IMG/VR virus record: IMGVR_UViG_3300044712_000823
Span: 1-64,000 of that record
Strand: one strand, 5' to 3'
From: a virus
Lineage: Duplodnaviria; Heunggongvirae; Uroviricota; Caudoviricetes
DNA length: 64,000 nt
Shown: one piece after another, positions 1-64,000 of the stretch
Numbering within the stretch: position 1 is the first letter of the stretch
Layout of the letters: every line of letters begins with the position of its first letter
Position numbers and translations under genes: made by a program
The notes under the pieces: generated by a model
The model's input: only the letters and a program-made list of their open reading frames with translations
The model's database searches: none
Told to the model about the DNA's origin: nothing

Positions 1-25
1 TCGTTCTTCTTGGGACCGTAGGGTG

Positions 26-367
26 ATGGGCTGGCTTGACGAAAACGACAGCATTCTGGAGTGGGGCTCCGAAGAATTAATTATACCGTATCGTTCTCCG
101 GTAGATGGTAAAATGCACCGTTATTTTCCAGATTTCCACGTGAAAGTTAAGCAAAAAGATGATACAATCCGCGTGATGGTACTGGAAGTTAAACCGCATA
201 GACAAACGATAGAGCCTAAGAAAAAAAGCAGAGTGACTAAACAGTATATTAATGAGGTTGTTACATATGGTATCAACCAAAGTAAATGGGCAGCCGCGAC
301 GGAATATTGCTTAGACCGGGGCTGGACATTTAAAGTGTTAACTGAATATGATTTGGGAATAAAATGA
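26..367 (+). CDS. Head-completion protein gp4-like; 5' end may lie outside the window.
   Basis: YxPDF...EVKP pattern and position in the structural module. The reading frame is open to the window edge. Confidence 0.35.
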   Translation: MGWLDENDSILEWGSEELIIPYRSPVDGKMHRYFPDFHVKVKQKDDTIRVMVLEVKPHRQTIEPKKKSRVTKQYINEVVTYGINQSKWAAATEYCLDRGWTFKVLTEYDLGIK

Positions 368-2127
368 TTAGATTGCATGTACTTTCGGTGGCACATACTG
401 CTTCAACGAAAGAATATACGGTGTGTGCTTTCACACAAAAAGTGATTAATTTTTGTAAAATGTACAAAGAACAGGGAATGCATGTGATTCATTATGGTCA
501 CGAACGTTCCGATGTTGTTTGTGATGAACATGTGACTGTTACAAACGATGAGGTTCTACGTCAAGCTTACGGTGACTATGACTGGAAGAACCAAGGTTTG
601 AGGTTCAATGTTAATGATTCTGCGTATCAGACCTTCAATGATAATTGCATCAGAGAAATTGCAAAGAGAAAACAACCGGGCGACATTATTCTCCCGTTTT
701 TTGGTGTAGCACAGAAACCAGTTTGTGATGCACATTCCGACCTCTTTATTTGTGAACCGTCTATTGGTTACGCATCTTCATTTGCACCATACAAAGTCTA
801 TGAATCTTATGCAGTGATGCACGGACTACAAGGTCCTTCCAAAGTTTCAGAAGCGGAATATAAATTCTATGACGCAGTGATTCCTTCTGGTTTCGACTTG
901 AATGAGTTCGAATATCGTGAAAAGAAAGAAGATTATTTCATGATGTGTGGACGAATTGTTTGGTCCAAAGGTGTCGATATTGCCGCACAAGTTTGTGAAA
1001 GACTTGGTGTGAAATTGATACTTGCGGGAACAAGCTATGGTCCACATGATTGTAACTTGGGTACAGAATGGCCTAAACACGTTGAATATGTCGGTTATGC
1101 TGACGTTGAAAAACGCAAGAAATTGATGGCCGGAGCCAAAGGTCTATTCTGCCCAACAATCTACAATGAACCCTTCGGTTACGTTGCAATTGAAGCCATG
1201 TTATCAGGTACACCTGTAATCACCGTAGACTGGGGTGCATTCACTGAAACGGTGCAACATGGTGTGACTGGTTACCGTTGCCGCACGTTTGAGCAATTCT
1301 TATGGGCAGCAAAAAACATTGACACAATTTCACCCAAAGCATGTAGAGAATGGGCTGAGAATAATTACAATTTCAACAAAGTTGGAAAGATGTACAAGGA
1401 ATATTTCCAGTCATTGAAAAACTTGGGAAGAGAAGGCTGGTACACGGAAAATACCGACCGTCAGGAACTTGAATGGTTGACAAAGGTTTATCCGAAAGAA
1501 CCAAAAACATTCACCGAAATTTTAAACTGGTACAATTCCAACAAGAACGGCAAACTGAATTTCCTACAGATCGGTGCAATGGATGGTGTCAAACATGATG
1601 AACTGTACCGTTATGTGGTGAGTAACGATTGGACTGGTGTTCTGGTTGAACCTCTGCCTGATATGTTTGAACAACTTATCCAGAACTACCAGGAACAACC
1701 AGGACTCAAGTTTGAGTGTTCGGCTATTACTAACGAAGACGGTCTAGTGACCATGTCCAGGATACCAAAAGAACTGATTCAGGATAAGGTTGTACCAGAA
1801 TGGGCAGAAGGTTGTTCTACACTAGTAACCGATGGTTATATTGCAGATTTATTACCACATATGGTTAAAGAGACAGTTCGTGGCATCACGTTGAAAACTC
1901 TTTATGAAAAATACGGAAACGATTTCAATTTAGTTCAAGTTGACACCGAGGGCTTTGACTACGATATTTTCCTTCAATTGATGAACAACGGATTTACCGC
2001 CGATCTATACAAAATTGAGATTGCACACATCACATACACAAAGACTGTTTGGATGCGTTGGGTTCTGGAGAATCAAGGTTATAAAACGTTCATTGACGGA
2101 TACGATTTAATCGCTTATCGGTTCTAA
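364..2127 (+). CDS. Fusion protein: N-terminal GT-B glycosyltransferase plus C-terminal FkbM-family methyltransferase.
   Basis: GT4-like motif EPFGYVAIEAMLSGTPVI...GVTGY. The C-terminal region NFLQIGAMDGVKHDE resembles FkbM SAM-methyltransferases. Confidence 0.6.
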   Translation: MIRLHVLSVAHTASTKEYTVCAFTQKVINFCKMYKEQGMHVIHYGHERSDVVCDEHVTVTNDEVLRQAYGDYDWKNQGLRFNVNDSAYQTFNDNCIREIAKRKQPGDIILPFFGVAQKPVCDAHSDLFICEPSIGYASSFAPYKVYESYAVMHGLQGPSKVSEAEYKFYDAVIPSGFDLNEFEYREKKEDYFMMCGRIVWSKGVDIAAQVCERLGVKLILAGTSYGPHDCNLGTEWPKHVEYVGYADVEKRKKLMAGAKGLFCPTIYNEPFGYVAIEAMLSGTPVITVDWGAFTETVQHGVTGYRCRTFEQFLWAAKNIDTISPKACREWAENNYNFNKVGKMYKEYFQSLKNLGREGWYTENTDRQELEWLTKVYPKEPKTFTEILNWYNSNKNGKLNFLQIGAMDGVKHDELYRYVVSNDWTGVLVEPLPDMFEQLIQNYQEQPGLKFECSAITNEDGLVTMSRIPKELIQDKVVPEWAEGCSTLVTDGYIADLLPHMVKETVRGITLKTLYEKYGNDFNLVQVDTEGFDYDIFLQLMNNGFTADLYKIEIAHITYTKTVWMRWVLENQGYKTFIDGYDLIAYRF

Positions 2128-2139
2128 ACTAAATAGTGG

Positions 2140-2748
2140 ATGGCTAAAACATCTACACTCACACAAATCGCACAATCTAGAACAGGTCTGGACCAAGAAT
2201 TCTTGTCCAGACAATCTTTTGCATGGTTTCAAAAGAACATTCAAGAATTGAGAAATCCAATAAAATTGGCAAAAGAAATTGCCAATGAAAAGACCAGGTC
2301 TGGAGGAAAATTTCAGATGGGTGGTTTATACCATTTTGTGTATGATCCAAAAACCAAATCTGATCTACCATATTATGATATGTTTCCTTTGGTCATACCT
2401 CTACAAAGTCAAAAAGATGGCTTTTTAGGTTTGAATTTGCATTATTTGCCACCGGCTTATCGTGCAGCATTTATGGACAAACTTATGCAGTTTGCTGTGA
2501 CGAATGAGCAAGAAGAACCAAAAAGATTGCGTGTGACATATGATATATTGGCAGCATCACGCAACTACAAAGAATTTAGAGCTTGTATTAAACATTATTT
2601 GAACAATCAAATAAAATCTCGCATGTTGACAATTAAGCCAAATGAATGGGAAACGGCATTGTTTTTACCGACTGCCGTATTTAAAGGTGCCACTACAAGC
2701 ACCGTTCATAAAGAATCTATTCAAGAAACAAACGCTAGGATTTACTGA
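2140..2748 (+). CDS. Baseplate wedge protein (gp53-like?).
   Basis: Position between gp4-like and tail-tube family genes. The stop overlaps the next start (TGATG). Homology is weak. Confidence 0.3.
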   Translation: MAKTSTLTQIAQSRTGLDQEFLSRQSFAWFQKNIQELRNPIKLAKEIANEKTRSGGKFQMGGLYHFVYDPKTKSDLPYYDMFPLVIPLQSQKDGFLGLNLHYLPPAYRAAFMDKLMQFAVTNEQEEPKRLRVTYDILAASRNYKEFRACIKHYLNNQIKSRMLTIKPNEWETALFLPTAVFKGATTSTVHKESIQETNARIY

Positions 2749-3398
2749 TGCCAGGTTCAATAGCCGATTTCAAAGCAAGTTTTTCAAAAGACTTAGCTCG
2801 TTCAAATAAATTTGATGTTTATATTCCCATTCCATTGGGAATGGTGCCTTTTATCGGTACCTCCAGACAACTTTCCTTTCGTTGTGAAAGCGCACAATTG
2901 CCAGGGCGAAATCTCGACACCACACAAATGAAAATTTACGGTGTACAGGAGAGTTTTCCGACACAAACAACGTATGACAATTTGACACTGACATTTTTGG
3001 TCGGTGATGATATGAAAGAAAAAATATTCTTTGATTCTTGGCTAAACTGGATACAGCCAACATTGACTTTTGATACAAAATATAAGGAAGATTATTCTGT
3101 TTTGTTGAGAATCAATCAATATAATGTAGAAAATAAGTTATCAATGTCCGTCGATTTGATAGATGCATTTCCAATAGCAGTCAATCAATTGGACTTGGAT
3201 TGGTCATCAGATTCTGTGCATAAGTTGTCAGTCACATTTGCATATACGATGTGGAGAAACAACGATGTTAATTCTCTTGCGATGGAATTCTTAGAGTATA
3301 ACATTGGTCAAGTTTTAACAAATTCAAATCTAGGATCAGATATTAACGGAGTTATAAACCAATATAATTTTGATGTGACTCAACAAAATATAGTTTAA
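2748..3398 (+). CDS. Tail tube family protein (T4 gp19/gp48/gp54-like).
   Basis: Alignment pattern to T4 gp19 (ARSNKFDV...F.C..A.LPG...DW...LDW...F.V..A..W). Confidence 0.55.
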   Translation: MPGSIADFKASFSKDLARSNKFDVYIPIPLGMVPFIGTSRQLSFRCESAQLPGRNLDTTQMKIYGVQESFPTQTTYDNLTLTFLVGDDMKEKIFFDSWLNWIQPTLTFDTKYKEDYSVLLRINQYNVENKLSMSVDLIDAFPIAVNQLDLDWSSDSVHKLSVTFAYTMWRNNDVNSLAMEFLEYNIGQVLTNSNLGSDINGVINQYNFDVTQQNIV

Positions 3399-3412
3399 TG
3401 GAGAAATAAATT

Positions 3413-4138
3413 ATGGCATTACCTAAGATTGATACACCAATCTATGACTTGGAATTACCATTGTGTAAAAAGAAAATCAAATTCAGACCTTTCTTGGTGA
3501 AAGAACAAAGAAATTTGTTTATGGCCTTGGAATCCGGTGATAAAGATTCTATTGAATCTGCTATTCAGCAGGTACTAAAAAATTGCACCATTACAAAAGG
3601 TGTTAAGATTGAAGACTTGCCTGTACTGGACATTGAATTTTATTTCATTAACCTTCGTGCAAGATCCGTTGGTGAAATGGTAGAAAACAAATATCGTTGT
3701 GATAATGAAGTCGAAGGTAAAGCTTGCGGAAACATTATGGAAACATCATTGAATCTTCTTGATATCAAGGTTGAAAAACCTAAAGATATTAGTGATGTTA
3801 TTCAATTAACAGATAATATTTCGGTTAAGTTAAGATATCCAAAATTTTCAGTTCTAGGTAAGCTTGCGAACTTGGAAACACCAACTGAAGTAGCATTTGA
3901 AATGATAGCGGATTCAGTTGAATATATTTGTGATGGTGAACAATTCTATTATGAAAAGGATGTTCCACATAAAGAGATTGTTGAGTTTATCGAAACATTG
4001 AGCCAGAAACATTTTTCAAAGATTGAAGAATTTTTCGCAAATCTTCCTAAGCTGGAAAAGAAAATAGAAATGAAATGTTCGCGTTGTGGGTTTCAACACA
4101 CAATTGATATAGAAGGACTCGAAAGTTTTTTCGGTTAA
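3413..4138 (+). CDS. Baseplate hub/assembly protein (gp26/gp51-like?) with a C-terminal CxxC zinc ribbon.
   Basis: Genomic context. Ends in KCSRCGFQHTIDIEGLESFFG. Confidence 0.3.
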   Translation: MALPKIDTPIYDLELPLCKKKIKFRPFLVKEQRNLFMALESGDKDSIESAIQQVLKNCTITKGVKIEDLPVLDIEFYFINLRARSVGEMVENKYRCDNEVEGKACGNIMETSLNLLDIKVEKPKDISDVIQLTDNISVKLRYPKFSVLGKLANLETPTEVAFEMIADSVEYICDGEQFYYEKDVPHKEIVEFIETLSQKHFSKIEEFFANLPKLEKKIEMKCSRCGFQHTIDIEGLESFFG

Positions 4139-4325
4139 TTTTTTGCCATGATAACTTGAGAAATTATTATAAAACTAATTTCTCGCTTATGCAACACCAT
4201 AAGTATTCCCTGACGGAACTTGATAATATGATACCGTGGGAACGTGACATATATGTGTCTATGCTAATTCAGTATATGGAAGAAGAAAATCAAAGATTAA
4301 AACAGTTACAAAACGAAAGACGTAA

Positions 4326-5639
4326 ATGAATTTACTGGGACGAAAAACATCAGAAGTGATGGGAGAGAAAAGCGCCGGAATGTATTCCGGTGTTTCTGAT
4401 ATTGCGTCCAACATGATGAAATCTTTGAGCATTTCTGAAGAAACACTTTCTAAAATTTCCGAAAAATATCAAGACAATCTAAATGCTGAAGAAAAGTTAA
4501 AGACAAAACATCATAAAGAAATTCTTCGTGTCATTTTAGCTGCAACAAAAAAGAAAGCTAAAGGACAAAAACGAATAGAAGAAAACGTTGAAAAAGAGAA
4601 AAAAAGCCAGAAAGCAGAAACTAAAAAAACAGAAGCTAAAACAGAAGAAACTGCTAAGCCTGCTGAAGCACCACCTCCTCCTAAACCTGAGCCAGCACCT
4701 AAGCCTGAAGTTGCACCGAAACCGACACCTGCACCTAAACCTGAGCCTGCTCCTAAACCGACTGCAAAAAGAGTTGAGGAAGTTAAACCTACTCCGAGTT
4801 TAAAGCCTGAAGTTCCAAAGTCAGTAACAACTGCCACTAAAGTTTCAACAGGAGGACTCTTAGCTGCCGCTGCAATGTCAGTGAGAGGTGAAACTGGTGG
4901 CAAATCGTTAGATACTGTTAGTACAGATGCGAAAAAAGTCGGACAAGTTGTACAAAATGATCCGAAACCTGGCGTCAGTTCATATGGCATTTTTGGCTTG
5001 AATTCTGGAGGTTCTGTACAGAATTTTGTAAAAGATAATCCTCAATTTGGTCTATCTGAATTGCAACCTGCATCGAAACAGTTTGATGAAAGATGGAAAA
5101 ATCTAGCCATTGAAAAGACACAAGAATTTTATCAAGCACAAATTAATTGGTACAAAAAGTATGTATATGATCCAGTTAAAGCGGATATGCAGAAATTGTT
5201 ACCACAACATTTAGGTTCCGATGACGGTGTTGTGACCTATATGGCGGATAGACGTAATCAGATGGGTAAATTGTATGAGGGTGAAGCCATTACTTATGCA
5301 AAGAATTCAAATACACCAAAAGAATTCATTGCAAAAATTGCAGAACATGATTCAAGCGAGAGTTATATCAAGAAAGCTTTTCCAACATACTTGAAAACTC
5401 ATGGCGATAAGAATATACCAGGTTTACAGAATCGAGTTCGCATCCGCGAAGAAATGTCAATAAAAGTTTCAGGTGATTTAATAAGTGGTGTTTCAAACGA
5501 AAACACGAACATGAAAAAAGATTTGCAACAAAGTTCAGGTGCAACAGTTGTTATACAACAAAACAATAACACCACATTGAATAAGCAATCTATGATTATG
5601 CAAAACAAAAAACAAGAATTAAATCCAACGATGAGATAA
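4326..5639 (+). CDS. Proline-rich repeat structural/virion protein (PAPKPE repeats).
   Basis: Long ORF with tandem PxPKPE repeats at aa ~110–150. Conserved C-terminal domain (YGIFGLNSGGS). Confidence 0.35.
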   Translation: MNLLGRKTSEVMGEKSAGMYSGVSDIASNMMKSLSISEETLSKISEKYQDNLNAEEKLKTKHHKEILRVILAATKKKAKGQKRIEENVEKEKKSQKAETKKTEAKTEETAKPAEAPPPPKPEPAPKPEVAPKPTPAPKPEPAPKPTAKRVEEVKPTPSLKPEVPKSVTTATKVSTGGLLAAAAMSVRGETGGKSLDTVSTDAKKVGQVVQNDPKPGVSSYGIFGLNSGGSVQNFVKDNPQFGLSELQPASKQFDERWKNLAIEKTQEFYQAQINWYKKYVYDPVKADMQKLLPQHLGSDDGVVTYMADRRNQMGKLYEGEAITYAKNSNTPKEFIAKIAEHDSSESYIKKAFPTYLKTHGDKNIPGLQNRVRIREEMSIKVSGDLISGVSNENTNMKKDLQQSSGATVVIQQNNNTTLNKQSMIMQNKKQELNPTMR

Positions 5640-5643
5640 CAAA

Positions 5644-7089
5644 ATGGGAATACTAGACAAAGTAAAAAGTGCAGTAAATTTTGCCACTGGTGGTCCAAGA
5701 AAACAGACGTATGGGTATAGTGCTAGTTTTTTGAATGAAACAAAACGTGATTATGCTGGCAAAAGCAAATTTGGAAAAATTGCCAGGTTTTTAACTGGCG
5801 GACCAAGACAACAATCTTATGGGTATTTTGCTGAACATTTTCAAAATGGTAACACTTCTGTAAAGAGAGAGAAGAAATCATTTACACCAATACGTAATGT
5901 TGTTTCACCGACACCTGGTGCATTACCTGCACCATCTATGCAATATGGCGCATCAACCGAATCTCTCAATAATGTATTCGATTTCATAAAAAGAAGTCAA
6001 GAAAAACAAGCTCGACAAATTGAAGTGCAAAACAGTTTTGTTGAGGGTAGAATCAATGTAGAGAATGAAAGGCATCAAGAACTATTGAGTGCCATGAAAA
6101 ACTTTGTGAAGGTGAAGGGCGGTACTACTGTCACAAAAGTTGAAGAAAATGAAAGTGGTGTCGGACTCTTTGACAATATTAAAGATATGATTAAGTCCAT
6201 GATTACAAGTGCAGTAGCTGCAATTACGGACACATTTAACACTTTAAAAAAAGGTTTACAGTGGTTGAGTGAAATTCAATGGCTCACAAAGGCCAAAGAA
6301 TTATATGATATAGCCACAAAATACGGACCAATGCTGTTAAGATTTTTGGGTTCACCTTTAGGTGTCGCCTTGCTCGGTGCAACTACATTAGCTGCATTTT
6401 TAAAAGCCGTGGCAGACGAAAAAGCTTCGATTGAAGCAAATCCCTATGATACGAAATACAAAGATAACACATATGCAAAGTTGTTGAGAAAAGAGGTTAG
6501 TAGTGTTGCTCAAGGAGGTGAAGCAAACACAAGAATGACCGTTAAACAAATTCCTCGTCCAGAAATAGAACAATCTGTCACATCATCATTGTCTGATGAT
6601 GAATTAAAAGCTGCATATGGACAAGACAGATCAGGTCTAGCAAAATGGCTGCAAGATAATCCTAAAGAAAAATATTACCAAGCGGCAGTAGCACCTATTG
6701 CTGGTAAACCAACGACTGGTGTTTTGTCTGGAGGTAATCCACTTCCTGTTGCACCTACAGCATTACCTGAAGGTGTGTCACCATCGACAGCGGGTGCTGC
6801 TAGAAGTTCAACGGACTTCTCCGCAACTGATCCTAGAAGGCTGGATCTTGCAACACCAGTTCCACCTGCACCAATTTCTGAACCAGTCTCGCGGGTTATA
6901 AGTGATAATAAAGCACTTGAAATGCAAAGTATGTCGGCTTCTGGTTCAAATTCACCTGTTGTATTGAACGGAGGTTCTTCTCAAGTTGTCAATGATCCAC
7001 CGATTGCCACTACAGCAATTCAACGTGATGAAGAACCAATGGCAGGTCATGTTTTTGACATACAAAGAAAGAAATCTAGAGCATACTAA
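5644..7089 (+). CDS. Structural protein with duplicated GGPRxQxYGY motif and a central hydrophobic segment.
   Basis: N-terminal repeats (FATGGPRKQTYGY / LTGGPRQQSYGY). Pro/Ala-rich C-terminus. Followed by a terminator. Confidence 0.35.
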   Translation: MGILDKVKSAVNFATGGPRKQTYGYSASFLNETKRDYAGKSKFGKIARFLTGGPRQQSYGYFAEHFQNGNTSVKREKKSFTPIRNVVSPTPGALPAPSMQYGASTESLNNVFDFIKRSQEKQARQIEVQNSFVEGRINVENERHQELLSAMKNFVKVKGGTTVTKVEENESGVGLFDNIKDMIKSMITSAVAAITDTFNTLKKGLQWLSEIQWLTKAKELYDIATKYGPMLLRFLGSPLGVALLGATTLAAFLKAVADEKASIEANPYDTKYKDNTYAKLLRKEVSSVAQGGEANTRMTVKQIPRPEIEQSVTSSLSDDELKAAYGQDRSGLAKWLQDNPKEKYYQAAVAPIAGKPTTGVLSGGNPLPVAPTALPEGVSPSTAGAARSSTDFSATDPRRLDLATPVPPAPISEPVSRVISDNKALEMQSMSASGSNSPVVLNGGSSQVVNDPPIATTAIQRDEEPMAGHVFDIQRKKSRAY

Positions 7090-7090
7090 T

Positions 7091-7120
7091 AAAAAACCCC
7101 GCCGAAGCGGGGTTTAATTT
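7091..7120. terminator. Bidirectional rho-independent terminator between convergent genes.
   Basis: aaaaaaCCCCGCcgaaGCGGGGtttaattt. GC hairpin flanked by an A-run and a T-run. Confidence 0.7.
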
Positions 7121-7133
7121 ATGTGAAGAAGTT

Positions 7134-8009
7134 TTATTCTTCTTCAGCAAGCTTACTGAAGTAAGCCAGATCATCATCATCTGCAATAGATGGTTCAACC
7201 GGCTCGGGCTTGCGTGGTGCAGCCTTTGCTTGTTCGACAGTGGTACGTGGCTTAGGTGCGGAACCATCAACACCAAGAACCTTGTCCAGACGAGCCTTCA
7301 GTTCATCGTAAGATTTGAAGTTGGACGCATCCAAGAATTTCTTCAGCGAATGTTCTTTCTTCCAGATAGACTCAAGTTTGCTATCATCATAGTCACCAAG
7401 TGTGCCAACAGATGCAAACTCAGACTTATCATAGTTACGATAGCCTTCAACGTTACGAATCTTCAGTTTGAAGTCTGCACCAGACCACATATCAAATGGG
7501 TTCAGTGCTTTCTCATCTTCAAATTGAGGATTCATTGCTTCGTTGATCTTGTCAAAGATTTTCTTGCCAAACTTGTACAAGAAAACTTTACCTTCATTAT
7601 CAGGATTTTTAGGATCTTCGACAACATAGATGTTTGCAATGTAAGAAAGACGGCGCTTTTGCTTACGTGCAATTTCTTTGTTTGCTTCAATTCCAGAATT
7701 CCACAACTGAGAGTTGTATTCTGAAACCGGATCTTTCTGATTGAGTGTAGTCAGGGAGTTTTCGATGTACCAGCCGCCAGGACCCTGGAAGCCATGATCG
7801 AACACTTTAACCCAAGGCAGACCATCATCACCATCAACCTCAGGTGCAGGCAAGAAACGAATAACGGCGTAACCGTTACCTGCTTTGTCTACTTCGGGTT
7901 TCCAGAAGTTATCTTCTTTTTGGTTGCTTTCGGACGAATTTAGCTGTTCGATTGCTTTAGCCAGCTTGTCCAGGTTGCCAGATTGTTTTTTAAGATTAGC
8001 GAATGACAT
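7134..8009 (-). CDS. 32: gp32 single-stranded DNA-binding protein.
   Basis: Strong similarity to T4 gp32 (AGNGYAVIRFLP...NEGKVFLYKFGKKIFDKIN). Acidic C-terminus. Confidence 0.9.
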   Translation of the reverse strand: MSFANLKKQSGNLDKLAKAIEQLNSSESNQKEDNFWKPEVDKAGNGYAVIRFLPAPEVDGDDGLPWVKVFDHGFQGPGGWYIENSLTTLNQKDPVSEYNSQLWNSGIEANKEIARKQKRRLSYIANIYVVEDPKNPDNEGKVFLYKFGKKIFDKINEAMNPQFEDEKALNPFDMWSGADFKLKIRNVEGYRNYDKSEFASVGTLGDYDDSKLESIWKKEHSLKKFLDASNFKSYDELKARLDKVLGVDGSAPKPRTTVEQAKAAPRKPEPVEPSIADDDDLAYFSKLAEEE

Positions 8010-8086
8010 ACGTATTTCCTTTAGTTGTATAGTCGGTGTATAAAATTTTTGTCCACATATTCATAGTATACGAATATATAGGCATT

Positions 8087-8584
8087 TTAGCTGTACAATT
8101 TAAGCAAGGCAATGGTTGTTAGTGCATCTTTGTGAAGAATACCAATACCACCAGCTTTGTTCCAATCTTCGATGTTTTGTTTGTCATCGTCAATCAGAAC
8201 ATAACCAGGCTCTGCAAATTTGTATTTGTGTTTCTTGCCTGGAACATAATTATCTTTCCAGTCAATTTTGTATTTGCGTAACCAAACTTTCTTTTGTTGT
8301 GAAATCGGTTCGTAAGTATCCTCATGTGCTGTAGAGGAGAGGATTTCTTTAGGGATGTTTCCAAGTTTATCGTTCAGATAATTCACCAAAGTTTCCATAT
8401 CAGGCATTGGCTCCAATACGGCGAACTCATGGTTTTTGACAAACTGTTTGAATTGTTCTTTACGTTCTTTTTTATGTTTATGTGTCATTTCAGGATCGAA
8501 ACCGTGCAGTTCAACCCACTTCTTTTCGAAGTTGGCTAACACGCCATCCATATCAACATAAATCTTTTTCATGCGTTTTGACAT
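8087..8584 (-). CDS. HAD-family 5'(3')-deoxyribonucleotidase.
   Basis: HAD motif I (IYVDMDGVLA) and GYVLIDDD. Confidence 0.55.
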   Translation of the reverse strand: MSKRMKKIYVDMDGVLANFEKKWVELHGFDPEMTHKHKKERKEQFKQFVKNHEFAVLEPMPDMETLVNYLNDKLGNIPKEILSSTAHEDTYEPISQQKKVWLRKYKIDWKDNYVPGKKHKYKFAEPGYVLIDDDKQNIEDWNKAGGIGILHKDALTTIALLKLYS

Positions 8585-9186
8585 ATCTTATCCTTTAATA
8601 TGTTTTTAAATTTAACTTTATCGTAACCGAAAAAAGGTTTGTACTTATTACATTTTTTCACAAAATCGGGAAAAACAATATCATCTTCAACCTTTTTTGA
8701 CCACATAGGTAAAAAATTTAGGTAATCGTTAAGTATGATTATTGTTTCCAGGTGTATAGAATCTTGTAAGAACTCATTGTACAGTAAAGGATATTGACCG
8801 TCAATCACAATCAACAATTCATCAGGTTTTTCCACCTTATCAAAAAGATGACTAATATCCTGGTCAAATAGGTAGCCCAATGATTGTTGAATGCGGAGCC
8901 AAACCTTATATTCAGATTCTGCGTCCTCATTCAACAGGTCACCAGCCCAAAGTTTTGGATTTTTTAGAAAGTTAGCCACGTAGAAACCAAAGAGTTCTTC
9001 ACGTTTGTATTTTCTGGACAATTTATAGAATGAAAATTTGTCCTTACGAACCATGAATTGTTCTTTGGTTACGTTTGTTTTACCGTTATATTTAACATAA
9101 TCATAATTGCCGGAGAAATGCAATTTCAATGCATGATACATTGTAAATGCTTCATATCCTCCAGCTTCACTGACGGTAAGACTCAT
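8569..9186 (-). CDS. 59: gp59 helicase loader.
   Basis: Similarity to T4 gp59 (KYNGK...KDKFSFYKLSRKYKREEL). Adjacent to gene 32 as in T4. Confidence 0.7.
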   Translation of the reverse strand: MSLTVSEAGGYEAFTMYHALKLHFSGNYDYVKYNGKTNVTKEQFMVRKDKFSFYKLSRKYKREELFGFYVANFLKNPKLWAGDLLNEDAESEYKVWLRIQQSLGYLFDQDISHLFDKVEKPDELLIVIDGQYPLLYNEFLQDSIHLETIIILNDYLNFLPMWSKKVEDDIVFPDFVKKCNKYKPFFGYDKVKFKNILKDKICQNA

Positions 9187-9404
9187 AGTGGCAACTTATT
9201 CACTTTCTTAATTAGATTCATTGCTTGTGCTTCTTCAGAAATCTTTGCTTTGATTGGCGGTGTTAGCAGAGTAGCTGCCAGTTCCACTTCAAAGCCAATT
9301 TCTTCACAATGCAAGATGACTGCATCCATATATTCGATGCGTTTTTCTTTGACAATCTTTTCGATAATCTCGGAGAATTTACGTTGTTCTTCTTTGGTAG
9401 GCAT
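9183..9404 (-). CDS. 33: gp33 late-transcription co-activator.
   Basis: Similarity to T4 gp33 C-terminal half. Conserved 32–59–33 order. Confidence 0.6.
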   Translation of the reverse strand: MPTKEEQRKFSEIIEKIVKEKRIEYMDAVILHCEEIGFEVELAATLLTPPIKAKISEEAQAMNLIKKVNKLPL

Positions 9405-9610
9405 TATCGTTTATTACCTAGTGCATATGCAATGCAGGTAGAAGTTGGATTGGTTTCATATGCACATTTTACCGATAGTGGATCAACACCTTTAGCAATT
9501 GCTGCTTCGATGTTCTTGGCCATATTAGACCGATCGGTGATGTAATTCATTGATGTTGCAGCAACTCCTGCAAGTGCAAGAATCATAACGCAAACCATAC
9601 CTGTAGTCAT
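9404..9610 (-). CDS. Small membrane protein.
   Basis: Start taken at the internal Met after the upstream gene's stop. One TM helix. Confidence 0.3.
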   Translation of the reverse strand: MTTGMVCVMILALAGVAATSMNYITDRSNMAKNIEAAIAKGVDPLSVKCAYETNPTSTCIAYALGNKR

Positions 9611-9617
9611 AACAGTA

Positions 9618-10175
9618 TTAGAAGAACTCTTTGTTTCTGTCAATTGTATCACCTTTTCTCTTGTAAAAAATATGTCGGCCAATTTTGTCAACTTTTTCCA
9701 TCTTCCAACCAGGATTAACATAGTCGGCGTGGTAGTAGGTTGCTCCATTGGTAACATCTTCCTGTTTATCGTGATTAATAACAATGTTTGTTGCTAGTTC
9801 ACGAATCTCATTATATAACTGACTGTCTTTGATTGTCAAGCGTCTATCGGTAAACTTTTTTTCACAATACCAGGAAAACTGGCACGTTCCGTTAGTTTTT
9901 TGATAAACAACATCGCAAATTGAATCGGCGTAATTTCCCGTCCGCACACGGTTAAGTGTTACAAATGCGACTGCTTTTTTACCTTCAAGCGGCTCATTTG
10001 CCGCCTCAAAATAAATGTTCTCCGCAAGGCACGTGACCTGCTTCTGTACATCTTTTGAGAGGGAATTAAAAGTTGTTTTGAATGGTAACATGGAGTCAAT
10101 ATTGAAATTAATCATACTGCCGCCTACCATAATTGCCGATAGAAGGATAGTCAGAAGTATTGGTTTACTTCTCAT
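9618..10175 (-). CDS. SleB-like cell-wall hydrolase with signal peptide.
   Basis: N-terminal signal peptide. Hydrolase_2 motifs (YFEA...AVAFVTLNRV). Confidence 0.55.
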   Translation of the reverse strand: MRSKPILLTILLSAIMVGGSMINFNIDSMLPFKTTFNSLSKDVQKQVTCLAENIYFEAANEPLEGKKAVAFVTLNRVRTGNYADSICDVVYQKTNGTCQFSWYCEKKFTDRRLTIKDSQLYNEIRELATNIVINHDKQEDVTNGATYYHADYVNPGWKMEKVDKIGRHIFYKRKGDTIDRNKEFF

Positions 10176-10364
10176 TTTTTCCTCTGTAGTTGAACAAGAT
10201 GATGGGTTATTCTGTTACGAGGAAACCCATCGAAACCCTAGTCAGCGTTTAGGCTGCCAATGCGAACTTTTCATCGTTTGCGTTTAGTTTGATTTACTTT
10301 TAACGACTATCTGTGTCGAGTTGTCCACTTCTGTACTTGTTGCCCTGTCGAAACCATGGCTGGC

Positions 10365-10478
10365 CCATCAGAAGTATACTAAACGTGGATCGTCCCTAAA
10401 TGCTTACTGAATTCTACAGTCAGCTTAGTATACTTCTGGTGGACCAGGCGGGAGTCGAACCCGCGTCCAGAACACTTT
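10365..10478 (-). ncRNA. tRNA-like 3' fragment (T-arm plus acceptor 3' half plus CCA) next to a 14-bp inverted repeat. Possible structured RNA.
   Basis: Minus-strand reading GCGGGUUCGACUCCCGCCUGGUCCACCA. No matching 5' acceptor strand. The inverted repeat is CAGAAGTATACTAA...TTAGTATACTTCTG. Confidence 0.25.
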
Positions 10479-10542
10479 TCTAGTTGCTTCATACAACCAT
10501 AGCCGCTAGTATAGCAGCTTTTTATTTAGTTGGCAAGCGTTT

Positions 10543-11685
10543 TTACCAGGGTTTTCCTGTACCGCGAAAATTACTGAAGCTTATTTGTCCGCTTGCTGGA
10601 ATCGTGATGTTTATTATCGCACTCTTCCTAACTTTACATGTATATCCTTGTGAGGACTGTGTAAGTACCTCAAAAGAATATGTTTCACCATTCACTGTGG
10701 TCGATGAGGGTGGTGGCACATTACCAGAAAGACTCAAGTTTGCAACTATATCACCGTTCCAAAAAACTTTTCCGAATGAGGTTCCTGGAGTCGTCAATGT
10801 ATCCCAGAACATACCATATGTCAACTTTCCCGATGCTGCTGATTGGAACTGGTCAATGGAACCCAACAATAAAGTGTTGGAAGAAACGGAAGATAAATTT
10901 GCAGGTAAGCTTATGGTTGAGGGTGTTACGAATGTGCCACCACGGTAATAACTGCTGACACTATATGGTTTTCCTGTATTACCGAAGATTGTCGCCAAAG
11001 TGTCTAGGTTTATTGTTGCATTATCGTCTATTCTATTTCTAAGCCAAATTATGGCCTCCATATAATTTCTAGAATCCGACGACGATTGATTGTACCTTTG
11101 TGGTAGAGGTGATTGAAGGTAATTTATTGAATAAAAATTTCCGTTTGATGAATTTGTGTAACGAGTGCCAAAGGAAGTCAGTGAGCGACTGATTGATCCT
11201 GTGTGTGAGAATACAAAAATTGAATTTGAATTTGAAAGTACAAAGTTATTTGCGGTCGAAGTCGTCGGCTCACCCATACTGAAAATAAACAAATCTCTAC
11301 ATTTCACTAATGTTTTATTTTCTATGAGACCATCTGTCGTAGAATAGACTGTAGGACACACTAATGATGCACCGGAAGGTGGAATTGCAGCTAATGCTAC
11401 AGCCGCATTGTCTGCATTGATTTGTCCAACATCTATACCTTTAGAAGCAACATTTATTAGTGTACCAACTGTTGTTCCCGGAGAACTCGGATCGAAACCG
11501 TTTGCAATCAATGCAATCGTTCCATTACCAGATGTGGTAATTATCGCACTTCTTGCATTGATAAATGTGTTCGATCTGACCAAAAAGTCACCAACAACAG
11601 TTATGTTTCCTGTTATAATAACGTCATTATTGGTTCTCAGATTGTAGTTGGTGTATGTTCCACCTGTTATGGTAGTTGTTGCCAT
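10543..11685 (-). CDS. Tail-fibre/adhesin-like protein (Ser/Thr/Asn-rich).
   Basis: Composition and repeats typical of receptor-binding fibre proteins. Confidence 0.4.
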   Translation of the reverse strand: MATTTITGGTYTNYNLRTNNDVIITGNITVVGDFLVRSNTFINARSAIITTSGNGTIALIANGFDPSSPGTTVGTLINVASKGIDVGQINADNAAVALAAIPPSGASLVCPTVYSTTDGLIENKTLVKCRDLFIFSMGEPTTSTANNFVLSNSNSIFVFSHTGSISRSLTSFGTRYTNSSNGNFYSINYLQSPLPQRYNQSSSDSRNYMEAIIWLRNRIDDNATINLDTLATIFGNTGKPYSVSSYYRGGTFVTPSTISLPANLSSVSSNTLLLGSIDQFQSAASGKLTYGMFWDTLTTPGTSFGKVFWNGDIVANLSLSGNVPPPSSTTVNGETYSFEVLTQSSQGYTCKVRKSAIINITIPASGQISFSNFRGTGKPW

Positions 11686-11687
11686 TT

Positions 11688-12353
11688 TTACCTATTATTC
11701 TTGTAGAATTGAATATGTTCCAACAAATTATTTAGGTGATCTTCTGTTTTCTCTACAAAGATCAGTGGTTCTTTCTGACCCTCCACTGCCATCATAATGA
11801 CAATCTGGTCGATTGGTACACCGACAAGTTCCTCATACATCAGAGAATAAGCAGTACATTGTGCAAAATAATCAGGAATATCTTGCTTCGTTTTGATTCG
11901 TTTTGAGGTTTTAAAGTCAATCACAGACAATACACCATCAAATTCTGCAATCAAGTCTACCCGACCTGCCATGCCAATATTTTCAGACCACAATGCCTGT
12001 TCTTGGTAGTGAATATTGTTAATCCGCATAATGTCACGAATAAGTGATCTGAACATAACCACAGAGTCAGGCATTTCTTTATTCCAGTAAATTGGGTCAT
12101 TATTCAGATACTTCTCAGCTAACAGGTGTACTCGATTACCTCGACCAGATGCAAATCTGGAAACCCTATTAGCTTCTTCTTCACCTACACGATTTCGCCA
12201 TTCTAGAATAGATTGTTTTTTCATGGCACCAATAACAGTTGTCACCGAGGGTAGTTTCTTACCGCTCGGTGACACATAATATCGTTTGCCATCAGGTTGA
12301 GTTACAGATTCTAGATTTGGTAACTCTTTTGGTGGGCAATGTACAAATGTCAT
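11688..12353 (-). CDS. PD-(D/E)XK nuclease (Cas4/YqaJ-like fold).
   Basis: GRVDLIAEFDG...VIDFKTSK motifs. Confidence 0.45.
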   Translation of the reverse strand: MTFVHCPPKELPNLESVTQPDGKRYYVSPSGKKLPSVTTVIGAMKKQSILEWRNRVGEEEANRVSRFASGRGNRVHLLAEKYLNNDPIYWNKEMPDSVVMFRSLIRDIMRINNIHYQEQALWSENIGMAGRVDLIAEFDGVLSVIDFKTSKRIKTKQDIPDYFAQCTAYSLMYEELVGVPIDQIVIMMAVEGQKEPLIFVEKTEDHLNNLLEHIQFYKNNR

Positions 12354-12354
12354 A

Positions 12355-12702
12355 TTATTTTTTTAATAACTCTTTAGCTTCGTCGTATGTTAAGTTTAAA
12401 TTATAGTTTGTTGACAAATATGTTGCAAACAGATTCGTTGCATATTCCTTATTTACACAAAATTCAAGTTGCTTTCTATATGCTTCTAACTCATAATTTA
12501 ATCTATATTTTTTTGACAATTTGTAAAATAGACCGTTAAGACCTAATGTTCTCCAGAATTGATTAACATGAATCTTTTCATGTTCAAGAAGATCAGTTTC
12601 GCCTTTTACACCGGGTCTCAAGAAAATCAAAAATGCGACTGTAAGCCCATTAAATCTTTTTGGTATGAAAAGGTCGGTGTAAAAGACGAAATAATTTTTC
12701 AT
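12355..12702 (-). CDS. Hypothetical protein.
   Basis: ORF in an operon-like array. Confidence 0.35.
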   Translation of the reverse strand: MKNYFVFYTDLFIPKRFNGLTVAFLIFLRPGVKGETDLLEHEKIHVNQFWRTLGLNGLFYKLSKKYRLNYELEAYRKQLEFCVNKEYATNLFATYLSTNYNLNLTYDEAKELLKK

Positions 12703-12947
12703 TCCATTTCCACTTTCTCTTGTTTGAAACGTCTTTCTTGAATCGTTTCTTGTTTGTACAGTTTGCGTGGATTACCGCATATCAGACAGCCTGGAGTGCC
12801 ACAATCCATTGCGTGGTGTTTTGCAAATTTATGAGGCTCTTTCACTTCAATACCATATGCTTTTGCAATCTTAGTTTGCTTTTTAACTGCAACTTCTTTT
12901 GCATGGATACGTTTGCTGTGCTTGATCTTATCTTCTTCTTTGCTCAT
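12699..12947 (-). CDS. Small basic Cys-containing protein.
   Basis: CGTPGCLICGNP motif. Overlapping start/stop with neighbours. Confidence 0.35.
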   Translation of the reverse strand: MSKEEDKIKHSKRIHAKEVAVKKQTKIAKAYGIEVKEPHKFAKHHAMDCGTPGCLICGNPRKLYKQETIQERRFKQEKVEME

Positions 12948-13708
12948 ACATTATCCTCATATTTAAGTTTTGCAACAATATAGTCTTTAACCAAAGAACT
13001 ACGAACAATATCATCAACATCGAATTCGAACTTGGTGAATGCTCTCATGTGATATGCGATATCAAAGAATTTTAAAATTCCAGAAACATCATTCTTCTTC
13101 TTGTTCAAATCCGTTTGACGATAATCGCCACACCAAATAATCTTTGAGCGATAACCAACACGTGTCATAACGGTGTCAATTTCTTCAAAGGTCATATTCT
13201 GCATTTCATCGACAATAATGATTGCATCATCGAATGACATACCACGAATGAATGATGTAGAAATGAATTCTACACAACTTTGTTCTTCAAGTCTATCCCA
13301 TGCATCTTTTCTACCAAAAAGAGTTTCGCAGATTTGTCGGTATGGTTGCTGATAGATTTCCATCTTCTCGGAAATATCACCCGGCAAATGACCAACTTCT
13401 CGACTCTGTACGGCAGAACGCACAACAATGATTTTTTTGAAGGGATTTGTTTTATCGAGGACTTCTTCCAATGCTTTATACATAGCACAGAATGTTTTAC
13501 CGGTGCCTGCAACACCGTGTAGTGCTATAAAATAGTCTCCTTTTTTATATGCTTCAAAGAATTTTCTCTGATTCTCTGTTAATGGCTCAAATGTTTTTAA
13601 ATGATCTAGTTTGATTTTTAATGAATTTGAAATGATTGGTTGGTGTCTATGTTGTACTTCGTCACCTTCGATAACATCATCTCTACGCGCAGGTCTTTTA
13701 CTAGCCAT
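12944..13708 (-). CDS. phoH: PhoH-like ATPase.
   Basis: Walker A (GVAGTGKTF) and PhoH family motifs. Confidence 0.85.
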   Translation of the reverse strand: MASKRPARRDDVIEGDEVQHRHQPIISNSLKIKLDHLKTFEPLTENQRKFFEAYKKGDYFIALHGVAGTGKTFCAMYKALEEVLDKTNPFKKIIVVRSAVQSREVGHLPGDISEKMEIYQQPYRQICETLFGRKDAWDRLEEQSCVEFISTSFIRGMSFDDAIIIVDEMQNMTFEEIDTVMTRVGYRSKIIWCGDYRQTDLNKKKNDVSGILKFFDIAYHMRAFTKFEFDVDDIVRSSLVKDYIVAKLKYEDNV

Positions 13709-13717
13709 TAATTCTCC

Positions 13718-14194
13718 TTAGTGTTTTGCGAAATCTTTATGTGTGAAATTTCTATATTCGCATACTTTCTGATAGGCTTGTTCCGGTGTATTAAAATAGC
13801 CCAATCCTTTACCGTCACAAAATGCCAACCATTTTTGCGAATGTTTGTGGAATGAAACACCTTTATATCCACTTGTGTTATTTACCTGTTTTGTTCTATT
13901 TCTACCATTTTGAGAATAATCACAGGGTCTTAGGTTATCTATCTTGTTGTTTGAAGGATTACCATCAATATGGTCTAATTGCTCAGGTACATCACCAAAA
14001 TGAAATGCATAAATTATTCTATGCAACTTGTAGCAAACACCATCAATTCGTAAATTGTAATATCCGTTGGAAGATTTACTTCCTGCTTTTTGTCCAATGT
14101 TTACTTTATCGGACTTTTTAATTTTCCAATAAAGTTCACCATCACAATAATCAAATAATTGTAATAGATATTCCTTTGTCGGAGTTTTTACCAT
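13718..14194 (-). CDS. HNH homing endonuclease with AP2 DNA-binding domain.
   Basis: HIDGNPSNNKIDNLR. SGYKGVSFHKHSQKW (AP2). Confidence 0.7.
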   Translation of the reverse strand: MVKTPTKEYLLQLFDYCDGELYWKIKKSDKVNIGQKAGSKSSNGYYNLRIDGVCYKLHRIIYAFHFGDVPEQLDHIDGNPSNNKIDNLRPCDYSQNGRNRTKQVNNTSGYKGVSFHKHSQKWLAFCDGKGLGYFNTPEQAYQKVCEYRNFTHKDFAKH

Positions 14195-14493
14195 TCTCTT
14201 GCCATCTTTGTTTTATGACCTTGTTTCAAGGTGTTGCCAGGGACCGACTCTTTGATTCTATTAATAATATATTTTTCAAAGGTAGAATCAGCTTTACCTG
14301 TGCCAGGTGTACTCATGCGAGAGCCATCAGACAACATGGGTAAATCTTCTGAAGCAAACGAACGTTCAAGATGTGGATTGTTTTCCTTGAATGCATCAAG
14401 TTCAGCAATCCGCATAATATGTTCTTCGATTGCTCCTGTATCTTTGTTTCTAAATGTGTACGTTGGCAAAGTTGTGCCTCCAAATTTTGTCAA
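14188..14493 (-). CDS. Hypothetical protein.
   Basis: ORF between two HNH genes. Confidence 0.35.
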   Translation of the reverse strand: MTKFGGTTLPTYTFRNKDTGAIEEHIMRIAELDAFKENNPHLERSFASEDLPMLSDGSRMSTPGTGKADSTFEKYIINRIKESVPGNTLKQGHKTKMAREW

Positions 14494-14902
14494 TATGTTT
14501 CATAAAAAGATCAGTTGTTAATTTGTGTTTCATATAATTACAAGTAGAACAACAGGTCTTTACATTGGTATAAGTATACCCTTTTTTATTATCTATTCGA
14601 TCTAATCCGTTTATTGGAACTTTTCTACCAATTGTATCATGTAATTTACCTTCACGTAAAACTGGTTCTCCTCCACAAATATAACAATTTTTCTGCACCA
14701 ATTCCGACCATTGTTCAAATGTTAAGTCCCAAAATATATTTCTGTGATTGGGATTCGCATCACATCTTTGAGAGATAAAAATTTTGTTTAAATATGTTTT
14801 TGTTGGATCTAAAGTTTTTTCATAAACTTTTCTTGTGCTTTTTTTGTGATTTCTTTGCTCATGTTGTAAATCCATAATTACTCCTAAATTGGTATGTAAC
14901 AT
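14450..14902 (-). CDS. HNH endonuclease.
   Basis: CYICGGEP...NGLDRIDNKKGYTYTNV...CCSTCNYMK. Confidence 0.5.
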   Translation of the reverse strand: MLHTNLGVIMDLQHEQRNHKKSTRKVYEKTLDPTKTYLNKIFISQRCDANPNHRNIFWDLTFEQWSELVQKNCYICGGEPVLREGKLHDTIGRKVPINGLDRIDNKKGYTYTNVKTCCSTCNYMKHKLTTDLFMKHIDKIWRHNFANVHI

Positions 14903-14924
14903 ATATATTTAGGAGTTTTTAGAT

Positions 14925-15512
14925 TTATAGATTAAATACGATAGAAATTCTAGGGTCAACGGATCTATTTGGCACAACTTCGTGATACAACCATGCTGGC
15001 CACATTAGTAATAGACCTGGGTATGGCTGATAATCGAAATGAGATTGTGCATACCAACTATCTTTATCTTTGACATGGAAGAAATAGTCGAAAAAATCCC
15101 GAAACGGTTGATTAGGTAGGAACCTGATGGGTGCAGAACCAGGAGGTGTCTGTAAATAGAAAATACCTGAAATTGTACACTGTGAATGTACATGCTTGGG
15201 ATGGTTACTACCTTCTTTGAAATAGTTCAAGAAGAAATATGGATTGAATTTTGCTCCGTATGGTTCAAAACCTTGTGCAGCTAAGAATTCGTGACCCTTG
15301 TTGATAATGAAATCTCCAAACCCTTGGTATTTTGGATCATTTCTAATATCGATGCCTGTACCATGAGTTGTTCTACCATTGTAGTAAAATGAATCGTTGG
15401 TTTGTTTAGTGTCACTTTCAAAATAATCTTTTACGACAGGCAGAAGAATGTCTGCCCAGTTTTTATGTTCTTCAACACCAACCACCGATGGGAATAATGA
15501 ATCAAGTCTCAT
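14925..15512 (-). CDS. 2OG-Fe(II) oxygenase.
   Basis: HVHSQCTISGIFYL...PIRF. HxD...H architecture. Confidence 0.6.
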   Translation of the reverse strand: MRLDSLFPSVVGVEEHKNWADILLPVVKDYFESDTKQTNDSFYYNGRTTHGTGIDIRNDPKYQGFGDFIINKGHEFLAAQGFEPYGAKFNPYFFLNYFKEGSNHPKHVHSQCTISGIFYLQTPPGSAPIRFLPNQPFRDFFDYFFHVKDKDSWYAQSHFDYQPYPGLLLMWPAWLYHEVVPNRSVDPRISIVFNL

Positions 15513-15771
15513 GAGGTAAAAACACTTTCAATTTTTCGTACTTAGCATCAATTGCTTTATGAATATCTTCATCTGTAATATTTATATCTGTTTCATCAAC
15601 CAATACAGAGATGAGAGCCAAAACATCACCAATTTCAGTGATTAGTGCCTGTTTGTTAGTTACGCCTTGCCATTCCGCATTCAATCCAAAACGATTGATT
15701 TTGGAAATGGCTTGAATGACTTCTGCACATTCTTCAGTCAATACACCCATAACCTGTTTAAGATCACGCAT
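15502..15771 (-). CDS. mazG: MazG-like nucleotide pyrophosphohydrolase.
   Basis: EECAEVIQA...EIGDVLA motifs. Confidence 0.7.
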   Translation of the reverse strand: MRDLKQVMGVLTEECAEVIQAISKINRFGLNAEWQGVTNKQALITEIGDVLALISVLVDETDINITDEDIHKAIDAKYEKLKVFLPHET

Positions 15772-15862
15772 AAAAATCCTTTAAATAATATAAATAGGTG
15801 TGGATCACGGTACGCCAATACCCATCCACTCTATGTCCATATTCTATAACAGGAGACACAGC

Positions 15863-16507
15863 TTGTCAAGTATATATACAACGAAAAGAAAAAGAAGAAC
15901 CGTAAATTACCGCAAAATTTACGAACAACATTTTGGTCCAATTCCTTATGATGAATTTGGAAGAAGATATGAAATACATCATATTGATGGCAATCCAAAT
16001 AACAACGACATAAAAAATCTTAAATGTGTTTCAATAAAAGAACATTATGAAATACATTATAAACAAAAAGATTGGGGTGCTTGTTTATTAATTGCGAGAG
16101 CGATGGAAATTACACCAGAAGAAAAGAGAACCTTAGGTAGACTTGCGGCGATTAAGCGTTTAGAAGAAGGTAGCCACAATTTTCTGAATAATGATTCAAA
16201 CGAAAATAGAGTTAAAGCAGGAACACACAATTTTCTTGGTGGTGAAATAGGTGGAAGAACAAGCCGCAGGCGAGTAAAAGAAGGAACTCACATACTTTTA
16301 GGTGGTGAAGTTCAGAGAAAACAATTACTTGACGGTAAAAATAAACTTGTTGGCGGTGAATTGCAACGAGAAAGTGCTAAGAAATTATTGCAGGAAGGTA
16401 GACACCATTCACAAAAAGTGAATGAATGTCCACACTGCAATAGAGAAATTTTAGGTAATGGATTTTATCGCTATCACGGCGATAGATGTAAGTTCAAGAA
16501 AGATTAA
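15863..16507 (+). CDS. HNH homing endonuclease. Proposed TTG start after AGGAG.
   Basis: HHIDGNPNNNDIKNL. Leader shared with the GIY-YIG gene at ~20.9 kb. The ORF track extends to 15800. Confidence 0.65.
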   Translation: MSSIYTTKRKRRTVNYRKIYEQHFGPIPYDEFGRRYEIHHIDGNPNNNDIKNLKCVSIKEHYEIHYKQKDWGACLLIARAMEITPEEKRTLGRLAAIKRLEEGSHNFLNNDSNENRVKAGTHNFLGGEIGGRTSRRRVKEGTHILLGGEVQRKQLLDGKNKLVGGELQRESAKKLLQEGRHHSQKVNECPHCNREILGNGFYRYHGDRCKFKKD

Positions 16508-16968
16508 TCAATTCTTTCCTTGTATTGACGAATGGGTGTGTATGGGAAAGTGATAGGAACTGCACTATCACCATTAGTGAAATACGATTTGTATTTTTTA
16601 CCGGTTTCTTTATCTGTGTACCAATCATAAAAAATAATTCCTTCAGAATCATATGCTTGGCCATTGAATCTGTCAGCCTGTTTGAATATGTGACTGCATC
16701 GTTTATTTTGCATACAGTAGCCGTGGTCTACCCACTCCCAATCTTCACCAGTCAGTGGTGTAATAGGCTCAAACTTGGCCAACTTTTCAAACAAATTAAT
16801 AGCATATGGTGCAGTGGATCCAGAATGTCCTTCTTCGTCAAATATTTCAATCAACTTCAATACATGTTTGCAGATCATCTCCTGCATTTCATCATCGAAT
16901 TTTCCATTCTCGTCAGTCCAACCTGCGGCTCTAAATTCAGCCTCTGCATGTTTAATTAAATTACTCAT
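16504..16968 (-). CDS. Hypothetical protein.
   Basis: ORF. Confidence 0.35.
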   Translation of the reverse strand: MSNLIKHAEAEFRAAGWTDENGKFDDEMQEMICKHVLKLIEIFDEEGHSGSTAPYAINLFEKLAKFEPITPLTGEDWEWVDHGYCMQNKRCSHIFKQADRFNGQAYDSEGIIFYDWYTDKETGKKYKSYFTNGDSAVPITFPYTPIRQYKERID

Positions 16969-17216
16969 TCTTCTTTCCTTATTTCAGTTGCACCACATTG
17001 ATTACAGTCAAAGATTGGATAGCCAACAGGGTTCGTATCACGAAAATTCCAGTGGTGACCCACCTTCTCACACCGTTCACGCAATTCTTTCTTTGCCGGA
17101 TAATAAACAGTCTTGTCATATTCATCCATCAACTCTGACATTTTCTGCCGGCGCGCTCGTTCAATCAGTCCCTTTTCTTTCCAGATTTTGGTTGATTCTT
17201 TTTCTTCATCATTCAT
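16965..17216 (-). CDS. Hypothetical protein (CxxC).
   Basis: ORF with overlapping stop/start. Confidence 0.3.
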   Translation of the reverse strand: MNDEEKESTKIWKEKGLIERARRQKMSELMDEYDKTVYYPAKKELRERCEKVGHHWNFRDTNPVGYPIFDCNQCGATEIRKEE

Positions 17217-17512
17217 GTAATTAATCCATATTCTTTCAAGAGTTGACGAAAATCATTTGTCATAGTAGAACCAGTTTTTGCAATAAAAAGTTGAAGTATA
17301 ATCTGATCTATGTCATTTCTATCTCGCCAAGTTCCGACAAACCAACCAGTGGGATTTGAAAAACCCTTCAGTGTAACAACATCAGAAACATAAATGAAAT
17401 GTGACCTTGTTATTGAGGTGTTACCACTAGTATACATGTCCGACATTTTCTGAATGATATAATATTCAGCTTCTCTCGCATTGCCTGCAATTATAAAATA
17501 TTTGTCAGACAT
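17213..17512 (-). CDS. Hypothetical protein.
   Basis: ORF. Confidence 0.3.
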   Translation of the reverse strand: MSDKYFIIAGNAREAEYYIIQKMSDMYTSGNTSITRSHFIYVSDVVTLKGFSNPTGWFVGTWRDRNDIDQIILQLFIAKTGSTMTNDFRQLLKEYGLIT

Positions 17513-18053
17513 TGTACCACTCTGGGATTGGTCGTGAATTTACTTTACCTTGCCAAGTAGCAAAGCCGCGTTTTGAAATGTTGTAATAGTTTCGGTAAGA
17601 TGCAAGAGAATCTCCGGGAACTTTTACATCATCAGGCATTGCAGGTGTAGGTGGGAAGAATTCACCTTTGGCCATATTGTGTGGAGGCACATACAGAATA
17701 TCATGCAGACGCGCACATGCATGGATTTTACCATAACGATAGGTGTATTCGTTGCACAGGTGATACCACATGCGATAGAGCCAATTGTAGTTGGTTCGAT
17801 TTGCACGGCACCAGATAGCCGACGGATGATTGATGTGAGAAGCTTTCATTAGTTGTTTCTCACGTTCATCATTTAGACGCCAACGTTTGATACGCCGACC
17901 ATTTTCAGTTAGTTCGGTGTATTCTTCGCCATCAAGAATGCGGTGTGCCGTAGACATGAGTTGTGCATACTCAATAATCATTTTGACAACGTGCTTAGAC
18001 AGATGCATTTCTGCACAAGTTTTTGCGTCAGGATCAAGGTAAAAAATATTCAT
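17505..18053 (-). CDS. Hypothetical protein.
   Basis: ORF. Confidence 0.35.
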   Translation of the reverse strand: MNIFYLDPDAKTCAEMHLSKHVVKMIIEYAQLMSTAHRILDGEEYTELTENGRRIKRWRLNDEREKQLMKASHINHPSAIWCRANRTNYNWLYRMWYHLCNEYTYRYGKIHACARLHDILYVPPHNMAKGEFFPPTPAMPDDVKVPGDSLASYRNYYNISKRGFATWQGKVNSRPIPEWYNV

Positions 18054-18068
18054 GACAATTCAATTTTG

Positions 18069-18632
18069 TTATTCAAAAAGTGTATTTTCTGCTGGACCTA
18101 ATGTACGATAAACGGTTGCTTTACTCACATTAAATTTTTCCATGATTTCTCGTATCATATAGCCATCATTTCTCATTTGTTTAATTTCTTCTATTTGCTG
18201 TTCAGCCAACACTTTTTTTCTTCCAAATTTTATTCCTCGTTTTTTTGCCGTTTCTATACCATCAGCTTGATTTTCTTTACGTAAATCATTTTCAAATTCG
18301 GCAAAAACACTCAACATATTAAAAAGCAAATTTCCCACAGGTGTAGTTGTGTCGATGTTTTGGTCAGTAACAATAAGTGCGATTTTTCTTTCTTCAAGCA
18401 TGTGTTTAATGTTTAACAAATCTCTCACATTTCTTGCCAGTCTGTCAATCTTCGTAACACATATGGTATCGCCTTCACGCACAAATTTCATCATTTTTTT
18501 GAATTGTGGTCTATTCATGCTTATTCCAGATACACGCTCTTTGAAAACTTTTTCACAATCTTTTAATTTTTCCAATTGTGCATCTAAATTTTGACCGACA
18601 CTTGAAACCCTAGCATAACCAATTTTAGACAT
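18069..18632 (-). CDS. Small serine recombinase (resolvase/invertase family).
   Basis: GYARVSSVGQNLDAQ catalytic motif. C-terminal HTH. Confidence 0.8.
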   Translation of the reverse strand: MSKIGYARVSSVGQNLDAQLEKLKDCEKVFKERVSGISMNRPQFKKMMKFVREGDTICVTKIDRLARNVRDLLNIKHMLEERKIALIVTDQNIDTTTPVGNLLFNMLSVFAEFENDLRKENQADGIETAKKRGIKFGRKKVLAEQQIEEIKQMRNDGYMIREIMEKFNVSKATVYRTLGPAENTLFE

Positions 18633-18637
18633 TTCTA

Positions 18638-18838
18638 TTACCTCAATTCTGGTTCTTTTTCAAAACATTCAAAACAAACTGCATCATACTTTGGTCCCAT
18701 GCAGGTGGCAATAGCACCGTCGCAATATCTACACAAAATAAATGCATGTGTCACAATTTGATCCTTGCGGGGACCATACAATTTATAGAAACCCTCGTCA
18801 CGTTCAATGTAACCGATGTGTTCTCTTTCTTCATTCAT
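18638..18838 (-). CDS. Small Cys-rich protein.
   Basis: CRYCDG...CFECF. Confidence 0.3.
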   Translation of the reverse strand: MNEEREHIGYIERDEGFYKLYGPRKDQIVTHAFILCRYCDGAIATCMGPKYDAVCFECFEKEPELR

Positions 18839-19116
18839 ATTTTTTGGATTTGTATGCGTTCTACATCTGTCCAGGTTTGAACTACAGTTCCTTCTCCATG
18901 GTTATCATGTTCCCAGACTCTATATTGCAATCCAACTTTGGTAATATTTCCGTTTTCGTCCAAAAATTCTGCCACACGAAAATCATAAGAAAGAGGCTTA
19001 GCAAACACCACCGACGACTGTGGAATTTCGGCTCTAAAAGAGCCACCTGGCTGATATGGCAAAGGTGGCATATTGAACGTGGTCGTTACAATTTGTGTGT
19101 TTAATTTTGTTGTCAC
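18835..19116 (-). CDS. Hypothetical protein.
   Basis: ORF. Confidence 0.3.
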   Translation of the reverse strand: MTTKLNTQIVTTTFNMPPLPYQPGGSFRAEIPQSSVVFAKPLSYDFRVAEFLDENGNITKVGLQYRVWEHDNHGEGTVVQTWTDVERIQIQKI

Positions 19117-19913
19117 GGTACAATATATCCTTTAACTTCAAGGTCTTCCACATCCATTTCAAAATAGGGATAAAGTATTGTAGCAGGAACCGGATCAATT
19201 GTCAATACCCGGTCTCGGATATTATCATGCCATTTACTTTCCAACTCAAAATAACGCCATTTGTACAGGAAATTAGCCCAGGACAAACCACGGTATTGAT
19301 GTGAGCGACCTTGTTCGATGTATCTTTCATCGTTAGGTTCCGGTCTCTTGGCTAGATGTAGTGTGGTATTCCAAACACGACCGTGTGCAAAATCATTGAT
19401 GGATGAACGATCTGGTAAATATTTGACAGCACGGAGGAAATAATCACCTTCACCGAAGCCATAGTGGAATCTTTCATCCCACATTCCAATTTTTTTGATT
19501 GCATTTGGTGTGTATGCACATACCATATCGCCCGCATCATCCGCATAGAAGTCCTGTTTTTCCATGACCGCAAGAAGTCTGATAATCCAATCTCTTTCCC
19601 AAAGAGTGTCGTCTTGTGCAGTGACGACAATATCGGCATCAGGATTTTTTAAATCACGAAAGCCATGAATGATGGCGGTATTCCACATACGCGCCAACAT
19701 AGCAGTAGCAAAATCAGGTTGTGCTGCATTGTGTATTACTTTCACATGCGCCTGATAAACCGGATTGATTGAAAAGTTAGAATGATTGTTGATTACATTC
19801 ACATGTATATCAACTCCTTGTGGTAAATGAGAAAAACCCTCAAATAGAGTCGTTAGATTTCTATCGAGGGCTTTCTCATCTTGCCAAGTCAAAATATAAA
19901 TTTTGATTTTCAT
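19113..19913 (-). CDS. Putative glycosyltransferase (GT-A-like, DxD?).
   Basis: VVTAQDDTLW. Weak. Confidence 0.3.
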   Translation of the reverse strand: MKIKIYILTWQDEKALDRNLTTLFEGFSHLPQGVDIHVNVINNHSNFSINPVYQAHVKVIHNAAQPDFATAMLARMWNTAIIHGFRDLKNPDADIVVTAQDDTLWERDWIIRLLAVMEKQDFYADDAGDMVCAYTPNAIKKIGMWDERFHYGFGEGDYFLRAVKYLPDRSSINDFAHGRVWNTTLHLAKRPEPNDERYIEQGRSHQYRGLSWANFLYKWRYFELESKWHDNIRDRVLTIDPVPATILYPYFEMDVEDLEVKGYIVP

Positions 19914-20063
19914 ATCACCAATGACGTATTACGCCAGCTATAATAAACATGTTTGTAATTATGTAACTTGCAATGATGATGGTTCGAATGATTGCAATTT
20001 TATCTGCTTCACTGTCATCGTTGCTGGCCTTTTCACCTAGTGATTTAGCCCATAGTCTCCACA

Positions 20064-20351
20064 TTATAACATCCTTATAAGTCCAATTGTGTCAATTGTT
20101 GTCAACAAGATATAGTTAGCCAACATGCCAAATGATTTGCGAGTAAATGCGGCCCAAGCATACAAAGCACACCCAGTAATCCAAATAGGATAGAGTGTAA
20201 GCAAAGGAGGGTTGGGTACTGTGAGAGCCATGGTGATAGCACAAGCGATACTAATGCCCCAAGCAAGCAACTCAACACAAAAACGAAAACGATTAGAGTT
20301 CCAGTCACTACGTATCCAGTCAATAGTTGGCTTCAAAATATCAGTTAGCAT
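20064..20351 (-). CDS. Membrane protein.
   Basis: Three predicted TM segments. Confidence 0.35.
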   Translation of the reverse strand: MLTDILKPTIDWIRSDWNSNRFRFCVELLAWGISIACAITMALTVPNPPLLTLYPIWITGCALYAWAAFTRKSFGMLANYILLTTIDTIGLIRML

Positions 20352-20557
20352 CGACCATCCATGTCTACTTCTTTTCTTTCATTGGTGTAATATTCTTTCA
20401 CGGGAACAATTTCCAATTCGCCGTCAATTTCATAACCACAACCACTCAAGAAATTTTTGAAGTAACCCAACACATCATCAAGTTGGTCTACTTCAAATTC
20501 CATTGTAGTCTTAGGACTCCCAAAGCCTACGAAACTTGATTCAAATTTAAATTTCAT
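20345..20557 (-). CDS. Hypothetical protein.
   Basis: ORF. Confidence 0.3.
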   Translation of the reverse strand: MKFKFESSFVGFGSPKTTMEFEVDQLDDVLGYFKNFLSGCGYEIDGELEIVPVKEYYTNERKEVDMDGRC

Positions 20558-20874
20558 TTTTTCTCACCAAAAACGGGAACTTCCAATTCAACGCCTTTGC
20601 CTTCTTCTTGTGGTTTTACCACCGACACAGGTTTATCTTTTTTAGGGAAACGTTTCTGAATATCATCAGCAGTTACAGTTTGCATTGCAAATTGTTTGAA
20701 TTGTTCATAATCTTCTTTAACCTTCAGTGTTCTAACACCATTTACGGATGCAGAATCATTGAAACTTAACACACAACCGCCTGCAATCAGTGGTGCAATT
20801 TCCAACACCATATCCAAGTTGATGATGACTTTACATTTTTTTTCTTCACTTGTAATTTCCACAAAAAGTGACAT
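20554..20874 (-). CDS. Hypothetical protein.
   Basis: ORF. Confidence 0.35.
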   Translation of the reverse strand: MSLFVEITSEEKKCKVIINLDMVLEIAPLIAGGCVLSFNDSASVNGVRTLKVKEDYEQFKQFAMQTVTADDIQKRFPKKDKPVSVVKPQEEGKGVELEVPVFGEKK

Positions 20875-20969
20875 AATTTTTCTCCAGAGTAAATAAATAA
20901 AAGGTGCCAGTCACGATGCGTCAACATCCACTGGCTCTATGTCTAAGATTTTACAACAGGAGACACAGC

Positions 20970-21509
20970 TTGTCAAGTATATATTCAACAAAATTTTATG
21001 TCTATGCCTACCTGCGTGAAAACGGTACACCTTATTACATCGGTAAAGGTACCGGCAAAAGAGCATGGAGACACTTTAAAAAAGAAATAAAACCACCGAA
21101 AGATAAAAGTAAAATAGTCATATTGGAAAATAATTTGACTGAAATTGGTGCCTTTGCATTAGAAAGGAGATATATTTTTTGGTATGGCAGAAAAGATAAA
21201 AATACTGGCATACTGAGAAATAAAACTGACGGCGGTGACGGTGCTTCTGGTAGAAAATTTAAAATGACAGAAGAACAAAAAAGAAAAATATCCAACGCCA
21301 AAAAAGGTAAAATACCACCATGCATTTTTATCCGGCGTTCATATGAAAATTCCGGAAACCCAAAATCCAAAAAATGTATATCACCTGATGGAAGAGTTTT
21401 TGATTGTGCTAAAGAAGCCGCAATTCAAATGAATATTGGTGTCAAGGCATTACAAAAAAGATGTAGAAATGGTGCAATGGGTTGGTCATATGTAATTGAA
21501 AACAACTAA
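20970..21509 (+). CDS. GIY-YIG homing endonuclease. Proposed TTG start after AGGAG.
   Basis: FYVYAYL...YYIGKGTGKRAWRH motif. The ORF track begins at a GTG at 20904. In-frame ATG at 20916. Confidence 0.65.
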   Translation: MSSIYSTKFYVYAYLRENGTPYYIGKGTGKRAWRHFKKEIKPPKDKSKIVILENNLTEIGAFALERRYIFWYGRKDKNTGILRNKTDGGDGASGRKFKMTEEQKRKISNAKKGKIPPCIFIRRSYENSGNPKSKKCISPDGRVFDCAKEAAIQMNIGVKALQKRCRNGAMGWSYVIENN

Positions 21510-21817
21510 CAAAACCAAAAGAAAAACGCCGGCAAAAAGGAAAAGTTTTTTCCTACGCCTGCGTTTTTCGATTTCTTTGTATAACTTCACCTGATCCAGA
21601 AAAAATTCAAAATTATCCATAATGTAGCCATCTAATGTGATGGTATATTTAGCAGTAGAGTCGGGTGTTAATTATACGAGAAATAATTTTTATTTCCTGT
21701 TCCGCTAACTTATAGCCAGGAAATCTTAGTAGGACATTTTTCCATTCACTTTTTAATTTCTTCAACTCACTTGTAGGTAAAGAAATTAAATGTGAAAGTT
21801 TCCTGTCCATCATATCA

Positions 21818-22030
21818 TCAGTTGAAACTTTTAAAAGCGGTTTTCTCCACTTGGTCTTTTACATAAGAACCAACATCTTCAACTGATTTGAGAATCTGTT
21901 TTGTGAATGTCGTTTCTGCATCAACGAATGAATTAAGAGTCTCACGCACCTTTTCTTCAGTAATGAAAGAATTAACGAAGAATTTCTTTGAGTTTTGAAC
22001 TGTGTCGATAAATGTGTCGTATGCAAACAT
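21818..22030 (-). CDS. Hypothetical protein.
   Basis: ORF. Confidence 0.3.
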   Translation of the reverse strand: MFAYDTFIDTVQNSKKFFVNSFITEEKVRETLNSFVDAETTFTKQILKSVEDVGSYVKDQVEKTAFKSFN

Positions 22031-22141
22031 GGTTTTCTCCTAAAAAAGCGAGGTTAAAAATAGAAACCCGATTGGCGTTTCTGTCTCTATTATATATGCT
22101 TTTTATGTTGCAGTGCAACATTTTTTTCTAGAGTGGCAATA

Positions 22142-22771
22142 CTAAAATGACCATCCACGTTTAAGAAATTTGTCTGTGCGGAACCGATTCGGTTCAACAT
22201 AACCAGTTTTCACCAATTTTTTGTTGTGAATTGCATCCATCTGTGCAACAGAAATATGAAATTTGTCGGTCATTAGATCGTAATATGGCAGACAATGCAC
22301 AAAGTCAAAAGTTTTTCTCATTGACTCATAATCTGCAATGGTAATAAACTGTGCTTTGTTTTTCATGGTGATTGCATTTGCAGTAATTATTTTGCCTAAG
22401 ACACCGGCATCTTGACCACCATAGTTGTCTTTATAATCCGCAATGAAATCACTATATCTCGTGGGAAATATTTTTGCTGAAAAATTTGCATCTTCCGGTG
22501 TTTTAAACCAAAAGTCATAATCGTTTACAGGTTCATCGTGATACAAAGAAGAAATACTTGAACCAGACAATACACATCTTAGTCGTGTATGTTCAACCAA
22601 ATCTACAGGCATCCGACTTGGCTGTGAAATGTATACTGCATTAAAAAGAACTTGAATGTGATGTTTGATTTTGTCTTTCAAAAATAATGCATTATCTTTA
22701 AAATTATCAATTAACATAATTGTATTGTATGTGTCGTTTACATTCATTGACCGAGTGACATTTGTGACCAT
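22142..22771 (-). CDS. Hypothetical protein.
   Basis: ORF. Confidence 0.4.
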   Translation of the reverse strand: MVTNVTRSMNVNDTYNTIMLIDNFKDNALFLKDKIKHHIQVLFNAVYISQPSRMPVDLVEHTRLRCVLSGSSISSLYHDEPVNDYDFWFKTPEDANFSAKIFPTRYSDFIADYKDNYGGQDAGVLGKIITANAITMKNKAQFITIADYESMRKTFDFVHCLPYYDLMTDKFHISVAQMDAIHNKKLVKTGYVEPNRFRTDKFLKRGWSF

Positions 22772-22964
22772 TCACATAAATTACTTTAGGTGAATACACA
22801 AGAATTTCGCCAGCAGACATTTTCAGACGGTAGAAAGTTTTACCTTTCTTGTCAGTCTCTTTGCTTTTAATTCCGGAATAATTGTCTGCGAGACCTGCCC
22901 ACATGAGCATTTCCCGCAGTTCATCCGATACGAGTTTTCTAAACCAATTTGCATTCATATTCAC
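22707..22964 (-). CDS. Hypothetical protein.
   Basis: ORF. Confidence 0.3.
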   Translation of the reverse strand: MNMNANWFRKLVSDELREMLMWAGLADNYSGIKSKETDKKGKTFYRLKMSAGEILVYSPKVIYVNGHKCHSVNECKRHIQYNYVN

Positions 22965-22993
22965 ATCATATCATAAAAAAATTGCATTGGCAA

Positions 22994-23191
22994 TCAATTT
23001 TCGTTTAGGATTTTCCTAAACTTTTCAAACTCATCTTTTTCCAGGAAGAATTCAAACTTTTTATGCAGACCATCGGGATCTTTAGCACCAGAAAAATTGG
23101 TCAAAAATACCACATGCTTCATACCACGTACATCTTGAACATTCAAGAAATATTTGTAGATAGCATTATCACGAGAAATCAAATTCATCAT
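22994..23191 (-). CDS. Hypothetical protein.
   Basis: ORF. Confidence 0.3.
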   Translation of the reverse strand: MMNLISRDNAIYKYFLNVQDVRGMKHVVFLTNFSGAKDPDGLHKKFEFFLEKDEFEKFRKILNEN

Positions 23192-24348
23192 ACAAAACCC
23201 ATCTTTCTTTCAATTGAATTTTTCAGTTCACGGGTATTACGCTTTTCTTTCTCAAAGAAAATATCCGCAATAGACCACTTGTCACGCTGACCATTCAGTT
23301 TAGTTCCAACTTTTACAGCCAGTTTCTCTGCCTGTTCTTGGTTCAGTTCCTTGAAATGCACAATGTCATAACAACGACCAGGACGCACCAATGCAGGATC
23401 AATATCATTGATAGACGGCAGGTTAGTTGAGAAGATAAGTTTCTTGTTGCGTGTAGTCACAAGACCGTCACCAACATTCAGAAACTTATGCATCATCGTA
23501 TTGCCCTCTTTACGTGCCTTCAGAAACATATCTGCATCCTCAAGCACCATCATAGATTTATCACCTTCGATAAACTGTGCGAACACATAATCTTTCTCCA
23601 AAACTGCTGCATCATAAGATACAATAGCAGAAGATTCCGTATGTTGCAGCATACCACGAATGAACGTGGTTTTACCAGTACCTGGCGGTCCAATCAGAAG
23701 AAGAATAGATGCATTCGACTTCATAAAATCATCATAGTAATCTGCGAGAGATTGACCATTGAGGAACGGATACATTTCTTCCACGGGCATACGCTCATGT
23801 TGTAGCGGAATCTCAATAGATGCACCATCATTTGAATACAGCCATTCGATATGGTTAGTAACGAATTGGAAATTCTCAGTGAAAAGAGATTGATATTCAT
23901 CACCAAATTCTTTATCACCAGTCAGTGTGATATTGATATGCGTAGAATGAATGCGATACTGCAACCAATTCATTCCAACATCATCGAACAGATAGCCGGT
24001 GTCCCTACCCACCTGGACGATACGGAGGTCATGTTGCAGAACAGGAAGAAACTCCACCCATTCCTTGTGTGTACAATAGATTCCAAAATCACGTGTGAAA
24101 GTTTCCAGGTTTGCAGAATTACGTGCCTCTAGAATCTTAGATTGAAAGAGATCCGTAATATCAGACAGACCAAGGAAAATTTCATTTTGTGCTTTGTTCA
24201 TAAAGTCATAACCTCTCAAAGTATAATGTTTCAGCATTTTTCGTTTTGTGTTTTTTCGCACACGAACACGCCGGCGAGTAGTTCGGTAACCATCGAGTGC
24301 AATTGCTGCATTGATCCTACGTATAATTGATTGTGCGTTTTCGCTCAT
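23188..24348 (-). CDS. AAA+ ATPase.
   Basis: Walker A (LLIGPPGTGKTT). Walker B (MMVLEDAD). Sensor region. Confidence 0.65.
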   Translation of the reverse strand: MSENAQSIIRRINAAIALDGYRTTRRRVRVRKNTKRKMLKHYTLRGYDFMNKAQNEIFLGLSDITDLFQSKILEARNSANLETFTRDFGIYCTHKEWVEFLPVLQHDLRIVQVGRDTGYLFDDVGMNWLQYRIHSTHINITLTGDKEFGDEYQSLFTENFQFVTNHIEWLYSNDGASIEIPLQHERMPVEEMYPFLNGQSLADYYDDFMKSNASILLLIGPPGTGKTTFIRGMLQHTESSAIVSYDAAVLEKDYVFAQFIEGDKSMMVLEDADMFLKARKEGNTMMHKFLNVGDGLVTTRNKKLIFSTNLPSINDIDPALVRPGRCYDIVHFKELNQEQAEKLAVKVGTKLNGQRDKWSIADIFFEKEKRNTRELKNSIERKMGFV

Positions 24349-25121
24349 TTTTTCGTTTTTAACTTTGTCAAAATTCTAGAATCAATGGCACCAATATTGT
24401 TTAAATCCTTATCTGTATAATCATTTTTCATCAGAACATACTGCATTGCTGCAATACGTGCGGATCGTTTACAGTCAGATTTTACTTGAACCCATGGGCA
24501 CATGGCAATAGAAGTTTCTCGGAACATACGTTCTTTGGCTTCTGTGTACTCATCCCATAAAGTTTGACTCGCTTTATCCACCGGGCTCAGTTTTCCAGTT
24601 TTAAGTGGATGTTTATCTCTTTGTTCAAATCTTCTGTTTTGTTCATCCCGTGTTACGGAAAACCAAAACTTAATGATGTTAATGTTTGCTTCAACCCAAA
24701 TCTTTTCAAGCTTAGGACATTCTTTGTAGAATTGGTTCGTTTGTTCTGGTGTACAGAAACCCATAACAGGCTCAACGCCTGCACGGTTATACCACGACCT
24801 ATCCCAGAAGGTGATTTCACCTGCACGTGGAAATTGATTGATATAACGCTGCCAATACCATTCTTGTTTCTCCAATTCAGTGGGTTTATCCAACGCAACG
24901 ACACGTGCGCCGCGAGGATTAATGTGTTCCATGAATCTTTTGATTGTGCCACCTTTACCTGCGGCATCACGACCTTCGAAAATAACTATGTGTTGGCTTT
25001 TGGTTTCTCGCACATGGTTTTGCCATTTGAGTAATTCAATTTGAAGCAGATACTTCTTACTTTCATACTCTTTTGTTGGCATCACCACGCGACCAGAATC
25101 TTCAAACTCAATTTTTTCCAT
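24345..25121 (-). CDS. Polyphosphate kinase 2 (PPK2).
   Basis: FEGRDAAGKGG Walker A and PPK2 lid motifs. Confidence 0.8.
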   Translation of the reverse strand: MEKIEFEDSGRVVMPTKEYESKKYLLQIELLKWQNHVRETKSQHIVIFEGRDAAGKGGTIKRFMEHINPRGARVVALDKPTELEKQEWYWQRYINQFPRAGEITFWDRSWYNRAGVEPVMGFCTPEQTNQFYKECPKLEKIWVEANINIIKFWFSVTRDEQNRRFEQRDKHPLKTGKLSPVDKASQTLWDEYTEAKERMFRETSIAMCPWVQVKSDCKRSARIAAMQYVLMKNDYTDKDLNNIGAIDSRILTKLKTKK

Positions 25122-25302
25122 CTAACATAAACTTCTTTAGATAATCTTCGACTTGTTCGAACTTTTCCATTGTAGACAATTTATCTTCAATCGCATACAT
25201 TGGATCCAACGTCAGAGTTACATTCAGTAGCGGATGATCCTTTGCACGAATTGTGATTGTATATGGTTTATTTTTCTTTTCCATCTTTTTGGCCCTTTGC
25301 AT
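25108..25302 (-). CDS. Hypothetical small protein.
   Basis: ORF. Confidence 0.3.
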   Translation of the reverse strand: MQRAKKMEKKNKPYTITIRAKDHPLLNVTLTLDPMYAIEDKLSTMEKFEQVEDYLKKFMLDGKN

Positions 25303-25711
25303 TTTTGGATGCAGAGTTTATACCTTCTTCGATATAAGAATCTAGCTTTTGTTCGATCAGTGTCAGAACTTTTTTACCAGTTTCTTGCACCTTTTCATTC
25401 TCTGAAACCTTTTGTGTTGCATATGCACCAACCATAATATATGCAGTTTTTTCGGAAGGAATAAAAATATTAAGAATGGCGGCGACAATAGCCGTGATAC
25501 CAATACGCCGAATTACTTTGTCTAGATTCGACCGTTTTTCGGTTTTATCTTTAATAGTTCTCTCTGAATCCCAACTATTAATGCTCAATTCAATTGAACG
25601 ATACAATAACATGAATATTATTGACATTCCGCCGACCATCATAGTTGAGCCGAGCGTGAATGTCAATGGCGTCAGCAGAGAAATGCCATAAACAAGTAGA
25701 GCCAGATCCAT
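25268..25711 (-). CDS. Membrane protein (partner of SPFH protein?).
   Basis: Multiple TM helices. Downstream of the SPFH gene. Confidence 0.4.
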   Translation of the reverse strand: MDLALLVYGISLLTPLTFTLGSTMMVGGMSIIFMLLYRSIELSINSWDSERTIKDKTEKRSNLDKVIRRIGITAIVAAILNIFIPSEKTAYIMVGAYATQKVSENEKVQETGKKVLTLIEQKLDSYIEEGINSASKNAKGQKDGKEK

Positions 25712-25712
25712 T

Positions 25713-26507
25713 TTATTTCGGCATCATCAGTGCGTTGAAGTTGGCAGGCACAACAATTGTCTGTACTTTACCAGCTTTAATACCTTCGGAGATATTAATC
25801 ATAGCTTGTGCCTGCATGTAAGCAATACTCTGTGCACCTTGATTACTCAGTGCCTGCATACGCTCTGCTTCCATCTTAGCAGTTTTAACTTCAACTTCTT
25901 TTTGCTTCAATTCGTTTTTAGCACGAACCAAATCATTAGCACTAGCAACAACACTGTCGGCAGGAACAATATTACGAATCAACACTTGACTAACAGTCAA
26001 GCTACCATCAAGTTTTTCATCAGTCAACGACTTTTGAATCTGTTCCCGAACAGCTTGTTCCATTGCTTGGCGACTGTCTGCCATATCCAATGCTTCATAC
26101 TTTCGCGCTTCTTTGTAGATAGCATTGCGAGCATTCTGCACAATATAGTTATACATCAAGTAGATATCACCATTGTGTCGAGCATGAAATGCCTGACTCT
26201 TGGTACTATACAGCTCCGCAACCTGTGATTGATTAATATTATAGATAACAACCGCATCGAAATCTTTCATTGTGCTATTATCTTTAGCAACAGGCGTCAT
26301 GTCGTCCAGTTTAACATTAACGTCTTTGATGGGAAAAGTTAGAACATCACCAATCATCGTCTGATTAAACGAACCAGGCAGAAGTTCACCAGATTGAACC
26401 TGCTTATCAAAACCAACACGTACACCAACTTCACCAGTTTCAATGCGGGTGCATCCCGTGGCAAGTACACCGGCGGCAACAAGAACTGACAGACTAAAAC
26501 GTTTCAT
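25713..26507 (-). CDS. SPFH/band-7 (prohibitin/HflC-like) lipoprotein.
   Basis: Start set at MKRFSL (GGAG RBS). Lipobox LATGC. SPFH domain plus coiled coil. Confidence 0.7.
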   Translation of the reverse strand: MKRFSLSVLVAAGVLATGCTRIETGEVGVRVGFDKQVQSGELLPGSFNQTMIGDVLTFPIKDVNVKLDDMTPVAKDNSTMKDFDAVVIYNINQSQVAELYSTKSQAFHARHNGDIYLMYNYIVQNARNAIYKEARKYEALDMADSRQAMEQAVREQIQKSLTDEKLDGSLTVSQVLIRNIVPADSVVASANDLVRAKNELKQKEVEVKTAKMEAERMQALSNQGAQSIAYMQAQAMINISEGIKAGKVQTIVVPANFNALMMPK

Positions 26508-26518
26508 AAAACACTCCA

Positions 26519-26695
26519 TTAAAACAAAATAACAATTACAGCAAGGACAGAAAAAGCCAGTATAGCACAAACGGCAGAATACGTCAAGAGTTTAATAAGT
26601 TCCCATTTTTCTTGGTTTGTCAATTTTCGAATTGTTGGAATTCCTACAAAAAACAATGCAAAGAAAACCAAATAAATCAGGAAAATGCGTGCCAT
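26519..26695 (-). CDS. Small membrane protein (58 aa).
   Basis: Hand-translated ORF filling the gap. Two TM segments. Confidence 0.3.
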   Translation of the reverse strand: MARIFLIYLVFFALFFVGIPTIRKLTNQEKWELIKLLTYSAVCAILAFSVLAVIVILF

Positions 26696-26696
26696 T

Positions 26697-27083
26697 TTAT
26701 ACGCTTACAGCTTCCGTGGAGACCTCTTGTTCGGTGTTAACCTGTGCAGCGGGTGCTGGGGCTTGCACAACAGGTGCAGCCGTTTGTTTACCAACGTATC
26801 GACCGTCATCATTGAATTCATCAACATTCACTAACTGGTATGCAGTAACTTTGCGACCTTCTTTGTGTACCTTGATAATGCCACCATCCTTGCGGATGTT
26901 ATAGATGTTTGTACTCAAACGATACAGTACGCCTTCTTGATCTGTTCCCTTAAAGACGGCTGCAATGTCATCGGGAGAAACGGGACGACCGCATTTCAGA
27001 ATAGCTGCAATTTTTTCGTGGCGATTGATTTTAGTGTTTGTACGCATAATATATTTCCTTTTCAAAAAGATTACCAGATTCAA
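26697..27083 (-). CDS. Putative DNA-binding protein.
   Basis: Winged-helix-like N-terminus. Pro/Ala linker. Confidence 0.35.
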   Translation of the reverse strand: MNLVIFLKRKYIMRTNTKINRHEKIAAILKCGRPVSPDDIAAVFKGTDQEGVLYRLSTNIYNIRKDGGIIKVHKEGRKVTAYQLVNVDEFNDDGRYVGKQTAAPVVQAPAPAAQVNTEQEVSTEAVSV

Positions 27084-27117
27084 TTATAAAGCAGTGGCTG
27101 TCTGGTGTCAACCATTG

Positions 27118-28311
27118 TTAGAACGGAATTTCTTCGTTCAGATTTTTGTTTACAGTTTTTTGTTCCGCCACCTTCTCGGCAACTTTCACATCAACCTTCG
27201 CATACAAATCAAGGAACGAAACCTTGGTTTCTTCATCGAATCGCGCAACGCACAATGCAATTGCTTTGTTGCGGTCTTTGAAAATCGAATATGCTTTCGC
27301 AATATGCACCAAGCGGCGAGTAGAAATGATTTCGTCAATACCACCTTCGCTGAATGTCTTACGAATCACATCAGCCCACTTGACAAGATTCTCCGCAAAC
27401 TCATCATCATTGAGCATGGGTTTCAGAATCTTCAATTCAACTTTGGCATCAGGATAGTCCTGCTCAACAGTAATTGGGAAACGTTCCAGAAACGCATCAT
27501 CAAGAATTTGAGACAGATAACGACCTTCTTCCGAACCACGACCTTTGGTGTTTGCAGTTGCAACCACGTTAAAGCCCTCGGCAGGATGAATATACTCACC
27601 AGATTTTTTGTTGAAGTAGGGTTTACCTTCAAGAATACCCTGCATACACATGAGTTTATTTGAACCACGGTCAACTTCGTCAATCAGAAGAATTGCACCA
27701 CGTTTCATTGCAGTGATAACAGGACCATCACGGTACACCACGTTACCGTCAACAAGAGTGTTTGAGCCGATCAGGTCAGATTCATCCGTTTCAACAGAAA
27801 TATTCACACGAATGCATTCACGACCGAGAACGGCACAAACTTGTTCGACCATCAAAGTTTTACCGTTACCGGAAAGACCAGTAACGAAAACGGGATAGAA
27901 CATCTTCGATTGAACAATGTTCATCAGGTCTTTATAGAAACCGAACGGAACAAAACCAGGAAACTTCTGAGGCACTGCCGTGTCGGAATCATCATGGAGT
28001 TTCTTCTGACGCAACACATGCACACTTGCCGTTTGAACACTTGCAGTTTGTGCCATTGCAATGGTGACAGGTTGTTCCACCTGCTGCACCACTGCTTTGG
28101 TTTGATGAGTACCATCGGGCAGTGCCGGCAGTTTGTACTGACCGCGTTCTGCTCGGTATTCCTGCTTGGTGATGAACCAATAGGGAAAGGGAACATTACG
28201 TTGGTCAACCACACTTTGAATCTGGTCACGGGTGAGGATAGCACTCGAACCGAACATATCAGTTGCAGCCTGAACAAAAGCCTTCGCATTGCGATTCATA
28301 GAAATCTCCAT
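27118..28311 (-). CDS. cobS: CobS-like MoxR-family AAA ATPase.
   Basis: VFVTGLSGNGKT...LLIDEVDRG...ATANTKGRG. CobS architecture. Confidence 0.8.
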   Translation of the reverse strand: MEISMNRNAKAFVQAATDMFGSSAILTRDQIQSVVDQRNVPFPYWFITKQEYRAERGQYKLPALPDGTHQTKAVVQQVEQPVTIAMAQTASVQTASVHVLRQKKLHDDSDTAVPQKFPGFVPFGFYKDLMNIVQSKMFYPVFVTGLSGNGKTLMVEQVCAVLGRECIRVNISVETDESDLIGSNTLVDGNVVYRDGPVITAMKRGAILLIDEVDRGSNKLMCMQGILEGKPYFNKKSGEYIHPAEGFNVVATANTKGRGSEEGRYLSQILDDAFLERFPITVEQDYPDAKVELKILKPMLNDDEFAENLVKWADVIRKTFSEGGIDEIISTRRLVHIAKAYSIFKDRNKAIALCVARFDEETKVSFLDLYAKVDVKVAEKVAEQKTVNKNLNEEIPF

Positions 28312-28329
28312 AACAAAAACACTATTCTA

Positions 28330-29328
28330 TCAAGTTGATTGTTTTTTGGCAAGTGGCCAAGAATAACGGAATGTGGAAGAAGTAGTGGTACTATTTGATA
28401 CAACTTTGGGTTGATACGAATACCTCTGGGTATTTCCCCATTGACCATCACATTGACCATCGTGATAACCTTCTTCATAGTTGTTCGACCACACAATGCC
28501 ATCGTTTTTATAATCACGTTCGAAATAACCATCTTCATAGCCACGTGCATAATCACCAGTACCAACTTTAGGCTCAGGTGCTTTCACACTATTTGCATTG
28601 TGCTGAACGGGCTTGGTGAATTCCTTATCATCGGTAGCATCAAGCCCAACCTCACCAACAACCTCATAGCGGCAGGTACGACCTTTAGAGTTGTTGTAAT
28701 CCACGGGTATAGAAACAACATCACGCGGGTTGATTTTCACAATCACAAGACGGTCGCCACCGAAACTTTTCAGGTACTCCTGCGAACAGAAGTGTAGACC
28801 TGTCGAGCAGGTGTTTTCCGCTTTGTCATCAACCATGTTACGTTCCATTTCACACACAGAACCAACAGAGTTGTCAAACTTACCAGAATGAACGTCAGTA
28901 TAGTCATTACGGACTTTCTTGTAAGCAAGGAAATGGCCATCGGGGGTGATGGGAAGATTGTTCTTCTCAAGGAAACCGTACAGTTCTTGCACGGAACGAT
29001 AAGAAGGATTCTGCATCAGGTTTTCCATGAAAAGAATCATAGGCTCAATCGAGAAACCCTCTTGCAGCATTTCAATCATGCGTTTAGCCATCGAATGGTG
29101 GAACTCTTGACCTTTCCAGTACAGAGTTTCACCTTGAATGGAAACATTACCTTGACCGTAGTTAATTACAACTTTTTTCGGTTCGATAATGTCCTGAACC
29201 AGTTCCCAATCACCTTTCTTAATTGCGTCTTTTACACGCTCATACGTGATATGGGTTTTGGAGATGGTGTGAGTTTTATTACCGATCACCACGGTAATAT
29301 TGGATCCTTGGATAAGAAACGGAAACAT
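28330..29328 (-). CDS. rIIB: rIIB.
   Basis: C-terminal similarity to T4 rIIB (TCSTGLHFCS...PRDVVSIPVDYNNSKGRTCRYEVV). Confidence 0.8.
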   Translation of the reverse strand: MFPFLIQGSNITVVIGNKTHTISKTHITYERVKDAIKKGDWELVQDIIEPKKVVINYGQGNVSIQGETLYWKGQEFHHSMAKRMIEMLQEGFSIEPMILFMENLMQNPSYRSVQELYGFLEKNNLPITPDGHFLAYKKVRNDYTDVHSGKFDNSVGSVCEMERNMVDDKAENTCSTGLHFCSQEYLKSFGGDRLVIVKINPRDVVSIPVDYNNSKGRTCRYEVVGEVGLDATDDKEFTKPVQHNANSVKAPEPKVGTGDYARGYEDGYFERDYKNDGIVWSNNYEEGYHDGQCDGQWGNTQRYSYQPKVVSNSTTTSSTFRYSWPLAKKQST

Positions 29329-29329
29329 T

Positions 29330-31528
29330 TTAAATACCTTTCAGTTTGTCAATCGAATTGATATATTCTGCAACATCGGACGTATCACCATGGAAACGGT
29401 TGTAATTTGTCACATAGCGCAGCATTGGATATCTAGCATACATATTATCGCACTCTTTCCGCACTTTGTCAACATCTTTCGAAGGATCAAATGCGGAATC
29501 CTTAGTGTAAACCCTACACAGCATGGATACCACAGCCTGGTTCAGTTTCACCTTTTTAACATTTGCAAACCTTTCGATCAGTTGACGAATAGGATTTTTA
29601 ACATCCAGTTTGGTGGCAAGCTTCGAACCCATCTGCATGAAAACCTCATTATCAATTGAGTCTTTAGCAAGACCATCGACAACAGTTTGCGGAATGTTTG
29701 AAAGAACCTTGGTAATATGATCCTCAATATTGATCCAATTCTTTTGCATTTTAATTGCATCAATATCCGCCTTACGGACACCGTACATATCCACATTCAA
29801 TTCAGGAATACCCGAATTGATAAGTTCACCCAGAAGGGTATGTGCAGAAGTATGTGGATTCTTGGTAGACTGCATTTCAAATGCCTTCAGCGGAACATAG
29901 TAATATGTTTTCGTTGCATCAAGACTATGGAAATTAGTAGCTTCCCATGCATAGTAATTTGTATCACGGTAAGAACCGGCCCGCAGACGTTTTGCAAGTT
30001 TCAGAATCGAAACATTACGACCAACACCACCAGCGCGAGGCTTTACTGCCAGCGAAGATGCAAGAAACACAGAAGTTTCGGGGGGATTTTCGATAAATTC
30101 CAGAAACTCTTTGAATTTTGCAGGCTTAGTTTTATCTGCCGCATCAAGCACAAAAACAGTAGAAGTATTGCCTTTCATTGGCGTGGTTTTCCAGTGATAC
30201 TTACTGCGCTCAGTTGCACCAATCTTGGTATCATTCTTCACAAAGTAAACATTCGGCTCAACCATAATGCGCCAGTGATTAACCATCACCTGTTTACGGC
30301 CATCGGGAGTATCAATATGCACATAACGAGAAACGGTATTCTCATTACGGCAAGTAGATTCATGCGAATACTTATTGAAACCACGAATCGAAATATTGAA
30401 ATCATCCTTCAGCGTATCAACCGCAATTTCGAAATTGAAACTACGCGAATAGCTACCAGCAGTGTGATAAAGTTTGAAACCAGTTTTGGTCACATACTCC
30501 GCAACAGAATTGGTCCAAAGAGGTTCACTCGCCTTTTTCACAAGGAAAATAGAACGTTCCCATTTATTCGAAATAACATCAGCTTCTTTTGCAAGAACAT
30601 CCGTCAGTGCATTTTTAAGCAGTTCAAGCTTTTTGCGAATAGACTCAATCGTTTGCGGGATATAAGACAGACCTTCACGGGAGGCTTGGAAATCCAGTTC
30701 ACCAATATTGAAATGCAGTTCAAGACCGCAATTCAGCAGCTTTTGCAGTTCACCGAGAGCATTATTAGGCACTTCAATCGGATATGCAATGTTACCCATG
30801 ATAGCACGGGACTTATTATTGTAATTGCGATTGGCGAGCGAATGCACACCGGGGATGATATCCTTGGTACCGTATTCAATATCTTCAAACTTGAAGTTGG
30901 AAACACCACCGACACGAGGTTTCAGACTGAAGTGTCGATACACATAATATGCTTCTTGTTGAAACTTGAAGAAATCATTACGGTCATTAACCGCAAACTT
31001 CACTTCAACACCAGCAGGTTCATCCGTATTTTCTTCCATCATCAGTGCGATAGACGGTACACCAGCATCATTAATAAATGCAGTGTAAATGCCCTTACGA
31101 CCATCTTTAATAGCCGTCACGGTGAAGTTATCAGTATACGAAAACGGAGATTTAGAACCAAGGCCAAGTGCGCCAATAAACTCATTCGAATTAGTTTTGG
31201 TAGATTCGAAATATGTGGTATAAATGTTAGTAACCTGGTCATGGTTCAGACCAGTACCAAAATCACGGATAGAAAAATGCGGTTCAAGTGCCGTGGGCAG
31301 GTGCACCTCAAAAGGTTTATCTGCACGACCGGCCGCAGCATGAGAGTCCACAGCATTGCAGGACAGTTCGCGCACAATAGCACGGATTTTGTTGGCGTAC
31401 AGGCCAGACGACAGGATATTAAAGGCCTTGGCGGAGTTACGAATGCGGAACTCACCAATCTCGCCAACATTGGACATAACGGCTTCGGCTTGCGGTGCGG
31501 AATTCAGAATCATTACAAAAACTTTCAA
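29330..31528 (-). CDS. rIIA: rIIA (GHKL ATPase-like N-terminus).
   Basis: Similarity to T4 rIIA (KAFNILSSGLYANKIRAIVRELSCNAVD...RDFGTGL...GLGSKSPFSYTDNFTVT). Confidence 0.85.
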   Translation of the reverse strand: MKVFVMILNSAPQAEAVMSNVGEIGEFRIRNSAKAFNILSSGLYANKIRAIVRELSCNAVDSHAAAGRADKPFEVHLPTALEPHFSIRDFGTGLNHDQVTNIYTTYFESTKTNSNEFIGALGLGSKSPFSYTDNFTVTAIKDGRKGIYTAFINDAGVPSIALMMEENTDEPAGVEVKFAVNDRNDFFKFQQEAYYVYRHFSLKPRVGGVSNFKFEDIEYGTKDIIPGVHSLANRNYNNKSRAIMGNIAYPIEVPNNALGELQKLLNCGLELHFNIGELDFQASREGLSYIPQTIESIRKKLELLKNALTDVLAKEADVISNKWERSIFLVKKASEPLWTNSVAEYVTKTGFKLYHTAGSYSRSFNFEIAVDTLKDDFNISIRGFNKYSHESTCRNENTVSRYVHIDTPDGRKQVMVNHWRIMVEPNVYFVKNDTKIGATERSKYHWKTTPMKGNTSTVFVLDAADKTKPAKFKEFLEFIENPPETSVFLASSLAVKPRAGGVGRNVSILKLAKRLRAGSYRDTNYYAWEATNFHSLDATKTYYYVPLKAFEMQSTKNPHTSAHTLLGELINSGIPELNVDMYGVRKADIDAIKMQKNWINIEDHITKVLSNIPQTVVDGLAKDSIDNEVFMQMGSKLATKLDVKNPIRQLIERFANVKKVKLNQAVVSMLCRVYTKDSAFDPSKDVDKVRKECDNMYARYPMLRYVTNYNRFHGDTSDVAEYINSIDKLKGI

Positions 31529-31598
31529 TCAGTGAATCAATGCGACAATTATACCAGAGTTGGAGAAAAAGGCAACCGTTGCGGTTGCCTTGTTGTTT

Positions 31599-31787
31599 TT
31601 ATGCTACGCGGTGATATTCAGCACGGAAGTAGCATTCAGAATTGCCGCTAAAGTATTGCCGACAAAATTGTTTAGCATCTTCCTCATTGTCGAAATACTT
31701 TTCACCCATAGGACGCTGACCGTAGCCACGTTCATATTCCGTCATGGTGACTTTGAACAGGGGACCAGGATGTTTAACTTCTGCCAT
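31599..31787 (-). CDS. Hypothetical small protein.
   Basis: AGGAG RBS. Confidence 0.4.
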   Translation of the reverse strand: MAEVKHPGPLFKVTMTEYERGYGQRPMGEKYFDNEEDAKQFCRQYFSGNSECYFRAEYHRVA

Positions 31788-32041
31788 TTGGAACTCCTTT
31801 CTAACTAGGGTTCTAGTGTATCACGACCGATTAGAGTGGCAACCATTGTTGTTCAAATACAACAGGCATCCTTACCACTTTTCCTGTCAACCCTAAACAA
31901 TACCATTGCGTTATCCATATGTGCCCCCATCAGTATGATAGGATCCATGTCCTAAAGTCCTTCTTAACCAAGGTGTATTCCTTAATTCCATAGGTCCTGC
32001 AATGGGTCCATGCTTCAAGGTAAAAGGGAAATTCAATCACA

Positions 32042-32479
32042 TTAGTTTTCATTTTGTTTTCCTTTAAAGAATGTTTTAATACCACGTGCATCCCACAATG
32101 CATTATGTGGAACATACGAAACATAATCAATGCCACGGTTCAATTCAAACTGCACTTTATGTGCAGTGGGTAACATCTCACCTGGACCAGTAATCAGTGC
32201 CTCACAGAAATACCGAATATCATCAGGCCAATCTGCTACAATAGTACATTCACCAATTAGAAATAGATATTGTGCCAGTGCATTTTGAAACTCAGTATAA
32301 GTACAGGGCAGAAGAAACATATGTGGTACCACATTTTCTTTCACCCATGGGTCTAGTTGACCAGTAAATTCAATTTCTTTATAGAATTCTGGTAGAGAAT
32401 CATCTTCAGGCACTAATGCCATGGACATTAGTTTACCGTTGAAACCATTAAATTCGGTGTCAAGATAAAGTTTAGTCAT
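32042..32479 (-). CDS. DEDDh 3'-5' exonuclease (DnaQ/RNase T-like).
   Basis: LYLDTEFNG (Exo I). HNALWDA (Exo III). Confidence 0.6.
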   Translation of the reverse strand: MTKLYLDTEFNGFNGKLMSMALVPEDDSLPEFYKEIEFTGQLDPWVKENVVPHMFLLPCTYTEFQNALAQYLFLIGECTIVADWPDDIRYFCEALITGPGEMLPTAHKVQFELNRGIDYVSYVPHNALWDARGIKTFFKGKQNEN

Positions 32480-32667
32480 TATTCGTCCTCCGGATAATCA
32501 TAATAACCAACAATTTCACACATATCCGCAATTAAGTTTGTTGCATTTTCATGCACCCAATCTTCATTTGTAGCTTCTGGACAAGAGATATGTTGTTCAG
32601 TGATAAATTTTGCAACAGTATTCCAGAGTTCCGCCATTTCTTTAACTGTAGGTTCAACATTAATCAT
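32479..32667 (-). CDS. Hypothetical small protein.
   Basis: ORF. Confidence 0.3.
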   Translation of the reverse strand: MINVEPTVKEMAELWNTVAKFITEQHISCPEATNEDWVHENATNLIADMCEIVGYYDYPEDE

Positions 32668-33047
32668 TTCAATTCAATCCTTGCACAGAATTTATCTTTC
32701 CAACTACGATAAGCCAGACGCACAAAACCAGGTTCACTGTCTTGCATTTTAACTTTACCTGCCATAGTTCCGAACATGATACCAAAGCCGGCGACCACAC
32801 CAATTAAAATTTGTGATGCTGTATTCAGTTCATGTCCCCAAAATAGCCAACTGAAAATGTTGGCCACTGAAACCAATACCCATATTGTAAGTGATACCCC
32901 ACCAGCCAAAGACAACAGAAATAGTGATGTACCAAAAATTACATAACGAATATATGAACAAATATCAGTTGCAGAATATACACGTTCTTCGCCGAAATTG
33001 GCCAACCAATAGTGCCACGATTTTCGCTTCAATTCAATTGTTTTCAT
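32664..33047 (-). CDS. Membrane protein.
   Basis: TM helices. Confidence 0.4.
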   Translation of the reverse strand: MKTIELKRKSWHYWLANFGEERVYSATDICSYIRYVIFGTSLFLLSLAGGVSLTIWVLVSVANIFSWLFWGHELNTASQILIGVVAGFGIMFGTMAGKVKMQDSEPGFVRLAYRSWKDKFCARIELK

Positions 33048-33307
33048 TATTCAATTCCAAAATGTTTTTTGATTTTATTGACAGAATCTGATTTACAATT
33101 AAACCATTCATCACGGTATGAATCTTCAGGTCCTGCCAGCCTGATACATTCTCTGATAACTAGTTCGGCGAATTTTCGTTTATTGAAAATTTCTTGTGGA
33201 TAATCGTAATCGAACTCCACAACATCATGTGCTTTTCGAATCAAATCTTTAATATTTTCATTCATTATATTGTTTTTGCCTTTCTTTTTGTTCTTCAAAA
33301 TGTTCAT
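33047..33307 (-). CDS. Small paralogous-family protein (FAELVIREC...HFGIE).
   Basis: Shares motifs with six ORFs at 38.2–41.2 kb. Confidence 0.45.
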   Translation of the reverse strand: MNILKNKKKGKNNIMNENIKDLIRKAHDVVEFDYDYPQEIFNKRKFAELVIRECIRLAGPEDSYRDEWFNCKSDSVNKIKKHFGIE

Positions 33308-33668
33308 CGCATAGTGTTTTCATCCATGGCAGGTCTCTTAGTGTGCCAGGGTTACCACATACTTCGCAAGTATCACATGCCCATACTTCAGCCATTGAAA
33401 CTAGACCGTCAATGAAACTGTCACCGCCCGAATAATAGAATCGAAGACCGCCAAACTTTTCTTTAACTTGTTCGACGGTAACCTGCTCTACACGTTCAAC
33501 TTTATTATCGGGATACTTATCACAGTAAGAATTAACGTGGTCAATGTGTGCCTGAATCTCACGCGACAAAGCAAAGATAATATTCTGCCAACCAGGACCA
33601 ACGTATACGTCACCGTGAGTATACATTAGCGGAAACTCAGCTTTCAGTTTTTCTACAAAATCACTCAT
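33258..33668 (-). CDS. Hypothetical protein (Cys cluster).
   Basis: ORF. Confidence 0.4.
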   Translation of the reverse strand: MSDFVEKLKAEFPLMYTHGDVYVGPGWQNIIFALSREIQAHIDHVNSYCDKYPDNKVERVEQVTVEQVKEKFGGLRFYYSGGDSFIDGLVSMAEVWACDTCEVCGNPGTLRDLPWMKTLCDEHFEEQKERQKQYNE

Positions 33669-34081
33669 TATAGTTCTCCAAATAGTTCTGAAATGTCATA
33701 TTCAAAACGTGCTTTCATCCGATCAAGGGCTTCTTGTGGTACATTATGTACATTCTGAAATTGATTTTGACATAGAATCACTTGCGGCACGATATTAAAA
33801 CACTTTGCAAGATCAAAATATGGCTTCAATTCTTTCTTGGTCGTAAACGTATTTGATACGACCACATCATTACCCAATTCCAAATATTCACGGGTTACAC
33901 GTTGACACCATTCGTGGGCTTCTTTGATACGCGAAATATCAAAGTTGTAATTGCGGTTAATATCGTACCAAAACATATCAGTTTCAAGATGAACAAAATC
34001 ATCTGAGAAACTTTTAGCGGTAGTGGATTTACCTGAACCAGGTAGTCCACGAATGAGAATTAGATTCAAAATTAACTCCAA
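33668..34081 (-). CDS. P-loop kinase (AAA_33-like).
   Basis: IRGLPGSGKST Walker A. Confidence 0.6.
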   Translation of the reverse strand: MELILNLILIRGLPGSGKSTTAKSFSDDFVHLETDMFWYDINRNYNFDISRIKEAHEWCQRVTREYLELGNDVVVSNTFTTKKELKPYFDLAKCFNIVPQVILCQNQFQNVHNVPQEALDRMKARFEYDISELFGEL

Positions 34082-34386
34082 GTCCTATGTGCCTCAGCCA
34101 CCCATTCACTGCCATCATATTCACAAATGGTCCATTCCACACCATCGGGAATTTCCACAATTCGTAGGTTGGCACATTCACCATTTGCATTAGTGCCGAG
34201 AGTTTCCACCACTTCAATCAAAAGTGGGTCAGCACGGTCAATTTGACCTTGGAAAAAATCTTCATAATATTTCCAAGTATTATTCCATACGCCAGGATTC
34301 ATACCCTTGCGGGCACAGTAAATATCAACTGCCTCCTTGGACAAACCAAAACCACCATGACAAGCATTAATAACAATTTTAGTCAT
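34072..34386 (-). CDS. Hypothetical protein.
   Basis: Start set at MTKIV, directly after the upstream gene's stop. Confidence 0.35.
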   Translation of the reverse strand: MTKIVINACHGGFGLSKEAVDIYCARKGMNPGVWNNTWKYYEDFFQGQIDRADPLLIEVVETLGTNANGECANLRIVEIPDGVEWTICEYDGSEWVAEAHRTWS

Positions 34387-34387
34387 T

Positions 34388-34582
34388 TTAAATTCCGTTT
34401 TTATATTTTTCGTTCTCTTGAATTGCTTGGTAGAATTTGACAATAATATCAAGCTTCGTGCTGACGCCAGACGGGAATATATCACCGAATTGCGTTCGCA
34501 CCTGCACCATTTCAAGAATCAAATCACGGCACAGTTTCAATTCACTAGCCGTACCAATCTCATGTACTTCGAAATCGGACAT
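34388..34582 (-). CDS. Hypothetical small protein.
   Basis: ORF. Confidence 0.35.
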   Translation of the reverse strand: MSDFEVHEIGTASELKLCRDLILEMVQVRTQFGDIFPSGVSTKLDIIVKFYQAIQENEKYKNGI

Positions 34583-34776
34583 TAGATATACCCCAGCACT
34601 GCTCCGATCGGTGCAATAAAGATACCAACGACACGCAGAACCAGCAGACCGGTAATATCATTGAAATTAGAATGTGCGATGGTGATAATATTGGCAATCC
34701 AACCATAGCAGATTGCAGCAATAACACCGAGCCAAACAACGGCACCAAAAAGGGTGAAAAAGTCTTTCTTCGTCAT
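34582..34776 (-). CDS. Small membrane protein.
   Basis: TM helices. Confidence 0.35.
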   Translation of the reverse strand: MTKKDFFTLFGAVVWLGVIAAICYGWIANIITIAHSNFNDITGLLVLRVVGIFIAPIGAVLGYI

Positions 34777-34786
34777 AATATACTCC

Positions 34787-35215
34787 TTAAATCTTTTCAA
34801 CAACAATCTCTTGACTCATATCATCATTAAAGGACATATTATGATGATGCACTTTTACCAAACCCTTACGCGCAAGAGATTCACACACAAGGAAATTCAT
34901 AAAGATACTCAGACGGTCAGCAAACTCCTCTGCCGTTTTGGATACATCGCAGCCTTCACCAGTCGCCAACATTTCAGAAATGAGCATCATATCTTCCAAG
35001 TTTCGCTCATCTTCTGGTTTATCAATTTCAGTAATAAAATGTTGCAGGTCACCTTCAGACATATTTTTAATAAAATCACCGACGACACAGTAAGGGTTAC
35101 GCATCATATCGGCAGCCAGCAGGCGAGTAATAGCCAGCATTTCTTTAGAATGAACGATATTTTGATAATTCAGGTAAAAAGGTTCACCGTCTTTATATTC
35201 TTTTTGCATTTCCAT
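34787..35215 (-). CDS. Hypothetical protein.
   Basis: ORF. Confidence 0.4.
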   Translation of the reverse strand: MEMQKEYKDGEPFYLNYQNIVHSKEMLAITRLLAADMMRNPYCVVGDFIKNMSEGDLQHFITEIDKPEDERNLEDMMLISEMLATGEGCDVSKTAEEFADRLSIFMNFLVCESLARKGLVKVHHHNMSFNDDMSQEIVVEKI

Positions 35216-35229
35216 TTTATTTACCTCAA

Positions 35230-35502
35230 TTATTCGTAATCGTAATTATAATCATCGAAAGAACCATAGTCCTCATCGGTACCCCAACCAGCGGACGCCA
35301 GTGCATCAGCGTCATCCTCAAATCGGGAACCTTCCATCACCTCATCCATGGCCATATTAGCCTCTGCATCAATAACCAGATTTTCGGCCACGACCAACGA
35401 AAGGCCATATTCCGACATGATGGTTTTCACCACCTGGTCAAAATCCAAGCCTTGGTCATACAATTCACCGATATACAGTTCCAAATCAGACATTTTAGAC
35501 AT
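35230..35502 (-). CDS. Acidic small protein.
   Basis: D/E-rich. Confidence 0.4.
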   Translation of the reverse strand: MSKMSDLELYIGELYDQGLDFDQVVKTIMSEYGLSLVVAENLVIDAEANMAMDEVMEGSRFEDDADALASAGWGTDEDYGSFDDYNYDYE

Positions 35503-35642
35503 TACTATTACTCCACCGAGAGAAGAAAATTAACGAATCGAAACACGACCAATTGCACCAGCAGTGGCATTTGCCAAATAAGTGCAAGAAATCTCATCGC
35601 GCAAATTACCGCTGAGATATTCAACCATATACAACCAACCAT

Positions 35643-35858
35643 TCATACTGCAACTCCTTCAGAAATAGATTCGATTTGTTCGTGGTCAAGGATAATGCGT
35701 TCGCGCACGGCACCGAAAACGGTGATGGGTTTATTCAGAACCACATGATGGGTAACGCGGCCGCCGTAGGTAACGCGGGACAGTTCTACTGTACCAGTCA
35801 CGGTGTACATATTGAGGTACCGACCGGTGACGGAGAGGTTTTCAAGGTTCCATTGCAT
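35643..35858 (-). CDS. Small protein; paralog of 41745..41957.
   Basis: About 50% identity to the second copy. Directly downstream of a promoter cassette. Confidence 0.45.
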   Translation of the reverse strand: MQWNLENLSVTGRYLNMYTVTGTVELSRVTYGGRVTHHVVLNKPITVFGAVRERIILDHEQIESISEGVAV

Positions 35859-35887
35859 TTTGTGTCTTTCGCTGAATCAATGCATGA

Positions 35888-35916
35888 ATTATGGCGGATG
35901 GAAGTGGATCTGGCAA
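35888..35916 (-). promoter_or_regulatory. Sigma70-like early promoter (family copy P1): TTGCCA-17-CATAAT.
   Basis: Minus-strand reading ...TTGCCAgatccacttccatccgcCATAAT. Upstream conserved stem-loop 35932..35950. Confidence 0.55.
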
Positions 35917-35974
35917 TGTGGAGCAATAGTTCTCCAGCACTGCGCTGGAGTTAGAACCTTTTACTTACAAAATC

Positions 35975-36136
35975 CTAGACGATTCCAGCGATTCGGAGCC
36001 ATTGACCAAGGGCCAGCATGAGCCCAAGGATTCCGATGATCCTAGACTGCGGGTTGCTGCCCCATGTGGCAAATACGCCGCCAAAAATTACCAGATAAAC
36101 GATTATCACATAATCGAGCACAAAATATTCTTTCAT
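35975..36136 (-). CDS. Small membrane peptide (53 aa).
   Basis: Hand-translated. ATGA overlap with the upstream ORF. Confidence 0.3.
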   Translation of the reverse strand: MKEYFVLDYVIIVYLVIFGGVFATWGSNPQSRIIGILGLMLALGQWLRIAGIV

Positions 36137-36345
36137 TTAATTTGACCTTCTTGAATCATTTGCTCAAATGTATTGAAAAGAATCTCAAATTTCATTTGAT
36201 ACAATGTCTGAAGTCCAATAAGAATATTCAGCAATTCATCGTGTGACATATCACGAATATCCGTAATTTGTGCGATTGTTTTAATATCATCACAAACACC
36301 CCAGCAATCCATAATTTGCTGTTCAAAAACGAAACGACTATTCAC
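36133..36345 (-). CDS. Hypothetical protein.
   Basis: ORF. Confidence 0.35.
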   Translation of the reverse strand: MNSRFVFEQQIMDCWGVCDDIKTIAQITDIRDMSHDELLNILIGLQTLYQMKFEILFNTFEQMIQEGQIK

Positions 36346-36361
36346 ATTAACCCCTTATTAC

Positions 36362-36405
36362 ATACCAAAGAAAAATGAATGCTGCCCTAAAAGAATGCAG
36401 CATTC
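36362..36405 (-). terminator. Rho-independent terminator (minus strand).
   Basis: GAAUGCUGC...GCAGCAUUC 9-bp stem, then AUUUUUCUUU. Confidence 0.6.
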
Positions 36406-36443
36406 TCTTGAAATAATACACACGATATTTCAGTGCATTCATA

Positions 36444-37331
36444 TTAACCTGCAATAGTATACTCTGCCAAATCTTTCCAGTTTGCACCAGCAGATTTACG
36501 GATTTTGGTGACTTGAATCAGAGTGCGAAGGGACAACTCTTTAACATTATCACGCACAGAATTAATCAAATCAAGGGCGTCTTGTTTGATTTGTTTAGCA
36601 ATCTCGGGCATAAAATCAGGCTGGTCAAGCAGCCATTGCATACGCTCGATTTTCTGCTCCTTATTCATAGACAGGTCAACTGCCATAGAACGGGTGATAA
36701 TCGCTTGGTCAATCTTATCCGAGCCGAGATTCGAAATAAAGATAACACGACCTTTGAATTCAAAAGTAGTGGGCAAATCTTCATCACGAATATCCGCACG
36801 CCAAGAGATAATGCGCTTAGAATAAGAATCCAAAGCACCTTTCAGAAGGTTAAGAGAAATGGGGTCTTTGAGAACCGAATCGCAATCATCAAAAACAATA
36901 ACGCCATCTTTATTCTCATAAAGGGTGCGATACAGACCTTTGGGCGTAGAATAACCCTTGATAATACGATACGATTTTTTAGTATTGAGTTTGTCGCCGA
37001 CTTTGAATTCATCAAGCACGGTAACGTCCTGCATACCATTTTTGACCAATGCATCGGTCACGGTGTGGGATTTACCCAGACCGCCAGGACCGCAGATAAC
37101 CACGGACGCTTGGTCGCCTTTGCAAAGCATGGCAACCATATCCGAAACGAAACCGAATCGCTGGTTAATCGAAAAACGCGAAGGAGCGACGGTCTCTGCC
37201 ACGGGTTCCACGCCGCCAGCCTTCATGGCCTGACGAACCACGTAGTCCATGTGCGCCTTGGACGTGCGCTTGACCAGTTTACCGTTAATCATGGCCTGGT
37301 ACTTACCGTTCACAAATTTGACTTCAATCAT
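36444..37331 (-). CDS. P-loop NTPase (AAA-like ATPase).
   Basis: ICGPGGLGKSH Walker A. VIVFDDCD Walker B. Confidence 0.6.
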   Translation of the reverse strand: MIEVKFVNGKYQAMINGKLVKRTSKAHMDYVVRQAMKAGGVEPVAETVAPSRFSINQRFGFVSDMVAMLCKGDQASVVICGPGGLGKSHTVTDALVKNGMQDVTVLDEFKVGDKLNTKKSYRIIKGYSTPKGLYRTLYENKDGVIVFDDCDSVLKDPISLNLLKGALDSYSKRIISWRADIRDEDLPTTFEFKGRVIFISNLGSDKIDQAIITRSMAVDLSMNKEQKIERMQWLLDQPDFMPEIAKQIKQDALDLINSVRDNVKELSLRTLIQVTKIRKSAGANWKDLAEYTIAG

Positions 37332-37363
37332 CGTTCACTCCGTGTTAATCAATCAATGCATGA

Positions 37364-37392
37364 ATTATGGCGGACGGACGCCAATTTGTCAA
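37364..37392 (-). promoter_or_regulatory. Sigma70 consensus early promoter (family copy P2): TTGACA-17-CATAAT.
   Basis: Minus-strand reading TTGACAaattggcgtccgtccgcCATAAT. Stem-loop 37407..37427 upstream. Confidence 0.6.
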
Positions 37393-37438
37393 TGTGGAGC
37401 AATAGTTCTCCAGTGCCGTGCTGGAGATTGCTAAAGTA

Positions 37439-37627
37439 TTACTTTTTGCTTTCAGTGTTTTTTATAATACGAACACCAAAACCTAGACTCATTTTCAGAA
37501 ATTCAGACCAACATTGTGGACATACTGGTTTATTATCATAAACTGGTGCAGGATGTGTATTATGTGGGGAAAATGCAAATTCAAAACCACATTTCACACA
37601 TTTATATGGTGCAGGCATTATGTACAT
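37439..37627 (-). CDS. Zinc-ribbon small protein.
   Basis: CVKCG...CPQC. Confidence 0.35.
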   Translation of the reverse strand: MYIMPAPYKCVKCGFEFAFSPHNTHPAPVYDNKPVCPQCWSEFLKMSLGFGVRIIKNTESKK

Positions 37628-37760
37628 TATTTCTGTCTTTCACGAATACAGCTATAAATGTCGGACATTTGCTCAGGATTTAGTTTAGTAACAGCAATCC
37701 ATTCTGCGCCATTAGTCCTCATGCACAACCAACCCGTGCCAGAAATTTTATATTCTATAT

Positions 37761-37955
37761 TCATCGCTGCACCATTAGAAGAAACTCTTTATATTCGACT
37801 GCCAAGAATTTGGCGTCATTCGGGTGGCAATACACAATGCCATCAAATACTTGCCAAACATACTCGCGGAAATTATGAAGGCAATAATCAATAAACCCAT
37901 CAATGGGCAGATTATAATCCTCAGCAACATAAACCAAATTAGTTTTGTAAAACAT
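37761..37955 (-). CDS. Hypothetical small protein.
   Basis: Downstream of promoter P3. Confidence 0.35.
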   Translation of the reverse strand: MFYKTNLVYVAEDYNLPIDGFIDYCLHNFREYVWQVFDGIVYCHPNDAKFLAVEYKEFLLMVQR

Positions 37956-37984
37956 ATCAACCTTTCTTTCAATCTATGTGTGGG

Positions 37985-38012
37985 ATTCTACCACGGCTGG
38001 TGGAAATGGCAA
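37985..38012 (-). promoter_or_regulatory. Early promoter family copy P3 (TTGCCA-16-TAGAAT).
   Basis: Minus-strand reading TTGCCAtttccaccagccgtggTAGAAT. Confidence 0.5.
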
Positions 38013-38203
38013 GTGTAGTAAAAAGTTCTCCATCCTGCCGGTCAACTATTCATCATAACCCTTACCAATACCAATATAAATTCCAAACTTAATTAAGTCA
38101 ATTTTAATTGACCACTCATGTTCGCAGTTATGACCAATAAAAATACCCAAATTAATATAATTAGATTCAAACCAGTTGATGCGAAACTTTTCACCACTTC
38201 CCA

Positions 38204-38425
38204 TTATTTGGCTCCGAAATGATTTTTAATTTGAATTGCAGCGTGTTTATAGTAATTGTGATTGCCATTGGTCTTTTCGTGCATATCCAATAGTTTACCA
38301 CAACATTCATCAATAATCAACTCGGCGAATTTCTCCAATTCATAATCATAGAATTGCCAAACTGGTGGAATATGTTTTTTGGTGCCCATGGCGTGCTCGG
38401 CGAGTTCATAAATTCGTTCATTCAT
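38204..38425 (-). CDS. Small paralogous-family protein (MNERIYEL...FAELIIDEC...HFGAK).
   Basis: Family motifs. Confidence 0.5.
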   Translation of the reverse strand: MNERIYELAEHAMGTKKHIPPVWQFYDYELEKFAELIIDECCGKLLDMHEKTNGNHNYYKHAAIQIKNHFGAK

Positions 38426-38570
38426 TTACTTTTATCTTTCGAAAAATCGAATATCATACCTTTGAGAAAACCCTGCTTGAAAGTACCGCTCGGCGCAAAT
38501 AACATATAACCTATAATCAATCCCTGAAACGTACCGAGAAAGTAGAGAAAAGCCATCATAAATGCTTCCA

Positions 38571-38777
38571 TTATTCAACTCCGAAATGTTCTTTTAGATG
38601 ACGTTCTTCAATAATACCAAAACTTTCTACGCCGCGCTGATGCAAATGCATTGCACATTCCTTGATAATCAATTCGGCAAATTCTTGTGGGTCGAAATAA
38701 GTATGCAATTTCAATACATGGAGTGTATTCCTATCTCCACCGGCTTTAAAGAATAGTTCATAAATTCGTTCATTCAT
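38571..38777 (-). CDS. Small paralogous-family protein.
   Basis: N-terminal 34 aa identical to 40961..41188. Confidence 0.5.
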   Translation of the reverse strand: MNERIYELFFKAGGDRNTLHVLKLHTYFDPQEFAELIIKECAMHLHQRGVESFGIIEERHLKEHFGVE

Positions 38778-38952
38778 TTGAATAATCCTTTACTGTGGGA
38801 ATATCTTTCCATTCAGACCATTGCATATTCTTCATAGTATCTGGAAATGGACCATTACCAGCATATACGTTCATATCAATTTGCTGCCTTTGTTGCAATA
38901 CCTTTTCAGGACCATCCCAACCTTGGCGGATAAACCAACGTAATTCAACCAT
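38770..38952 (-). CDS. Hypothetical small protein.
   Basis: ORF. Confidence 0.3.
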   Translation of the reverse strand: MVELRWFIRQGWDGPEKVLQQRQQIDMNVYAGNGPFPDTMKNMQWSEWKDIPTVKDYSNE

Positions 38953-39194
38953 TATTCAACTCCAAAATGTTCTTTGATCTTAACTGCAATGTCTGCCAAG
39001 TAGTAATATAACGTGCCTTCATCATGTAACTCACTGCCTTCGCTGTGTATATGAGCAATGTTAGCACATTCCTTGACAATCAACTCTGCAAACTTTTGCT
39101 CAAATGTGCGAATATATGAAACGCCGTGAGTTTCACATTCTTTATGTGCGTAGTTTTGCGCCTGTTCGGACAATTCTTTTATCCGTTCATTCAT
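38952..39194 (-). CDS. Small paralogous-family protein.
   Basis: FAELIVKEC...HFGVE. Confidence 0.5.
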   Translation of the reverse strand: MNERIKELSEQAQNYAHKECETHGVSYIRTFEQKFAELIVKECANIAHIHSEGSELHDEGTLYYYLADIAVKIKEHFGVE

Positions 39195-39200
39195 ATTATA

Positions 39201-39494
39201 TCACCACGCCAAAGCAAAAGCATAGAAACCGTTGGTATTATCACCTCCAGTTTCAATATGAACCCGCCGATTGCCACAATCACAACGGCGATTCCCGACT
39301 TGCCAGCCTGCACATTCTATATCATTTTCACCCAAATAATCATTGCAGTTTTGACCGTCAAATTCGACAAAATCATCGCCAGATTGTGCAATAAATGCAT
39401 CAATAGCTTCTTGCTGCGTTTTGTAATTCATTATATCACATACTCCAATAAGTTTCAGACGCGGGATTGCAACACCATGGAGTATCCTCGGCAA
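39201..39494 (-). CDS. Hypothetical Cys-rich small protein.
   Basis: ORF. Start uncertain. Confidence 0.3.
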   Translation of the reverse strand: MPRILHGVAIPRLKLIGVCDIMNYKTQQEAIDAFIAQSGDDFVEFDGQNCNDYLGENDIECAGWQVGNRRCDCGNRRVHIETGGDNTNGFYAFALAW

Positions 39495-39684
39495 TGAGAA
39501 TATACTCCTGGGACATTAGATTCCGCACCAGTTTCATACCTTCAACGGGATTTTGTTTCTGCCACTCCCACAGGTCATCAATCTTATTGAAAATGGGACC
39601 GAAAGTAATTCCAGTCACATTATCAACACATTGCCAGCCGCCAGCAACCGAAAGACACGCAAGATCAATCGCGTTAGCACTCAT
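39436..39684 (-). CDS. Hypothetical small protein.
   Basis: Start set at the internal Met after the upstream stop. Confidence 0.3.
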   Translation of the reverse strand: MSANAIDLACLSVAGGWQCVDNVTGITFGPIFNKIDDLWEWQKQNPVEGMKLVRNLMSQEYILIAEDTPWCCNPASETYWSM

Positions 39685-39720
39685 TATATTCTCCAAAAGT
39701 TTCACCAAGTTAACGACCAC

Positions 39721-39915
39721 TCACATACTGCAAAGATTATCCATCTCATTAATGAAAATGAGATATGCCGAACTCATCATACAGGACAATTCACCTGCTT
39801 TATATTCAGTTTCCAGTTTCTCAATGCAATCTAGCATAGAGTTTGCGCCAATGTCAGTGCCATATGCCATGACCAAATCAATTGCTTCGCGGGTCGTCAT
39901 AATCGTTTCATTCAT
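39721..39915 (-). CDS. Hypothetical small protein.
   Basis: ORF. Confidence 0.3.
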   Translation of the reverse strand: MNETIMTTREAIDLVMAYGTDIGANSMLDCIEKLETEYKAGELSCMMSSAYLIFINEMDNLCSM

Positions 39916-40124
39916 TCTTCAACTCCAAAATGTTTACGTGCAACAAATTGAACATGCCAGCCTTTCATAGGCCCATCTTCATTAGCACCAACCCAAGGAC
40001 ATACTTCAGGGAGAAACTGTTCATATTCACGAATAATCAATTCTGCAAATCGCACGGCATCAAAACCAGTTTCAGATTCACACCGCTGCATCATTTCAAG
40101 AATAACGCCATTCGTTTCAATCAT
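39912..40124 (-). CDS. Small paralogous-family protein.
   Basis: FAELIIREY...HFGVEE. Confidence 0.45.
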   Translation of the reverse strand: MIETNGVILEMMQRCESETGFDAVRFAELIIREYEQFLPEVCPWVGANEDGPMKGWHVQFVARKHFGVEE

Positions 40125-40142
40125 TTATTCAATTCCAAAATG

Positions 40143-40349
40143 TTATTTGATACCAAATTCGAACATAATTTCGTCGGCAATATCCTCATAATCCTCAACA
40201 GATACGCCTTTATTCGAACCGAAATAAGAATAACCTTCCATTTCTCGGGTATAACCATGAATAATGGAAATAATACGGTCACGAATAGCCTTTTCCTTAT
40301 CAGAAATCTCAGTATATTCGGGAATATGAGAATACCAACGAGCAGACAT
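40143..40349 (-). CDS. Hypothetical small acidic protein.
   Basis: Ends FEFGIK. Confidence 0.35.
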   Translation of the reverse strand: MSARWYSHIPEYTEISDKEKAIRDRIISIIHGYTREMEGYSYFGSNKGVSVEDYEDIADEIMFEFGIK

Positions 40350-40363
40350 AACATTACCTCCAA

Positions 40364-40645
40364 TTACCGACGATAAACTGCAAAAGTAACTGCATCACTT
40401 TTCAGACAGGTAGAATGAGCATTAATCACGGAGTAATTAATACCACGGATAATACCTGCTTTAGTTTGAACACGATACCGACTTTCACCTTTATTATAAC
40501 GATGAGAACGGGGACCACGATAACGCACCTTAATTTTAACGCCGTCAATTGCAAACAGGCGTTTAATCTCATCAAGATATTGCATGGGGATACCATGCAT
40601 AATGGACTGACGATCAGAACCAGACTTATATTGTAGAATGTGCAT
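40364..40645 (-). CDS. Basic small protein (possible nucleic-acid binding).
   Basis: K/R-rich. Downstream of P4. Confidence 0.4.
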   Translation of the reverse strand: MHILQYKSGSDRQSIMHGIPMQYLDEIKRLFAIDGVKIKVRYRGPRSHRYNKGESRYRVQTKAGIIRGINYSVINAHSTCLKSDAVTFAVYRR

Positions 40646-40681
40646 TTTCTTTTTCCAATCAATTACCGAACCAATAAAGAC

Positions 40682-40709
40682 AGTATAACAGAACCAGGGG
40701 AAATGGCAA
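40682..40709 (-). promoter_or_regulatory. Early promoter family copy P4 (TTGCCA-16-TATACT).
   Basis: Minus-strand reading TTGCCAtttcccctggttctgtTATACT. Confidence 0.5.
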
Positions 40710-40755
40710 TGTAGATCGGAAGTAGTCCATCCGTCCGGTCAAGTTCTCGGCAGGT

Positions 40756-40983
40756 TCATTCTTCAACTCCAAAATATGTGTATACTGCTTCTTCCATACT
40801 GGGACCAAATTGCATTCCTGCTCTTGCGACTATCAAAGTTTCTTTGATAATCAACTCGGCGAATTTACTTTCAAATGCTTGAATATATGAAACACCATAT
40901 TTGTCGTTTTGTTCATGTGCATAGTTTTGTGCATCATAAGAAAGTTTTTTAATTAGTTCTTCATTCATTTTCTTCAATTCCAA
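40756..40983 (-). CDS. Small paralogous-family protein.
   Basis: FAELIIKE...YFGVEE. Confidence 0.45.
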   Translation of the reverse strand: MELKKMNEELIKKLSYDAQNYAHEQNDKYGVSYIQAFESKFAELIIKETLIVARAGMQFGPSMEEAVYTYFGVEE

Positions 40984-41188
40984 ACTCTTTTTCCATACTC
41001 AAACAAACCTCACGGGCTTGATTTCGTGTCAGTTCCTTGTGGGGATATTTGTAAACAAAGTCGGAACATTCTTTGATAATCAAATTGGCGAATTCTTGTG
41101 GGTCGAAATAAGTATGCAATTTCAATACATGGAGTGTATTCCTATCTCCACCAGCCTTAAAGAATAGTTCATAAATTCGTTCATTCAT
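40961..41188 (-). CDS. Small paralogous-family protein.
   Basis: About 100 bp near-identical to 38680–38777. Confidence 0.5.
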   Translation of the reverse strand: MNERIYELFFKAGGDRNTLHVLKLHTYFDPQEFANLIIKECSDFVYKYPHKELTRNQAREVCLSMEKEFGIEENE

Positions 41189-41191
41189 TGT

Positions 41192-41728
41192 TTAAACTCC
41201 GATATACTTAGATGCTTCAGCATGAAGACCACGGTCGCCTTTTGTCATAACTTCGAGGAGAAGCCTTTTCTCGGCGAGATAAGTCTTGGCAAACCCAGGA
41301 TCATACTGCATAATAGATTTACTATTAGAGATAAGATCAGCAAGTTTAATTGTCTGAGCTTCAGCAGGTGCATCCGCAGTATGAGCACGATCAATTGCTT
41401 TACGGTGTGCCCTATTACCGTCTTCAGGGCGACTTACATCAGTGAGCCAACCAACAAGGCGAGCAATATCAATACCAAACGCCATATGAATATCATTAAA
41501 TGTGCAACCAGTATCTTCGACAACATCATGGAGCCATGCAGCAGCAACCATCTCATGCGTAGAACCAGGAACAGAAGCCACAATACTAGCCACCTCAGCA
41601 GGGTGAACAATATAAGATTCACCTGTATATTTACGCTTTTGACCGACAGCAGCATGAGCCGCCATTGCATATACTTGCGCCTTTTGTACAATATCCATAC
41701 CAGTAAGTTCCATTGTAAAGCATTGCAT
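41192..41728 (-). CDS. HD-domain (p)ppGpp hydrolase (SpoT/Mesh1-like small alarmone hydrolase). Start uncertain.
   Basis: YIVHPAEVA...AAWLHDVVEDTG matches the RelA/SpoT HD motif. Confidence 0.65.
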   Translation of the reverse strand: MQCFTMELTGMDIVQKAQVYAMAAHAAVGQKRKYTGESYIVHPAEVASIVASVPGSTHEMVAAAWLHDVVEDTGCTFNDIHMAFGIDIARLVGWLTDVSRPEDGNRAHRKAIDRAHTADAPAEAQTIKLADLISNSKSIMQYDPGFAKTYLAEKRLLLEVMTKGDRGLHAEASKYIGV

Positions 41729-41744
41729 GATTACTCCTTATTCC

Positions 41745-41957
41745 TTATTCCGTATTATCCGCAACAAAATCAATCTCGGTATGACTCAGAATCACCCGTT
41801 CCCGCATTGCACCAAATACCTCAATAGGGTTATCCAGAACTACGGTGTGTTTAATATCACCACCATATGCAATGCGAGACAATTCTACAGTACCAGACAC
41901 AATAAACCTGTTCAGATACTTACCACGAACAAACATATTTTCAAGAACCCAACTCAT
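41745..41957 (-). CDS. Small protein; paralog of 35643..35858.
   Basis: Paralogy. Confidence 0.45.
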   Translation of the reverse strand: MSWVLENMFVRGKYLNRFIVSGTVELSRIAYGGDIKHTVVLDNPIEVFGAMRERVILSHTEIDFVADNTE

Positions 41958-42109
41958 TCTATATCCTCCAGAGATTGAATTTGAATGTCCAATTCTTCAG
42001 AGGACATATTAACCAAATCAGCGATAAAACCAACAAATTGGTCATTATCACCAATGCCAATATGCATCATTTTATCAATAATATAAACAATCTTTTCCGC
42101 ACAATTCAT
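41954..42109 (-). CDS. Small protein (51 aa).
   Basis: Start reset downstream of the P5 transcription start. AGGAG-7-ATG. Confidence 0.35.
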   Translation of the reverse strand: MNCAEKIVYIIDKMMHIGIGDNDQFVGFIADLVNMSSEELDIQIQSLEDIE

Positions 42110-42134
42110 ACAAAATCTCCTAATCAATGAAGAC

Positions 42135-42163
42135 AGTATAACAGAACGTAAGGAGAATGGCAA
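42135..42163 (-). promoter_or_regulatory. Early promoter family copy P5 (TTGCCA-17-TATACT).
   Basis: Minus-strand reading TTGCCAttctccttacgttctgtTATACT. Confidence 0.5.
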
Positions 42164-42546
42164 TGTAGAGCAATAGTAGTCCATAGAAGAGGTCAACTAT
42201 TGTCCAGTGTATGGGAATGCATGGGGAAGAACCAGGAATGGAATAGGAGATGATTGAAACCAAAGGTAGTAACCAGTGTAGCAAGAACCATGCGTGGATT
42301 GAAAATGAAAGTGCTATTTATTGCGTGCCTACCGTGCGTTGTCGCGGGACCTGTCGCAGGTATGGTGTAGCACCTTAGTCTTAGTTGCTGTCTGCGAGCC
42401 AGGTTTTTCCTCAACCAGCCACTCTATCACAATCCACAGCGGTTGGCAATAGGTTTCCTCTCAGAACCTCAGAGAACCATAGAGCCAGGCTATAGCATAG
42501 TGGATTTCCGACCAATAGCAAAGTAAATTTTCTTTCACCCAGCTGG

Positions 42547-42576
42547 TTGCCAAACACCAGTGCCATGTGATATAAT
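42547..42576 (+). promoter_or_regulatory. Early promoter family copy P6 (TTGCCA-18-TGaTATAAT), plus strand. Points into an ORF-poor region.
   Basis: TTGCCAaacaccagtgccatgtgaTATAAT. Confidence 0.45.
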
Positions 42577-42682
42577 GGACCAAACGTCTTCCGCTGGCGG
42601 TAGTACCTTAGTGTTACACGGTATATAACGTGCAGCCTCCACGTCCATCCCCGTGTATTGCCGTTCGAATCATTGTAGTGGA

Positions 42683-42709
42683 TTATACCAGAACCGAACG
42701 GACTGGCAA
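42683..42709 (-). promoter_or_regulatory. Early promoter family copy P7 (TTGCCA-16-TATAAT), minus strand. Points into the ORF-poor region 42.2–42.65 kb.
   Basis: Minus-strand reading TTGCCAgtccgttcggttctggTATAAT. Confidence 0.5.
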
Positions 42710-42744
42710 GTAGAGCAAAAGTTCTCTACCTGCCAGGTGGGTCA

Positions 42745-42969
42745 TTAGTCTAGCAGGACCATGTACTCCGCTGGGAAGTGGGTGCGGAACCAGTCCAGAC
42801 CCTTGCGGACGGTCTTGTAGTCTCCGAACATCTCCGAGCCACGGATGGTGTCATACACTGCCACGGCGTCAGGAGGTAGGGTCACCGACTCACCAGAGAA
42901 GGGATTGGACACCAGCACCGGTGCATCGTCCAGGATTTTGCAGGGAAAGGGAAGGGTGCGAACGTTCAT
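42745..42969 (-). CDS. Hypothetical protein (GC-rich island).
   Basis: AGGAG RBS. GC-rich codon usage. Confidence 0.45.
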   Translation of the reverse strand: MNVRTLPFPCKILDDAPVLVSNPFSGESVTLPPDAVAVYDTIRGSEMFGDYKTVRKGLDWFRTHFPAEYMVLLD

Positions 42970-42980
42970 ATTTTACTCCT

Positions 42981-43508
42981 TTATTGAACCACGTTGAAAG
43001 GACCTTTGCGGTCATATTTTTTGGTGAAGAATGCCTCCACCTTGTCAGCGGTAGGACGGAATGCCTCAGCCTTGCCACCGTACCAGCCTTCGAAGCCACC
43101 ACGGTCAGGACGCGCCACGATGGTGAAGTCCTCATACTTGAGCTTGACCTTCTTGGGAGCCTTCGGTGCTTTGGGTGCCTTGGGCTCCTTGGCCACCTTT
43201 GCAGGCTTGGTTGTCGGTTTTGCCACCGAGGGCGTTTCCGGGACAGCCTGAGGTTGGACCTGACCTTTGAGGTGAGGCATGATGGCTTGGAGCCGCTCCA
43301 CGTTGGATTGTGCATACTTGACCAGGTCCTCACCGGTCAGCCCTTTGGACGTACCTTGTACAATGTAGTCGGCGAACAGGTGAGCCTCAGCCTTGTCCTT
43401 CGGTTTGACACCGACGGACTTTGCAATGCGGAAGTGGTCGGCAGGCTTCAGGGTTTTGAGGTACTTGACCAGCTGGTCGGCAGAGGTGAAGGTGGTTTGG
43501 ATTTCCAT
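42981..43508 (-). CDS. Hypothetical protein with KAPKAPKAPK linker.
   Basis: Start at MEIQ, downstream of the P8 transcription start. Lys/Ala/Pro-rich linker. Confidence 0.45.
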   Translation of the reverse strand: MEIQTTFTSADQLVKYLKTLKPADHFRIAKSVGVKPKDKAEAHLFADYIVQGTSKGLTGEDLVKYAQSNVERLQAIMPHLKGQVQPQAVPETPSVAKPTTKPAKVAKEPKAPKAPKAPKKVKLKYEDFTIVARPDRGGFEGWYGGKAEAFRPTADKVEAFFTKKYDRKGPFNVVQ

Positions 43509-43531
43509 GTGAGTTACTTTCGAATGAGTCA

Positions 43532-43560
43532 ATTATACCAGAATTTTCAAGCCGTGGCAA
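43532..43560 (-). promoter_or_regulatory. Early promoter family copy P8 (TTGCCA-17-TATAAT).
   Basis: Minus-strand reading TTGCCAcggcttgaaaattctggTATAAT. Confidence 0.5.
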
Positions 43561-44200
43561 CCGTCAGGCGGATAATTTTCGCCATCTTACGACCGTGGGC
43601 GGGGTAGCCGATGACCGCCACGGACTTATCGTAGCAGGTACGGCAGGTCAGGCACTTGCCACCTTGGTTGTATGCTGGGCAGACGGAAACACCACCGGGC
43701 GCGTTTTCCGCGTCGGGAATGATGGTAGAGCCATGCACGCCAGGCGTATAGGAACCATCCACGGCATCGGAAGAGAACCGAACCATTACATTGTCCAGCC
43801 GTTGCATGGCTGCAATGATGGGGGCAAACTTGGGGAATTTTGCCATGCGGGTGGGCAGCCAATGCTTGGTGTTGGGCGTACGGACCATCACCTGGTAGAT
43901 TTTGGTTGCCAATTCCAGGGAGTACATATCCCCCGAATCGAACCAACGGAAGTGGGTGTCCTTGCTCAATTGAGCCACCATGGCGTCAACCCAGCCGTCC
44001 TCTTGCCATGCGGCTTTATTGTCAGCACGGACAGCCTTGACGGCGCCGAAGTGGTACATGCCCGTGGTGGCGTAGCAACCAGAGCAGGCCGCAACCAGTT
44101 GGCCGTCCTTGCCAACCGAACCGGGGCAGGTCTCAATGGCTTGGAGGGACCAGGACTTGGTGCCTAGCTTGGAGGTCTTGGAGAGTTTGTTTTTCATCAT
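43547..44200 (-). CDS. Cys-rich metal-binding protein.
   Basis: Two Cys clusters (CPGS...CSGCY and CPAYNQGGKCLTCRTCY). Confidence 0.45.
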   Translation of the reverse strand: MMKNKLSKTSKLGTKSWSLQAIETCPGSVGKDGQLVAACSGCYATTGMYHFGAVKAVRADNKAAWQEDGWVDAMVAQLSKDTHFRWFDSGDMYSLELATKIYQVMVRTPNTKHWLPTRMAKFPKFAPIIAAMQRLDNVMVRFSSDAVDGSYTPGVHGSTIIPDAENAPGGVSVCPAYNQGGKCLTCRTCYDKSVAVIGYPAHGRKMAKIIRLTVATA

Positions 44201-44247
44201 GTGGTGTATTCTACAGGTTTCCTAGGTTCTGTCAACCAGTCCTTGGA

Positions 44248-44553
44248 TTAGTTGACCGGATTGGTGGGTTTCACCGTCACCGTCCAGCTGGAGAAGGAGA
44301 GACCGACCATGGTGTAACCATGGGCTGCCAGTGCCTTGATTAGGCGCTTGGCGATAATGTTAGCCATGGCGTTCTCCGCTTCGGTGCGGTTGATTGACGG
44401 CTCATGCAGGTGCATATCACCGGCATCCTCGCAGGTGAAAGGTACAACCAGCACCTCGCCCTGGTAGGCGTCCTTGTACGGCTTAGCCGCTTTGAAAAGA
44501 ATTGCGTTTTTCATGTGATGGAGTATACCACAACCGAAGGGAATGGCAACCAA
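44248..44553 (-). CDS. Hypothetical protein. May start at 44514 (MKNAILF).
   Basis: Two tandem upstream promoters (P9, P10). Confidence 0.4.
   Translation of the reverse strand: MVAIPFGCGILHHMKNAILFKAAKPYKDAYQGEVLVVPFTCEDAGDMHLHEPSINRTEAENAMANIIAKRLIKALAAHGYTMVGLSFSSWTVTVKPTNPVN
44522..44549 (-). promoter_or_regulatory. Early promoter family copy P9 (TTGCCA-16-TATACT).
   Basis: Minus-strand reading TTGCCAttcccttcggttgtggTATACT. Confidence 0.45.
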
Positions 44554-44648
44554 CCGATCATTGGAATTTCCTATTGATCCTGCGGACCCATAGTTGCGGT
44601 TCTAACGCCCAGCCTCCACGTCCATCCCAGTGCCTTTCGAATGGTCCT

Positions 44649-44676
44649 ATTATACCAGAACCGAGGACCCCGGCAA
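44649..44676 (-). promoter_or_regulatory. Early promoter family copy P10 (TTGCCG-16-TATAAT).
   Basis: Minus-strand reading TTGCCGgggtcctcggttctggTATAAT. Confidence 0.45.
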
Positions 44677-44716
44677 CCAATACCCTACCGCTCCGCTGGA
44701 GAACTATAGTTCTACA

Positions 44717-44744
44717 TTGCCATTTCCTCCGGTTCTGTCATAAT
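44717..44744 (+). promoter_or_regulatory. Early promoter family copy P11 (TTGCCA-16-CATAAT).
   Basis: TTGCCAtttcctccggttctgtCATAAT. ATG 8 nt downstream (leaderless). Confidence 0.5.
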
Positions 44745-44751
44745 CCACTCC

Positions 44752-44949
44752 ATGATGAATAGCAAAACAAAACCCTATACCGAATCCGTTGCAACCCGTC
44801 TCCCCGCTGGCCTGACCAGTGAAAAGGACCTGTGGACTGAAATCTACAAAATCGTGGAAGCCGACCTCGGCAAGAAAAGAGCATTCTACATGATGAACTA
44901 CAGTGAGGACTTCTTTCCTGATGTAATGCACGACTACAAATACCTGTAA
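44752..44949 (+). CDS. Small protein (65 aa); likely leaderless mRNA.
   Basis: Starts ~8 nt after the -10 of P11. Confidence 0.4.
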   Translation: MMNSKTKPYTESVATRLPAGLTSEKDLWTEIYKIVEADLGKKRAFYMMNYSEDFFPDVMHDYKYL

Positions 44950-44974
44950 ACTCTTGAAAACGAAAGGTTACAAA

Positions 44975-45187
44975 ATGAATCGCATTAGCCAAAATGGTTG
45001 GACTCTCCGCCGCTCCAACAACCAGCCGGTGCTGGTGAATCAGGCAGCCATAAGCTTCCGTGGTGACATAGCCACCATTGTGGGTGGACGCCCTCCTACC
45101 CACTTTGGTTCAACCGGTAGGGTCTGGACCAAGGCTGGTGGGGAATACTTCCCTTCGGTCTTTGACCTTGAGTGGGTGAAAGACTAA
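44975..45187 (+). CDS. Small protein (70 aa).
   Basis: AAAGG-8-ATG. The ORF track extends to a TTG at 44954. Confidence 0.4.
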   Translation: MNRISQNGWTLRRSNNQPVLVNQAAISFRGDIATIVGGRPPTHFGSTGRVWTKAGGEYFPSVFDLEWVKD

Positions 45188-45215
45188 CCAATCCGGTCAA
45201 CTATCCGACGGATGG

Positions 45216-45243
45216 TTGCCAAATCCTCCAGACCTGTCATAAT
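45216..45243 (+). promoter_or_regulatory. Early promoter family copy P13 (TTGCCA-16-CATAAT).
   Basis: GGTTGCCAaatcctccagacctgtCATAATCC. Almost identical to P14 and P15. Confidence 0.55.
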
Positions 45244-45281
45244 CCATTCCATAGTAAATCAACAAAGCAAAGGAAACAAAA

Positions 45282-45509
45282 ATGTCTCAAGGCTACAATG
45301 GCTGGACCAACCGCGAAACCTGGTTGGTTAACGTTTGGTTCAATCCGGAATCCCGTGAGGATGTGGAGGATGCACGGTCCATCCTGGAGGAACAATATGA
45401 TTCCATGACCGATGGTCCCCTGAAGGACATGGTTGCCCTGTCCGAGGTGGACTGGGACCAGCTGCTGGAACACTTCGAAGAGGAAGAGGATGAGGAGGAC
45501 GAGGAATGA
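45282..45509 (+). CDS. Small acidic protein with poly-Glu/Asp C-terminal tail. Candidate DNA-mimic-like early protein.
   Basis: NGWTNRETWLVNVW N-terminus. C-terminus EEEEDEEDEE. AAAGGAAAC RBS. Confidence 0.45.
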   Translation: MSQGYNGWTNRETWLVNVWFNPESREDVEDARSILEEQYDSMTDGPLKDMVALSEVDWDQLLEHFEEEEDEEDEE

Positions 45510-45718
45510 GCGTAGTCCGTAACCGGTTGCCCGGTTCAACCGGGTCCATAACCGAGCATTGGACCTCGGAATCACCGCAAGCCATCCAGGACCTGTTCCA
45601 GCAGGAGGTGACCAACTATCCTACAGGTGGTTATGGCACCATGCTCACCGGCATCCATGCCGATCCGACCGGTCTCCTATGGCATGCCAGGTTCTATCGC
45701 ATGGCATCTTGCGATTGA
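45506..45718 (+). CDS. Small protein (70 aa).
   Basis: ATGA overlap with the upstream gene. Confidence 0.4.
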   Translation: MSVVRNRLPGSTGSITEHWTSESPQAIQDLFQQEVTNYPTGGYGTMLTGIHADPTGLLWHARFYRMASCD

Positions 45719-45738
45719 AAATTCCAATGGCAACATTC

Positions 45739-45766
45739 TTGCCATTTCCTCCAGCCCTGTCATAAT
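45739..45766 (+). promoter_or_regulatory. Early promoter family copy P12.
   Basis: TTGCCAtttcctccagccctgtCATAAT. Confidence 0.5.
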
Positions 45767-45803
45767 CCATTCCATAGTAAATCAACCGCTGAAAGGAAAG
45801 CAG

Positions 45804-45998
45804 ATGAGTGTAATCGACAACCTGATTCTGGACATCCAGAAGGACATTACCGAAGGTCGCCTGACCTTCCGTGAAATCGCCGACCTGCGCGGCATCCCGT
45901 TTGACTGGGTGGATATGGTTGCTCTGGAGATGGCTCGCCAAGGTGAGGATGATCCGGAATACCTGGACTCTGACGCATACCTGGAGACGCTGGAATGA
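45804..45998 (+). CDS. Small acidic protein (64 aa).
   Basis: AAAGGAAAG RBS. The ORF track start at 45627 runs through promoter P12. Confidence 0.4.
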   Translation: MSVIDNLILDIQKDITEGRLTFREIADLRGIPFDWVDMVALEMARQGEDDPEYLDSDAYLETLE

Positions 45999-46156
45999 AC
46001 CGCTACACCTTGATCCTTTCCAACGGTCGGATCATGGTTTTCTCGGTGCTGGCCTGCGCTGAGGTCTTCCAGCAGGCCCACGGTGGAACGCTGGTAACCC
46101 AGCAAACCGGTCAAGAATCCAAGGAACAGTTGCCAAATCTTCCAGTCCTGTCATAA
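45995..46156 (+). CDS. Small hydrophobic protein (53 aa); reads through promoter P14.
   Basis: ATGA overlap. Hand-translated. Confidence 0.25.
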   Translation: MNRYTLILSNGRIMVFSVLACAEVFQQAHGGTLVTQQTGQESKEQLPNLPVLS

Positions 46157-46157
46157 T
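46130..46157 (+). promoter_or_regulatory. Early promoter family copy P14.
   Basis: TTGCCAaatcttccagtcctgtCATAAT. Confidence 0.5.
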
Positions 46158-46189
46158 CCATTCCATAGTAAATCACTGAGGACGACCAA

Positions 46190-46450
46190 ATGCTCAAAAT
46201 GATCTGGAATGACAAATCCCTCCTGACCATGACCGGCATCGCCGTGGCTCTGGTTGTGGCTGCCGTGGCTGCAACCATTTACAATGGCAACCAGTGGAAG
46301 GAATTCAGCCAGGAACATGAGTGCAAGGTGGTTGCCAAGCATGCCGGTACCACTGGCTATGGTATGACCAGCACCGGTAAGATGGGCATGGTCACCACTT
46401 CCGCAACCACTTCCTACCTTTGCAACGATGGTGTGACCTATACCCGTTAA
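46190..46450 (+). CDS. Small membrane protein (86 aa).
   Basis: One TM helix. RBS GAGGA. Confidence 0.45.
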   Translation: MLKMIWNDKSLLTMTGIAVALVVAAVAATIYNGNQWKEFSQEHECKVVAKHAGTTGYGMTSTGKMGMVTTSATTSYLCNDGVTYTR

Positions 46451-46481
46451 CCCAGACTTCCGGTCAACTATTCCCAGATGG

Positions 46482-46509
46482 TTGCCAAATCCTCCAGACC
46501 TGTCATAAT
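46482..46509 (+). promoter_or_regulatory. Early promoter family copy P15.
   Basis: TTGCCAaatcctccagacctgtCATAAT. Confidence 0.55.
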
Positions 46510-46546
46510 CCATTCCATGATGAAAAACGAAACGAAAGGAAACCAG

Positions 46547-46813
46547 ATGACTTACACCCCCGCCCAAGCGGCTGCCCTCCGTCACGCTGAAGTGACCCTG
46601 ACTCGCATGGCTCAGGAAGCCGCCCTCCGCTACGCCGAGGCTCTGGTCAAGTACCATGCCACCCGTCGCTTCGAAAAGTCTGAGGTGGCCTCTGAGCGCC
46701 AGATGGCACGGGATGCATGGACCATGGTCCTCATCACTGCTGAGGATGTGAACCAAGCCGCTGAGTGCCAGGCTCAGCTCACCGGCAACCAAATTGTGAA
46801 GGAGCTTGCATAA
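46547..46813 (+). CDS. Small alpha-helical protein (88 aa). Alternative leaderless start at 46517.
   Basis: AAAGGAAACCAG-ATG. Confidence 0.4.
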   Translation: MTYTPAQAAALRHAEVTLTRMAQEAALRYAEALVKYHATRRFEKSEVASERQMARDAWTMVLITAEDVNQAAECQAQLTGNQIVKELA

Positions 46814-46896
46814 TGAAAACTTTCGCAGTAGAACTGATCCAGGCAGCCATCCTGGCCACCCTTTTCTTCGGTCCCCTCTTCCTCTACATCCTCTGA
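46813..46896 (+). CDS. Hydrophobic micro-protein (27 aa).
   Basis: GAAGGAG-8-ATG. Single TM. Confidence 0.3.
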   Translation: MKTFAVELIQAAILATLFFGPLFLYIL

Positions 46897-46907
46897 AAGG
46901 TACTACC

Positions 46908-47117
46908 ATGGCAGCAACAGTCATTCCGGTTAAGGTCACGGACCGTAGGGTCCAGGAGCAATATGTGGTGGATGGTGCTCTGGTTACAATTTGCAAGCCA
47001 GCCAAGGCTCGGAAGTCGGAGAGGACTTGGAGAGGTGGCAGTAAGTGGTCAGTGGCTGGCTTGGGTGGTAAGGCACTGAGCCTGCGGAATGGCGGGCTGG
47101 CTAAGGCTAAAGGCTAA
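46908..47117 (+). CDS. Small basic protein (69 aa).
   Basis: GAAAGG-7-ATG. Confidence 0.4.
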   Translation: MAATVIPVKVTDRRVQEQYVVDGALVTICKPAKARKSERTWRGGSKWSVAGLGGKALSLRNGGLAKAKG

Positions 47118-47131
47118 GCCTAACACATTGG

Positions 47132-47160
47132 TACTAAAATTTGGACGGCAGTGTCCAAAA
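47132..47160 (-). terminator. Putative minus-strand terminator.
   Basis: UUGGAC-N6-GUCCAA hairpin followed by AUUUUAG. Confidence 0.35.
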
Positions 47161-47260
47161 ATTAAACCAATGTAAGTAATTTTCGCCTATGGCCCAAACT
47201 CGATTTTTCTGTTTTTTATTTTCTGGGGCCAAAACGCATTTTTCGAAATTTAGCACACCT

Positions 47261-47749
47261 CTAAATTTTTTCTCCGGACTCCAGCAGGTTTTCGAATTTT
47301 CCTGGAGGACTCTCCTGCGTATACTTTACATTGTTTAGCACGGGTCTGCCGTTCTCTGTCTTTCTGCACCACGGTATGTCTGTACGTACCACATAGGTCC
47401 ACTTATTGTAGTGCTGCATGAAGCTAATCATGTGCTGCGTACCTCTGGACTCTCCATCCCAAAATGCAATGAGTCCGTCTGCATAGACACCCATCTCTGC
47501 ATTCCGCATAGGACCCGCTTTCTTACCGTGGCGCTTCCAGTCGGCAGGAAAGAGCTTGACTGGAATGTTGCGCTCCTCTGCCCAACGTTCACCCAAGGAG
47601 TCAGCGCCTGCTGCACGGCCAGAAACAACCTCAGTAATGTGCAACCACGGTGGTATCGTTGCAAGGTAAGCCCTCAAATAATCATAATCATTAAAATCTC
47701 TGGATCCTGCAATGATTACTCTGCTCCGGCTGCTGCTTCTGCTGCTCAT
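47261..47749 (-). CDS. SLOG-superfamily (DprA/LOG-like) Rossmann nucleotide-binding protein.
   Basis: IIAGSRDF...VVSGRAAGAD...WDGESRGT motifs. Confidence 0.45.
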   Translation of the reverse strand: MSSRSSSRSRVIIAGSRDFNDYDYLRAYLATIPPWLHITEVVSGRAAGADSLGERWAEERNIPVKLFPADWKRHGKKAGPMRNAEMGVYADGLIAFWDGESRGTQHMISFMQHYNKWTYVVRTDIPWCRKTENGRPVLNNVKYTQESPPGKFENLLESGEKI

Positions 47750-47943
47750 TCTGGAATCATTCCCTGTGACTTAGCATAATAATAAATTGCGATACCGATG
47801 AGGTACAACACAACCTGCATCCAAAGACCGCGTGGGTTACCCCAGCTTCGGATGTTCCAAAGTACCCAAAGCATACCCAGTGCGAAACTGAATAGGTTTA
47901 GATGGAACGGGGAAATCGTCAGGAAATTCTCTAGTGTGTACAT
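47746..47943 (-). CDS. Small membrane protein.
   Basis: Two TM helices. Confidence 0.35.
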   Translation of the reverse strand: MYTLENFLTISPFHLNLFSFALGMLWVLWNIRSWGNPRGLWMQVVLYLIGIAIYYYAKSQGMIPE

Positions 47944-48034
47944 AGTCTCGGAGGCGCGGGGAGCGGGGAGTTCGCTCCGCTCAAAACTGTTAGTTAAGTT
48001 TCGCTAGTATAACACACAGGATGGAAAAGGCAAG

Positions 48035-48214
48035 TTACTTCTTGCGTTTCTTCGGTTTCTCTACGGATGCAATTGCTTCTCGGACTTCTTCTAGTAGCTT
48101 TTCGTCATCCCAGATAAGTTCTGTCTTACCGTTTTCGTGGGTAACTACGGTGAGGTGGTTACCCTTATTAATGATAGGATATTGTGCTGGTGCAGCTTTA
48201 GGTTTTTTGGGCAT
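48035..48214 (-). CDS. Small basic protein (59 aa).
   Basis: Start set at MPKKPK. Confidence 0.3.
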   Translation of the reverse strand: MPKKPKAAPAQYPIINKGNHLTVVTHENGKTELIWDDEKLLEEVREAIASVEKPKKRKK

Positions 48215-48348
48215 TTTCTTTTTCCTATTTAGATGGTGTAGAAAGTAAAAGGCATGTGAAAATGAAGGTACCGATTGACCACTCATATTCAATAATTAAG
48301 TATGCTGTACCTGCAAGCAGTAAGAAATTATACAGCAAACAAGCAATA

Positions 48349-48936
48349 CTAAGCACTAGGTGGTGAGTTGTCTTTTCCATACATTAACATCATTGCGTCA
48401 AAAATACAATCGTCAATCGGATTGTGCTTGGTGATATGGAGCTTGGAATCAAAGCCAGGATAGTCCACATCAGTGTATCCACGTTCAGTATTATAGAAGA
48501 TATCGATTGCAGTACGTACATCGCGCCAACGAGCGTAAGGGAAGATTGGATCAAGTCCCAACTGTTCTTCAATCGAATCTAACACAAGTTGATCTAGGTT
48601 ACCACGTGCCCATACATGGGACATTGGTTCCTTGAATTGGGAAGCCCATTCGCGCATACGTTCATATCCGACTTCAAACGACACATCTTCATCGGATGGG
48701 CGGAAGGATTTGTTTTTAACATTCGTGCATTGCTTCTTCCACCATTCAATCGTGGAAGGTGACATAGACCGTTTCAGGCGCTTGCGTTGTTCTTCTACAT
48801 CAAACTTCGCAAAGAATGCATTTGCGCGAAGGTCTTCATGTGAGGGTTTTTTGAGTGGATCAAAATGCACACATGCCATGGAAAGAATAATCGCATTAGA
48901 TTCTTTCCCTAGCGTTTCAACATCAAATACAAACAT
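48349..48936 (-). CDS. dexA: Exonuclease A (DexA).
   Basis: Similarity to T4 DexA (STIEWWKKQ...PSDEDVS). Confidence 0.75.
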   Translation of the reverse strand: MFVFDVETLGKESNAIILSMACVHFDPLKKPSHEDLRANAFFAKFDVEEQRKRLKRSMSPSTIEWWKKQCTNVKNKSFRPSDEDVSFEVGYERMREWASQFKEPMSHVWARGNLDQLVLDSIEEQLGLDPIFPYARWRDVRTAIDIFYNTERGYTDVDYPGFDSKLHITKHNPIDDCIFDAMMLMYGKDNSPPSA

Positions 48937-49133
48937 TATGCGTCGGATAGGTCAAATTTAAAGATACCTGCAACACCATTGTAATGCACATCAACCACAA
49001 CATCAACGGTATAACCGGATACACCGACACCGTTCGGGTTCGTGGCAATTGTTACATCATCAACATCTGGAAATTTCTCCAGAGTTTGCATGATTTTGTC
49101 CAGTTCATCTTTTTTAAGCTTGATCGCTGCCAT
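48936..49133 (-). CDS. Hypothetical small protein.
   Basis: ORF. Confidence 0.3.
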   Translation of the reverse strand: MAAIKLKKDELDKIMQTLEKFPDVDDVTIATNPNGVGVSGYTVDVVVDVHYNGVAGIFKFDLSDA

Positions 49134-49268
49134 CTTTCACTCCATTCTTACAATAATTATATAATTTCACAATATACGAAAATTCTGTTGGACAATGTTC
49201 CGGATCAGGAAGATTATCACCATACATTTCGATTAGATCATTTACAATGATTTCAATTTCTTCACTGG

Positions 49269-49616
49269 TCATTTCATATTAACTTGTCGTAGAACCTTGA
49301 TATTTGAATCTGGTGCAAGATATGCATACACTCTAACAATTTGATCTGCCGTTTGGAGATCCTTGACCGTGGTAAAATTCACTAGACCTTTTTCAATGAT
49401 TGCACCAACCAACTTCAAAGTGACACGGTGTCGAACTTGGTCTTTCCATGCTTCACTGTCTATGTTGGACATGTACTCATATTCATTAATACGCATTTCG
49501 GAGAAAACTAACTTACCACCAATGGCAAATTCTTTAATCTCCAAATTCATGTCAACGTCAAAAGGATCGGATGCTATCTGAAACTTATTGAAATTAGTCG
49601 GGTTTGTTGTAGACAT
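49269..49616 (-). CDS. Hypothetical protein.
   Basis: ORF. Confidence 0.35.
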   Translation of the reverse strand: MSTTNPTNFNKFQIASDPFDVDMNLEIKEFAIGGKLVFSEMRINEYEYMSNIDSEAWKDQVRHRVTLKLVGAIIEKGLVNFTTVKDLQTADQIVRVYAYLAPDSNIKVLRQVNMK

Positions 49617-49830
49617 TAAGTATACTCTCTTTCACAATAACTTTACAATATTCTAAATTAGCTTCATCATAGGTCGTAAACGTTTTGTCCTTCAAATTCG
49701 TATTCTCAACGATATTCAAAATGTCCTGGATAATCAGATATGCAAACTCTTCCAGACGTTCATTGCTGCACATTTGAATTCTGGCTCTAATGGCCATTTC
49801 TAGTAGTCGTTTGTTCATCAGTCGATCCAT
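49594..49830 (-). CDS. Hypothetical protein.
   Basis: ORF. Confidence 0.3.
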   Translation of the reverse strand: MDRLMNKRLLEMAIRARIQMCSNERLEEFAYLIIQDILNIVENTNLKDKTFTTYDEANLEYCKVIVKESILNVYNKPD

Positions 49831-50213
49831 TCTAGTATTTCGAAATATTCGTTTACTCTACCCTTTGCATCATCTAAAGAAGTAGCTAAAACTTCTACGA
49901 CGAGTATATCATCTTCAAGGTGCATTGTAAATGGACAATCGTTTGCTTTTTTGGAAGAGATTAGGTCACCAATGTCTACTTTACCACATACTGTATAGAA
50001 CTTACCATTCTTTACACGATCCATTAAATTGTAAGTTTCATTATGTATTTCAATTACATCATCAAACCATTTTTCAGCTTCTTGTTGTGTGTCAAAATGA
50101 GGTGATAAAGTGGATCCGGAACTGGGATTAACCCAGAACCAGACAGCTTGTTCCATATTCGCTTGTCGATATTTTATTAAGTGTGCCTTGAATTGCTTCT
50201 TCTTTATCGTCAT
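49818..50213 (-). CDS. Hypothetical protein.
   Basis: ORF. Confidence 0.35.
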   Translation of the reverse strand: MTIKKKQFKAHLIKYRQANMEQAVWFWVNPSSGSTLSPHFDTQQEAEKWFDDVIEIHNETYNLMDRVKNGKFYTVCGKVDIGDLISSKKANDCPFTMHLEDDILVVEVLATSLDDAKGRVNEYFEILEWID

Positions 50214-50764
50214 GTTGGTTGTTTATCTTTTTTAGAGAAGAACAACTGTATGGAAAATCTAGGCACTGCATATGGACTAATTGGTGTCGTACAATGCCAT
50301 TCCATTTCAGTTGAAAGAATTGAACGATTGTATTTTGGAACAATGAATTGGCCATGTTGTGGCTTTACATCACCTTCCTGGAAGTTGTGGTCTGTCGTAA
50401 ATGCAAACCAACCACCCCAATTGGAATCCCATTCTCGGTTTAGATAAATCGAAAGTGCATTGTAGTCTCTATAATCGGCATGCCAATTCACGCAGGAATT
50501 GGGCATACCAATATAGAACAGCGTGGAACGAGACCACGGCGAATAATCAATTTTACCGCGACTCTGTAACTCATCATAGATTCTATCGCTCAGGTTTGCA
50601 GGCATGACACGGCTTAGAATAGTTCCAGCCGTGGCATACTTTAGCGATTCGACCCATTTAGTTTGGTTAGAAGCCCAAACATCACCTGCCTTAGTTTCAT
50701 CGTTCCATTTAAAAACATCCGAAATCAATTCTTCCGACAGTGTATCTTCATACAGATATAGCAT
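50210..50764 (-). CDS. 2OG-Fe(II) oxygenase-like protein.
   Basis: VNWHADYRD...ALSIYLN...WHCT (HxD...H). Confidence 0.5.
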   Translation of the reverse strand: MLYLYEDTLSEELISDVFKWNDETKAGDVWASNQTKWVESLKYATAGTILSRVMPANLSDRIYDELQSRGKIDYSPWSRSTLFYIGMPNSCVNWHADYRDYNALSIYLNREWDSNWGGWFAFTTDHNFQEGDVKPQHGQFIVPKYNRSILSTEMEWHCTTPISPYAVPRFSIQLFFSKKDKQPT

Positions 50765-52941
50765 TAAGCAATCATCCTAATAAAACGATTTAAAATAATA
50801 CGAGAGGAGATTTTACCTTCTGTATATTTAGAGAAGGCACTGACCAAGCCCCTAGTGCTATTCGTATTAATTTTCATTTCTTCTTCTTCAGTTTCCATCG
50901 CAGTGGAACGAATGAGATAATATTCATCATATCCGAAATTCTCAATGATAAACACTTTTTCCTTTTTGAACTCATTCATTTTAGTATCTACGTCTTGACG
51001 TATTTTATGATAATCCTTATCAGTATAATCACCATAGATTTCCATAGCGGAACGAATACTACGTGAATCAGCAATGAAGAAACCCACTAAGTTACATTCT
51101 GCACGTTGTTTCAGCAACTGCAAAAGTGCCTTTGTTTGTTGTGCCGTATCACCACCATAACCACGTACAGGTTTAATCTCTACAGAAACTTTCGTTTTCG
51201 GATCACGAAGGAAAGGGCGCACAATGTTAGTCGGGCGGCAAGCAATTTGTTTCCTCATATTCGAAGAATAATCAACATAGCCATATCTTTCGGACAGGAA
51301 TGAACTTTCACCGTCAGTCAAGAATGCAGAATTAACAATTTGCAGTTTATTCGCTTTCTTGAATTCTGGAATAATATCAAATGCAGCAACGATTGCATGG
51401 TTCAAAGGAGTACCACCGAGAGAAAGTTGCGCGGGGATACTACAGTTCGTAGTCAGTTTGCGATAACCAGTGCCATAGTCCAAAAGAAAAGATGCCATTG
51501 TCACATATTCTTTTGCAGACATTCTGCTAGAAAGCAAATTCAACAAAGAAAAGTTATACACATGAAGATCACCGATCTTAGGCTTTTGAATCTTTATTGT
51601 CGAGTCCTTATACCATTGTGAGGTGAAGGCATAGACCTCGAAAGGAATATTTACCTTCTTGCAGAACATCACAAGATTCAGCAACTGCTTGACGGTAGAA
51701 TGAATATGATCCTGCATAGAACCAGACCAATCGATAAACATCACAAGACCATGTGATTTTCCATTAGGCACATTCGTGATACGCTTGAAGATATCATCGG
51801 TGAGTTGATAACTATGGATTTTATCCATGTTCAATTCACCAGTCTTGGCGACTCTTGCTCGACTTTGTTGGTCGGCGTTCTTGCGAAGTTCGAACTCTTT
51901 CACCAAATACGAAACAATTTTGTTCGTTTCATTTTTAAATTTAAGAAAATTGCTTTTCAGCTTAGCCGGATTATAAAAATCTGCAAATTCTTTCTTTTTA
52001 TTGTGAGACAGGAATGCAGATTCGACTTCACGAAACGGAATGATGACCTTATCCAGATTCAGTTTTGGGATTTCACTGTAGATACAGTCTTTTTTTCTGT
52101 CTTTGCTGTAGAGATCCTTTTCTCTTTCTCGGAAGCTTTTATCGGTTTTTGATTCGATTGATTGTTCCTCTGAGCCCATTGTGCCGGAAGAACCGGGCTT
52201 ACTCTTGTCACTTTCATTTCGCTTTCCTTCTTGTTTTTTCTTGTCGTCTTTTTCTTTGGATCCAGGTGCAGATTCGGCCGAGGTCTTCGACCCAGTTTCA
52301 TCTTCGCTATCTTGTTCCTCGGAATCATCACCTTCGCTGTCATCCGGAACAGCTTCTTCTTCTTTCTGCTCCTCGGGCTGCCGCTTCATTTCGGCTTTCA
52401 TGAATTCTTGGATTTTCTTGGCAACGATCACAACTTCATCCCAAGTTTCCGTAGATTCCACTTCTTCCAGAAGAACTTTTTCAGCATCGGAAAAAACAAT
52501 GTTGTGACTTGCGCCACCCTTTGTGTGCAAGTTAATACGGTCAATGAAATTCATGGCGTTAAGGTCTTTACCTTTGACACCAAAAAAGTCCATTTCCATA
52601 AGTTCTTGATAGCCTCGGACAAACGACAGCTTCAGACCAGGGAATTTACGTTTGATTTTTTTCTCAATACGCACATCTTCACAGACATTTAGAATGTCCT
52701 TGTTGACTTTGTGGTCGTATAGAGAATCATGCCAACCTTGAGCAGGTGTTTCCAGTGCATGACCGACTTCATGTCCAAGCAAAAGATCATAAAGATAGCT
52801 GGAAAGTGCGCCGTTCAAGATGGGAACGGTCAAAATCCGACTTTTAATGTCGAAAGATGCAGTCTGAACGTTTCGTTCTTCTACGGTGAGATTTTCCGTA
52901 GCCATCAGACGAGCCAAATTTGATTTTGCTTCAAGTAACAT
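50764..52941 (-). CDS. cobT: CobT-like vWA-domain protein with N-terminal HExxH motif and central acidic region.
   Basis: C-terminal MIDAS (MFIDWSGSM). Acidic D/E/S stretch. N-terminal LLGHEVGHALE. Confidence 0.6.
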   Translation of the reverse strand: MLLEAKSNLARLMATENLTVEERNVQTASFDIKSRILTVPILNGALSSYLYDLLLGHEVGHALETPAQGWHDSLYDHKVNKDILNVCEDVRIEKKIKRKFPGLKLSFVRGYQELMEMDFFGVKGKDLNAMNFIDRINLHTKGGASHNIVFSDAEKVLLEEVESTETWDEVVIVAKKIQEFMKAEMKRQPEEQKEEEAVPDDSEGDDSEEQDSEDETGSKTSAESAPGSKEKDDKKKQEGKRNESDKSKPGSSGTMGSEEQSIESKTDKSFREREKDLYSKDRKKDCIYSEIPKLNLDKVIIPFREVESAFLSHNKKKEFADFYNPAKLKSNFLKFKNETNKIVSYLVKEFELRKNADQQSRARVAKTGELNMDKIHSYQLTDDIFKRITNVPNGKSHGLVMFIDWSGSMQDHIHSTVKQLLNLVMFCKKVNIPFEVYAFTSQWYKDSTIKIQKPKIGDLHVYNFSLLNLLSSRMSAKEYVTMASFLLDYGTGYRKLTTNCSIPAQLSLGGTPLNHAIVAAFDIIPEFKKANKLQIVNSAFLTDGESSFLSERYGYVDYSSNMRKQIACRPTNIVRPFLRDPKTKVSVEIKPVRGYGGDTAQQTKALLQLLKQRAECNLVGFFIADSRSIRSAMEIYGDYTDKDYHKIRQDVDTKMNEFKKEKVFIIENFGYDEYYLIRSTAMETEEEEMKINTNSTRGLVSAFSKYTEGKISSRIILNRFIRMIA

Positions 52942-53012
52942 GTGTGTTTCCGTTCAAAAATTTCTTTGTAGAACGTATTTTAACTTATTTTTTAGAAATA
53001 ATCAAGTTTCCA

Positions 53013-53225
53013 TCACCGGAAATAGACAAATCCCAAGGTATCGCCGACTTTCCAGCCTTGTGTTTCACAAAAACCTTCAGGAAAATTCAAAATTCTGTCG
53101 CCGGAGCCATCCTTAGTATCCTCGATGGTTGCATAAATCTTAGGATTGACCCAATTATGCACAACTTTAGACAATTCTGCGTGCCAAGAGATAATTTCAT
53201 CGTTTTCAGGCGTGGTCATAGACAT
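53013..53225 (-). CDS. Hypothetical small protein.
   Basis: ORF. Confidence 0.3.
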   Translation of the reverse strand: MSMTTPENDEIISWHAELSKVVHNWVNPKIYATIEDTKDGSGDRILNFPEGFCETQGWKVGDTLGFVYFR

Positions 53226-53334
53226 CCTTTCGATGTTTTGGTTGTCGTTGATATTTTGTTTCGATTTTATGACGAGAAACCGGTTTTATCGGCGTTCGAC
53301 ACACAGGTTTAGACAGATTTAATTTAATTTTCAT

Positions 53335-53664
53335 TTAACGCCTCATATTGGAAATGTCTACAGCATCCATGTTGTTAAAAACAGGAACAGCATTTGATTT
53401 GTGTAGTGTAGCGATACCGATCATTTTGTCACCGGTATACACCTTACGTGGTGCAGCACCAGGCGCAACAAGGCCTGTATCAAGAGATTTGTATTTTTGC
53501 GTTTCACGGCCAGGCGGAGTATTTAACTTATAAACAAATCCTTGGTCACTGGACTTAATTTGTTTCTTTGGGTTATGCTTGGCCAACCAAGCTTCATATT
53601 CTTCGCGTTCCTTTTTGGGACGGAGTTTTTGCTTGGCTTTACGAATAGAAGTGTAAATCATCAT
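53335..53664 (-). CDS. Basic hypothetical protein.
   Basis: ORF. Confidence 0.35.
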   Translation of the reverse strand: MMIYTSIRKAKQKLRPKKEREEYEAWLAKHNPKKQIKSSDQGFVYKLNTPPGRETQKYKSLDTGLVAPGAAPRKVYTGDKMIGIATLHKSNAVPVFNNMDAVDISNMRR

Positions 53665-53732
53665 AAGGTTTTCTCCACAAGTTTTACTATTATAACTCAG
53701 GAGAAAACCAATGTCAACAAGTTGTTGTTTTT

Positions 53733-53939
53733 TTACATCTTGGCGTATTTTTTAGGTTTTTTGCTATATGAACCATCATAGCCATAGTTATCATCTTCAT
53801 AATCGCGCAGCCTCATTTTTTTAAGTTCTGCACTTTCACTTTTACGCTTTTTATTCTTGATGTAGTTTTTAGAATAGTCATATTCGTCATCGTCCATAAT
53901 ATGATCGCGTTGACGAAACTTACCAACAAATTTTGACAC
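53733..53939 (-). CDS. Small basic protein.
   Basis: ORF. Confidence 0.3.
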   Translation of the reverse strand: MSKFVGKFRQRDHIMDDDEYDYSKNYIKNKKRKSESAELKKMRLRDYEDDNYGYDGSYSKKPKKYAKM

Positions 53940-53990
53940 TTATTTAACTCCGATTTTACTTAATAAAAGTCTGAGCCGTTTGGACTTTAT

Positions 53991-54416
53991 TCACGGCACG
54001 ACACCTTCAGTGTTATCACGGATAAACTTATAAGTTAATCCTTTAACACCCAAATCTTTCTTAAAAATACCCATAATTACATCAGCTTCTCTAGGTTCAA
54101 GAGACTCTAACATAATCAATAATAGTTCTTCACGCTTTTGTTCACTCAGATTCTCTGCACTGGGATTACCTTCGAGGAAAAGATAAATCCTTCGCAGTTC
54201 TGCATTAATGTTTGAATATGAAACACCAGGCAATGTGTCTGGAGTTTTATATTTTTTCGGCTTGTCTTTCACCTTCCATTTAATGTCGGGATGATAAGCC
54301 AACTGAAGCACCTTCATTACTGTTGGTGTCCAGTTATTTCTGAGAACTTGCAACCTTTCTTGTTTGGTATTTGCGGCAGCAAATTCATCAAAAATTTCGT
54401 AAATGTTTTTAGCCAT
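53991..54416 (-). CDS. Hypothetical protein.
   Basis: ORF upstream of rnh. Confidence 0.35.
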   Translation of the reverse strand: MAKNIYEIFDEFAAANTKQERLQVLRNNWTPTVMKVLQLAYHPDIKWKVKDKPKKYKTPDTLPGVSYSNINAELRRIYLFLEGNPSAENLSEQKREELLLIMLESLEPREADVIMGIFKKDLGVKGLTYKFIRDNTEGVVP

Positions 54417-55282
54417 TAAAATTCCTCAATAACTTCCATTAGATTTTTAAGTTTCTTCTCCATGAAGTAATTCATAAGCTTCATGCGAGGAGCAGGTTTT
54501 GTATCATTATATGTAGCAATAATTGAATTTTTAATATCATCTGGAATATTTCTCAAATCAATTAGAGTTTGGTTGCGCGAGAAGCCAACACGTGCAGACT
54601 CATCTTCATAGTCGTTATATTCTTTCGACATAAAGTTGGTCATGCGGTTTTCAGTCAGAACCTTTTGGCGAACACCTCTGACGAATGTGTCACTAGGAGA
54701 CATAATGTTAGGAATACCATCACCAGCATCACCAGTGATAATTTTTTGTTTAAGTTCGATTAGTGGTTCTTTCGAAACAATATATTTTTTCTGCGTGGGA
54801 TTATATTGCTTGATGCTATGCTTCTCGTTTTTTCCATTGTACATTTGCAACTGCAAAAAGTCGCCGTCACTGGAAAGAATAAGAACATTTTCTTCGCGGA
54901 CTTTCATTGGTGCGAGTACACCAATAATATCATCAGCTTCCGCACCTTCAACGTCAATTACCCTATACGGGAAATAAACTTTGAGGTCTTCCTTGAGATT
55001 ACCAAGGATAGAGAAGATCATATTCCAGTCGAGACTGGAACTATCACGCGCTTTCTTGCGGTGCGCCTTGTAGAAAGGAAAGAAGTCTTTACGCCAATAT
55101 TTCCTATTGTCGCAACAAAGAACAACTTCGCCATATTCTGCTTTGAATTGCTTAACGTGACCGCGAAGGATGTTAAGTGCAATATGGCGAACCAAATCTT
55201 CCTCAAGCTTTACATTTTTTTGACCAGAAATTTGGACCATCAGACCGGCCAGCAAAACCTGGTTCAAATCAACAAGAATCAT
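54416..55282 (-). CDS. rnh: RNase H / FEN-family 5'-3' exonuclease.
   Basis: Similarity to T4 RNase H (VLCCDNRKYWRKDF...EADDIIGVL...ILSSDGDFLQL). Confidence 0.85.
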   Translation of the reverse strand: MILVDLNQVLLAGLMVQISGQKNVKLEEDLVRHIALNILRGHVKQFKAEYGEVVLCCDNRKYWRKDFFPFYKAHRKKARDSSSLDWNMIFSILGNLKEDLKVYFPYRVIDVEGAEADDIIGVLAPMKVREENVLILSSDGDFLQLQMYNGKNEKHSIKQYNPTQKKYIVSKEPLIELKQKIITGDAGDGIPNIMSPSDTFVRGVRQKVLTENRMTNFMSKEYNDYEDESARVGFSRNQTLIDLRNIPDDIKNSIIATYNDTKPAPRMKLMNYFMEKKLKNLMEVIEEF

Positions 55283-55290
55283 TTTAAACC

Positions 55291-56418
55291 TTATTTAATT
55301 ACTCGTAGCAATACTATATCAGAGTTTATGCGACCTGTCAAGGTCTGCTCAACTGCATTTATTTCAGGAAGTAATTTTTTGAGGATAATTTTTCCACCCT
55401 TTAGACAATTAGGTAAAACCGCTTCAGGTTTCCTAACCGTTTTTTGAATTGATGTGGCTTCATTGTAATTTACAATAGAAGTTCCTTTAACACTTAATCC
55501 CGAAGAATCGATGGCGTTATAGACACCGAGTTTTCTGGTTTTGGTATTAAATATCCAAAGTTGAGAAGCGCCCACAATGTTAGTAGGATCAATAGAAACA
55601 ATCTTAAACCCATTATCATCCTTTTTGAATTGTAGTTTAGAAATAACCTTATCGACAGGTTTTGCTTTTACTTTTCTGGGTTTTCTTGTAGCTTTTGCAT
55701 TATGTGCAAGCTTTGATGCATCGGAGATGATCGAACTTATCAGTTTGCTATATTCTTTCAGATGTGTTTTGGAAAAGTTTGAATAACCTTCTTTAAGATC
55801 CTCATCCTTTGTCTTTTGCACTTCTTCAATTTCAGAAAGCCGACCTTCAAAGAATTTAATGATGTGTGGAGTATGGGCACCTTTAACACCCAAACTTTGC
55901 ATCAATTCATAAGGTTCGAAAACGGTGAAATCTCTAACAAACAAACAATCATCAATAGCAGCTTCAATTTCTGCAATATACTCTTTCGATTTCAGTTCAA
56001 CACGTTCCTGTATCGAAATAGTTGGTGCTGTACTCTCCACGGGCACAGAAGCTTTGATTTTTGTTTTCAGTGTTCCAATAAATTCAGTAATCCATTGCTC
56101 ATTCTTTTTAGACAATGGTGCACCGCGCAGTTTCATTCGGACAACGAAACCCAAGTTCTGAAAATGTTCATCAGAAACTTTTTCTAGGATTTCAATATCC
56201 GTTTTTGGTGCTTTGATTTCTTTGAGATATGAGAGTGTGAATGCTTTACTCTCTTTGGTGCTTGAATGGTAGTTGTACCAATTCAATGCTCTTGTTATAG
56301 ATTCTTCGCCATTTTTCCAGGTGGGTTCACCACCTGAAATTGCTTTTTCGTAATCTTTTAATGATGTGTGTCTCATGTCAAAATGTTTTTGATAGAATCG
56401 ATTCGGAAAGAACGCCAT
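55291..56418 (-). CDS. Hypothetical protein with basic linker.
   Basis: ORF. Confidence 0.4.
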   Translation of the reverse strand: MAFFPNRFYQKHFDMRHTSLKDYEKAISGGEPTWKNGEESITRALNWYNYHSSTKESKAFTLSYLKEIKAPKTDIEILEKVSDEHFQNLGFVVRMKLRGAPLSKKNEQWITEFIGTLKTKIKASVPVESTAPTISIQERVELKSKEYIAEIEAAIDDCLFVRDFTVFEPYELMQSLGVKGAHTPHIIKFFEGRLSEIEEVQKTKDEDLKEGYSNFSKTHLKEYSKLISSIISDASKLAHNAKATRKPRKVKAKPVDKVISKLQFKKDDNGFKIVSIDPTNIVGASQLWIFNTKTRKLGVYNAIDSSGLSVKGTSIVNYNEATSIQKTVRKPEAVLPNCLKGGKIILKKLLPEINAVEQTLTGRINSDIVLLRVIK

Positions 56419-56648
56419 CCACCGTTTTCAACGTCCCAAACAGAGATTGTATTAGGATTTTCTGCTCTTGGCGAGCCTTCTGTCAAAAGCTGTTGTCCTT
56501 GTGCAACATTCACTGGCATATACTCAGGAATTAAAGTGCATTTCATAGTACGCTCGGTACCATCAACTTTTGTGAAAACTACAGTAGCCACACCATTTTG
56601 CAAAACTTCTTTCAACTCATGCTTGTTCATCATTTTTACTTTCCTCAT
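56373..56648 (-). CDS. Hypothetical protein.
   Basis: ORF. Confidence 0.35.
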   Translation of the reverse strand: MRKVKMMNKHELKEVLQNGVATVVFTKVDGTERTMKCTLIPEYMPVNVAQGQQLLTEGSPRAENPNTISVWDVENGGWRSFRIDSIKNILT

Positions 56649-56997
56649 AATATTTAATATTGACTTCCGAATATTCAGAAATTGTGTTAAAAGTTTCTGA
56701 CATAAATTTTTCAGATGTTTCTGTCACTTTAGCTACGATGCCAAGGAAACCGTCATCAATCATTCTAGAAATATAATGTAGAGGTGACGTTAAGATTGCT
56801 TGGAATCTTTCTGGCATTTTAGGTGGGTCATCAGAAAAGATGATGATATCATAATATCCACCCATCTCATTTTTACCAATGTTTTCTGAAGGTATTTTAT
56901 AAGAAAAACCTGAAACTTCCAAATCACCATTTTCGTTTCTAAGGAAGTTTATTCCGTCGTAATCTTTATCCTTTAACGGTCGTAAGAATTCTTTCAT
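56617..56997 (-). CDS. Hypothetical protein.
   Basis: ORF. Confidence 0.35.
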   Translation of the reverse strand: MKEFLRPLKDKDYDGINFLRNENGDLEVSGFSYKIPSENIGKNEMGGYYDIIIFSDDPPKMPERFQAILTSPLHYISRMIDDGFLGIVAKVTETSEKFMSETFNTISEYSEVNIKYYEESKNDEQA

Positions 56998-57403
56998 TAA
57001 ATGCCTTAATATGTGATTTACGAACTCTAACCATTATCCACGTATTGTAGTAATCGTTGGATTCCAACACACCTCTATCAAATTGCTCTTTAGCTTCCAA
57101 ATAGCTACACTCACCTCTGGATTTACATAAGTGAAGTATTTCTCGTTTGAAGGCTTCTTCACCTTGAATCTTAACATCATTTTGAAGTTCTGTGTTGGAT
57201 CCATAGTAAGTTTGCCAGTCCGAAGACACTGTATACCGTTTTTTCTTTCCTTTGAGTATTTTAGTTTTTGCGGAATAAAATAATTTTTTTCCAACGTATT
57301 TTTTACCCGAAATGGTATTGGTGATAAGATAGACGAATCCATAATTATCACCAATATTTTCTTCTTTAAATACTGTATTGTTGTAAGTCCAATTTAAGTC
57401 CAT
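56966..57403 (-). CDS. GIY-YIG nuclease domain protein.
   Basis: GFVYLITNTISGKKYVGKK...N..Y. Confidence 0.55.
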   Translation of the reverse strand: MDLNWTYNNTVFKEENIGDNYGFVYLITNTISGKKYVGKKLFYSAKTKILKGKKKRYTVSSDWQTYYGSNTELQNDVKIQGEEAFKREILHLCKSRGECSYLEAKEQFDRGVLESNDYYNTWIMVRVRKSHIKAFNERILTTVKG

Positions 57404-57585
57404 TCTTCATTATCTTCGTCGAGTTCATCATCATCATCTATATATTCTTCTTCGAAGTTAACGATTTGATCGCCGCAAAATGGACAAAAAGTTGGTGTTT
57501 CATCGGAAACTAGTTCCTCCGTATAAGCAAGTTCGAATGTTGATTCGCAATTCTCACATTCTCCCGATACAAGTTTATCCGTCAT
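57394..57585 (-). CDS. Zinc-ribbon protein with acidic tail.
   Basis: CENC...CPFC. C-terminal D/E run. Confidence 0.35.
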   Translation of the reverse strand: MTDKLVSGECENCESTFELAYTEELVSDETPTFCPFCGDQIVNFEEEYIDDDDELDEDNEEWT

Positions 57586-57596
57586 TTAAATCTCCT

Positions 57597-57824
57597 TTAT
57601 TTTTCTTCTTTTGGTTCCCATTTCATACACCAATAATTTGGCTTCACTTTAGCATCCCATTTCTTGCAATGTTTTGTTCCCGGAACGTAGTATTCACAAT
57701 TACTGCACTTTTCATGTCCAGTTGAAACGTGATATTTTGGTGGCAAACTTTTTGGTATTCTAGTACCATCTGGATATTTTCTCTCCAGTGATTCTCTCAA
57801 CTCTTTTAGTTTTAGTGTGCCCAT
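57597..57824 (-). CDS. Zinc-binding small protein.
   Basis: CSNC...HC...WC. Confidence 0.35.
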   Translation of the reverse strand: MGTLKLKELRESLERKYPDGTRIPKSLPPKYHVSTGHEKCSNCEYYVPGTKHCKKWDAKVKPNYWCMKWEPKEEK

Positions 57825-58798
57825 ACATCACCCCAATTTCCTTGTTGAGCACCTTTTGCATAATCGGTGGCTCGATTTTCAAAAAAGTTGGTATGTGTAG
57901 GTGCGTTAATCATTTCTTCAACCCATGGCAATGGATTGCGTTTAACTTTGAAAATACCTTTCATACCAAGACCAATCAAACGACGATCTGCGATATAACG
58001 AATGTACTTTTTCACATCTTCACTTGTCAGTCGTTCCATCTCAGTTACACCGAAAGCTAGATCAATGAATTTGTCCTCAAGTTCGACCATCTTTTCAGCA
58101 ATCGTGTAAATTGAAGATTTTAATTCATCATTCCAAATTTCAGGATTTTCTTGAATGTAAGTCTTGAAAAGCTTCATCATATTTTCGGCGTGCATCGTTT
58201 CATCAACAATTGACCAAGTAACGATTTGTCCCATGCCTTTCATTTTTCCATTACGCGGAAAATTCAACAACATGATAAACGACGAGAATAGTTGCATACC
58301 TTCAGTGAATGCGGAAAACACAGCAATATGTTTTGCGGTATTTTCTTTTGTCCCGTTCGTATCGGAAATGTCCATGATGAAATCATGCTTGTCTTTCATT
58401 TCTTGATATTCAAGGAATTCACTATATGTGGTTTCAGGTAAACCTAAAGTTTCAATTAGGTGTGAGTATGCAGCAATATGCAATGCTTCACGCGCAGCGA
58501 AACCAAGAAGCATCATGCGTACTTCAGGTTGTTTGAAATAAGGCAGATAGTTCTTAACATAACCACCTGCCACATCAATATCACCTTGCGTGAAGAATCG
58601 GAAAATGTGAGTCAAGAATTTCTTTTCTTCCTCAGTTAATTTTCTTTTCCAATCCTTCTCATCTTCAAGCATTGGAACTTCCGAATGCAACCAATGAATT
58701 TGTTCATGTTTCAACCAGGCATCATAAGCCCATGCATAGTTGAAGGGCTTAAAATTGCTTCTTTCATCTGTTAGATTAGTTGCAAGTTTTTTAATCAT
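57812..58798 (-). CDS. nrdB: Ribonucleotide reductase small subunit (NrdB).
   Basis: Class Ia R2 iron-ligand and tyrosyl radical motifs. Confidence 0.85.
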   Translation of the reverse strand: MIKKLATNLTDERSNFKPFNYAWAYDAWLKHEQIHWLHSEVPMLEDEKDWKRKLTEEEKKFLTHIFRFFTQGDIDVAGGYVKNYLPYFKQPEVRMMLLGFAAREALHIAAYSHLIETLGLPETTYSEFLEYQEMKDKHDFIMDISDTNGTKENTAKHIAVFSAFTEGMQLFSSFIMLLNFPRNGKMKGMGQIVTWSIVDETMHAENMMKLFKTYIQENPEIWNDELKSSIYTIAEKMVELEDKFIDLAFGVTEMERLTSEDVKKYIRYIADRRLIGLGMKGIFKVKRNPLPWVEEMINAPTHTNFFENRATDYAKGAQQGNWGDVWAH

Positions 58799-59042
58799 TG
58801 TTTAACCATTCTTCTAGCTTAGGTTTTGCTGATACTCCAACAAGTCGTTTCATTTCTGTATTTCCATCCAACATCACCAAAGTTGGCACTCCACGAATGC
58901 CATACTCAACTGCAATGTCGGTTTTTTCATCAATGTCATAAACTTCGATTGGAATGTTTGTGTTGATTTCATCTAATGTTTTCGCTAACATCTTACATGG
59001 CTGACACCATGAAGCTGTAAATCTCAATACTCTTTTATCCAT
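58791..59042 (-). CDS. Thioredoxin.
   Basis: WCQPC active site. Thioredoxin fold length. Confidence 0.7.
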   Translation of the reverse strand: MDKRVLRFTASWCQPCKMLAKTLDEINTNIPIEVYDIDEKTDIAVEYGIRGVPTLVMLDGNTEMKRLVGVSAKPKLEEWLNND

Positions 59043-59045
59043 TTT

Positions 59046-60836
59046 TTATCCTTCGCAAGCTATACAATCGTTACCTTGAGCAATCTGTGACATATCTAAT
59101 TCTTTAATCACTTCACGTTCAATTCGTTTAGAAACTTTATCTGCTTTAGCGAGTTTTTCACTACGGCAGTAATACATAGTCTTTAGACCTTTTTTCCATG
59201 CCATAAAATGTACAGCATGTATATATTTGATATGAGAATCTGGTCTAAAGAAAACATTCAAGCTTTGTGCTTGGTCAATATACTGCTGACGATCTGCTGC
59301 ATGTTCGATAACCCAACGTTGGTCGATTTCCATTGAGGTCTTGTAAACTTCTTTTGTTATGTCGTCCATCCAGTCAAGATGTTGTACAGAACCATCATTT
59401 GCGATAATGCTGCTCCAAGTTTCTTCATACCAACCTTCTTTTTGCCGTTCGGCTTCTTTTTTAATAATCAAATCAAGATAACGATTTTTATTTAGAAAAG
59501 ATCCCGATAGAGTATCTTGACGGTATGCATTAGCACGCCAAGGCTCGACACTAGGAGAAGTATTTCCCAAGATGATAGACGAAGAAGCATTTGGAGCAAT
59601 AGCCATAAGATGACTAAAACGGAAGCCAGTGCCCACAGCATCGGGTGCTTCACCGCGTTCTTTACCGAGTTCAATATTTGCTGCATCTAGACCCTTTCTT
59701 ACTGTTCGAAAGATTTGGTTGTTGATTGATTTCGCAATGGCGGATTCAAAGGATACACCTTTACGTTGAAGGTAAGCATGAAAACCCAAAGCGCCAACGC
59801 CAATGCTACGTTCGCGGCTAGCAGAATACTTAGCGCGAGATATACTGTCAGGAGCATTATCGATAAAATATTGCAAAACGTTATCGAGCATTTCTGCCAC
59901 ATCTCGTAGAAAAAGTGTATCATTTTTCCACTCATCATAGGTCTCCAAATTTAAAGAAGAAAGACAACAGACTGCGGTCCTATCTTTATCTGTTGGCAGA
60001 ATAATTTCAGAACACAAATTAGACTGATGTACTTTCAGTCCTTTTTCTTTCAACCACGCTGGCAACTGTCGGTTGCTTGTATCAATAAAATGCAAGTATG
60101 GTTCGCCCGTGTGCATACGCAGGTCTAACACTTTTTCCCACAACATCTTAGCCGACACAACTTCACGCACTTCTCCGGAATTTGGATCGATTAATTTCCA
60201 ATCATCATTTGCATCTTTGTCGACCATACTTCTTTCAATAAGTCGCATGAAATCATCGGGAATATTAATCCCATGATGCAAGTTCAGGCAACGCATATTT
60301 TGGTCACCTGTAGCTTTCCTCATCTCAAGGAAGGGAATAATATCAGGATGGGAAATATCAAGATAGGCAGCATAAGACCCACGACGAGTGCGACCTTGGC
60401 GATACGCCAGGCTAGATGAATCGTAAATTTTGAGGTGCGGCATAACACCAGTAGATTTATCATCCGCCGAACGAATACCAAAACCAATGCCGACACCGCC
60501 ACCAAGCATACTAAGCCAATTAGTTTCACTAAGATTATCAACTAGACCCTCCGCTGTATCTTCAATAAAATTTAAGAAACATGAGATTGGCATACCACGT
60601 TTCGAGCGACCAAAAGACAGAATGGGAGTAGAATATGAAAGCCAGTGCTTAGAACTATACTCATACAATCTTTGCGAATGTTCAAGGTTCGAACCAAAAG
60701 TTTTTGACACATATGCAAATCTATGTTGAGGAGAAGTTTCTTCTTCCCTCATATAAGATTCTTTAAGTCTTTTGATTCCCAGTTCATCGAAAAGTTTATC
60801 TCTCTCCAAGTCTATATTAATTCCTAGATATTGCAT
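59046..60836 (-). CDS. nrdA: Ribonucleotide reductase large subunit (NrdA, no ATP-cone).
   Basis: NLCSEI active site. C-terminal CxxC. Confidence 0.85.
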   Translation of the reverse strand: MQYLGINIDLERDKLFDELGIKRLKESYMREEETSPQHRFAYVSKTFGSNLEHSQRLYEYSSKHWLSYSTPILSFGRSKRGMPISCFLNFIEDTAEGLVDNLSETNWLSMLGGGVGIGFGIRSADDKSTGVMPHLKIYDSSSLAYRQGRTRRGSYAAYLDISHPDIIPFLEMRKATGDQNMRCLNLHHGINIPDDFMRLIERSMVDKDANDDWKLIDPNSGEVREVVSAKMLWEKVLDLRMHTGEPYLHFIDTSNRQLPAWLKEKGLKVHQSNLCSEIILPTDKDRTAVCCLSSLNLETYDEWKNDTLFLRDVAEMLDNVLQYFIDNAPDSISRAKYSASRERSIGVGALGFHAYLQRKGVSFESAIAKSINNQIFRTVRKGLDAANIELGKERGEAPDAVGTGFRFSHLMAIAPNASSSIILGNTSPSVEPWRANAYRQDTLSGSFLNKNRYLDLIIKKEAERQKEGWYEETWSSIIANDGSVQHLDWMDDITKEVYKTSMEIDQRWVIEHAADRQQYIDQAQSLNVFFRPDSHIKYIHAVHFMAWKKGLKTMYYCRSEKLAKADKVSKRIEREVIKELDMSQIAQGNDCIACEG

Positions 60837-60847
60837 TTTTTACCTTA

Positions 60848-61195
60848 TTATTTTACAAATGGCTTCAAGTTAGGTGGTGACCAGCCTTCTGGTTTCAAAA
60901 CCTTGCCATTTTCATTTTTTATTACTTTACCTGTAGTCGAATCAATTTTAGAAAGATTTGAACGTGCAACTTCCGCCCATGCACCATCAACATCATAACC
61001 CTTCATGTAGCAATAACCTAAAATTACCCAAATCAAATCCATACAACCATCAAGTTGTCCTTCTTCATCATTATGCAGATAAGCTATAACAAACTCATCA
61101 AATTCTTCACGAATGAGATTCTTATATAGTAGAACGTTTTTTTCGTTTCGTTCTTGGTCACATGCTTCAATAAATTTTACAACATCATTATTCAC
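60848..61195 (-). CDS. MazG/HisE-like all-alpha NTP pyrophosphohydrolase.
   Basis: EEFDEF...D.LIWVILGY pattern. Confidence 0.45.
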   Translation of the reverse strand: MNNDVVKFIEACDQERNEKNVLLYKNLIREEFDEFVIAYLHNDEEGQLDGCMDLIWVILGYCYMKGYDVDGAWAEVARSNLSKIDSTTGKVIKNENGKVLKPEGWSPPNLKPFVK

Positions 61196-61847
61196 TTACG
61201 AACTCCTTAATCATTGGGAAAATAGTTTCAATTTCTTTAGCACATGCTAGTGCAACTTCTTGGTGTTCTTTCTGCGTTCCATTTGCGGAACGGAGCTGTA
61301 TATAGTGAACCCAAGAACGAAGTGTTCCGTTCATATACATTCGTGATTTCGTGATACCTTCAGGCAAGACGGCACGTGCCTGTTCTTTAGCAATACCTTT
61401 TTCCAGTGCGAATTGATATGCTTCGCCGGCAACTCTAATCACTTCATTCTGATAATTTTCCCACCAGGCTTTAAGTGCTAGATTGTCAGTCTCTACACTG
61501 TTTTGTCGGTTCTTCAAATCTTGTAAACGTGCATCGCGCAGTTCGAATCCCAATTGAGAAGCATCAGCATATCTTTGTGAAAATTCTTGAAAAGAAAAAG
61601 AACGATGACGAAGAATTTGCCTAGCAATATCTCGCGTGGTTTCGATTTCCATACACACCGAAACCATCTCCAGTGGCGACCAATGCTGGTGCTTAATAAG
61701 ATATCGAACTAGCTTCTCAGCAGTATCCGAATTGTTTTGGTTTGCTGGGTTTGATACCCGCGCTGCATATGCAACCTGCTCAAGCAGGTCTTTACCTTCA
61801 GGTGATTGTGAATAATTGATTAATTTAACTTTCATACTTTCTTCCAT
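61188..61847 (-). CDS. thyX: Flavin-dependent thymidylate synthase ThyX.
   Basis: RHRSFSFQEFSQRY ThyX motif. Confidence 0.85.
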   Translation of the reverse strand: MEESMKVKLINYSQSPEGKDLLEQVAYAARVSNPANQNNSDTAEKLVRYLIKHQHWSPLEMVSVCMEIETTRDIARQILRHRSFSFQEFSQRYADASQLGFELRDARLQDLKNRQNSVETDNLALKAWWENYQNEVIRVAGEAYQFALEKGIAKEQARAVLPEGITKSRMYMNGTLRSWVHYIQLRSANGTQKEHQEVALACAKEIETIFPMIKEFVSE

Positions 61848-62839
61848 TGAATAAACTCAAATTTTGCTCTCAGATTAACGAATGTGTTTTTATTGATTAT
61901 ATCAACCAATTCTTCGGTTGTAAAGCCGGAAAGAACCATTTCATTAATGTCTTTTTCTTTCATCATTTCTGGCCAAATGCAAATTTGGAAATGTTCCTCA
62001 ATTGCTCTGTCCATTAATTTGCAGATATCTTTGTTTCTAGGTTCATTGTCGAACACCAGAACAATTTTATCTTTTGGAATGTAATTCACTGCGTTTGTCA
62101 AATTTGCATCAGCGGTTGCAACACCGTTCGGCAAAAACAACGAATCGATAGGACCCTCGGTCACATAAACTTTTTCTTGTTTATTTACCTTGTTCAATCC
62201 ATATATCTTAATGCTTTCTTCAGCTAACTTGATCGTAATATAACGAATTTTTGAGTCACGTAGAGCGCGTCCTTGGAAGGCCAAGAGTGTGCCATCTTCA
62301 TCATAAAAAGGAATGACCAATCGAGGATCATCTTCTTTCAGTTCTTTCTCATGTTCGGGAAAGATTTCATCTACAAACTTCTTGAAGTCCTCTGCATAGT
62401 AAAGGTTATCATATGTATCCTCTGGAATTTTTCGTCCTATGCAATACTGTGCCGCATAGTGATCCATGTCCAGATCAATGATCTTAGGAAGATTGATGAG
62501 TTTTTTCCTGAATACAGGCTTCTCAAATTTTATTTCAGGTTTTTCGTAGGTTCTGGCTGTGTCTCCATTGGTGTATCGTTCCATGGAGTATTCTTTGGCC
62601 ATGTTTGGATCAAGCAAATTGATGAAGTTGTACATTGTGTGTCCAACACCACAATTTTGGCATTTATAAAAGTATTGGTTTTTCTTGCGAAAAACATAGC
62701 CACGGGCTTTGAATTGGTTCTTCTGCGAGTCACCACAAAACGGGCAGCGGAAATTAAACAGGTCGTCTTTTTTCTGTGCGAACCTGTTTAATTTAGGAGA
62801 AAGTAGCTTGAGGAATTTTCTATCAATAAAAATGGACAT
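61832..62839 (-). CDS. 61: gp61 DNA primase.
   Basis: Similarity to T4 gp61 (FRCPFCGDS...KARGY, PRLVIPFYDEDG, TEGPIDSLF, DNEPRN). Confidence 0.85.
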   Translation of the reverse strand: MSIFIDRKFLKLLSPKLNRFAQKKDDLFNFRCPFCGDSQKNQFKARGYVFRKKNQYFYKCQNCGVGHTMYNFINLLDPNMAKEYSMERYTNGDTARTYEKPEIKFEKPVFRKKLINLPKIIDLDMDHYAAQYCIGRKIPEDTYDNLYYAEDFKKFVDEIFPEHEKELKEDDPRLVIPFYDEDGTLLAFQGRALRDSKIRYITIKLAEESIKIYGLNKVNKQEKVYVTEGPIDSLFLPNGVATADANLTNAVNYIPKDKIVLVFDNEPRNKDICKLMDRAIEEHFQICIWPEMMKEKDINEMVLSGFTTEELVDIINKNTFVNLRAKFEFIQWKKV

Positions 62840-62856
62840 AACGAAGGAGGAATCAT

Positions 62857-63300
62857 TTAACCAAAAAGTTTCGTCAGTATATCAAAATTTATGCGAGAAA
62901 ACAACCATGCAAGAACAAGAATACCACCTGCCGCTGTCCACTTCCATTCCAGAATCTTATCGATCTTATGATCCTCGGTTTTATTGTGTTCGGTAATATC
63001 TTTGCGTAGAGCTTTTATCTCATCCATAATTCTACGCTCCGTTAGTTCGACTTTATCCGACAACTCTCTACTCACGGTCGTAATTCTGGAATGTAGCTCC
63101 TTCACATCAGCATCTTTTTCTTCTTCTCTTTTTCTCATATCGTTATATATCTGTTCTACGATTTTTTCTTGACTCTCCGCGAGCTTATCTATAACTTTGT
63201 CCATCTTATCACAAAGTTTTGTTAATGCTTCTACTTGGGTTTTTAGTACACCTACATCCACTTTTAGATCGATGCATTCTTCTTTTTTATCGACCATCAT
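62857..63300 (-). CDS. Coiled-coil membrane-anchored protein.
   Basis: Charged coiled coil plus C-terminal TM. Confidence 0.4.
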   Translation of the reverse strand: MMVDKKEECIDLKVDVGVLKTQVEALTKLCDKMDKVIDKLAESQEKIVEQIYNDMRKREEEKDADVKELHSRITTVSRELSDKVELTERRIMDEIKALRKDITEHNKTEDHKIDKILEWKWTAAGGILVLAWLFSRINFDILTKLFG

Positions 63301-63497
63301 TTTTTCACAGGAATTTCCGTGCCCTCAAGCTTCTTATGAACCTTGATCTTTTTACAATCTTGTTGTGGTTTTCCGTCTTTACCTACAACAGCTTTACCGT
63401 CTTTACCAAGCTTATCTACACAAACAGTTTTTTCTTCACCGGCGGCAAAAACTGTTGCAGAAAATGACAATAGTAGGGCACAGATAATTTTTTTCAT
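63297..63497 (-). CDS. Small secreted protein.
   Basis: Signal peptide. Lys-rich. Confidence 0.4.
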   Translation of the reverse strand: MKKIICALLLSFSATVFAAGEEKTVCVDKLGKDGKAVVGKDGKPQQDCKKIKVHKKLEGTEIPVKK

Positions 63498-63507
63498 TTT
63501 GATTCCT

Positions 63508-63963
63508 TTAAATTTCTGGATGATCTGGTTGTATGGGAGCCGGTTTGCCGCCGAAGCCGCTTACAACTTCTGTTTTGAGAATTGGTTCCTGTCTAGCTTC
63601 AACGACAGGTGTGAATGTTCTTTGCACTTGTTGTACAGGTTTTGGTTCTACAACAATAGGTGTAGGTGGTTTATCCCAACCTTTGTTGGCAGCCTTCAAC
63701 GCTTCCGCTTGAGCATTTTTATCATTTCCCGCCAACATTATACCAGAAAGTGTTCCAGTTAAAAACGTTGCAATAGGAATAATCAATTCGAAAAACTTTT
63801 GGTCAATGGGTGAAATTGCATTCAATGGTTGTGTCACGAATATAATCGAATATAGAACAACGAAAACAATTCCAGTTAACGTTAGTGCTAGACAAATACC
63901 AATGAAAAATTTCAGACGAGCCATCAACTGCTCTTCCGTGTATAAGAATGTATTATTTTCCAC
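63508..63963 (-). CDS. Membrane protein.
   Basis: Two TM helices. Pro-rich tail. Confidence 0.4.
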   Translation of the reverse strand: MENNTFLYTEEQLMARLKFFIGICLALTLTGIVFVVLYSIIFVTQPLNAISPIDQKFFELIIPIATFLTGTLSGIMLAGNDKNAQAEALKAANKGWDKPPTPIVVEPKPVQQVQRTFTPVVEARQEPILKTEVVSGFGGKPAPIQPDHPEI

Positions 63964-64000
63964 AACTTGCTCCTTGTGTCAATGATTGCGCTGAAGGCAA

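Follow-up and report, generated by a model that had tools for sequence, protein, structure and literature searches.

Two separable conserved non-coding modules make up a gap among the variable early genes of a large uncultivated phage

The window analysed here, a stretch of 64,000 nucleotides from an uncultivated large phage, contains a 635-bp gap (42110-42744) without a credible gene in the ORF listing. It is bordered by two small minus-strand genes, a 51-aa gene on the left (41954-42109) and a 74-aa gene on the right (42745-42969), and raises the question what this DNA does. The ORF-poor character described in the sequence-only reading was confirmed, as gene calling leaves the same gap empty in a 100% identical public contig. 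The G+C content climbs from about 33-40% to 50-60% exactly at the gap, which itself has 47-51% compared to about 38% for the genome. The phage carries rIIA, NrdA, primase and CobS-like genes; the best cultured match of rIIA reaches at most 46% identity (<60%) over part of the length only. The neighbourhoods of the flanking genes are mosaic among relatives. No match was obtained with blastn for 41000-44500 against 50,697 phage records, and scans with the 51-aa and 176-aa neighbour proteins found no relatives. A comparison of the gap with 96 loci carrying homologues of the flanking genes (blastn, tblastx) recovered promoter pieces only.

The gap is a composite of two separable conserved non-coding modules within a variable early-gene region. 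Module A (42736-42543) comprises a terminator-like stem-loop, the promoter P7, a leader motif and the convergent promoter P6. Module B (about 42480-42320) comprises GGA repeats, a ACTAAGAC box and two GCGACA repeats. That the modules are separable is seen in two related loci. In L310 and L311 cassette A is directly followed by the next promoter and gene, and in L311 module B lies about 550 nt beyond cassette A with two small genes between. For the gap as a whole we favour, with somewhat less than even confidence, a putative early leader that is untranslated and opposed by an antisense promoter, joined to a binding array at the DNA level that has decayed.

Both promoters had been proposed from the sequence before and were confirmed by their consensus. 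P7 on the minus strand (42709..42682, TTGCCA-N16-TGgTATAAT) and P6 on the plus strand (42547..42576, TTGCCA-N18-TGaTATAAT) each match 11 of 12 consensus positions and were called from this match alone. TTGCCA-N15-18-TATAAT occurs three times in the 64 kb, compared to 0.06 expected. Transcripts of P7 would start near 42676-42673 and those of P6 near 42582-42584. From the promoter positions a sense/antisense overlap of about 93 nt (42583..42675) is predicted, spanning the entire leader motif. P7 is paralogous to the promoters 44676..44649 and 43560..43532, and this paralogy with the former extends past the promoter, from P7 as far as GGAGGCUG. Cassette A shows 74-77% identity over 168 nt to L310, L311 and L099. 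P7 is kept in these three loci, as are the -10 and the -35 block TTGGCAACCAG of P6, the latter being invariant; L310 and L311 had been detected by a scan whose pattern contained the P6 -10, not the -35. Like P6, the spacer block GCGGAARACGTTTGG is kept in L310 and L311. Since a convergent promoter lies within 200 nt in only 9 of 55 leader-motif copies, the presumed antisense control would be clade-specific.

The terminator-like stem-loop of module A (42703..42736, minus strand) follows the 74-aa gene; its 13-bp stem, in which one pair is G-U, closes a loop of 8 nt. The 3' arm of its stem (arms 42703-42715 / 42724-42736) holds the -35 hexamer of P7, thus forming a composite of stem-loop and promoter. 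A second cassette of this kind is located on the same strand at 42135..42202, with a stem-loop at 42171-42202 and a predicted promoter driving the 51-aa gene (42163..42135, TTGCCA-N17-TATACT). It shares 82% identity over 66 nt with a cassette at 40666-40730; further paralogous cassettes are found at 44519-44549, 44603-44664 and 44699-44769. Within 41000-45000, 15 promoter-like sites were counted with 5.7 expected, and no intrinsic terminator-like site was found there. A weak promoter-like site on the minus strand (42421..42449, TTGCCA-N17-TAGAGT, 9/12) belongs to a segment of about 45 nt that is missing, by eye, from relatives of the L169/L297 type.

Directly 3' of P7 a leader RNA motif of about 54 nt was identified (42620..42673, minus strand; AUGA-UUCGAA-hairpin P2-GGGGAUGGACGUGGAGGCUGCACG-UUAUAUACC), in which UUCGAA is followed by a small covarying hairpin and then by GGGAUGGACGUGGAGGCUG. 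Hairpin P2 pairs C42663 with G42652 and G42662 with C42653. It is flanked by the conserved single-stranded parts UUCGAA and GGGAUGGACG..GAGG..UG. An 18-mer of the leader matches eight viral contigs, all of which add the upstream promoter, UUCGAA and the hairpin outside the query. Altogether 56 distinct copies were collected from diverse viral contigs, every time with a sigma-70-like promoter just upstream. A second copy is present in the window (44645-44597), and in L104 the copies stand in tandem. The window leader scores 55.1 bits (E = 1.7e-8) with the covariance model R1, whose seed includes this sequence itself. The motif gave zero family matches in Rfam. It is phage-specific and essentially absent from host genomes: among 185,579 bacterial and archaeal species genomes, one contig with a true-looking copy was found, and this contig is probably viral. 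In 13 of 52 loci the long form of the motif has a GIY-YIG gene as its neighbour, a lineage-specific synteny without a functional lead.

Pairing of P2 was found in 98-100% of the cells and none of 500 shuffles reached the observed covariation, for copies that were partly chosen by requiring pairing and a model-found set aligned to the model's own structure. The two closing pairs vary (C-G/A-U/G-C and A-U/G-C/U-A/C-G) and are paired in every cell, slid registers collapse, and between the window and L310 a compensatory change from C-G to A-U is seen. The covariation supports only 2-4 bp, and the conserved flanks are equally readable as DNA.

The sequence-only reading had described the region as structured, with GC-stable inverted repeats, and had considered, among others, an intron-derived structured RNA. 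These proposals were not supported. The fold of 42164-42676 is ordinary (z = -0.14 for the minus and -1.06 for the plus strand), sub-windows gave z = -1.44, -1.92, 0.06 and 0.47, and the only exceptional fold of the gap is the stem-loop 42703-42736 (-22.6 kcal/mol, z = -5.28, 0 of 200 shuffles as stable). RNAalifold detected no net covariation in the homologous 270-nt region of five relatives (term +0.96). With ordinary fold z-scores and covariation in the 2-4 bp of P2 only, a large structured RNA is not supported. The supposed inverted repeat gtgcgttgtcgcgggacctgtcgcaggt is really a direct repeat, TGTCGC-N6-TGTCGC (42340-42357), which is kept in relatives, and ccgctggcgg forms a 3-bp hairpin at most. 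At E <= 10, Rfam 15, whose models cover group I and II introns, riboswitches, sRNAs and CRISPR repeats, returned for 41900-43100 as best matches CRISPR-DR15 (E = 0.23, which is chance-like; 21 bits, gathering score 36) and P10 (E = 4.8). At the gathering score the whole window gave chance-level matches only, and 20 motif-carrying loci gave tRNAs only. Neither the region nor 12 related loci yielded a tRNA or tRNA-like gene with ARAGORN. Because AUGGUUCGAAC is similar to the D-loop region of tmRNA, a tmRNA-like reading was considered, but it was dropped as the acceptor stem is missing and host genomes lack the motif. A hint of a T-arm from the translation 'GSNPP' in L011 and L015 proved to come from a leader of a second type, GGCUCUAAUCC. 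What remains of the proposed non-coding or antisense transcript is the P7-driven leader motif with its compensatory changes, together with the P6 promoter kept in relatives.

Micro-peptide genes, i.e. a 42-aa plus-strand, a 38-aa TTG or a 37-aa MDVEA ORF, are a highly improbable explanation of the gap. The Cys-rich peptide given earlier as 41 aa does exist as a 42-aa ORF (MIETKGSNQC..., 42250..42378, plus strand) in the ORF listing, but its status as a gene is unsupported. With tblastn against 310 related loci (2.75 Mb) it had no match at E <= 1, and AGGAG abuts its ATG with zero spacer. Within the gap no plus-strand promoter-like site is found upstream of it, and the conserved ACTAAGAC and GCGACA boxes lie antisense to it. 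The 38-aa TTG ORF at 42254 is positioned 5 nt after AGGAG and has a hydrophobic terminal stretch, which speaks for a peptide; like the other plus-strand ORFs it is without an upstream promoter-like site and antisense to the conserved boxes. The 37-aa ORF (MDVEAARY..., 42535..42648, minus strand) starts inside the leader motif and lacks a spaced ribosome-binding site, because GGGG abuts its ATG. Its length ranges from 6 to >60 codons across the motif copies. In L310 it stops after 11 codons, with the similar stretch in a different frame, and matches to the MDVEA frame are confined to the conserved DNA of the P6 promoter. We read it as a by-product, not a gene. Nine of ten small ORFs tested with tblastn against the 2.75 Mb of related DNA, including the 42-aa and the 38-aa ORF, lack a convincing homologue, with a best E of 0.054 or weaker. 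For a 31-aa ORF (42653-42748, plus strand) matches were obtained in L311 (E = 6e-5) and L297 (E = 6e-4), which reflect DNA conservation, because this ORF lies across the conserved leader and P7. Protein coding by the gap is not supported, as none of the small ORFs is conserved as a reading frame. In 11 related loci, the 500-1500 nt after the motif are likewise without an ORF having an upstream ribosome-binding site.

Module B was compared between the window and the related loci. The GGA-rich stretch contains the block UGGUUCUCUGAGGUUCUGAGAGGAAACC (42452..42479, minus strand), which by eye resembles GGTACTCTGAGGCTCGCTGAGAA of L213 and L297. It is followed on the same strand by the conserved box ACTAAGAC (42378..42385, context CAGCAACTAAGACTAAGG) and by the direct repeat GCGACA-N6-GCGACA (42340..42357), the sole copy in the window. 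The ACTAAGAC box stands in the same order in L169, L213, L250, L289, L297, L277, L224, L225, L231, L254, L288 and L264, and in these loci the GCGACA repeat is kept 20-45 nt after the ACTAAG box. Order and spacing of both boxes are kept in more than 12 loci. Over the 100 nt that immediately precede the ACTAAG box in 17 loci, GGA outnumbers TCC by 63 to 4. The GGA spacing is 9-11 nt in 29 of 48 intervals of the relatives, in contrast to 23 and 25 nt in the window. Module B is degenerate in the window, and some of the gap may just be in decay.

The strand bias of GGA bears on the question whether the RNA acts in trans. A free-standing trans-acting sRNA, alone or as a sense/antisense pair, could for example be a decoy for a GGA-binding host protein or a defence system. 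The motif lies right at a strong promoter, several copies occur per genome, and the leader motif itself contains GGAUGGACGUGGAGG. In L104 and L101 a hairpin and U run within about 60-110 nt would give a discrete small RNA. In contrast, no terminator-like site follows the window copy, and a T-rich window is found after only 12 of 56 motif copies. Moreover, a 10-nt phasing of GGA is a property of duplex DNA and not of RNA loops, and no target or partner is known. Hence we regard such an sRNA as quite improbable. The 10-nt phasing also weakened a reading of the GGA repeats as a CsrA-type sponge. An intrinsic terminator or attenuator (GGACG..CGUC and U run) was rejected as well, as it is seen in few copies only.

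In the sister phages the ACTAAG/GCGACA module with its 10-bp-phased repeats adjoins clusters of DnaA boxes; 2-6 boxes directly adjoin it in L169, L213, L250, L297, L010 and L264. With up to one mismatch, 67 DnaA boxes were counted in 30.9 kb downstream of the motif and 5 in 32 kb upstream. In other phages this corresponds to 2.17 per kb after the motif, 0.16 upstream and 0.30 as background. Two or more boxes are present downstream in 14 of 53 copies and upstream in none of the 53. The enrichment was seen in two unrelated phage groups. It points to a replication-linked or DnaA-linked role, which is not needed by the leader explanation. The main rival is a transcription-primed or transcription-activated replication origin, which we consider unlikely. 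With its G-rich beginning, GGGGAUGGACGUGGAGG, the P7 transcript would form a persistent RNA-DNA hybrid or open an adjacent protein-binding array, and the antisense RNA of P6 would be limiting, with a topology as in ColE1 RNA I / RNA II. The iteron-like GGA repeats of the relatives and the 500-1500 nt of ORF-free DNA after the motif agree with an origin. Against it, no DnaA box (TTATCCACA, <=1 mismatch) is present in 42110-42745, where boxes with two mismatches occur at the background rate. The phasing of helically phased iterons is lost with the GGA spacing of the window copy, and the G+C-rich gap contains no A+T-rich unwinding element. At least two leader copies within 2 kb here and the tandem in L104 argue in the same direction, as do a next same-sense promoter within 200 nt after the motif in 18 of 55 copies and the cassettes of L310 and L311, which are without an adjacent array. 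AATCCAC, with 4 of 11 window-wide copies within 42294-42684, was rejected as a weak DnaA box. Two of these copies lie within -10/+1 regions of promoters, and the DnaA count with up to two mismatches is at background.

The degenerate state of module B is also compatible with mosaic junction debris, i.e. the remnant of recombination among promoter cassettes where an acquired, G+C-rich island has its left edge, with working promoters and functionless DNA between them. The position of the gap exactly at the G+C step and the mosaic flanks in relatives would fit, and stem-loop and promoter cassettes stand at both ends, like the shuffling PeSLs of T4-type phages (PMC2839356, PMC4122927). For 42165-42320 no homologue was detectable in similarity searches of related loci. 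However, the conservation of the leader, with 56 copies in very different phages and compensatory changes, exceeds what is expected for a scar. P6 and the GCGGAARACGTTTGG spacer block are kept in L310 and L311, and ACTAAGAC and GCGACA keep their order and spacing. In our opinion this explanation is rather unlikely.

Starting from the demonstrated sequence anatomy, conservation and hairpin covariation, the antisense-opposed early leader would act as follows. The strong P7 would give rise to an untranslated RNA with the leader motif as its first ~54 nt, and the P6 transcript would be complementary to the entire leader. We infer that the leader acts in cis close to the promoter and is recognised by RNA polymerase or a protein, with read-through, processing or stability as candidate roles. 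Leader-bearing transcripts would continue towards the 51-aa, 70-aa and HD-hydrolase genes. P6 may damp the leader via antisense pairing or transcriptional collision, and module B would be a degenerate copy of a DNA-level array. A bolder proposal, which we also hold to be unlikely, is that UUCGAA-hairpin-GGGRUGGACG..GAGG..UG represents an undescribed phage-specific class of promoter-proximal RNA. This class would mark transcription-dependent origins or DnaA-interacting loci and would here be set by cis-antisense in a ColE1-like circuit of a large lytic phage. As this gap illustrates, the long stretches annotated as empty in large uncultivated phages can be put together from conserved non-coding modules that recur. 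The leader motif is short, easily searched, phage-restricted and statistically tied to DnaA-box clusters, and so gives a handle on early-transcript control and replication start sites of such phages. Should the motif serve for stabilisation or processing only, it would remain useful as an early-promoter marker in metagenomic phage genomes.

Several known systems are comparable. In T4-type phages, shuffling is mediated by PeSLs (promoter-early stem-loops), which are cassettes of a stem-loop and an early promoter (Arbiol et al. 2010, PMC2839356; Comeau et al. 2014, PMC4122927). Here as well, near-consensus sigma-70-type promoters are combined with a stem-loop (42703-42736 overlapping the P7 -35; 42171-42202 with 42163..42135). 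Copies recur amid the small ORFs of a variable region (42736-42682, 42202-42135, 40730-40666, 44676.., 44549..) and at a mosaic boundary. For a possible role in recombinational shuffling here, the G+C step and the mosaic neighbourhoods are indirect signs. In contrast to PeSLs, which consist of stem-loop and promoter only, a conserved transcribed leader and, in this clade, a convergent promoter are added. PeSLs stem from T4-type phages, whereas this phage is without a close cultured relative and is only a candidate member of the T4 group.

Promoter-dependent phage origins are represented by T4 oriF/oriG and the primary origin of T7, and iteron/DnaA-box origins by those of plasmids and temperate phages. 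The relatives resemble them in the succession of a strong promoter, 10-bp-phased and direct repeats, DnaA clusters and ORF-free DNA. The window copy differs by having neither DnaA boxes nor phased iterons nor an A+T-rich stretch, and the leader is multiple, even tandem.

RNA I and RNA II of ColE1 are a cis-antisense control pair. Convergent promoters about 90 nt apart and a short antisense RNA complementary to the 5' end of the sense RNA are predicted here, too. Kissing-loop hairpins are not evident in the gap, however, and the antisense promoter accompanies only 9 of 55 motif copies. Priming of replication by the sense RNA is a feature of ColE1 and hypothetical here.

Lambda nut (boxA and boxB) and HK022 put are promoter-proximal cis-acting RNA elements of phage early transcripts. 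No sequence similarity to them was found and no N-like or Nus-dependent factor was identified; the hairpin loop is variable here, whereas the boxB loop is conserved. The leader motif shares with nut and put the layout of a short element after a strong early promoter, which combines linear sequence with a small hairpin and occurs in several copies per genome.

The gene-free gap of 635 bp (42110-42744) is flanked by two minus-strand genes, a 51-aa gene on the left (41954-42109) and a 74-aa gene on the right (42745-42969). The locus is real, conserved and non-coding, and it is other than the sequence-only reading proposed: it contains no micro-peptide, intron remnant or large structured RNA. Its position is the left margin of a G+C-rich island (about 42200-48100; 50-60% G+C, against about 38% for the genome). 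A GP88-family gene (43547-44200, minus) and a YspA/SLOG-domain gene (47261-47749, minus) lie inside this island, which also holds many small ORFs with divergent promoters. Probably, the island was acquired from G+C-richer phages, e.g. those of the related loci L011-L015.

Genes for rIIA, the ribonucleotide reductase large subunit, primase and a CobS-like protein in the window belong to a large phage, with IMG/VR relatives on contigs up to 160-230 kb. The phage has no close cultured relative: no DNA match was found among 50,697 phage records, and the rIIA is <60% identical to the best cultured match. A permuted (two-piece) tmRNA gene at 10158-10550 (minus; Rfam beta_tmRNA 136 bits, tmRNA_permuted 127 bits; tag peptide by ARAGORN ANDEKFALAA) hints at a betaproteobacterial host. 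Two intragenomic repeats, 45192-45240 versus 46459-46506 (49 nt, 92% identity) and 41160-41189 versus 38749-38778 (30 nt, 100% identity), fall exactly where the identical Logan contig L001 starts and stops, and probably caused the breaks in its assembly. Furthermore, small paralogous genes are repeated in the variable region (38952-39194, 40756-40983 and 40961-41188, minus). Their pattern is M(N)ERIKEL.EQA..YAH....FAELI(V/I)KE.., and homologues are scattered over the related loci L008, L009 and L029.

Both promoters described before are present in the sequence. P7 (42709..42682, minus, TTGCCA-N16-TGgTATAAT) and P6 (42547..42576, plus, TTGCCA-N18-TGaTATAAT) each agree with 11/12 consensus positions, and the 64 kb contain three occurrences of TTGCCA-N15-18-TATAAT (0.06 expected). 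The description of the region as structured could not be maintained. The fold of the 513 nt between the outer promoters is at shuffle level (z = -0.14 and -1.06) and sub-windows are ordinary (z = -1.44, -1.92, 0.06 and 0.47), hence there is no global RNA fold. The sole exception is a 13-bp stem-loop at 42703-42736 (z = -5.28), the 3' arm of which bears the -35 of P7. The repeat quoted as inverted has its two units in direct orientation, TGTCGC-N6-TGTCGC. For the gap region nothing was detected with ARAGORN, and the Rfam search suggested as a check for a structured or intron-derived RNA was empty.

Alignment of the window promoters revealed that P7 and the promoter 44676..44649 are alike beyond the promoter, over the first ~50 transcribed bases up to GGGATGGACGTGGAGGCTG. 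This 18-mer matched eight viral contigs. In all eight there is a sigma-70-like promoter just upstream, then (A/G)TTCGAA, then a short hairpin, all outside the query; the hairpin stems vary among the copies (GGA..UCC, GGG..CCC, GAG..CUC, CAG..CUG). A degenerate scan with filtering gave 56 distinct copies of this leader motif, among which is a long form seen in unrelated phage contigs. Thirty-nine copies, for which pairing was partly a selection criterion, were aligned with MAFFT; both closing pairs were Watson-Crick in 39/39 (three and four pair types) and formed the top two mutual-information column pairs. None of 500 shuffles matched the observed covariation, and slid registers collapsed. Because pairing had been used in selection, a covariance model was built and loci fetched by other criteria were searched. 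The 16 matches were 100% paired with 15 double changes; their alignment was fitted to the model itself, so the selection caveat is reduced and still present. Supported pairing outside the hairpin was not found in the motif; the flanks UUCGAA and GGG(A/G)UGGACG..GAGG..UG are kept at sequence level.

In the window the model identified exactly two copies, 42673-42620 after P7 and 44645-44597 (minus, 52.9 bits) after 44676..44649; both belong to the model seed, so their scores follow from how the model was built. More telling is that the search of the 64 kb found no third copy. About 75 nt beyond the second copy lies the next promoter (44549..44522), driving a 90-aa gene, and the AUG of this copy opens only a 7-codon ORF (MDVEAGR).

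No Rfam family appears to cover the leader motif, and this short motif is the new element of the locus. When 185,579 species genomes were scanned with a 19-mer, five chance matches within coding DNA came up, together with a single true-looking copy, located on the Crocinitomicaceae MAG contig JBDNIA010000195.1 (L304, ~5216-5260, minus), with GUCGAU replacing UUCGAA and a GGA..UCC hairpin. Probably this contig is from a phage and ended up in the bacterial MAG during binning. Because it is nearly absent from these genomes, the motif is, on its distribution, a phage feature and no copy of a host RNA. Judged from the sequences, it is conserved, phage-restricted, equipped with a covarying hairpin and placed directly after strong predicted promoters. 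The locus might alternatively yield a free small RNA, which we consider improbable.

The absence of a convincing ORF, as stated in the sequence-only reading, was confirmed: no conserved coding frame was found, and gene calling left the same stretch empty in a public contig 100% identical to the window. Eight of the ten small ORFs, including the proposed Cys-rich peptide of 41 or 42 aa, had no tblastn match with an E-value below 0.054 when compared with 2.75 Mb of related DNA, and a spaced ribosome-binding site is absent from both the 42-aa ORF and a 37-aa ORF starting at the leader AUG. Matches of a 31-aa plus-strand ORF (42653-42748) in the related loci L311 and L297 arise solely from the overlapped conserved leader and P7 DNA. 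Those of the 37-aa ORF in the metagenome contigs L310 and L311 are confined to conserved P6 promoter DNA; in L310 the frame of the similar stretch differs, and the ORF opened by the AUG ends after 11 codons. Across the motif family the ORF from this AUG ranges from 6 to >60 codons. A peptide as the product of the gap is thus extremely unlikely.

Regarding the antisense transcript suggested earlier, its promoter is kept in relatives. The related locus L099 has a convergent P6-like TTGCCA-N17-TGATATAAT ~55 nt after the leader. A metagenome scan for the arrangement (leader + gap + ATTATATCA) returned two contigs, L310 and L311. Both carry the full cassette (promoter, leader, spacer, antisense promoter) after a gp88 homologue with 76-82% identity to that of the window, and the cassette shows 74-77% identity to 42709-42543. 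The P6 -10 was included in the scan pattern; outside it, the -35 block TTGGCAACCAG is invariant and the spacer block GCGGAARACGTTTGG is also kept. The convergent promoter is thus conserved in the window's clade at sequence level. The RNAs of P7 and P6 would overlap by ~93 nt, spanning the whole leader, as deduced from promoter positions only. A convergent promoter within 200 nt was found for 9/55 leader copies and a same-sense promoter for 18/55; therefore, the antisense partner is confined to a subset.

In 11 related loci the 500-1500 nt after the leader motif contain no ORF preceded by a ribosome-binding site. Read side by side, these loci have boxes in common, always in the same succession: first a GGA-rich stretch, then CA-ACTAAGAC, then two GCGACA repeats 5-6 nt apart. 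Scanning for ACTAAG..GCGACA..GCGACA detected the same module in >12 further contigs. Over the 100 nt preceding ACTAAG, GGA was counted 63 times and TCC 4 times. Consecutive GGAs are spaced 9-11 nt apart in 29/48 intervals. This helical phasing suggests a binding array at the DNA level. In L169, L213, L250, L297, L010 and L264, 2-6 DnaA boxes come directly after the module. More generally, DnaA boxes (<=1 mismatch) reach a density of 2.17 per kb over the 600 nt that follow the leader; the density is 0.16 per kb on the upstream side and 0.30 per kb over all fetched DNA. At least two boxes occur downstream in 14/53 copies versus upstream in 0/53. This second conserved module looks like a DNA-level array tied to DnaA boxes in relatives, and the link of the leader motif to DnaA-box clusters in other phages is intriguing.

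Further leader forms were observed in other phage contigs. A type 2 leader (CCAUAGCA-hairpin-GGCUCUAAUCC-GNCCCUGC) is located directly 3' of TTGCCA..TGTAGAAT/TGTATAAT promoters at L010 1925-1985, L011 6236-6310 and 6840-6915, and L015 6240-6315. In L010 it takes the position of the type 1 leader, and an ACTAAG/GCGACT module and six DnaA-like boxes come after it. The long form (L102, L113, L140, L142, L144, L175, L198, L202 and L203, e.g. L140 7780-7890) carries CAUAAUAAGAAAACGGGUAGACCG as a 5' extension and GGUUCU on the 3' side, and its hairpin GUUAG-UAAGCG-CUAAC covaries. This form and a small GIY-YIG gene are arranged divergently, and the 1-2 kb after the leader are poor in ORFs and contain repeated GGTTGACA or DnaA boxes.

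The window copy of the second module retains the ACTAAGAC box (42385-42378, minus) and GCGACA-N6-GCGACA (42357-42340, minus); a DnaA box was not found in it, and the GGA phasing is lost too. Net covariation was absent from this part (RNAalifold, five relatives). A transcription-dependent origin would be in line with the arrays of the relatives; the origin features tested in the window (DnaA boxes, phasing, A+T-rich stretch) were all absent, and we regard such an origin as unlikely here. The leader cassette of L310 and L311 occurs alone, with no such module adjoining; the ACTAAG/GCGACA module of L311 comes ~550 nt later, past two small genes. Therefore, the gap is a juxtaposition of two separable modules. 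The ~150 nt next to the second module have no detectable relative, and the far end of the gap is formed by a second stem-loop and promoter cassette, for the 51-aa gene. The gap might alternatively be junction DNA largely without function around working promoters; beside the conserved leader and P6 blocks, this is rather unlikely.

Tentatively, and with somewhat less than even confidence, we favour the reading of the gap as a regulatory leader. P7 and P6 would both fire, the leader would work in cis on early transcripts running to the 51-aa, 70-aa and HD-hydrolase genes, and P6 may counter it.

Three known systems resemble parts of this arrangement as functional analogies, not as memberships. 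The predicted P7/P6 pair has a sense/antisense topology similar to RNA I / RNA II of ColE1, the leader may be compared in position and build with lambda nut and HK022 put, and the arrays of the relatives appear similar to iteron/DnaA-box origins. In architecture and setting, the stem-loop-plus-promoter ends of the gap correspond to the PeSL cassettes described for T4-type phages (PMC2839356, PMC4122927). The window phage itself is at most a putative member of the T4 group. In contrast to PeSLs, which have neither, the gap cassette combines its promoter with a conserved leader predicted to be transcribed and with a convergent promoter (PMC2839356, PMC4122927).
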